Part shown: positions 1 to 32,000 of the stretch, in pieces
How the letters are laid out: each line of letters starts with the position of its first letter
How positions within the stretch are numbered: position 1 is the first letter of the stretch
Source: an uncultured archaeon
GTDB lineage: Archaea > Asgardarchaeota > Thorarchaeia > Thorarchaeales > Thorarchaeaceae
Assembly: GCA_964648855.1 (NCBI GenBank)
Contig: CAZYLT010000001.1
Location: 90,001-122,000 of the forward strand
DNA length: 32,000 nucleotides
Direction: 5' to 3'
Translations under genes and position numbers: made by a program
The notes under the pieces: model-generated
Told to the model about the DNA's origin: nothing
The model's input: only the letters and a program-made list of their open reading frames with translations
Databases searched by the model: none

Positions 1-953
1 ATTGCAAGTTTTTCTTCCAAATCACGAATTTCCTGAACTAAGCGTCTATTAGAGTCCTCTAGTTTGCTCAGACGGCGCTCTTCTTCCTCTATTCGTGCAG
101 TGGTTTTTCCAATCTCCAACTGGTTTTTCTGGAGTGACTGGTTCACTAACTCCAATCTGTCTTGCAGGTCTGAAATGAGAGATTCAACAGTTGAGTATTC
201 TTCTAGAACCGACCCTAGTCCCTCTTCTTTCTCTTCTATCTCTAGTCGAATTTCATCTATTCTAGTATCCAAGTCCTTCAAGAGAGCCCATTTGTGCTCT
301 AGCTCAAGCTCTTTCTCTTCTTTCTGTAACCGTCGTTTCTTCTCTAACCTTTCAATATCATGTCCTAAGAACTCTAGTTCCTTTTCAACGACTTGTGCCT
401 CGCTCTTGGCAGATCCCAGATTTTCACTACTCTGAGATACTCTTGATTCTTCAAGACTTATACGGTTTCGCAGTTCGTCAAGACCGGTTCCTTCCTCTAC
501 CAGCTTTCGAACCTCTACTGGATCCATATTACGAAGAGCATTAATTCGTTCTTGAGGCATGAACACAAGAGGATTATCTGGGTCAAAACCGAGCGTTTCC
601 ACCAATTGATGCATCTCGGATGCCTTCACTCTCCTACCATCAATGTATGCTCGAGGAATGCCATCACGGCTGATTTTTCTTTCAAATCTACGTGATTGCC
701 CATTGACCTTGGCTACGAGTTCTACCGTACCAGAAGAGGCACCATGCCGCACAAAATCACTCCATTTCGAATATCTCCGTTCGCGTTGATTAGAGCCCAA
801 TGCAAATTTGATGGCATGGAAAATCGACGTTTTTCCGGAGCCATTCGGACCGACCACTACTGTAAGACCTTTGTCAAGCTCTACGGTACCCTCGTAGAAT
901 GACAAGAAATTCTTCAGCCGTACTGACTCAATATGCACATCAGTTTGATTCAA
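1..953 (-). CDS. SMC-superfamily ATPase, SMC5/6-like (N-terminal head plus start of coiled coil; runs off the left edge)
   Basis: Not in the ORF track because there is no stop in the window. Manual translation from TTG at 953 (GAGGT RBS upstream): LNQTDVHIESVRLKNFLSF...VVVGPNGSGKTSIFHAIKFALGS (Walker A), NPLVFMPQERI (Q-loop), then a long E/K/L-rich heptad coiled coil. Confidence 0.9.
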   Translation of the reverse strand, partial: MNQTDVHIESVRLKNFLSFYEGTVELDKGLTVVVGPNGSGKTSIFHAIKFALGSNQRERRYSKWSDFVRHGASSGTVELVAKVNGQSRRFERKISRDGIPRAYIDGRRVKASEMHQLVETLGFDPDNPLVFMPQERINALRNMDPVEVRKLVEEGTGLDELRNRISLEESRVSQSSENLGSAKSEAQVVEKELEFLGHDIERLEKKRRLQKEEKELELEHKWALLKDLDTRIDEIRLEIEEKEEGLGSVLEEYSTVESLISDLQDRLELVNQSLQKNQLEIGKTTARIEEEERRLSKLEDSNRRLVQEIRDLEEKLA

Positions 954-966
954 CTCGATCGTAACC

Positions 967-2037
967 TCATCTTCCAAGTAGTCTATCTAAACGATCTTTA
1001 CTTCGCTTTGCTCGTAATAATCTCGTCAGTTTCTCATCAGTAGAGCCAGTCAAAAGAAAGGGGTATTGACTTAGAAACTCACGGTCCTCTGGAGTTAAAG
1101 GAAGGTTGGAGTTCAGAGTTTCTATTACCTGTTGTGTCCGATGAAAATTGTCGCCCACCGCCATTAGGTATAGCTGGTCCAGGAACTCATCAGGATATTC
1201 TTCTGATAAGCGCTCATAAGGGGGATGAAATTCACCTTCAGCTTTCTGAGCAATGTCATCAATCACCTGTTTCCTACCAAGTGGAATGAGTCCGGCCTCC
1301 TCAATCATCTTCTCAAGCTCACCTTTTGTATAATCGCTCTTCTCATCGAGAGGATTTCTAACGAGAAAAGATGCTAGGTGAGTAATGTCTGAGAAAGCCC
1401 AGCCTTCAGTGACTTGAGCTAAAAGCGCAGGGTCAGCTGAAGAACCAGCCAAGACCTTTTCCAAGACTCGAACCCTATCCTCCAGGGTCGGTGATTGGAA
1501 TACATAGGTTTGCTCAAATAGAATTAGCGCATCTCTATCGATGGCCTTTGGATTACTGGTCTGACATATAACCAGTATTTCATCATCGTTCCATGAGCAG
1601 TTCTTCATCTCCAGTGAGAGAACAGCGGCCTGATTCGTATTGCTTTCCGCCAGAAGTTCTAGGCGTTCGATATACAACATTGCTGGCGAGTTCCGCTTTG
1701 CGAATTCGAAACCAGTTCGGATCATTTCAGGCAAACGTTCAGAAGACTCCAACATGTCTTCAAATCTGAATCTTAGGAGCCTGAGAGGAATTTCAGTAGA
1801 TATATGGTGAACAAATGACATGAAGTCAGTTCCCGGAGGGCCGATGAGTAGAGTCTTTCCACTGAATTCGAGCCCAAGTTTCTGAAGTTCGGACTGGTGT
1901 TCTTTGGCCCCCTCTAGTTCCTTCTTTAGCTTCCTCGCGTCCTCTATCACTGACTGTTGCGATATCTCCCTAGGTGGGAGCTCCTCTGGTTCTATAAGGT
2001 CAATGACCTCTGTATAAGTTTCTTCTCTGCTCAACAC
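967..2037 (-). CDS. Degenerate (probably inactive) classical AAA+ protein, PAN/CDC48-like, with C-terminal helical extension
   Basis: KTLLIGPPGTDFM (Walker A lacks GKT), FEFAKRNSPAMLYIERLE (Walker B altered), TSNPKAIDRDALILFE (SRH without Arg fingers), PTLEDRVRVL and TEGWAFSDI lid motifs. Start is probably GTG 2037 or TTG 2034 rather than 2133. Confidence 0.8.
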   Translation of the reverse strand: MLSREETYTEVIDLIEPEELPPREISQQSVIEDARKLKKELEGAKEHQSELQKLGLEFSGKTLLIGPPGTDFMSFVHHISTEIPLRLLRFRFEDMLESSERLPEMIRTGFEFAKRNSPAMLYIERLELLAESNTNQAAVLSLEMKNCSWNDDEILVICQTSNPKAIDRDALILFEQTYVFQSPTLEDRVRVLEKVLAGSSADPALLAQVTEGWAFSDITHLASFLVRNPLDEKSDYTKGELEKMIEEAGLIPLGRKQVIDDIAQKAEGEFHPPYERLSEEYPDEFLDQLYLMAVGDNFHRTQQVIETLNSNLPLTPEDREFLSQYPFLLTGSTDEKLTRLLRAKRSKDRLDRLLGR

Positions 2038-2189
2038 ACTACCCCACTTAGCGGCTTTTCTTAGCAATAATTGAAAGCATAATACTCCTTCGGAATGCAT
2101 GCATTTTCGCGCCTTTCGGCGGATAGAATTCATTCAAGAGCGGTTTCACCGTAGCAACCTTAAGGCTCAATCTTAAATCTGATTTCACG

Positions 2190-3908
2190 GTGTTACCAAC
2201 TGTGACCACTGCTAGTGAAGCCCTGCGAGAAACTGTGTGGAGAGTGATTAGTACAGTTGGCAGTCGGGGGCTCTTTGTACATTCAGATGAACTCGAAATA
2301 AGACATCAGGGTACGACTAGGAAGCGTGCCTCTATATCCAGACTACCATTAATTGTCGGGGCTTGTGTCCTTAATGCGTTGGTTCCTAGGTCCGCTATGC
2401 TGTTGGTGGGGGGACATGGTGGAGGCAAGACTACATTATTGAAAGTGCTTGGTCGTATATTGACTGGCAAGGGGCTTCAAGAGATTGAAGATGGCATGCT
2501 CAGAGGGCACCCTCAACTCACCGAAGAGAAGATGGTTGCAACGCTACGACCTGGGCCGCTGATGAAAGAGGGCGTAGAGGTCGTAGTTTGGCGGAGGTTT
2601 GTCACAGATTTCTGGAAAATTATCGATGAGGTGAATAGGCTAACTCCACATACTCAGAATATTCTGTTGTCAATGCTGGCTGAAGGAGAACTGAAGTATT
2701 ACGATGAAGTGAAGCGCTGTGACGAGTATTGCCTATATGCGACTATGAACCCATCGGATAGTGGGACATTTGACTTGGCACCACCGTTTCTCGATAGATT
2801 TGGTATCGCAGCACCGATTACCATGCCAACAACAGAAGACCTTGAACTAATCCTTTCTTCAAGAGATGAGAAGCTATTTGGATACGACGAATTATGGCAA
2901 GTACCAGCCTTAGCCGAAGAAGAAGACCTGCTTACTATTTGGAACTTGGCTGATAAGATTCCACTATCGGAGAATGCTTCAGAATACTTGCGTTCGATTG
3001 TAAGAGAGTTTGGTGCATGCGTACGCGTAGATAAGAGTCAATCACATAATCTGACAGCTGAAACAGGGCTTTGTGACGGATGTCACTATAACACTGCGAA
3101 GAGCGTCTGTAACAAAGTAATCATACCCTTGAGTGTACGAGCAGCAAAAGACTTGAATCGATATTCGAAGGCAGCTGCATGGTTAGTGGGAGCAACTGAG
3201 GTGAGTGTTGATATTGTGAAGTCTCTTGCACCACTTGTATTCTGGCACAGAACAACCTATTCACAGAATAATCTAGAAGCGTCACCATATTACGGGAATG
3301 CATATGAATTCACGCGCCATTTAGTTGAATTAGCATCTAGTCGATTCGCTCAACGCGAGCCAGCGTTGAAAATCCTCAAACGGCTGAAGACGGGTGAAGC
3401 TAAAGATGATGACCTAGACAAATTGAAAGAGATGGGGAAGAGTGACTTATTGGTCAGGATTGATTATCTTGACCTTGCGAGAGAGCTCAAAAAGAAACGC
3501 TACGCAAGAGTGGTAAAGCGGATTGAAAAGAGCATAGACAGTGCAAAGGTGAAGGAACTTTCCGAGCTAAAACAGTCACTGATGGATGACACGGACTTGC
3601 CAAATCGTGCAATGTTATTGAGGAAAGTTACGGACGTCTTACATTCATTGACCTTATCACAGTTTGAATTGGGATTTGAGCAGTGGCAGGACCTCTGGAC
3701 GACAGTTAGTCTGCGGTATCCGAAGATGACCAGCATCCTCAAGGAAACCCTAAGTCCTCCAAAAAGGAAAGTCCTTCGGACTGAAGATTTGACGCTAGTA
3801 GTTTATGTCACAGGGAGTTCCCCTGATTCTCCTGTGTTTCTGGAAGTTTCTGGTGGACCTGAAGCAATCTCACTGAAAGAAGATATAGAGGAACATCTCA
3901 AAAAATAA
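2190..3908 (+). CDS. MoxR-family AAA+ ATPase with Cys-rich insert and C-terminal extension
   Basis: LLVGGHGGGKTT Walker A, IIDEVNR Walker B, ATMNP sensor 1, PFLDRF, SVRA sensor 2; directly followed by a vWA gene. Confidence 0.85.
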   Translation: MLPTVTTASEALRETVWRVISTVGSRGLFVHSDELEIRHQGTTRKRASISRLPLIVGACVLNALVPRSAMLLVGGHGGGKTTLLKVLGRILTGKGLQEIEDGMLRGHPQLTEEKMVATLRPGPLMKEGVEVVVWRRFVTDFWKIIDEVNRLTPHTQNILLSMLAEGELKYYDEVKRCDEYCLYATMNPSDSGTFDLAPPFLDRFGIAAPITMPTTEDLELILSSRDEKLFGYDELWQVPALAEEEDLLTIWNLADKIPLSENASEYLRSIVREFGACVRVDKSQSHNLTAETGLCDGCHYNTAKSVCNKVIIPLSVRAAKDLNRYSKAAAWLVGATEVSVDIVKSLAPLVFWHRTTYSQNNLEASPYYGNAYEFTRHLVELASSRFAQREPALKILKRLKTGEAKDDDLDKLKEMGKSDLLVRIDYLDLARELKKKRYARVVKRIEKSIDSAKVKELSELKQSLMDDTDLPNRAMLLRKVTDVLHSLTLSQFELGFEQWQDLWTTVSLRYPKMTSILKETLSPPKRKVLRTEDLTLVVYVTGSSPDSPVFLEVSGGPEAISLKEDIEEHLKK

Positions 3909-3923
3909 TGAGTCGAATACGCA

Positions 3924-5618
3924 ATGACGGAATCGAGTCCCATATATGGCGATGTATCGAATCTAGGCAGAATTGCTTCTAGAGCGTGGAATAAAGCAAT
4001 CGCAGATTTCTACCATCCGCCGCTTCCAGACCCGGTCATAGAGCACGATTCTGAAAAGGCGAGTCATTTCTACATCGACTCAGATACGTGGACCGTTCAT
4101 CTCAATACATTTGGAGTGCCTGCTGACCTCTCTCCTGAAGACAAACTCCGCTTCTTGACCTCTATATGCCAGCATGAGATACAACACTATCTGGTATGCC
4201 CCTATGATGGAGTAAGCAACGGGATGATGTTTGCGGCTGCCAGAAGACACGTGGATGATGCATTGGCAATGCTTGCATGCAATCTCTATGCCGATCTCTT
4301 GGTCGATTCAGCCCTCTTGAATAGATTTCCGCATGAAACCCGAATGAGAATTGAGAGTTCGATTATCGATTCGAGTAACAGGATGAGAGAGCATAGTCAC
4401 ATCTGGAAAATAGTAATAGCTACGTACCATGCGGCGTGGGATTTCACAATTCCAGATGGTGTTCAGATTCTTGACAATATAGTGGACGCTGGTCGCAAAA
4501 TTGCGCGTATTAATGGTCAGCTTCACACCGAACGCGAATGGCCAAAGGCAGTGGAAGACATTGCAAAGATTCTTGCAGAATTGCAGGAAAAGGGAAACAA
4601 TCTGTTGCCGAAGGATAAGGAATCTGAAGGAGAAGGAAGCGTCGTTCTTCTTCCAGCTGATCTTGATGCCGTAATGGGTAGTCCGGTTGAGGATAGAAAT
4701 GGGGACAGGGCCAGAAAATGTATTGAGTCTGAGAGACCCTATGGAGAAGAAAAGGAACTGGAAAAGCTTGCAATGGAGGTGCAAAGGAGAAAGGGAACCT
4801 ACAAGGACTTGGAGGGCGTCTATGTGCTATCTGGTGCAGGAATAAAGGGAGGGGATTGGCTTCGATTTTGGTATAGAGCGGGGGCTAGAAGTAGACTCAG
4901 ATTTCAAGTTTCCAGTCGCGTGCGATCAGGCTCAATTCCTATCAGTCAAGACACCTGGAGGCTTGGTGACCCCCTAGAAGAACTAGACCTAGTCCAGTCA
5001 CTACAAACCTTCCCAGTCATAGTCCCAAACATGTCCACAAGAAAATGGATGAAGAGCTACACCTTTTCATCAAGAAACGAGAGCGCAATGCCGGACTTGC
5101 TCATCGTCATCGACTCGAGTGGCTCTATGACTTGGTCATTCGGAAGAGATAGAGTTTCTGGTGCGTTCCATCTCGCCCTATTGTCGGCTTTTGCTGCAGT
5201 TGATTTTGCACATCGTCAAGGGAAGAAATTGGGAGTAATAAATTTCTCAGGATCATCTCGCACCTGTGACTGGACGAGGGATAGACGGAGCATAGAAAGA
5301 ACGCTAATGCAGTACCAAGGTAGTGGAACTGTTATGCCAGTTAGAGAAATCAAGGGAATGTGCAGGAAGGCAGAATCAGAAAACTTGATTCTAGTCATTA
5401 CTGATGCACAGATTTCTAATTGGAATCCTTTTGTCAAGACTATCAAAACATTATCACGAAGGGGGCACAGTTTCTTCATCTTTCATATAGGGTCAGAAAA
5501 ATCGAGCAATGTCCATGAAAAGCTTGAGAAAGCCGGTGGTACAGTGATACAAGTGAAATCGCCAGACGACCTATTCGACTTGGTAGTTAGACAAGTAAGA
5601 GGTGTCTATTCTACCTAG
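3924..5618 (+). CDS. HExxH metallopeptidase-like plus vWA (MIDAS) domain protein, DUF2201-like MoxR partner
   Basis: HEIQH followed by NLYADLLVD in the N-terminal half; IVIDSSGSM, GSGT and VITDAQ MIDAS motifs in the C-terminal half; 15 bp after the MoxR stop. Confidence 0.85.
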   Translation: MTESSPIYGDVSNLGRIASRAWNKAIADFYHPPLPDPVIEHDSEKASHFYIDSDTWTVHLNTFGVPADLSPEDKLRFLTSICQHEIQHYLVCPYDGVSNGMMFAAARRHVDDALAMLACNLYADLLVDSALLNRFPHETRMRIESSIIDSSNRMREHSHIWKIVIATYHAAWDFTIPDGVQILDNIVDAGRKIARINGQLHTEREWPKAVEDIAKILAELQEKGNNLLPKDKESEGEGSVVLLPADLDAVMGSPVEDRNGDRARKCIESERPYGEEKELEKLAMEVQRRKGTYKDLEGVYVLSGAGIKGGDWLRFWYRAGARSRLRFQVSSRVRSGSIPISQDTWRLGDPLEELDLVQSLQTFPVIVPNMSTRKWMKSYTFSSRNESAMPDLLIVIDSSGSMTWSFGRDRVSGAFHLALLSAFAAVDFAHRQGKKLGVINFSGSSRTCDWTRDRRSIERTLMQYQGSGTVMPVREIKGMCRKAESENLILVITDAQISNWNPFVKTIKTLSRRGHSFFIFHIGSEKSSNVHEKLEKAGGTVIQVKSPDDLFDLVVRQVRGVYST

Positions 5619-5637
5619 ACTAAGACAGGTGATAGCA

Positions 5638-5657
5638 CCCAAAGTTTTATCACTTTG
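5638..5657 (+). promoter_or_regulatory. Putative BRE/TATA promoter of the nfn operon inside a CAAAGT-N6-ACTTTG inverted repeat
   Basis: CCCAAAG-TTTTATCA about 70-80 bp upstream of the ATG at 5724. Confidence 0.45.
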
Positions 5658-5723
5658 AGAGGTAGGCGTCGTTTTTGCCTACAAATCGGGAGTCGACCCT
5701 ATTCGGTTTCAGAAAGTGATGTT

Positions 5724-6566
5724 ATGTATGAAATTGTAAAGAAAAGAATACTCAATCCAGTTACAAAAATGATGGTCGTCAAAGCACCAGATGTGGCTCG
5801 GGTGTGTAAACCAGGACAATTTGTTATCATCAGGGTTAATGAAACTGGTGAACGGATTCCACTAACAGTTGCAAACTTTGACCGGGAGAAGGGCACAGTC
5901 ACAATCGTCTATCAAGAGGTCGGTAAAACAACCAAGCTGTTAGGTACGCTGGACGAAGGAGATGGAATTCTTGACTTCGTTGGCCCTTTGGGAAAACCCA
6001 CCCATACTGAAAAGCAGTATGGAACTGTAGTTGCTATTGGCGGAGGGTGCGGTTCAGCTATAGCATATCCAGTTGCTCGGGCTTTCAAGGAGGCCGGAAA
6101 CTACCTCATCACAATTAATGGAGCACGAACAATGGATTTACTGCTCTACGAGGATGAGATGGAAGATATTAGTGATGAGAAGTACATCACAACAGATGAC
6201 GGTTCGTGTGGAGTGCATGGATTTGTAACCACGGTTCTTGGAGACCTCATTGAAAAGGGCAGAAAAATAGATCTCGTTTTCGCTGTTGGGCCAGTTCCAA
6301 TGATGAAATTCGTTTCAAAGACAACCGAGAAGGCTGGAATTCCAACGATTGTTAGCCTGAATAGCATAATGGTGGATGGCACGGGTATGTGCGGTGCATG
6401 TAGAGTTCACGTAGGCGGACAGATGAAGTTCGCTTGCGTTGATGGACCTGAGTTCGACGGTCACGAGGTGGATTACGATGAACTGATGAGTAGGTTGAAT
6501 GCCTACAAAAAATACGAAGTGATTTCGCTGCAAAAATGGGAAAAGGAACACGGAGGGGAGCAGTAA
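5724..6566 (+). CDS. nfnA: Electron-bifurcating NADH-dependent reduced ferredoxin:NADP+ oxidoreductase small subunit (NfnA/SudB)
   Basis: PGQFVI, ERIPLT, GPLGKP, GPVPMMK, and MVDGTGMCGACRV...ACVDGPEF [2Fe-2S] motif with Asp ligand. Start reassigned to ATG 5724. Confidence 0.93.
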   Translation: MYEIVKKRILNPVTKMMVVKAPDVARVCKPGQFVIIRVNETGERIPLTVANFDREKGTVTIVYQEVGKTTKLLGTLDEGDGILDFVGPLGKPTHTEKQYGTVVAIGGGCGSAIAYPVARAFKEAGNYLITINGARTMDLLLYEDEMEDISDEKYITTDDGSCGVHGFVTTVLGDLIEKGRKIDLVFAVGPVPMMKFVSKTTEKAGIPTIVSLNSIMVDGTGMCGACRVHVGGQMKFACVDGPEFDGHEVDYDELMSRLNAYKKYEVISLQKWEKEHGGEQ

Positions 6567-7999
6567 TGGCAGAAGAGAAGAAACAGAGAAAGCGAAAACC
6601 CCCGACAAAGAAAGTTCCAATGCCTGAACAAAACCCGAATGTTAGAAGAAGTAATTTCGAAGAAGTTGCCTTGGGATACACTGCTGAACAGGCCATGGAA
6701 GAGGCAAGTAAATGCATACAGTGCCGTAATCCACGTTGTGTTGGAGGCTGTCCAGTTGATGTCCCGATAAAGGAATTTGTTGAACTAATTCGAGAAGGCA
6801 AATTCATGGAAGCCGCAGCAAAAATCAAGGAAACCAATAGTCTTCCCGCAATCTGCGGTAGAGTATGCCCACAGGAGACTCAATGTGAGCAAGAGTGCAT
6901 TTACGGGATTCGAAACGACCCGATAGCTATTGGACGATTAGAACGATTTGTTGCTGACCACGCACGTGCGAAAGGTGAGTCACTCCCAGAGGTTGCAGAG
7001 AAGAATGGCATGAAAGTAGCTGTGATAGGCTCAGGTCCTGCTGGACTTGCTTGTTCAGGCGACCTAATCAAGCTGGGGTATGATGTCACCATCTTTGAAG
7101 CATTCCACAAAGCAGGAGGCGTGCTCCAGTACGGAATACCACAGTTCCGCCTTCCAAAGGAAATCGTTGACGCAGAGGTTGAATATCTAGAAAGACTCGG
7201 AGTGGAGGTACGCTACAATTTCGTTGTGGGAAAAATCAGAACTGTTAAGGAATTGATGGAGGAAGATGGCTATGATGCAGTCTTTATTGGCTCGGGCGCA
7301 GGTGCCCCCAACTTCCTTCGAATCAAAGGAATGAACTTGGTGGATGTATTCTCAGCAAATGAATTACTCACGAGAACCAATCTTATGAAGGGATACAAGT
7401 TCCCCGAATATGACACGCCGGTACGGATTGGAAACAGAGTTGCGGTTATAGGAGGAGGCAATGTTGCAATGGACGCAGCAAGAACCTCTCTCAGACTCGG
7501 GGCAAAAAAGGTCTATGTCATCTATAGACGAGCAAGAGACCAGATGCCTGCTAGAGAAGAAGAAATTCACCACGCAGAGGAAGAAGGAATCATCTTTGAA
7601 TTGCTGAGAAATCCTGTCGAGATTATTGGCGACGAGAAGGGCAATGTAATTGGCATGGAATGCATCAAGATGGAACTCGGAGAACCAGACGAGTCGGGCA
7701 GAAAGCGTCCCATCTCCATCGAGGGCTCGGAATTCGTGATGGATGTAGATACAGTGGTGGTTGCTATAGGCAATTCGCCCAATCCAATAATTCCATCAAC
7801 CACCCCTGATCTTGAGGTATCCAAGTGGGGAACAATCCTCGTTGACGAAGAAACAGGGATGACTAGTGTGCCGGGAGTATTTGCAGGTGGGGACATCGTT
7901 ACAGGAGCGGCAACAGTCATCAGTGCTATGGGCGCCGGAAAGTTTGCAGCAAGGGGTATCCACTCCTATCTCACAAATGGTGAATCAGAAGGGGATTAG
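6566..7999 (+). CDS. nfnB: NfnB/SudA large subunit (GltD-like flavo-iron-sulfur protein)
   Basis: CIQCRNPRCVGGCP, CGRVCPQETQCEQEC, GSGPAG, GGGNVAMDAAR, FAGGDIVTGAATV. TAATG stop/start overlap with nfnA. Confidence 0.93.
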   Translation: MAEEKKQRKRKPPTKKVPMPEQNPNVRRSNFEEVALGYTAEQAMEEASKCIQCRNPRCVGGCPVDVPIKEFVELIREGKFMEAAAKIKETNSLPAICGRVCPQETQCEQECIYGIRNDPIAIGRLERFVADHARAKGESLPEVAEKNGMKVAVIGSGPAGLACSGDLIKLGYDVTIFEAFHKAGGVLQYGIPQFRLPKEIVDAEVEYLERLGVEVRYNFVVGKIRTVKELMEEDGYDAVFIGSGAGAPNFLRIKGMNLVDVFSANELLTRTNLMKGYKFPEYDTPVRIGNRVAVIGGGNVAMDAARTSLRLGAKKVYVIYRRARDQMPAREEEIHHAEEEGIIFELLRNPVEIIGDEKGNVIGMECIKMELGEPDESGRKRPISIEGSEFVMDVDTVVVAIGNSPNPIIPSTTPDLEVSKWGTILVDEETGMTSVPGVFAGGDIVTGAATVISAMGAGKFAARGIHSYLTNGESEGD

Positions 8000-8023
8000 T
8001 AAGAATCATCTAGATAGCGTAAT

Positions 8024-8066
8024 GATGCGGGACGTTTCTGACTCGCATCTTGCCCACTTCTTTTTT
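8024..8066 (+). terminator. Putative terminator after nfnB
   Basis: GATGCG...CGCATC stem (8024-8049) followed by TTCTTTTTT. Confidence 0.5.
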
Positions 8067-8135
8067 GAGCTCGTATAGAATATCCATCTTACTTCTGTTT
8101 GAAAGAGTTCATTAGACTCGGTTCTCCATGGAGAG

Positions 8136-9662
8136 TTGGTGTTCATAGTGGAGAAGGACCCAGTTAGCAATCTAGATATGAGGATTCTAGAGCTGAATAC
8201 GGAGTATTTCGGAATAACGCTCGGTATGCTGATGCAGCAAGCAGGACGGGAGATTGCCAGAGTAATCCAGGGGCACGAAGACATAGATGGTAGCAAGATT
8301 GCCATTTTTTGTGGAACAGGTGGGAACGGCGGAGATGGAATGGTTGCAGCCAGACACCTCCATGAGGCAGGAGCGGATGTTGAGCTGTATCTTGTGAGTT
8401 CAAATGACAAGTTCTCCAGTTCTGATACATCTGATAATTGGGAAATTCTCCAGAAAATAGATGGTATCAGCAAAGAAACGTTGCCAACAGAGAGCAGCAT
8501 CAAGAAGTGCAAAGCTTTCGAGAACGCATACATAATAATTGATGCATTACTAGGATTTGGGCTTTCATCGGGTGTTCGGGAACCAATTAAGTCAGCCATT
8601 AAGAAAATCAACAAAAGCGATGCAAGAATTTACTCAATCGATGTTCCTAGTGGTATAGATTCTGAAACAGGAAAGATATGGGGAGTAGCTGTCGAGGCGA
8701 ATCATACTGTAACCTTGCATGCCCCAAAGACTGGCTTAATGAACGCCGCAAAGAATACAGGAGAAGTGATTGTTGCATCGATTGGGATTCCTCCAGAAGC
8801 TGAGGTAACCTGTGGAAGCGGTGACTTGTGGCCCTTTACGAGGCCTAGGGAAGAATTCAGTCATAAGGGAGATTTCGGACGAATTCTAGTCATAGGAGGC
8901 AGTGATGTGTATTCAGGAGCGCCTGCTCTGACTGGAATGGCCGCTCTTAGAAGTGGTGCTGATTTGATAAGCATATTAGCCCCTGAGCCAGTTGTCCCTG
9001 CAATTCGAAGCTATTCTCCTAATCTTATGGTGGAGGGCACTGGAACAAGCATTCTCAATTCTGATGCGGCAAAGAAGGCGGTAGAGAGAACAAGGGAGAA
9101 TAATGTAATAGCACTGGGGCCAGGACTTGGGAGGAATGAAGAAACAGTTAGAGCGGTCCACGAAATTCTTGAGAGCATTGCTGACGCAGGTACACCAGCG
9201 GTTGTTGATGCGGATGGACTCAAAGCTATGGCATCTTCGGGCATAACTCTCGATCCGACGACGTCCATCTTGACTCCTCACTGGGGTGAGCTTGGGGTCC
9301 TCCTCGACACCAAATTGGGTGACGGCAGGAGCCTTGATGATCGACTTCTACGTGCAACTGAAGGAGCTGTCAAATTTAATTCAACTATCTTATTGAAAGG
9401 GCCGGTTGACATCATAGTAAGTCCTGATGGAAGGCACAAACATAATCATACAGGCTGCCCAGCAATGACTGTGGGAGGAACAGGGGATGTACTCGCGGGG
9501 ATAACGGCAGCATTTTTGGCACGGGGACTAGGTGCATTCCGCGCTGCCTGCGCTGCAGCATTTGCCTCAGGAAAAGCTGGAGAGAAGGCCTTCGAAAAAT
9601 TCGGAAATCATATCACAGCAACCGATTGCATAGAGGCATTGCCATTGGTCTTGAAACCCTAG
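8136..9662 (+). CDS. nnr: Bifunctional NAD(P)HX epimerase/dehydratase (Nnr/YjeF)
   Basis: CGTGGNGGDG, IDALLGFG, IDVPSG, HKGDFG, GPGLG, DADG, TPHWGE, GGTGDVLAG. Start may be GTG 8148. Confidence 0.95.
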   Translation: MVFIVEKDPVSNLDMRILELNTEYFGITLGMLMQQAGREIARVIQGHEDIDGSKIAIFCGTGGNGGDGMVAARHLHEAGADVELYLVSSNDKFSSSDTSDNWEILQKIDGISKETLPTESSIKKCKAFENAYIIIDALLGFGLSSGVREPIKSAIKKINKSDARIYSIDVPSGIDSETGKIWGVAVEANHTVTLHAPKTGLMNAAKNTGEVIVASIGIPPEAEVTCGSGDLWPFTRPREEFSHKGDFGRILVIGGSDVYSGAPALTGMAALRSGADLISILAPEPVVPAIRSYSPNLMVEGTGTSILNSDAAKKAVERTRENNVIALGPGLGRNEETVRAVHEILESIADAGTPAVVDADGLKAMASSGITLDPTTSILTPHWGELGVLLDTKLGDGRSLDDRLLRATEGAVKFNSTILLKGPVDIIVSPDGRHKHNHTGCPAMTVGGTGDVLAGITAAFLARGLGAFRAACAAAFASGKAGEKAFEKFGNHITATDCIEALPLVLKP

Positions 9663-10648
9663 CTGATAATGGGCATATGATTGACAAAGTATCTTGCAGC
9701 TTTTGCATTTACAGCATTCACTGAAACCCAGATGATGCCGACATCCGGCTGTCCGTAGAGCATCACGGCGCCTTCGGGGGCAAGCAAGACGGCGGGGAAT
9801 CCCATCAAGTCCTCCTCTCCCTCCACGAATACAAGAGACTTCTGTGTGTCATGAATCGCCGTGTCAATGACGGACCATGCCTCGGGATAAATGGTGGCTG
9901 CAGGATTATAGATGGTGTACTCAATTTCTCCATCTAAACTCAAATCGTAATTCCCTCTCTTGGTTGTTCCATCCACAATGCAGACATCTGGGGTATAGCC
10001 CGCTGCAGTCACAGTTTCGCTAGTCACATCACCTACAGCAACAACTACACTCGGTTCTATATCATTCAATCTTGTGACGACCCTATCCTCTGGAGGTCCA
10101 TCCTTCACCGCGAAGATTTCTCCTTTTGGTGTCTTCAAGCCAGATCTCATCTGTTCTGGCAATTTTCGCGGTACCTCATCCGTTCCCCTGAGTTTTCTCC
10201 CCGTGCGGTCAAGCTCACCTTTACGAATTCTAGCAGAAGACATCTTATCTCCGTCAGCCGCCATGACCGGTTTCAGCAAATAGACTTCATCTCTTACGGA
10301 AGAGAGCTGTTCCCTGATATCAAGCGCATGTTCCTGTATTTCCGTGCAGCAGGGACCTTCAAACATTAGAAAAGTTGTTGCACCCTTTATCTTCAGAAGC
10401 TCGTCATAGCCTGTAATCACTTCAATATCCACATGTGCTGTGGTTTCACATGAGGCAAGATATTTCCGCAAATTCTCCTTCCGAAGGTCGATAGGCTGAA
10501 TAAGCGACTCGTATTCTATCTCTGAGCCCAGTAGCTCTCCATCCGTTACGCATGCTATTGGATTCTTCATGTCACATAGTCTGTCTAGCAAGACATGGTG
10601 CCCAATATGTAGGCGGTCGAACAGATTGAGAGCCCAGCTGCCAGCCAT
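9659..10648 (-). CDS. Fused phosphopantetheine adenylyltransferase (CoaD) and GTP-dependent dephospho-CoA kinase (DUF359)
   Basis: N-terminal FDRLHIGH and DGDKMSSARIRKGELD (HIGH/KMSKS-type); C-terminal LKTPKG, VGDVT, VDGTTKR, NPAATI, VEGEEDL, YGQP. Confidence 0.88.
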   Translation of the reverse strand: MAGSWALNLFDRLHIGHHVLLDRLCDMKNPIACVTDGELLGSEIEYESLIQPIDLRKENLRKYLASCETTAHVDIEVITGYDELLKIKGATTFLMFEGPCCTEIQEHALDIREQLSSVRDEVYLLKPVMAADGDKMSSARIRKGELDRTGRKLRGTDEVPRKLPEQMRSGLKTPKGEIFAVKDGPPEDRVVTRLNDIEPSVVVAVGDVTSETVTAAGYTPDVCIVDGTTKRGNYDLSLDGEIEYTIYNPAATIYPEAWSVIDTAIHDTQKSLVFVEGEEDLMGFPAVLLAPEGAVMLYGQPDVGIIWVSVNAVNAKAARYFVNHMPIIS

Positions 10649-10732
10649 AATCATCACATAAGAAAGGGTCTACTGATATGTTTAATATTCCGTTTTTGCT
10701 TCTATGGAGTATCAGACCAATGTGTTGAGAGA

Positions 10733-11428
10733 ATGAAGATACTAGCAGTGGGAGATATCCATTATCCGAGGTATGAAGAAGAATTCAAAGAGGCAATGAG
10801 TACTCTCGAACGACCTGATTTGTTCCTCCTAGCAGGAGACATGATAAACCGAGGAGCTGCTGAAGAATTTCCAAATGTACTGGGTGTCATCGAAAGCTAT
10901 CTTGGCAAAGGATTTCCTATTGTGGGGTGCTTTGGAAATGAGGAATACTCAGAAGTGCGAAAGAAGATACTATCACTAGTACGAAAGAGAATTGACATTC
11001 TGGATGAGAAAGCGAAGATCTACAAAATTAAGGGGATGAAGATTGGCATTGTTGGCACACAGGGGTCTCTAGATAAACCAACCAACTGGCAAAGAGAGAA
11101 TATTCCGAACATAAAAAAAGCATTTGAACGTAGAGCTGATAGAGCCAGTAATTTACTTCATAAGCTGAGAAAGAAGGCGGATAGACGGATTCTTCTCATG
11201 CATTACTCGCCATGTCTTGAAACATGTGAGGGAAAGGACCTAAGGAATTTTCCTTGGTTTGGTAGTAAGAAATTTTACGCGGTAATCACATCAGAACAGC
11301 CAAATCTAGTGATACACGGACATGTGCATAACTCAGATGTGCATGAGGCAACAATTGGTTCGACGAAGGTGAGGAATGTGGCATTCCCGGCTGTCGGTAA
11401 AGTAACTGAACTAAATCTCTGGACCTAA
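10733..11428 (+). CDS. Calcineurin-like metallophosphoesterase
   Basis: GDIH, AGDM, GNEE, MHY and HGHVH motifs. Confidence 0.9.
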   Translation: MKILAVGDIHYPRYEEEFKEAMSTLERPDLFLLAGDMINRGAAEEFPNVLGVIESYLGKGFPIVGCFGNEEYSEVRKKILSLVRKRIDILDEKAKIYKIKGMKIGIVGTQGSLDKPTNWQRENIPNIKKAFERRADRASNLLHKLRKKADRRILLMHYSPCLETCEGKDLRNFPWFGSKKFYAVITSEQPNLVIHGHVHNSDVHEATIGSTKVRNVAFPAVGKVTELNLWT

Positions 11429-11851
11429 GTATTCATGCCCAGTTACTCGCATAGTCGGTTCAAATTTGTATCCATACACGATGAGACCACCTTGTCCGTA
11501 TTCGGTTATTTTCCTGAAGCAAGCTCGTACAGGCATTCCAATTTCTACTTCTTCTGGTTCGCAATTGACAATTTGAGCGGTCAATCTAGCTCCTTCGTTG
11601 AGTTCAATTTGTGCAACGACGTAAGGTAGCTGTCTCTTGAAAGTATCAGGAGCTTGACGAACAATCGCAAATGTATGGACTGTGCCTAGCCCTTTGAATT
11701 TGTACTTCTCCAGTTGTCCCTTACGCCGACATTCTGGACACACGGGACGTGGAGGAAAATAATACCCGTCGCATGTCTTGCAGTGGGTACCTTCTATATT
11801 GTATATTGACCGAATTTTCCGCCAAACTTGTGCAACGCCTTCTTCTGCCAT
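11411..11851 (-). CDS. DUF35 Zn-ribbon/OB-fold scaffold of the thiolase-HMG-CoA synthase complex
   Basis: CKTC...FPPRPVCPEC, GTVHTF, IGMPV, YGYKF; downstream of the thiolase. Confidence 0.93.
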   Translation of the reverse strand: MAEEGVAQVWRKIRSIYNIEGTHCKTCDGYYFPPRPVCPECRRKGQLEKYKFKGLGTVHTFAIVRQAPDTFKRQLPYVVAQIELNEGARLTAQIVNCEPEEVEIGMPVRACFRKITEYGQGGLIVYGYKFEPTMRVTGHEYLGPEI

Positions 11852-11856
11852 GATTA

Positions 11857-13017
11857 TCACCGTCCAAGAATATGAGTTATCGCAGTGGCACCTGTTCCGC
11901 CAATATTCACTGCCAAGCCCTTCTCGGCACCATCAACCTGTCTTCCTTCAGCATCCCCTCGTAGCTGAAGTGCCAATTCAACTATCTGGGCGACACCAGT
12001 TGCTCCAATGGGATGTCCTCTGGCCTTCAAACCGCCAGATGCATTCACCGGAAATGCACCATCAATTTGAGTGATTCCTTCTTCTACTGCTGGGCCACCT
12101 TTGCCCTTCTCAGCAATTCCGACATCCTCCATAAGGACAATCTCACTGATAGTGAATGAGTCGTGCATCTCAAACACATCAATATCGTCAATTTCTACAT
12201 CAGCACGTCTGAATGCATCTCTTGAAGAAGTCACAACAGCGTTCATTGTTGTGATATCAGACCGGTCATGAAGTGCAAGAGTGTCGCTTGCCTGTGTTGA
12301 TGCATCTACGTAAATAGGAGTGTCTGTATACTTCTTAGCCATCTCTTCAGAACACATGACTAATCCTGCAGCTCCATCGCTGATGGGTGATGAATGTAAT
12401 ATTCTGATTGGATCAGCCAGCATTCCTGAGTTCATCACAATCTTTAGTGGTACGGCTCGTTGAAACTGTGCCCAGGGATTATGGACAGCATTTGCGTGGT
12501 TCTTGACCGAAACCAAACCAAGCTGCTCGTCAGTAGTGCCATATTCCAACATATGCCTGCGTTGAATGAATGCATAGAGGGCTGGAAATGTGGCACCAAA
12601 TAGCCCCTCCCACTCCCAATCACTGGCAACACTCATCGTGTTCATAGCCTCGGTCTGGTTTACGTCACTCATCTTCTCACATCCAAGGACTAGCATGCAA
12701 TCATGCTCACCAGATTTTATTGACATGTACGCTTGTCGCACAGCAGCACCACCACTGGCACAAGCAGCCTCTACACTATATGCAGGCAGATTTCCCAAAC
12801 CGCCCATATCTGCAGCAAGGGCCCCCAGGTGCTCTTGCCCAGTGAATCTTCCGGCACTCATGTTGCCGATTACGATAGCATCCAAATCAGCACCTTGAAT
12901 ATTGGAATCGAATATCGCAAGCATTCCTGCTTCAAGTGTGAAATCGCTTAAGCTCTTATCCCACAATTCTCCAAAGTTGCTCATCCCAACACCGATAATT
13001 GCTACTCTATCACTCAT
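11857..13017 (-). CDS. Acetyl-CoA acetyltransferase (archaeal acetoacetyl-CoA thiolase)
   Basis: VEAACASGG, KNHANA, SDGAA, EMHDSF, SGGLKARGHPIGATG. Confidence 0.95.
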   Translation of the reverse strand: MSDRVAIIGVGMSNFGELWDKSLSDFTLEAGMLAIFDSNIQGADLDAIVIGNMSAGRFTGQEHLGALAADMGGLGNLPAYSVEAACASGGAAVRQAYMSIKSGEHDCMLVLGCEKMSDVNQTEAMNTMSVASDWEWEGLFGATFPALYAFIQRRHMLEYGTTDEQLGLVSVKNHANAVHNPWAQFQRAVPLKIVMNSGMLADPIRILHSSPISDGAAGLVMCSEEMAKKYTDTPIYVDASTQASDTLALHDRSDITTMNAVVTSSRDAFRRADVEIDDIDVFEMHDSFTISEIVLMEDVGIAEKGKGGPAVEEGITQIDGAFPVNASGGLKARGHPIGATGVAQIVELALQLRGDAEGRQVDGAEKGLAVNIGGTGATAITHILGR

Positions 13018-13028
13018 GTCTATGCACC

Positions 13029-14072
13029 TCACCCTAGAGCCTTGATTTTGCGCCTATATTTCGCATACACTGCGTAGCTCACGTATTTCTTTCGCGACAT
13101 GAAGTCATCCACGGTGGGCACTTCTCCTCGATGGTTTTCTATTTCATCTTCAACACGAATTGAGAATGCGTCACTTCCAGCACCGGATCCGTAAGATACC
13201 ATGAAGATTCGTGAACCGGGATCAGCAATGTCAAGAACCCTAGCAAGACCTATCATTGCAGAACCAGAGTAGGTATTTCCAATCTGACGTACTACAAGAC
13301 TATCCTCAAGCTTCTCACTCGGCACGCCTAATTGCTTGCCCATGGAAACTGGGAATTTACCATTTGGCATGTGAAAGATGAAGTAGTCAAAATCATCGAC
13401 CGTGGTTTTGGTTCGTTTGAAGAGTAATTTCGCACCTTCACTCACATGCCTGAAATATGCTGGCTCTCCAGTGAATCGCGCGCCATGACTAGGAAAGTCC
13501 TCGCCTTCGCGGCGCCAGAAGTCAGGGGTGTCTGTTGTGAAAGATGTTGTGTCCTCTATGGTTGCAATTGGCTTGTCTTGACCTATGATATAGGCCGCCC
13601 CACCCGCAGCAGCCGAGTACTCAAGTGCGTCGCCAGGTCTACCTTGAGCAGTATCTGCTCCTATTGCAAGACCTAAATCAATCATTCCTGAGTCAACGAG
13701 ACCCATGTTGGTCTGCATTGCAGCAGTTCCTGCCTTGCAGGCGAACTCGAAATCAGCAGCAGTAAGATTTGTTGTGCACTCGATTGCTTCAGCAACAATA
13801 GTCCCCGTTGGTTTCACAGCATAAGGGTGAGACTCTGAACCTACATATATAGCTCCAATTCGTTTTGCATCAATTCGAGCATATTTCACAGCGTTTCTTG
13901 CGGCCTCGACAGAAATAGTTGCTACATCCTCATCAGGGCCTGGAACAGATTTTTCAAACACACCCAAACCGTGGGCTAGCTTTTCTCCATCTTCTCCCCA
14001 GACCTCAGCAATGCTTTCAGTCTTGATTCTGTAGCGAGGTATGTAAACACCATAACCAATAATTCCAACCAT
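13029..14072 (-). CDS. Hydroxymethylglutaryl-CoA synthase (archaeal)
   Basis: [44 protein letters not shown]. Confidence 0.96.
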
Positions 14073-14383
14073 TCACGAATCTCTCCATTTTCTTTCCACT
14101 ACGGGAAATGTCGAAGTTATATACGTCGTTCTTCTACTCTATCTGGCGGGCGATGTCCCCTATATAGAGCTTTTCATAGCTGGAGCCGTGTGTTTACGTC
14201 TTTTTGCGAATCTCGACTCCGCTATTACCTATTGACGACAGACTTACAGGTGAGACGGTCGTATATATTGCTGACGACGTGAATAAGATAGCATATTGTC
14301 GAACTAGGCAGGAAATGAGTGTATCCATCAAAACATGCTGCTTGAGTGGCGTAAGATAATAAGCAATCAGTCCCATACACAAG

Positions 14384-14590
14384 TTGGCGATTGGATTGAC
14401 CGAATCGTTTTCCGGACTCAAATATCAGAAGGTAGTTCTTCAAGAAAGAAAAACAGTTTCTCAGTTGCTAGAGGAGTTAGAGATCTCCAAAGACCATGTG
14501 GTCCTTGTAGATGGCAAGCGAGTCGAGTCCGACTTTCTTATTGATACATCCGATTCAGTTATTGTCCTTCCGCTCATTAAGGGTGGGTAG
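14384..14590 (+). CDS. ThiS/MoaD/SAMP-type ubiquitin-like (beta-grasp) protein
   Basis: TVSQLLEEL, VVLVDGK and C-terminal LPLIKGG; 68 aa. Confidence 0.85.
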   Translation: MAIGLTESFSGLKYQKVVLQERKTVSQLLEELEISKDHVVLVDGKRVESDFLIDTSDSVIVLPLIKGG

Positions 14591-16099
14591 CGGCAGACCG
14601 TCAGCATATCTACAGGCATGCTCCAGTTCTGCTTTGGAGGCAATTATCCTCTTAGATTGAACAGGAATCCCCACAATATTCCCAATCTGCTTCAGAATAT
14701 TGGGCAATGCTTTACGCAGGCTCCTTCTAGTCGCATCCTCAAGCCTCCTTACATTTTCAGAAATAGCTTCGAGCAGTAATTTGCTGGAGCCCGAGCTATA
14801 CTGAGTTGCACTCTTCGCTTTATTGGCAATTGTTTCTGGCAATCCCATTCGAGCACAGATCTTTCGGAATATTATCTTACGTCGAGCAAGTCCTTCTGGT
14901 GTAACTTTGTAAGTCGTTGGAATCGAAAGGCCATACTGAACAAATGGGTGTGATAAATACGGAAAAAATGCCTCACAGCCGAAGTGTTCTATCGCCTTCA
15001 TGTCACGTGCGATGTTAGCCTCATGCGTAACGGATACGTTTTGGATGAGTTCATGTTGCAATGCCTTCTCACCTCTTTCTCTGAAAATACGAACATGTCT
15101 TGCATAGCCAGCAAATATCTCATCCGGACCTTGTCCAGAAATTAGTAGATTATGTCCGATAGACGATGCTAATTTTGCTGCTAGGAAAAAGGGAATTGCA
15201 ATCTCAACATCCATTACATTGGTTGTTTCAATTGAATATACGACCTCTGGCAATATGCGCCATAACAGAGCAGAATCTAGCAGAACTTCTTGAACGTCCA
15301 TACCCAGCTCTCCTGCACTGCCCCGGGCAGCTTTCAGATCCTTTGATTCTTCACCAAACGCAGAGATAAGAATCATATCATTGACGTACCTCCTTGACAG
15401 AAGTGCAGCCATGGAACTGTCTATACCTCCGGAGAATAACACAGCCGCCTTATCAACGCCCCTCAATTTTGAAAAGGATTTCAGTAGAAGCGCTTCCATA
15501 TTCTTGTGTAAATCTTTCAAGTGTAGTTGGCACGGGGTGGGGTACCCGGCTCTGAAAGAAGACTCTACCCGCAAATGACCCGAGTCATGCAGAGTCAAAA
15601 TATCGCCAGGAGAAACAACAGCAATGCCTGACAAACCAAGATTCCATAGCGCCTTCTTCTGTGTAGAGAAGAGAGTCCTATTGGAATCAGCAGCCACGTA
15701 TAGAGGAATCTGACCATCTTGTGATCTGATAATGACTCGTTTGCCTTCTTGCTCCACGACCATGATTGAGGTTGTTAGGAACCGGTCCAATCTGTCAAGA
15801 AAAGAGTGCCTTTGCGCATTATCGTAACTGCTAAAGTAGCGTGAAATGAGTCGCGCATTTCGAGGAATCAGTTGGTGGGTATGACAGAGAAACATGTGTT
15901 CATTTGTGTGCTCTGCATTCTGAATTGGATATTTTGCAGGATAGCTAGCACACCAACAAGTAGTATCATTAGAAGAACCGGAGATGCAAACAGTAGAAAC
16001 TCCACGGTCAATCTGAGAAAGGGATTCCAACATATTGGAAATTTGTTTAGCAATAGAGCAGGAACCAACTCTCTCAACAATCCCAACCAGCGCTGGCAT
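14555..16099 (-). CDS. Asparagine synthetase B-like protein with degenerate glutaminase domain
   Basis: VLFSGGIDSS PP-loop, SGQGPDEIFAGY, FPYL, KSATQYSSG. The N-terminus MPALVGIV lacks the Ntn catalytic Cys. Confidence 0.85.
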   Translation of the reverse strand: MPALVGIVERVGSCSIAKQISNMLESLSQIDRGVSTVCISGSSNDTTCWCASYPAKYPIQNAEHTNEHMFLCHTHQLIPRNARLISRYFSSYDNAQRHSFLDRLDRFLTTSIMVVEQEGKRVIIRSQDGQIPLYVAADSNRTLFSTQKKALWNLGLSGIAVVSPGDILTLHDSGHLRVESSFRAGYPTPCQLHLKDLHKNMEALLLKSFSKLRGVDKAAVLFSGGIDSSMAALLSRRYVNDMILISAFGEESKDLKAARGSAGELGMDVQEVLLDSALLWRILPEVVYSIETTNVMDVEIAIPFFLAAKLASSIGHNLLISGQGPDEIFAGYARHVRIFRERGEKALQHELIQNVSVTHEANIARDMKAIEHFGCEAFFPYLSHPFVQYGLSIPTTYKVTPEGLARRKIIFRKICARMGLPETIANKAKSATQYSSGSSKLLLEAISENVRRLEDATRRSLRKALPNILKQIGNIVGIPVQSKRIIASKAELEHACRYADGLPLPTLNERKDNN

Positions 16100-16180
16100 C
16101 TTTCCCGCTCACATTCAGGATATTAGCCTGATTTCAAGATTGGAGCTAGATGACGAAGATAACTTCCGTGTACCAGGATT

Positions 16181-16597
16181 TCACTCAAAGGGTACATTGA
16201 TCAGCTTGACCATTTTGACTCCAGTAATGCCCGAAATTTGGTCTCTCAAGTCATCTACTTCCATGCTTAACTGTTCAGGAGTGAAGTAACATTCATAGAA
16301 ACATTTTGAAGCTTCTTGACATATTCCAGATGTAAACAATATATCCTCAAGGTCAGCACGTTCAAAGATGCTTGTAAGCTCTTCCAAGAAACTCTTACTC
16401 AGTTTTTCAATCTCCAGACGGAGATACAACACTTTGTTTGAATCCACAGGATAGATTTTCACATTTCTATCTTTGACCACCAGTATTGCCAATCCAAAAG
16501 GCTGAGACATTCCTTTGACGAAATCTGATGGTAGAGAAATTTCATTACCTTCAACAACTTTGAGAACTTTAGCTTGAGTCATTTCTGATTTATCCAA
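16181..16597 (-). CDS. Small protein with AbrB-like N-terminus and ACT-like C-terminus (putative regulator)
   Basis: GGAGGA RBS before TTG; GNEISLPSDF resembles AbrB; alternating beta/alpha pattern ending ISGITGVKMVKL resembles ACT. Confidence 0.55.
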   Translation of the reverse strand: MDKSEMTQAKVLKVVEGNEISLPSDFVKGMSQPFGLAILVVKDRNVKIYPVDSNKVLYLRLEIEKLSKSFLEELTSIFERADLEDILFTSGICQEASKCFYECYFTPEQLSMEVDDLRDQISGITGVKMVKLINVPFE

Positions 16598-16797
16598 GTT
16601 CTATTTCCTCCAATCTTGGCAATTGTAGAATGTGCTCCGCAATTATATCTCTTTTGCCAAAAAGCAAAGAGTAGGCCAGAAATAGAAGAAAGACTCTAAA
16701 TGGGTTTCTAAGAAGATTGAGTAGCAGTTCAAATCCCATCTCTCGCGGAAAACCTCAGGATTAATGACCTCACTTGTTTCTATCCGAGCGATTGTCA

Positions 16798-18369
16798 TCA
16801 TCCACGAAGATCGAACCACTTTCTGATTCTTCTGATGGCTCCAAAGTCTGGTTTTTCAACTACACGGAGCGTCCACTTGTTTCTGGCAGGTTTATAGTAT
16901 TCTAGGAAAGCGACTTCGCCACTGGATCGGATTCGCTCCATTTCCTGCAGTTGACCTTGAAGCCATGCCTTCCTAGATATGGGCATCCTAGAAGTAGCAG
17001 TATCGAATAAGGTTGGTTGAAAGTCAAAAACGAGGGCTCGTTCAGTCATGTATTCGAGAATTCCCTCTTGGAGAGTAGGACTTATGGTTTCTCTATCCGT
17101 GAAAAACGAAGCTGCCACTGATACGTTGGGATATTTTTCTGGAATGTTCAGCGCAAATTGGAATGACCGCTTGAATTTGGACAAGTGCGTAGCCGCGTCA
17201 AGAAAGAGGAGGGTTTCGGGTTTTCCTTCGAAGACATCTTCGTCAGGCTCATCCCCCTCTGCCTCTTTTTGTTTCTCAATGAAATCCTGAATAAGCTGGT
17301 CAGTCACTGGAGGGAGGTCTTCCTCACTTGGTTTTTCGTACTTCAAAGAGTCCTCGTCTATGCCGGAGCTGCTTTTCTCTTCCCCCGTGGGACTCTCTGG
17401 TTTTCTCCGACGGCGATATTTTGGATGGATATAACCAATCTCATGAACCAGATGCTGCAATACTAGTGGAAGAAATAAGTCGTAGAGTGTCCCTCTAGTT
17501 TCTGTTATCAACAAAACAGGTTTGAATTGGGATACAGCTACAGCGAGGCCGGAATTGTATTCCGGATCTGCATCAAAGAATTTTCCAAGATTCTCAACAG
17601 AATAGCCATCAGTGACGCGATTTTCCCACTCCAAGTAAACATCTTTTACCTCCTGCTTACGGCGGTCCTTGACGAGACTCATGAACTTCCCAAGGTATTT
17701 GACACCTCTTGATACCGCTGTGGCAGGACTCACGAAGACCGTCATCAAACCAACGGCTTCTCCGGCATATTCACTGGCCTCAGTATCTTTTATCTTTCCT
17801 AGCACCTCTTCTGTCAATGAAGGAGGGCCCAGCTTCTCAACGAGAACTTCGTGCATTCCTTCGAAATTTTCGAAGGATGCATCGCCAGGGCCAATGTCCT
17901 CACCAATAGGGGATGCGTCTGAGATAACCTCAGCAAATAGATTTGGCCGACTTATGAGCCATTGAAGCGGGATCTTCAATGAGGGGTAGTCGTGCATATA
18001 TGTTCGGTCGGATTCCTTTGCGCCGAAGTAGTATTTTTCTGATTGGGGGAACATACCATTGAAGATTTCCATGAATTGATTGAATCCTTCTTCTGTGCTC
18101 AAACCCATCTCAGCGCGTTCGAGCGCATCCGCGACAAAGACTAGTCCCCGACCGGGAGTCTTGGCATCTTTCGCCATAATAGCCATGACCTGTTTTGGCG
18201 AGAGATACAGCAAGTCACTAGCTGCGAATGGAGCATCATAGAATGAAAAAATTCCTAATCTTCGCCAAGGTCGATTATCCATTTTAGAAGTGACAAGGTG
18301 TGAAAACCACTCAAATCCACGTTGATACCTTGAGATGTTTTCTTCAATAAGCTCATGCTCACTCGTCAT
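16798..18369 (-). CDS. Hypothetical protein, probable inactive HerA/FtsK-fold P-loop protein with acidic low-complexity insert
   Basis: Long ORF with AGGTG RBS; TLLFLDAATH at the Walker B position; no Walker A. The fold call is pattern inference. Confidence 0.55.
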   Translation of the reverse strand: MTSEHELIEENISRYQRGFEWFSHLVTSKMDNRPWRRLGIFSFYDAPFAASDLLYLSPKQVMAIMAKDAKTPGRGLVFVADALERAEMGLSTEEGFNQFMEIFNGMFPQSEKYYFGAKESDRTYMHDYPSLKIPLQWLISRPNLFAEVISDASPIGEDIGPGDASFENFEGMHEVLVEKLGPPSLTEEVLGKIKDTEASEYAGEAVGLMTVFVSPATAVSRGVKYLGKFMSLVKDRRKQEVKDVYLEWENRVTDGYSVENLGKFFDADPEYNSGLAVAVSQFKPVLLITETRGTLYDLFLPLVLQHLVHEIGYIHPKYRRRRKPESPTGEEKSSSGIDEDSLKYEKPSEEDLPPVTDQLIQDFIEKQKEAEGDEPDEDVFEGKPETLLFLDAATHLSKFKRSFQFALNIPEKYPNVSVAASFFTDRETISPTLQEGILEYMTERALVFDFQPTLFDTATSRMPISRKAWLQGQLQEMERIRSSGEVAFLEYYKPARNKWTLRVVEKPDFGAIRRIRKWFDLRG

Positions 18370-18444
18370 ACAATACACCTAACTCGACCGACCAAGGTAA
18401 TCGACAAGGGGTATCTCGCTCTTGTTGAGATAAACCTATTGCCC

Positions 18445-19653
18445 TCAGTAGTCCAATCTTAGTGCCAATAGTCCAACCGCGAGGGCTCCAATAAAGAACA
18501 CTACAACGAAAAGGATCCGCCAGTCTATTAGAGGGGGTGATGGATTGTTTGGATCTTCGAGGTAGATGCGGTTCATTATTGTACCATCATCATCAATTAT
18601 ATTGAGGGCTCTGAATGCTAGGCCTGCCCGGTAGAGAGATCCGAATGACACATCAGGAACATTACCCCAAGTTCCGTCATCCGCTTGACAGTTGTAAATG
18701 AAGTCGGCTACTCGGTCAATCTCACTCTCACCGATTCTACCAAGCAACTGAAGGGTTTCTAAAGCCCAATATGTGCTGACAAGGTTGGTATCATTGGTCA
18801 TGTAACCTTCTTCAAAACCACCAACATACTCCTGATATTCCTCATTGAGAACCTGTCGTTCAATAATCCAATTCCCAATTGCTCCTTGATTTGTAATTGC
18901 TTCTAGTTCACCAAGAATATCGAGCGCAAGAAGTGCGCCTGCCGTGGGTGTCACTCCTGGAATGCTGGAAGAGGGACTCAATTTGAATGCATCCCCATCC
19001 ATGCAGCTGAGAATCCAGTCCAGTGTTCTCGTACGATTCCAGAGCCAATCATCAATCGAAGTTCCCAGTTTTTCCGTCATGGCATCTATTACAAAAAGGG
19101 CATAATATGTTGACATAATATCTGGTGAGGAACCTTCTGCATTTCCGAAGCCTCCTGATTCTGTCTGTGTTTTGTTTGCATAAAGCAGAGCTGCTGTAGC
19201 ATTGAGTCTTTCTTCAGTCGTTGGGATATTAGGAACATCCTGTTGGTCCGCAAGCATATTCCACACCTGAACACCATAGTACGAATTCCTAATTGAAACA
19301 GGACCTGCGATGAAAAGCGACCAACCGCCGTATCTCTCAAAGTCTTCTCCGCCGCTTTGCCACTGAAGTTTTCTCGTGAAATTCAGCAATTTGACAAGGT
19401 CCACTGATGGAGGTCTAGCATCAAAGAAGCCTCTGTCATCTAATACTGTAGCTGCCCCCCATGTGGGGTAGAGCTGGGGTGCATCAGCATCAGCAGGGGT
19501 ATATGCACCTTCGGTGGTATCATAATTCTCTGTAATATGTACGTAGAGTGAATCCCATCTAGTTCCCGGATTTGCTGACACTGGTGCCATATAGACTGAA
19601 ACAGTCACTAATGCTAGTACGATGAGTACTCCTGCTACTTGGACTTTCTTCAT
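18445..19653 (-). CDS. Secreted, C-terminally membrane-anchored prenyltransferase/squalene-cyclase repeat (alpha/alpha toroid) protein
   Basis: Signal peptide MKKVQVAGVLIVLALVTVSVYMAPVSA; repeats QTESGGFG, YVGGFE, CQADDGTWG, STYYAL, STYWAL; C-terminal TM ILFVVVFFIGALAVGLLAL. Start reassigned to 19653, which removes the overlap with trxB. Confidence 0.8.
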   Translation of the reverse strand: MKKVQVAGVLIVLALVTVSVYMAPVSANPGTRWDSLYVHITENYDTTEGAYTPADADAPQLYPTWGAATVLDDRGFFDARPPSVDLVKLLNFTRKLQWQSGGEDFERYGGWSLFIAGPVSIRNSYYGVQVWNMLADQQDVPNIPTTEERLNATAALLYANKTQTESGGFGNAEGSSPDIMSTYYALFVIDAMTEKLGTSIDDWLWNRTRTLDWILSCMDGDAFKLSPSSSIPGVTPTAGALLALDILGELEAITNQGAIGNWIIERQVLNEEYQEYVGGFEEGYMTNDTNLVSTYWALETLQLLGRIGESEIDRVADFIYNCQADDGTWGNVPDVSFGSLYRAGLAFRALNIIDDDGTIMNRIYLEDPNNPSPPLIDWRILFVVVFFIGALAVGLLALRLDY

Positions 19654-19771
19654 TTGGATATCCCGGCCAATTTGCTGTTTTGCAGAACATACACTCTGCA
19701 GGATGTGCCTCGTTTGAAGTGGCATTATTAACGTTTCCCCAAAGGTAGCAAATGTACTCCTAATGCCGAAA

Positions 19772-20776
19772 CTAAGCAGAATATCCTCGAGGCGTCTCAC
19801 GTTTCTTGTCACGGATGTAAGTATAGGCAGAGTCTGCTGCAATAGCGCCATGACCAACTGCAACAGCAATCTGTTTCATTCCCTGCACCACATCACCTGC
19901 AGCAAAGAAGCCAGGGATATTTGTGGATTGATGGGCATCGACAAGAATTTCCCTTTTGTCATTTGTTTCAACTCCAAAGCTCTTGGCAAGACTACTATTC
20001 GGGTCCGAGCCAAGCGCAACGAAGACACCGTCTACCTCCATCGGTCTGGTTTCACCAGTCTTAACGTCTTCTATGATAATGTCATCCAGCATATCGTCCC
20101 CCCGAAATTCCTTGACGATATGACTCCAGAGAATCTCAACAGGCGAGTCAAAGATAGTTTCGCGCATTGCATTTTCTGCTCTCAATTCATCACGCCTATG
20201 AATAAGATACGTCTTTTCGGTCAAGTCAGATAGATACACAGCTTCAGTCGTTGCAGTATTTCCCCCACCAACAACAGCCACCGTCTTTTCTCTGAAGAGT
20301 GGGCCATCACATGTGGCACAATAGGAAACTCCACGGCCGGTGAGTCTTTCTTCTCCAGGTATATCCAAATGCCTGTGACCTCCACCGGTTGCATATATCA
20401 CAGCCTTTGCTCTGTAATCGCCTCTCCGTGTTTCAAGAATGAAATCTCCACATTCGCCATCTCTTGAAATGCTCTTTACTTCAGTTATTTCTTTGATGGT
20501 TGCTCCTGATGCCTTGACCTGTTCTTTCATCTTGTTTGCCAAGTCTATACCACTAATCCAAGTGAATCCAGGATAGTTCTCAATTCCTGGGCTCGTTGCT
20601 TGTGCCCCACCTAGTACCTTTTCTTCCAAAAGGACGGTTTTGAGGCCATATCGGGCAGTATAGATAGCTGCGGTCATACCTGCAGGACCACCGCCAATTA
20701 CAACGACCTCCCAATCAAGGTCTTCACCCGGCGTCCCCTTTTTGTTTTTCTTCGAGGCATCCAAGTTGATTTTCAT
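19772..20776 (-). CDS. trxB: Thioredoxin-disulfide reductase
   Basis: GGGPAG, IENYPG, GVSYCATCDG, GGGNTA, HRRDELRA, FAAGDV. Confidence 0.95.
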   Translation of the reverse strand: MKINLDASKKNKKGTPGEDLDWEVVVIGGGPAGMTAAIYTARYGLKTVLLEEKVLGGAQATSPGIENYPGFTWISGIDLANKMKEQVKASGATIKEITEVKSISRDGECGDFILETRRGDYRAKAVIYATGGGHRHLDIPGEERLTGRGVSYCATCDGPLFREKTVAVVGGGNTATTEAVYLSDLTEKTYLIHRRDELRAENAMRETIFDSPVEILWSHIVKEFRGDDMLDDIIIEDVKTGETRPMEVDGVFVALGSDPNSSLAKSFGVETNDKREILVDAHQSTNIPGFFAAGDVVQGMKQIAVAVGHGAIAADSAYTYIRDKKRETPRGYSA

Positions 20777-20807
20777 CAAGTAACACTTTCACTCTGTAAT
20801 TCTTTAA

Positions 20808-21659
20808 CTATATTTGAATTAATCGTTTTATGTCTTCACAGCTTAGTCCCCGGTTTGCATATGTTCGCATTTTGCCAATAGGCTTGATTAGATCCGCCAA
20901 TTGGCGAAAGCTGACTTCCCTAATTGATGCATTGCTATATGCTGTAAGTTCTACAGCCTTCAGCATCCGTTCGGGCTCGAATGAGAATACTTGTCCAGGC
21001 GATACAGCAATAATCGAATCAACATCAGTGAGTTCTTCCCAAGGCCAGACGGTATCATTGAATGCCTCAATAACAACAATGTCGGCGTGTTTTTCAACCC
21101 AATCAAATGAATCACCTATATGACCCTCCAGCATCCCCTCTTCAAATGCATGCGCTTCTGAGAAGCTTGATATGGTTTCTAAAGATGCATCGCCCATCAT
21201 CTTCTGAGCGTTCTTCTTCGTAAACAATACAGACTCAGAGTCCACCAATTTCTCGGCCAAGAGGATTGTTGATTCAAACCCTTCACTCTTTGGATGACTG
21301 AACCTTTGCATGACAAGAACGGAGTCCATTCCAGCTATAGCCAAGGTTGATGGTAATGAGCCTAACGGTCTTTCTGTCAATGCAGGAGCATAAAGCCTAT
21401 GCACAGGATTTGAGAGTTCGACAGGCAGGTCTGATTCGTAGAATTGTCGAACATACGTGGCATCTTTTGAATACAGGGACCCCGATTTCAGGCAATTTTC
21501 TGAATGGGAGTAATTATGCCAAAAGTTGTGAGCACTTAGAGGTTTGAAATACTCCGCGCTCAAACCATTATTCTGCAAATAATCCATGATTTGTGCAGCA
21601 ATACGTGTCTTGCCCGAATTGTAGGTATGAACCCCAATTATGAGTATCCTTTTCGACAC
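20808..21659 (-). CDS. Archaeal predicted P-loop ATPase/GTPase (BioD/CobQ-like, COG4028-type)
   Basis: IIGVHTYNSGKT, FKPLSAHNFW, SNPVHRL, VVIEAFND. Confidence 0.75.
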   Translation of the reverse strand: MSKRILIIGVHTYNSGKTRIAAQIMDYLQNNGLSAEYFKPLSAHNFWHNYSHSENCLKSGSLYSKDATYVRQFYESDLPVELSNPVHRLYAPALTERPLGSLPSTLAIAGMDSVLVMQRFSHPKSEGFESTILLAEKLVDSESVLFTKKNAQKMMGDASLETISSFSEAHAFEEGMLEGHIGDSFDWVEKHADIVVIEAFNDTVWPWEELTDVDSIIAVSPGQVFSFEPERMLKAVELTAYSNASIREVSFRQLADLIKPIGKMRTYANRGLSCEDIKRLIQI

Positions 21660-21674
21660 CGTAGTATTGCTCCT

Positions 21675-21709
21675 GAAAAAATTAGTGAGAAGGAGCCAAA
21701 AAGGCTCCT
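21675..21709 (-). terminator. Hairpin plus T-tract terminator of the thermosome gene
   Basis: Perfect AGGAGCC-N5-GGCTCCT (21691-21709) followed on the minus strand by TTTTTT. Confidence 0.65.
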
Positions 21710-21732
21710 CTATCCTATTGAACTCTAGGCGC

Positions 21733-23412
21733 TTACATCATGCCGCCCATGCCAGGCATTCCACCCATGCCGCCCATGCCGCCCATTCCTCCTGGACCGC
21801 CTGGACCGCCTTGTGGTGGACCACCTGCAGTGGCCTTTGCTGCAATGACATCGTCAATTCTGATGATCATTTGTGCAGCTTCAGCAGCTGAACGTATAGC
21901 CTGATGCTTAACACGTGCTGGCTCTATGACACCTTGCTTCATCATGTCATTGATTTTGCCAGTCATTACATCGACACCAAACCAAATGCCCTTAGCATCC
22001 GAGTGCTCCTTATTCAGGTCAGCAATGATATCAATTGGGTCATGACCGCCATTTTCTGCGAGTGTCTTTGGAACTACCCTGAGAGACTCTGCAAATGCCT
22101 CAATAGCCAACTGCTCACGACCTCCGAGTTTCTTGGCATATGTATCAAGACGCTTTGAGATTTCAGCCTCAACAGCTCCACCGCCCCCAACGTATGTACC
22201 GTCTTCGACTACGTTTCTGACTACACAGAGAGCATCATGTAGTGCTCTGTCAGCCTCGTCAACAACGTGCTCAGTACCACCGCGGATAACGATAGAAACA
22301 GCCTTTGGATCAGCACAGTCCTTGATGTAGACCATCTTGTCATCGCCAATCTTGACTTCTTCCACATTGCCGGCGCTACCCAAATAGGTTTCATCCAGCT
22401 CATCAAGACCTGAAGCGACTTTGGCGCCAGTTGCCTTTGCTAGCTTCTCAAGAGTGCTCTTCTTTGCTCGGCGAACTGCTAGAACTCCAGCCTTTGCTAA
22501 GAAGTGCTGAGCAACATCATCGATACCCTTCTGGCAAATCAAAACGTTTGCACCAGTGTTCAGTATCTTGTCTACCATCTGCTTCAGCATGCCTTCTTCT
22601 TGGTCCAAGAAGGCTTTGATCTGATCAGGAGTTTCAATCTTGATTTCAGCATCAAACTCTGTCTTCTCTACTTCAATGGCTGAGTTGATTAGAGCAATCT
22701 TTGCATCGGTGATTTTTCGTGGCATTGAAGCATGGACTACTTCCTTGTCAACAACCATACCGTTGACAAGCTCAGTTTCTGTCAAACTCTTGCCTTGCTT
22801 CTTGGTTATCTCAATCATATCGATATCAGCAACAGTCTTACCATTTTCTTCTTCAGCGATTTGAAGAACCGCGTCGACTGCGACCTTTGCAAAGTGGCTC
22901 TTAGCTGCACTGATTGACTTGCTGTTCATGGAAGTCTCTGCAATTTTGGTGAGAACATCCTTGTCCATCCCATCCATGGACACTGCCATCTCTCTGAGGA
23001 CCTTAGTTGCCTCATCAGAGGCCTTCTGATAACCACCCACGATTGTGGTTGGATGAATCTTCTTCTCGAGTAGGTCTTGGGCTCTCTTAAGGAGCTCTCC
23101 GGCGATGACCACACTAGTTGTGGTACCGTCACCAGTTTCTTGGTCCTGACTCTTCGCTACTTCAACAAGCATTTTGGCTGCAGGGTGTTGAACATCAATC
23201 TCCTTCAAAATAGAAGCGCCGTCGTTTGTAATTGTGACATCGCCCAGCGAGTCCACGAGCATTTTATCCATGCCGCGTGGGCCTAGTGTGGACTTGACAG
23301 CGTCGGAGATCACAATGCCAGCCATGATGTTGTTTTGCTGTGCGGACTTTCCGCGGGAACGCTGTGTTCCCTCTTTCAATATTAGAATCGGTTGTCCTGA
23401 TAATTGTGACAT
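21733..23412 (-). CDS. ths: Thermosome subunit (group II chaperonin)
   Basis: [31 protein letters not shown], and a C-terminal GGM-repeat tail. Start reassigned to MSQLSGQP at 23412. Confidence 0.98.
21736..21825 (-). repeat. Gly/Met/Pro low-complexity coding repeat (chaperonin tail)
   Basis: Repeated CCCATGCCG-like 9-mers encoding [30 protein letters not shown]. Confidence 0.85.
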
Positions 23413-23516
23413 TTCGATTTCCTCTGTTATCTTTTTTAGTTCCAAGCAAGGCCTATGCCAATTCACTATAGCCTAGAACACAATGCTCTTGCTAAAACTG
23501 TACATGGCCTTCGGAT

Positions 23517-23535
23517 GTTAATATAAAAGGATTGC
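23517..23535 (-). promoter_or_regulatory. Putative BRE/TATA promoter of the thermosome gene
   Basis: Minus strand GCAATCC-TTTTATATTAAC about 110 bp upstream of the start. Confidence 0.55.
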
Positions 23536-23584
23536 CGTGTGTGAAATTTGTTCGCGTATTTTCCACGATGGCAAGGCACAGAAC

Positions 23585-24025
23585 CTATTCTTCAACATGG
23601 ATCTCATAATTCAGGATAGAGGGCACACCGAGTGAATTTTGGATCGGACAGAAATCGTGTGCCATTTTGATGGCCTTCTCCATCTTAGGCCTTAGAGATT
23701 CATCATCGATTGTAACCTTTGCATTCAGAGTTATCTTTTCGAATTTCCACACACCATCAATCTCTTCCATTTCGCCTATTGCATCAACAGTAGCGTGTTC
23801 GAAATCGATACGCATTCTTTCGGCGACCTTGAATAGGGAAAGAATCAAACAGGATCCCGAGGCAGAAACAAAGAGCGTCTGGGGAGAAAACATGCCCTTC
23901 GGAGCATCAGGCCACCAGTCAGGTGCTGAGGTCACCTTGACATCGTCCATATCTTCAAGGCTCATGGAAACAAGATTCTTACCAATACTCTCCGAAGAAA
24001 CTCGGTAGGAGTGTTCATTAGTCAT
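23585..24025 (-). CDS. OsmC/Ohr-family protein
   Basis: SPQTLFVSASGSC and AHDFCPIQNSL conserved Cys pair. Start reassigned to 24025. Confidence 0.88.
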   Translation of the reverse strand: MTNEHSYRVSSESIGKNLVSMSLEDMDDVKVTSAPDWWPDAPKGMFSPQTLFVSASGSCLILSLFKVAERMRIDFEHATVDAIGEMEEIDGVWKFEKITLNAKVTIDDESLRPKMEKAIKMAHDFCPIQNSLGVPSILNYEIHVEE

Positions 24026-24156
24026 TGATATTCCTCTCACAGTAGGGGGATTATGGCGGTATAATAAGATATGCAACTACCAAATCGCGATGTTTCTCTT
24101 TGGAATTGTGCATATATTATTACGAAATGTCCAATAGGATTGAAGCCATACATGTC

Positions 24157-24312
24157 ATGGCGAAAATGATGAAGGCAAAACCAGAATGTCATGTCTGTGA
24201 TAAAAAGTTTAATTCAGTGCAAGAACTAGAAGAGCACCTTAGAAGACATCACAAAGAAGAGGGCAGCAACAACTCAGAACGTATTAGTACCACCGACAAA
24301 CAACGTCTTTGA
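24157..24312 (+). CDS. Small stand-alone C2H2 zinc-finger protein
   Basis: CHVCDKKFNSVQELEEHLRRHH matches C-x2-C-x3-F-x5-L-x2-H-x3-H. Start uncertain. Confidence 0.7.
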   Translation: MAKMMKAKPECHVCDKKFNSVQELEEHLRRHHKEEGSNNSERISTTDKQRL

Positions 24313-24414
24313 AAAACTCAGGACAAGATACTGGAATGCCCCGGAATTTGCTTTAGAAGAACAAATATAATTCCTAAATGATGAGTTATTCCATCTCTTC
24401 TGAGGGAATGATAA

Positions 24415-26127
24415 GTGGAAATAAACTTCAACGTTGGCGGAGCAGCTGGTCAAGGAATCGATACAATTGGTGACCTACTTGCACAAGTCTTCGTCCAAGC
24501 TGGATATTATACATTTACAACTAAAGACTATTTTTCGCGGATTCGTGGTGGTTACAACTTCACTCAGATTCGGGTTTCAGACTCACCCGTACACGCACCT
24601 ATTGAGCAGATAGATGTGGTAATTGCACTAACCGGAGATGCAGTCACTGAGCAACGAGAGAATCTGACTGAAGCAGGGAGGATCATCTTTGACGATACTC
24701 TTGAAGTCGATAGTCCAGAGGACTGTCACTTTGCAGCACCTCTCTCCAAGACCGCCCGAGAGGTTGGCGGAAATGAGAGGATGACTAATGCGGCGGCGCT
24801 AGGTGCAACATTGGCTATTCTAAGGACCCCATTTAGATTGGCCGAAGAGGCACTCACTGAGGTTTTCAAGAAAAAGGGCGAAAAGATAGTTCAGGGTAAT
24901 GTAAAAGTTGCTAAGGCAATGTATGACCAAGCCCAAGAGGATTTTGTAGGGTCATGTCCACAGAATCTCGAGGAAATCGAGGAAGGGCCATGCAAAGATA
25001 GGCTACTTATCACAGGCAATCGCGGAATCGCTCTTGGCGCAACAGCAGCCAATTTGAAATGGATTTCAGCGTATCCCATGAGCCCTTCAACTGCAGTATT
25101 TCAGGACATTGTCAATTGGTCACAGCGATTCAAGATTGCTGCGATTCAGGCGGAAGATGAAATAGCAGCACTTACGATGGCAATTGGAGCATCATTTGTG
25201 GGAGCCAGATCAATGGTTACTACTTCTGGAGGGGGTTTTTCATTGATGGCCGAGTCCCTTGGTCTTGCCGCTGCCAGTGAAACACCGGTTGTCATCTATA
25301 ATGCACAGCGTCCGGGACCAAGCACCGGCCTTCCCACCAGAACCGAACAAGGTGACCTTCTTTTCGGACTATTTGCTAGTCAGGGCGAATTTCCACGCAT
25401 AGTTTTGGCGCCCAAGGATCCTCTGGAGGGGTTTCATGCAACGACTAGGGCGTTCAATCTGGCTGAGAAATATCAGGTGCCAGCAATGATTCTTGGCGAC
25501 CAACATTTCGCAGACTCAGTGAAGAATATTCCCAGGATAGATGTTTCCGAAGTTGAGATTAATAGAGGCAAACTAGCAAAAAGGGAAGAAGAAACCTATC
25601 GTAGGCATGAATTCACAGATGATGGGGTTTCACCCCGTGCATTCCCAGGAGACCCTAGCAAGATTGTGGTTTCAACCGGTAATTCGCATACACAAGCAGG
25701 ACACATTTCTGAGAATCCTGACATACGAAACAAAATGGTGGAGAAATTTCAAAGGAAGATACCTCGTATCCTCGAAGAAATGGAGCCGCCAAAGAAGTAT
25801 GGCAGCAAACAAGCTGACAGCACCATTATCACGTGGGGCTCGACTTGGGGAGCAGTACATGAGGCGGTCCTAAAACTGAATAAAGAGGGGTATAAGATTG
25901 CCCAGCTCCACTTTTGTGACATCTATCCTCTTAGAACACACGAATTGAAGAAGGCATTCGAAGATACGGAATCCCTGATATCAATAGAACAGAATGCTAC
26001 ATCACAATTTGCAAGACTTGTGGCAATGGAAACGGGGCTTCAGCCCGATATGCGCATTAACAAATATGACGGAAGGCCCATGACACCGCAATGGGTAGTT
26101 CGTAAGCTAAAGGAGGGGCATATCTAA
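24415..26127 (+). CDS. korA: 2-oxoacid:ferredoxin oxidoreductase alpha subunit (gamma-alpha fusion)
   Basis: GGAAGQG, SRIRGG, AYPMSP, EDEIAA, TSGGGFSLM, QRPGPSTGLPT, KYDGRP. Confidence 0.93.
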   Translation: MEINFNVGGAAGQGIDTIGDLLAQVFVQAGYYTFTTKDYFSRIRGGYNFTQIRVSDSPVHAPIEQIDVVIALTGDAVTEQRENLTEAGRIIFDDTLEVDSPEDCHFAAPLSKTAREVGGNERMTNAAALGATLAILRTPFRLAEEALTEVFKKKGEKIVQGNVKVAKAMYDQAQEDFVGSCPQNLEEIEEGPCKDRLLITGNRGIALGATAANLKWISAYPMSPSTAVFQDIVNWSQRFKIAAIQAEDEIAALTMAIGASFVGARSMVTTSGGGFSLMAESLGLAAASETPVVIYNAQRPGPSTGLPTRTEQGDLLFGLFASQGEFPRIVLAPKDPLEGFHATTRAFNLAEKYQVPAMILGDQHFADSVKNIPRIDVSEVEINRGKLAKREEETYRRHEFTDDGVSPRAFPGDPSKIVVSTGNSHTQAGHISENPDIRNKMVEKFQRKIPRILEEMEPPKKYGSKQADSTIITWGSTWGAVHEAVLKLNKEGYKIAQLHFCDIYPLRTHELKKAFEDTESLISIEQNATSQFARLVAMETGLQPDMRINKYDGRPMTPQWVVRKLKEGHI

Positions 26128-26993
26128 TGGTGGAGATGGACGAACTAGAGGCGCCTCAAGAAATTCAATGGTGTCCTGGATGTGGAAACTTTGGCATCCT
26201 AAGGGCTTTGAAAAAGGCGATTGTAGAGATAGGCGCACCCATTCATGACTACTTCATAGTATCAGGAATCGGTCAGTCCGGAAAAGTGCCACATTTCATC
26301 AATTTGAATGGCTTCCATACGCTTCACGGAAGGCCGATACCTATTGCCACCGCAGCAGCATGTGCTAATCCTGACTTAAAGGTCATAGTGCATGCCGGAG
26401 ACGGAGATACACTGGGGGAGGGACTTGGGCATATGCTTCATGCTGCTAGAAGGAATGCCAATATTGCCTGTTTCATTCATAATAACGGAATCTACGGTCT
26501 GACTAAAGGTCAGTACTCACCAACAACACCTCACGGACAGATTACAAAGACCTCTCCAGCCCCAGTCGGTGTGCCAATGCATGCAGTAAACCCAATCGGG
26601 GCAGCTCTAATTGGGGGAGCTACCTTTGTTGCGAGAGGGTCTTCGGGTGATATTGACCAACTCAAAGAGCTGATGATTGGTGCTATCAAGCATGAAGGCT
26701 TTGCATTCGTTGAGATATTACAGCCTTGTGTGGTCTTCAACAAGGTTTGGACATGGGAGTTCTTCAATGAGCGAACCTACTCGCTGGAGAACGATGATTA
26801 TGATCCAACAGATAGGATCGCAGCCATAGAGAGGTCTTACGAGTGGGGAGAGAAGATTCCGACTGGATTGTTCTTCAAAGAAACAAAAGCCCCTTTGGAG
26901 CATGAGCTCTATACACCGGAGAAAAGCAGTTTGGTCAAGCACGAAACCGATAGAGGAGATTTGCAACAGCTTATAGATGAACTATGCCTTTGA
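26127..26993 (+). CDS. korB: 2-oxoacid:ferredoxin oxidoreductase beta subunit
   Basis: WCPGCG, LHGR, GDGD...NNGIYGLTKGQ TPP motif, QPCVVFN; TAATG coupling with korA. Confidence 0.93.
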   Translation: MVEMDELEAPQEIQWCPGCGNFGILRALKKAIVEIGAPIHDYFIVSGIGQSGKVPHFINLNGFHTLHGRPIPIATAAACANPDLKVIVHAGDGDTLGEGLGHMLHAARRNANIACFIHNNGIYGLTKGQYSPTTPHGQITKTSPAPVGVPMHAVNPIGAALIGGATFVARGSSGDIDQLKELMIGAIKHEGFAFVEILQPCVVFNKVWTWEFFNERTYSLENDDYDPTDRIAAIERSYEWGEKIPTGLFFKETKAPLEHELYTPEKSSLVKHETDRGDLQQLIDELCL

Positions 26994-27019
26994 TTAACCT
27001 GAACCAATGAGGTTGGGCA

Positions 27020-28411
27020 ATGACTGATAAGAAAAGGGTAGAAAAGGATGTTCTTGGCGAGGTAGAAGTTCCTGCTAGTGCATACTGGGGGATAAGCACT
27101 CAGAGAGCCATTAATAATTTCAGAATTAGCGGGAAAAAAATGCCTCAAGACTTCATCCTTGCGTTGGCACAGGTGAAAAAGGCATGCACCCTTGCTAACA
27201 TTAGCGAAGGCAATTTAGACCCTGAAATTGGTAACGCAATCCTGCAAGCCGTCGATGAAATTCTAGAAGAAAACAAAATGCTGGATCAGTTTCCCATTGA
27301 CATATACCAAACGGGGAGCGGGACTCAGACGAATATGAATATGAATGAGGTTCTTGCCAATAGAGCTAACCAAATCCTTGGGCATCCGTTGGGAAGGAAG
27401 GAACCGGTCCATCCAAATGACCATGTGAACATGGGACAGTCATCAAACGATGTTATACCGACGGCCATGCATTTGGCCGCCTTACGAGGTCTCAAAGATA
27501 AGGTATTTCCCGCAATAGGGAAGATTATTGAGGTTCTGGATGCCAAAATTAGCGAATTTGAAGGGATCATAAAAGTTGGGAGAACACACCTTCAGGACGC
27601 AGTTCCAATACCCCTCTCTTTAGAATTCAAGGTCTATCGTAAGCAACTATTGGCGAGCCTTTCATCTCTTGATGGCGCACGTCAGGAGCTACATTCAATT
27701 CCTATCGGAGGCACAGCACTTGGAACGGGGCTGAATGCACCAGAGGGGTTCGCGGAACAAACCACGAAATATTTGTCAGATAGTACTGGCATTCCCTTTA
27801 AGGTAAGCGAAAATCAAGCTGAGGGTATTGCATCACATAGTCGATTTGTCCTCCTGAGCTCTGGATTGAAGCAATTAGCCCTCTCACTTATGAAAATGGC
27901 AAACGACATTCGCTGGATGGGTAGCGGGCCACGTGCGGGCCTAGGAGAGCTTAAGCTCCCTCAAAATGAACCGGGCTCCAGTATTATGCCCGGGAAAATC
28001 AATCCAACACAATGCGAAGCACTCATTCAGGTCTGTATTCGAGTGATTGGAAATGACCATGTTATGACAATGAGCGAAGGCTATGGAAGCACTCTAGATT
28101 TGAATGTAGCAAAGCCTTTGATTGCAGTGACTATTCTCGATTCTTTGAACATTCTTACTGGAGGTATTCGCTCATTTTCCCAGAATTTGTTGGCGGATCT
28201 AAAGGCGGATTCTAAGAAAATCGAGCAGCAAGTTGAACGCAGTCTTATGATTGTCACTAGGTTGTCCCCTGTTGTCGGATATGATGTTGCAAGTAGAATT
28301 GCACGACATGCTCAGAAGAACGAACTCACAATACGAGAAGCAATCGAAGATTTGGGCATCGATATAGGCCAGAACATTGATGAGATTCTTGATCCAAGTA
28401 AGATGGTTTGA
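27020..28411 (+). CDS. fumC: Class II fumarate hydratase
   Basis: QTGSGTQTNMNMNE, HPNDHVN, GRTHLQDA, GSSIMPGKINPTQCE signature. Confidence 0.93.
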   Translation: MTDKKRVEKDVLGEVEVPASAYWGISTQRAINNFRISGKKMPQDFILALAQVKKACTLANISEGNLDPEIGNAILQAVDEILEENKMLDQFPIDIYQTGSGTQTNMNMNEVLANRANQILGHPLGRKEPVHPNDHVNMGQSSNDVIPTAMHLAALRGLKDKVFPAIGKIIEVLDAKISEFEGIIKVGRTHLQDAVPIPLSLEFKVYRKQLLASLSSLDGARQELHSIPIGGTALGTGLNAPEGFAEQTTKYLSDSTGIPFKVSENQAEGIASHSRFVLLSSGLKQLALSLMKMANDIRWMGSGPRAGLGELKLPQNEPGSSIMPGKINPTQCEALIQVCIRVIGNDHVMTMSEGYGSTLDLNVAKPLIAVTILDSLNILTGGIRSFSQNLLADLKADSKKIEQQVERSLMIVTRLSPVVGYDVASRIARHAQKNELTIREAIEDLGIDIGQNIDEILDPSKMV

Positions 28412-28616
28412 CTGAGATAATATAGATGGACCCCACTTGAATGACATAGCGAGGAGAAGAGAGAACCGGCGCAGGAGATTAATAAAGTGTGGAAACTCTA
28501 TATTGAGAGGAAATAATGCCTGTTGTGAGATAGTTCATGAAGAAATGATTCATAACTGCTTGTGTACATTTGAAGTATGGTTCCAAGGTTGAGAGAGCTC
28601 CCAGGAGAGTTCAATT

Positions 28617-30296
28617 ATGACATTCAAGCATGATGTGCTAGTGATCGGGGCAGGACTATCAGGATTAAGAACAGCTATTGAGCTTGCAGATAGTCATGAT
28701 GTGGCGATTCTCTCAAAGGTATATCCTGTTAGGTCTCATTCTGTTGCTGCACAGGGAGGAATCAATGCAGCGTTGAGCGATGATGATTCTTGGGAGTCAC
28801 ACGCATTTGACACCGTAAAGGGAGCAGATTATCTAGCAGACCAAAATGTTGCCGAGATTCTTGCTAAAGAAGCTCCCAGAGCAGTAATAGAAAATGAACA
28901 GTGGGGAACAGCGTTCTCCCGAACTGATGACGGCAATATTGCTCAGAGACCTTTTGGAGGAGCAATGCATCCAAGAACATGCTACGCGGCGGACCGAACG
29001 GGTCATAATCTCCTGCATACTACCTTTGAACAATCACTAAGGCTCGGAATAAAGAGATATGATGAATTCTTTGTTACATCATTGGTTACCAGCGAGAATG
29101 GCATTTTAGGAGTGACTGCATTAGAAATTGCAACAGGTGAGATACATGGCTTCATGGCAAAGGCTGTTGTACTTGCTACGGGCGGATTCGGGAGAGTGTA
29201 CGGAAAGTCAACTAATGCACTCATCAATACTGGCGATGGCTGCAGTCTGGCGCTTAGGGCAGGTGTTGCGCTCAAAGATATGGAGTTTGTGCAGTTCCAT
29301 CCTACCACTTTGTGGGGCACAAATATTCTCATTACAGAGGGCGCACGAGGAGAAGGGGGTTATCTGCTCAACAAGAATGATGAGAGATTCATGGTGGACT
29401 ATGCATCTGAACAAATGGAGCTTGCACCCCGTGACATAGTCGCAAGGGCAATCCGAACAGAGATTATTGAAGGGAGAGCAATAGAGGACGAATATGTTCG
29501 TCTGGACCTGAAGCATCTTGGTAAAGAAAAAATTATGACCAGATTGCCGGGTATTCGGGACATTTCAATGTATTTTGCAGGTGTGGATCCAATTGAGGCT
29601 CCGATACCTGTACAGCCAGGTCAGCATTATTCTATGGGGGGAATAGATTGCAATGAAAATGGGGAGACATCTCTTGAGGGCCTCTTCGCTGTTGGCGAAA
29701 CCTCTTGTATGAGTGTGCACGGTGCTAATCGCCTTGGAGGAAACTCACTTTTAGAAACACTTGTCTTTGGACGTCTAGTGGGAGAATCTGTTCGAAAGTA
29801 CGTGGGGGACGTATCGTATGCGGACATCAAAGCCATAGAAGACGCCACATTCCAAGAGAGGGAGAGACTCCAGAAACTGATTTTCAATGAATTGGGAGAG
29901 TCTACAGCTGAAATAAGAGAAGAGCTCAATAAGACAATGGACGAGCTCGTGGGAGTATTTCGCGAGGAAAAGGAGCTAAAGGCTGCATTAGATGCAATTA
30001 GGGGTTTGCAGAAGAGGTATGAAAACGTTGCCGTAGGTGAGAGTGATGAAAGATTCAATTTCGCACTCATCCGGGCATTAGAACTCGGCAGCATGCTGGA
30101 TTTGGCAGAAGCGATTGCGTTGGGAGCGCTAAGACGAACAGAGAGCAGAGGGGCACATTGGAGAGTAGATTATCCAGAGAGAAATGACAGTGAATTTCTA
30201 AAGCATACGATTGTGAAAAGAAGAAAGGGCGAGCTGGAACTGGACTATTCCGACGTTAATCTGGGCCAATTTGAAGTGAAGGAGAGGACATATTGA
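28617..30296 (+). CDS. sdhA: Succinate dehydrogenase/fumarate reductase flavoprotein
   Basis: RSHSVAAQGG (FAD-binding His), QFHPT, TEGARGEGG, HYSMGG, HGANRLGGNSL, ESRGAH. Confidence 0.95.
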   Translation: MTFKHDVLVIGAGLSGLRTAIELADSHDVAILSKVYPVRSHSVAAQGGINAALSDDDSWESHAFDTVKGADYLADQNVAEILAKEAPRAVIENEQWGTAFSRTDDGNIAQRPFGGAMHPRTCYAADRTGHNLLHTTFEQSLRLGIKRYDEFFVTSLVTSENGILGVTALEIATGEIHGFMAKAVVLATGGFGRVYGKSTNALINTGDGCSLALRAGVALKDMEFVQFHPTTLWGTNILITEGARGEGGYLLNKNDERFMVDYASEQMELAPRDIVARAIRTEIIEGRAIEDEYVRLDLKHLGKEKIMTRLPGIRDISMYFAGVDPIEAPIPVQPGQHYSMGGIDCNENGETSLEGLFAVGETSCMSVHGANRLGGNSLLETLVFGRLVGESVRKYVGDVSYADIKAIEDATFQERERLQKLIFNELGESTAEIREELNKTMDELVGVFREEKELKAALDAIRGLQKRYENVAVGESDERFNFALIRALELGSMLDLAEAIALGALRRTESRGAHWRVDYPERNDSEFLKHTIVKRRKGELELDYSDVNLGQFEVKERTY

Positions 30297-31042
30297 TGCT
30301 GTTGAGAATAGGAAGAAGCCGAGAAGGTGGAGATATCACTCATTACGACTTGTATAAGGTGCAAGATAGGCCTGGCATGACAGTCCTTGACGCTCTCTTC
30401 CAAATTCAAGACAAAATGGACCCGTCTCTTGCATTTCGATACTCCTGTAGAGGAGCTGTCTGTGGTAGTTGTGCTATGCTAATCGATAAAGAACCCCGAC
30501 TGGCGTGCAAGACACAGATTTCGAGAGTAAAGGAACTCAATCAAAGACTGACTGATTTTCCTGCTCTGACAAGCCATCCAAAAGGCTGGAATCCAGACGA
30601 AGAAATTCTTGTTGAACCGCTTCCAAACTTCCCTATTCTAAAGGACCTTGTCGTTAATCTGACGAAGTTCTACGATGCCCTCGAGAAAATGAAACTATGG
30701 GCGACACCAGCCAAGGGAGAAGAACCCAGAATGCAGATGCCTTCTGAGCGGAAGGAGATTGAGAGATATCTTCAGTGTATAGTATGTGCTCTTTGTTTTG
30801 GCTCATGTCCAGTGAATGCAGAAGAGGAGGAGTATCTTGGTCCCGCAGCCTTGGCAAAGGCATGGAGATTTGCTGAGGATACCAGAAACCGCAATAGAGA
30901 ACGCTATATCGATGCAGCAGCCAGCAATAATGGGGCAGCAATGTGCGAGCTCATTATGAACTGCGTAAGGGCATGCCCAAAGGGCGTTGCACCGGGTGGA
31001 GCAATCAGGAAAATAAAGAAAGAACTTGGACAGATAGATTAG
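30296..31042 (+). CDS. sdhB: Succinate dehydrogenase/fumarate reductase iron-sulfur subunit
   Basis: SCRGAVCGSC...LAC [2Fe-2S], CIVCALCFGSCP [4Fe-4S], CELIMNCVRACP [3Fe-4S]; TGATG overlap with sdhA. Confidence 0.95.
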   Translation: MLLRIGRSREGGDITHYDLYKVQDRPGMTVLDALFQIQDKMDPSLAFRYSCRGAVCGSCAMLIDKEPRLACKTQISRVKELNQRLTDFPALTSHPKGWNPDEEILVEPLPNFPILKDLVVNLTKFYDALEKMKLWATPAKGEEPRMQMPSERKEIERYLQCIVCALCFGSCPVNAEEEEYLGPAALAKAWRFAEDTRNRNRERYIDAAASNNGAAMCELIMNCVRACPKGVAPGGAIRKIKKELGQID

Positions 31043-31053
31043 CTATTCCAAGG

Positions 31054-31542
31054 TCAATTCTCAATTGTATCCTTTGCTCTGCGGAGAGTCAAAGCGACCT
31101 GCCCGGCATGATGTACAGTATGGAATCCGGTCATAACGCGCATGATTGTTTCGATGGTTCCTTTCCTCAGTCGCGCTGGAGGCGGCAGCGTTGTAGTTTC
31201 ATCAATCCATTCATCTTCTAGAGAGTTGCATAATTGGCTGAACATATTATATGCAGAATTGATGTAGAAGACTAGCCGTTCATAGGCATTGGCATTGGGT
31301 GGCGCTCCAGGCTCCTCGAGCTCAATTCCATAATCCTCTGCTACCTTTGAACAGACAACTGAAACCGTCCATGAAACATGTTCAACGATTTCAGATACTG
31401 ACCTTCCTCCATCAGGAGGGTTCCAATTCAGAAGGTGAATTTCTTCATTCAATTGTGATAATAACCAGTTGCGCGCGCCCAGACCGAAGCGAAGCAAATT
31501 GCCTCTCTTTCCGTCGAGATGGTTTTCTTCTGACAAATTCAT
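31054..31542 (-). CDS. DinB/YfiT-family four-helix metalloprotein
   Basis: RSVSEIVEHV and HTVHHAGQV His triad; GGAGGT RBS (start 31542 or TTG 31536). Confidence 0.85.
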   Translation of the reverse strand: MNLSEENHLDGKRGNLLRFGLGARNWLLSQLNEEIHLLNWNPPDGGRSVSEIVEHVSWTVSVVCSKVAEDYGIELEEPGAPPNANAYERLVFYINSAYNMFSQLCNSLEDEWIDETTTLPPPARLRKGTIETIMRVMTGFHTVHHAGQVALTLRRAKDTIEN

Positions 31543-31592
31543 ACCTCCTTGCACATATACATGACCACAACAAGTTGAGTGTTTTTCTGTTT

Positions 31593-32000
31593 CTATTCAG
31601 GCGTTCTCCCCTTTGATGGATTCTCAAATGGCTTGAGAGAATCAGAATGCGCCAGTTTGATTACTTCCTCAAGGCTTTGGTCGGTATCAGGATAATCAAG
31701 AATTGTCACCAGCTCTCCCATTAGCAAACCGAAGGGTCCAGCGCCCATTTCTTTGGTCACCAGCATATCTGTACCGTGTTCTATGATTAATTCTGCAGTC
31801 TTAATGCCTCGTTTTGAGTCAGCTGAAAGCCCAGGATTTTCAATAGCGACAGGATTTTCCAATTTCTCATCGGAAACATCAATAAAGAGGATATAGGGTG
31901 CCCGGGCAAAATGAGGGCTTACCGACGATGAAAGACCATTATCTTCCGTAACCGGTACAGCAATTTTGCTTGCAACTTGACTTGCTGGATCCACATGTAT
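31593..32000 (-). CDS. C-terminal NifB/NifX (FeMo-cofactor-binding-like) domain, probably fused to a CDF cation transporter; 5' end outside the window
   Basis: KIAVPV, SPHFARAP, ENP, MGAGP. The frame stays open to the window edge and reads IHVDP, the typical end of a CDF dimerisation domain. Confidence 0.75.
   Translation of the reverse strand: MHVDPASQVASKIAVPVTEDNGLSSSVSPHFARAPYILFIDVSDEKLENPVAIENPGLSADSKRGIKTAELIIEHGTDMLVTKEMGAGPFGLLMGELVTILDYPDTDQSLEEVIKLAHSDSLKPFENPSKGRTPE

Follow-up and report, generated by a model that had tools for sequence, protein, structure and literature searches.

Seven genes in two units, and not four genes as first supposed, make up a cluster at the left edge of the window, the 32,000-nucleotide stretch of an uncultured Thorarchaeia genome analyzed here. 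Unit 1, on the minus strand, runs in the order dead AAA+ gene, SMC paralogue, kleisin-like gene, KITE gene, and Zn-ribbon/wH gene, and represents a second SMC-kleisin-kite complex of Asgard archaea, for which the term "SMC5/6-related" is the assignment of the literature (van Hooff et al., bioRxiv 10.1101/2024.01.07.573240). Unit 2, on the plus strand, encodes a MoxR-type AAA+ motor and an adaptor that combines a HExxH motif of the zincin kind with a vWA domain containing a MIDAS. A second SMC operon was known already; the dead AAA+ gene that leads it and the conserved MoxR-vWA neighborhood in several Asgard lineages did not appear in the literature searched.

The neighborhood described here bears on the loading, regulation, and removal of SMC rings in archaea and on the origin of the accessory subunits of eukaryotic SMC5/6. 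It may point to a machine, as yet undescribed, that acts on SMC rings, and it offers two candidate SMC regulators from the prokaryotes most closely related to eukaryotes, namely, an Asgard-restricted pseudo-ATPase that is always found with the second SMC complex and a MoxR/vWA/HExxH pair that stays beside the SMC operon across deep lineages. Should the MoxR-vWA link prove to be only positional, the pseudo-AAA would still extend a published complex by a component not reported before.

Gene content and layout of the cluster

Within positions 1 to 5618 of the window, the 5' third of the SMC gene and the dead AAA+ gene lie on the minus strand, divergent from the MoxR and HExxH/vWA genes on the plus strand (Table 1). 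Open reading frames and domain matches bear out this gene set, in two divergent pairs, as given in the preliminary description. The window's left edge cuts the SMC reading frame, the remainder of which continues beyond it.

Table 1. Coordinates of the cluster features (window positions unless stated otherwise)
Feature	Position	Strand	Remarks
SMC paralogue, 5' part (about 317-325 codons)	1..977 (ORF 3..977)	-	SMC_N/AAA_23 matches
Dead AAA+ protein, 388 aa	967..2133	-	PF00004 AAA, 5.7e-7
Divergent intergenic spacer	2038..2189	.	152 bp, or 56 bp with the AAA start at 2133; read from sequence
MoxR-like AAA+ ATPase, 572 aa	2190..3908	+	AAA_5, AAA_3, AAA_lid_2
Adaptor protein, 564 aa, C-terminal vWA	3924..5618	+	VWA_2/VWA
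Full SMC gene, 1130 aa	G000:C1:87588-90977	-	Extends left of window
Kleisin-like gene	8942-9574 (L001 coordinates), outside window	-	Downstream of SMC
KITE gene	8439-8954 (L001 coordinates), outside window	-	Tandem winged-helix
Zn-ribbon/wH gene	8013-8384 (L001 coordinates), outside window	-	After KITE

The 15-bp gap reported between the MoxR and vWA genes is exact (3909-3923), and the other two distances reported depend on the choice of start codon. The 13-bp gap between the AAA and SMC genes holds with the likely SMC start, a TTG at 953 at which orthologue alignments begin and which is preceded, at a distance of about 10 nt, by a GAGGT, while a start at the TTG at 977 would instead produce an 11-bp overlap with the AAA gene. 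The divergent spacer of about 150 bp holds with the likely AAA start, a GTG at 2037 that matches the starts of orthologues; it shrinks to the shorter length in Table 1 if the ATG at 2133 is used. The sequence left of the window, which was to be inspected for kleisin/KITE or effector genes, does contain kleisin-like and KITE genes after the SMC gene, and domain searches found no known effector gene in the cluster.

A second SMC-kleisin-kite complex

The SMC paralogue has an ABC head split by coiled coils, a hinge, and the four ATPase motifs of the SMC family (Walker A GPNGSGKT, Q-loop MPQER, signature SGGERS, and Walker B SLDEID). SMC_N matches residues 16-1112 of the full protein (4e-41), AAA_23 matches as well, and a weak SMC_hinge match lies at 503-616; the score against TIGR02169, 319 bits, is far under the 729-bit cut-off. 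SMC heads in the PDB are matched down to 1e-36, with scores (prokaryotic Smc, 130 bits; SMC2, 79; SMC5, 62; SMC6, 58) that do not discriminate among these groups. The genome carries this paralogue as its second SMC, besides a canonical Smc-ScpA-ScpB operon elsewhere, on contig G000:C2 (Pfam ScpA, 2.8e-9; ScpB, 9.5e-33). Unit 1 resembles Smc-ScpA-ScpB in its architecture: its SMC has an ABC head and a hinge, its kite consists of tandem winged helices, and its putative kleisin, about 210 aa long, probably ends in a winged helix. However, the true operon is separate, and the kleisin-like and KITE proteins of Unit 1 miss the Pfam ScpA and ScpB models. Likewise, Pfam Nse4_C, MAGE, and SMC_Nse1 gave zero matches at the Unit 1 operon.

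The AF2 model of the KITE protein (pLDDT 83) predicts two winged-helix domains in a fold like that of ScpB, MukE, Nse1/3, and JetB. Its Foldseek matches with E values up to 1e-3 are ScpB, MAGE-G1, MAGE-A3, JetB, and one SelB fragment; MukE and Nse1/3 come next. The full length of the model can be aligned with ScpB (Z 11.4-11.6), and the fit to Nse1 is slightly poorer (Z 10.1, rmsd 7.4). The kleisin-like gene sits between the SMC and KITE genes in all loci; its product aligns with the genome's own ScpA collinearly and end to end over 183 columns (hhalign E 1.2e-4, probability 55%) and weakly matches the C-terminal winged-helix domains of three ScpA chains in the PDB (E 0.16-0.7).

Archaeal SMC5/6-related SMC-kleisin-kite operons have been described in TACK and Asgard archaea (van Hooff, Raas, Tromer, Eme, bioRxiv 10.1101/2024.01.07.573240; Yoshinaga & Inagaki 2021, PMC8665677). 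They likewise provide a second SMC beside canonical Smc-ScpAB, with its own kleisin and kite and in the order SMC-kleisin-kite. For a Thorarchaeia genome, van Hooff et al. (10.1101/2024.01.07.573240) tabulate SMC5/6-related SMCs and one Nse1/3-related kite beside an ScpB-like kite, and they detected no Nse4-related kleisin in it; the operons they show as examples belong to Thermoplasmatota, Bathyarchaeia, and Caldarchaeales and not to Asgard archaea. Neither that study nor PMC8665677 mentions an AAA, MoxR, or vWA gene. In contrast to the published operons, a dead AAA+ gene is always the first gene here, often with a MoxR-vWA pair alongside. This combination, which had been put forward as undescribed, was not found in the literature searched.

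An inactive AAA+ protein leads the SMC operon

The dead AAA+ protein has the core and lid of a classical, Cdc48-clade AAA+ fold. PF00004 and PF17862 (AAA_lid_3) match members of its family, the family profile matches Cdc48/p97 chains (E 1e-44), and the AF2 model (pLDDT 84) retrieves the AAA domains of FtsH, Vps4, PAN, and p97 in Foldseek. Its Walker A motif reads GPPGTDF, without the Lys that is missing in 15/15 aligned members, its Walker B motif reads YIER, and it has no Arg finger (no RxxR). The earlier statement that all catalytic motifs are eroded is correct for these three elements and slightly overstated for the sensor-1 region (TSNP), which is partly kept. An active classical-clade ATPase is ruled out by the lost Walker A Lys, YIER, and the absent RxxR; the protein is a pseudo-ATPase. 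It also has a conserved C-terminal helical domain that is very rare: its profile retrieves just 110 clusters from 1.84 billion representatives.

The gene lies directly upstream of the SMC paralogue in 19/19 loci from relatives, and the same order recurs in about 50 further Thorarchaeota contigs, in 10/10 loci from families f9 and f24, and in three remote metagenomic/MAG members (L118, L119, and L120). Adjacency in every locus examined, across six Asgard families and in the three remote members, strongly supports the coupling of the dead AAA+ gene to the SMC gene seen in the window. Most likely, the dead AAA+ protein is a real, hitherto unreported subunit of the second SMC complex.

Eukaryotic SMC5/6 with Nse5/6 is also a KITE-based complex with an extra non-SMC regulatory subunit, a role that is putative here, but Nse5/6 are helical-repeat proteins and not AAA folds. 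The putative extra subunit of the Asgard complex descends from the Cdc48-type AAA family and, unlike Cdc48/p97, is predicted from its motifs to be unable to hydrolyze ATP. It differs from BchD as well, in that the inactive AAA is a separate Cdc48-clade gene tied to an SMC gene rather than a dead domain fused to a vWA domain.

An intact MoxR with a HExxH/vWA adaptor

MoxR belongs to its AAA+ family by an AAA_5/AAA_3 core and lid, intact Walker A (GGHGGGKT) and Walker B (IIDE) motifs, and a neighboring vWA gene, which lies no more than 15 bp downstream both in this locus and in all others. The best solved relatives of its profile are a MoxR (2r44, 3.7e-14), midasin, and BchI/ChlI. Invariant residues are GGHGGGKT, DE, C277, C295, C298, H299, and C307; the protein has a conserved Cys/His cluster and a C-terminal extension of about 220 aa. 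In the adaptor, HExxH lies in an N-terminal domain, the middle region is conserved, and the C terminus is formed by a vWA domain, whose VWA_2 score (5e-5) is just short of the cut-off and whose MIDAS is complete (DSSGS...T...D). The HExxHY..CPYD motif is invariant as well, and across 13 sequences from five families the invariant positions are H84, E85, H88, Y89, P93, D95, D397, S399, S401, T469, and D494. No sequence relative of the N-terminal domain was found in Pfam, NCBIfam, or PDB, an Atlas feature search with the HExxH domain returned unnamed clusters only, and the PF13203/PF09967 (DUF2201) metallopeptidase-vWA family does not match the adaptor.

In MoxR-vWA systems, the client is remodeled by the AAA+ ring while one of its acidic residues is bound by the MIDAS. 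As in RavA-ViaA, CbbQ-CbbO, NorQ-NorD, CoxD-CoxE, the Mg-chelatase BchI/BchD, and midasin (Rea1), a MoxR/chelatase-clade gene directly precedes a MIDAS vWA gene here. Unlike the known pairs, both proteins are about 570 aa long and carry additional domains: MoxR has the Cys/His cluster and a long tail, and the vWA protein has the HExxH domain.

Linkage of the two units across Asgard archaea

The presence and absence of MoxR-vWA and the SMC paralogue were surveyed by family in 251 Asgard genomes. At the family level the two largely match: six families contain both units, two contain MoxR only, and 20 contain neither. MoxR-vWA adjoins the SMC operon in four family-level lineages and in two gene orders. 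The units lie 1.1-2.4 kb apart on one contig in 44/48 genomes of the Thorarchaeota family f1 that have both; family f2 has the divergent order, and families f7 and f8 have a collinear MoxR-vWA-dead AAA-SMC order with 4-bp overlaps. The divergent and collinear arrangements have no further neighbor gene in common. In families f9 and f24, by contrast, the units are adjacent in 0/45 genomes having both, and in the single-contig genome G214 they are 480 kb apart, with MoxR-vWA among housekeeping genes. Each unit also occurs alone. Three genomes that are 99-100% complete (G099, G165, and G178) and G123 keep the dead AAA-SMC operon without MoxR and vWA, and in families f17 and f20, where no SMC paralogue was detected at E 1e-40, the neighbor of MoxR-vWA is an unknown all-alpha protein. 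MoxR-vWA is therefore a separable unit that is not obligatory for Unit 1.

The preliminary description had proposed that the two pairs could form one module. Adjacency in f1 and three more families gives this real but incomplete support, whereas in part of the phylum, though not in the rest, the pairs are unlinked and independently distributed, the state it had named as speaking against a single module. In a MoxR tree (quick search, midpoint root), the unlinked lineages form one clade nested among the linked ones, and thus linkage looks ancestral and lost once. With linkage in some families and none in others, a working link between MoxR-vWA and the SMC complex is plausible on genomic grounds.

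It may also be that only Unit 1 is a functional module and that MoxR-vWA is an independent, general remodeling or chaperone pair with another client, its proximity being inherited gene order. This is a serious contender to which we give somewhat less than even weight. The lack of linkage in f9 and f24 and the occurrence of either unit without the other fit it, as do two features of Thorarchaeota: the syntenic region there also holds unrelated oxidoreductase genes beside vWA, and assembly L036 has two TauE genes beside MoxR, replacing the dead AAA gene. Adjacency inside Thorarchaeota is weak evidence because the whole region is syntenic there. However, adjacency is kept between lineages whose SMCs are only 26-29% identical and that have no other common neighbor; it also survives an inversion, the four genes form a single operon in f7 and f8, and the 20 families without the SMC paralogue are also without this MoxR.

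Proposed roles of the two units

The explanation that we favor, at about even chances, is a two-unit cluster in which the dead AAA+ protein serves as an SMC subunit and MoxR-vWA remodels the SMC complex where the units stay together. The dead AAA+ protein would be a stoichiometric, nonenzymatic subunit of the SMC holocomplex, acting as a regulator or docking platform via its C-terminal helical domain; translational coupling is suggested by gene junctions that are tight or overlap. In linked lineages, the MoxR hexamer would take hold of an SMC-complex subunit at an acidic residue by means of the vWA MIDAS and would then remodel the complex in ring loading, release, or dismantling, during which the HExxH domain might cleave.

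A bolder and rather unlikely version has a dedicated Asgard ATP-driven MoxR/zincin-vWA machine load, release, or proteolytically open the SMC5/6-related ring, with the pseudo-ATPase as fourth core subunit and docking site. If true, it would constitute a prokaryotic forerunner or analogue of eukaryotic SMC-ring regulators (loaders, releasers, separase-type cleavage, and p97-type extraction).

Other possible contexts

MoxR-vWA pairs are known as metal-cofactor chaperones, and the pair could insert a cofactor into the PyrK-like/GltD-like oxidoreductase encoded at window positions 5655-7999, as in NorQ/NorD and CoxD/CoxE. The oxidoreductase gene pair follows vWA at about 100 bp (median) in 50/64 Thorarchaeota loci. 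It shares the strand of vWA in 35 of these loci and lies on the opposite strand in the other 15, and it adjoins MoxR-vWA in no lineage outside Thorarchaeota, which makes this client very improbable.

We give as little credence to an SMC-type anti-plasmid or anti-virus system with the MoxR-vWA-peptidase as effector or regulator. Wadjet (JetABCD/MksBEFG) and Lamassu likewise combine SMC-family ATPases with accessory genes, Wadjet includes a kleisin and a kite, and JetB is among the KITE fold matches; models of LmuB, Mad3, and JetC match the SMC head, and IetA is weakly matched by the dead AAA. These PADLOC matches of the SMC are generic head matches only, with zero matches for MoxR, vWA, kleisin, and KITE. 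No nuclease or other known effector gene occurs in the cluster, and a JetD-like nuclease and an LmuA-type effector are absent in it and beside it. The cluster is present in 49/59 sampled family genomes at a stable syntenic site, and its divergence tracks taxonomy. Unlike Wadjet and Lamassu, it therefore fits a vertically inherited chromosomal core function rather than a mobile island.

Gene layout

Open reading frame (ORF) calling and domain matches confirmed the four genes reported at window positions 1 to 5618 (the window is G000:C1:90001-122000 of the source genome G000; 3.1 Mb in 62 contigs). The preliminary description had advised looking to the left of the window for kleisin/KITE or effector genes, and a KITE gene and a kleisin-like gene were found in the adjacent 12 kb (locus L001), where the complete SMC gene encodes 1,130 amino acids (aa). 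The gaps of 13 and 15 bp first given for the two gene pairs, and the spacer of about 150 bp between them, hold if the SMC gene starts at TTG 953 and the AAA gene at GTG 2037. A GAGGT lies approximately 10 nt upstream of TTG 953, and orthologue alignments begin there. The divergent spacer (or 5' end of the long AAA ORF) also carries a perfect AAGGAG, followed after 4 nt by the ATG of a 10-codon out-of-frame mini-ORF, which may be due to chance.

Coordinates of the genes and features discussed in the text
Feature	Position	Strand	Remarks
SMC gene, 5' part	window 3..977	-	runs past left edge
AAA protein	window 967..2133	-	388 aa
Spacer motif and mini-ORF	window 2048-2090	-
MoxR-like AAA+ protein	window 2190..3908	+	572 aa
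vWA protein	window 3924..5618	+	564 aa; vWA domain C-terminal
PyrK-like and GltD-like genes	window 5655-7999	+	follow the vWA gene; DHODB Fe-S and NAD-binding; Fer4_20 and Pyr_redox_2
Kleisin-like gene		-	210 aa; 3' of SMC
KITE gene		-	171 aa; 3' of SMC; weak HTH matches
TFIIB-type Zn-ribbon/winged-helix gene	L001:8013-8384 (G000:C1:86013-86384)	-	123 aa; 3' of SMC; ~3.6 kb left of window
CxxCxxCC protein gene		-	3' of SMC
Roadblock/LC7-like gene, contig C2	L111:9713-10078	-
Sec23/24-like gene, contig C2	L111:10182-11846	+	trunk, beta-sandwich and zinc finger domains
Split AAA gene, genome G093	L081:13422-14260	+	overlapping ORFs 13422-13772 and 13742-14260
All-alpha protein genes, families f17 and f20	L112:5911-7248	-	440-480 aa; 5' of MoxR-vWA, same strand
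	L113:11470-12921	-	as above
	L115:10777-12099	-	as above
	L116:3352-4671	+	as above
Gene between MoxR and vWA, genome G025 (family f2)	L015:13396-16890	-	1,164 aa; opposite strand

In Thorarchaeota and in a genome of family f2 (44 to 73% identity), the Zn-ribbon/winged-helix gene comes after the KITE gene; it was not found in the operons of families f7, f8, f9, and f24. Its product may be an additional subunit, or a regulator, specific to certain lineages.

A second SMC system

The SMC paralogue has all ABC/SMC motifs and scores 319 bits against the archaeal SMC equivalog model (cut-off, 729 bits). Because contig C2 of the same genome separately carries a canonical operon whose ScpA and ScpB match at Pfam level, the window SMC represents a second SMC system. 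The Roadblock/LC7-like and Sec23/24-like genes beside the canonical Smc-ScpA-ScpB operon encode eukaryote-signature proteins of Asgard archaea.

The predicted fold of the 171-aa protein (12-sequence alignment; pLDDT, 83) consists of two consecutive winged helices. Its Foldseek matches with E values up to 1e-3 were to ScpB, MAGE-G1/Nse3, MAGE-A3, and JetB, together with one SelB fragment; MukE and Nse1/Nse3 fell just below that level, and the structural alignment with ScpB was full length (Z, 11.4 to 11.6). Judged by this model, the protein is a KITE. The 210-aa protein aligned from end to end with the ScpA of G000 in hhalign (E, 1.2e-4) and weakly matched three ScpA C-terminal winged-helix chains in the PDB, which, together with the position of its gene, identifies it as a putative kleisin.

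PDB similarity of the whole SMC, its N-terminal head, or its C-terminal 56 residues did not separate SMC5/6 from SMC1-4 or prokaryotic Smc. Searches of the whole G000 genome with Pfam Nse4_C, MAGE, and Nse1 gave no match at the SMC operon, and the predicted KITE fold is slightly nearer to ScpB than to Nse1. The sequence QFIIFTP, with its missing H-loop histidine, was considered as a test of SMC type and rejected, canonical Pyrococcus Smc also being without that histidine. In a Thorarchaeia genome, van Hooff et al. (bioRxiv 10.1101/2024.01.07.573240) list two SMC proteins related to SMC5/6, one kite related to Nse1/3, and another that is ScpB-like, without an Nse4-related kleisin. That listing fits the window operon by elimination; it also shows that the two Thorarchaeia SMCs are not cleanly separated in their tree.

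The SMC-kleisin-kite core is already published, and the cluster is real and conserved. Neither the pseudo-AAA gene that opens the operon nor the recurring MoxR-vWA/HExxH neighbor is described in the literature searched; no description of the combination was found there, and the preliminary description had not recognized it as described.

A degenerate AAA+ protein encoded with the SMC paralogue

The family profile of the AAA protein matches Cdc48/p97 at 1e-44, and its predicted structure (AF2; pLDDT, 84) matches FtsH, Vps4, PAN, and p97 domains; the protein is a classical-clade AAA+. Its Walker A motif reads GPPGTDF and its Walker B motif YIER, and the Walker A lysine is retained in none of 15 aligned family members. 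Conservation is highest in a C-terminal helical domain of approximately 85 residues. Jordarchaeales-type members have a shorter and more eroded N-terminal core and keep the AAA lid and tail.

The gene lies immediately 5' of the SMC paralogue in all 19 loci cut from relatives, in about 50 further Thorarchaeota contigs, in three remote members found by exact-sequence look-up, and in 10 of 10 loci from f9 and f24, two families with MoxR-vWA at another site. The ends of the two genes often overlap or nearly touch in the loci examined. The proposed coupling of the degenerate AAA protein to the SMC was therefore borne out by gene order in every set of loci examined, and we consider a partnership between the two proteins probable.

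A profile of the C-terminal domain recovered only 110 clusters among 1.84 billion representative proteins, with the domain at the protein C terminus in nearly all. The named clusters belong to Promethearchaeota and to one "Bathyarchaeota" MAG (L120), which also carries an Asgard-type MoxR and may be mislabeled. A word-index search with the full alignment was saturated by Thorarchaeota orthologues and was uninformative on other phyla. Because the gene is 5' of SMC in all loci examined, the C-terminal domain is rare, and the lid and tail are kept, we read the protein as an ancient pseudo-ATPase subunit of the second SMC complex; it is mentioned in neither of the two papers on that archaeal complex. 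The split copy in genome G093 may stem from a frameshift or from misassembly.

The MoxR-like and vWA proteins

The Walker motifs of the MoxR-like protein are intact, and the protein also carries an invariant Cys/His cluster and a long tail; among solved structures, a MoxR, midasin, and BchI are closest to it. Residues C277, C295, C298, H299, and C307 of the cluster (residues 277 to 307) are invariant across five families and could form a zinc site, which would be unusual for MoxR. In the vWA protein, HExxHY..CPYD and a full MIDAS are likewise invariant across five families. For its N-terminal domain, no sequence relative was detected in Pfam, NCBIfam, the PDB, or the ESM Atlas; a feature search of the latter with the N-terminal 380 residues gave nothing beyond unnamed clusters and a weak lead to CobT. 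Against the PDB, the profile of the protein matched in its vWA part alone, and weakly.

Linkage of the MoxR-vWA and SMC units

In 251 genomes of the phylum, MoxR and the SMC paralogue are both present in the Thorarchaeota family (f1; 49 of 59 genomes each) and in families f2, f7, f8, f9, and f24. MoxR occurs in f17 and f20, where no SMC paralogue was found, and 20 other families have neither. The two genes are on one contig in 44 of the 48 f1 genomes with both, 1.1 to 2.4 kb apart with the degenerate AAA gene in the gap, and on different contigs in the remaining four. The divergent order is kept in f2. In f7, which includes a Jordarchaeales MAG, and in f8 the genes are collinear in the order MoxR, vWA, degenerate AAA, SMC, kleisin, KITE, with 4-bp overlaps; this order also occurs in independent metagenome assemblies. 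A metagenome scan with a narrow alignment returned near-identical copies of loci already in the set and nothing else. The divergent and collinear arrangements have no other neighbor in common, and SMC identity to that of the window is only 26 to 29%. In a quick MoxR tree (midpoint root, SH-aLRT only), the unlinked f9, f24, and genome G252 form one well-supported clade nested among linked lineages; this nesting suggests that linkage is the ancestral state, with a single inversion and a single break since.

A defense system is an unlikely reading of the cluster: it has no nuclease or effector gene, PADLOC gave generic head matches only, and it is inherited vertically as a stable feature of the chromosome.

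The two units are adjacent in none of the 45 f9 and f24 genomes that have both. In the single-contig genome G214 they lie 480 kb apart, with MoxR-vWA in a conserved housekeeping context (GatC, peroxiredoxin, SufBD). Three genomes that are 99 to 100% complete (G099, G165, and G178), as well as G123, keep the degenerate AAA-SMC-kleisin-KITE genes while MoxR and vWA are absent. The linkage of the two pairs first proposed thus holds as adjacency in f1, f2, f7, and f8 and fails in f9 and f24, and each unit can occur alone. Of 64 Thorarchaeota loci, 50 have the PyrK-like/GltD-like pair next to vWA, with both orientations represented; since this unrelated pair is kept as well, adjacency inside Thorarchaeota alone is slight evidence. 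In one Thorarchaeota assembly, TauE genes take the place of the degenerate AAA gene beside MoxR. A join of contig ends in genome G032 that would connect MoxR to the SMC operon was rejected, all f9 MoxR-vWA loci lying in one conserved housekeeping context.

In MoxR-vWA pairs such as CbbQ-CbbO, NorQ-NorD, RavA-ViaA, and midasin, the MIDAS binds an acidic residue of the client, which the AAA+ ring remodels. In lineages where the pair shares an operon with the SMC genes, its most economical client would be either the SMC holocomplex or the pseudo-AAA subunit within it. Such remodeling could result in loading, release, or disassembly, and the invariant HExxH would allow cleavage. Since either unit can exist without the other, MoxR-vWA would be at most an accessory and not a core part; we regard the case for and against a functional link to the SMC complex as about evenly balanced.

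In f17 and f20, MoxR-vWA lies downstream of a gene for a conserved all-alpha protein (approximately 440 aa) and of a threonyl-tRNA synthetase (ThrRS) gene, the latter further upstream in f17. The all-alpha protein has no Pfam match and no homologue in G000; tested as a diverged form of the degenerate AAA protein, it proved unrelated. It may be another client of the MoxR-vWA family. The gene inserted in G025 marks the only split MoxR-vWA pair seen.
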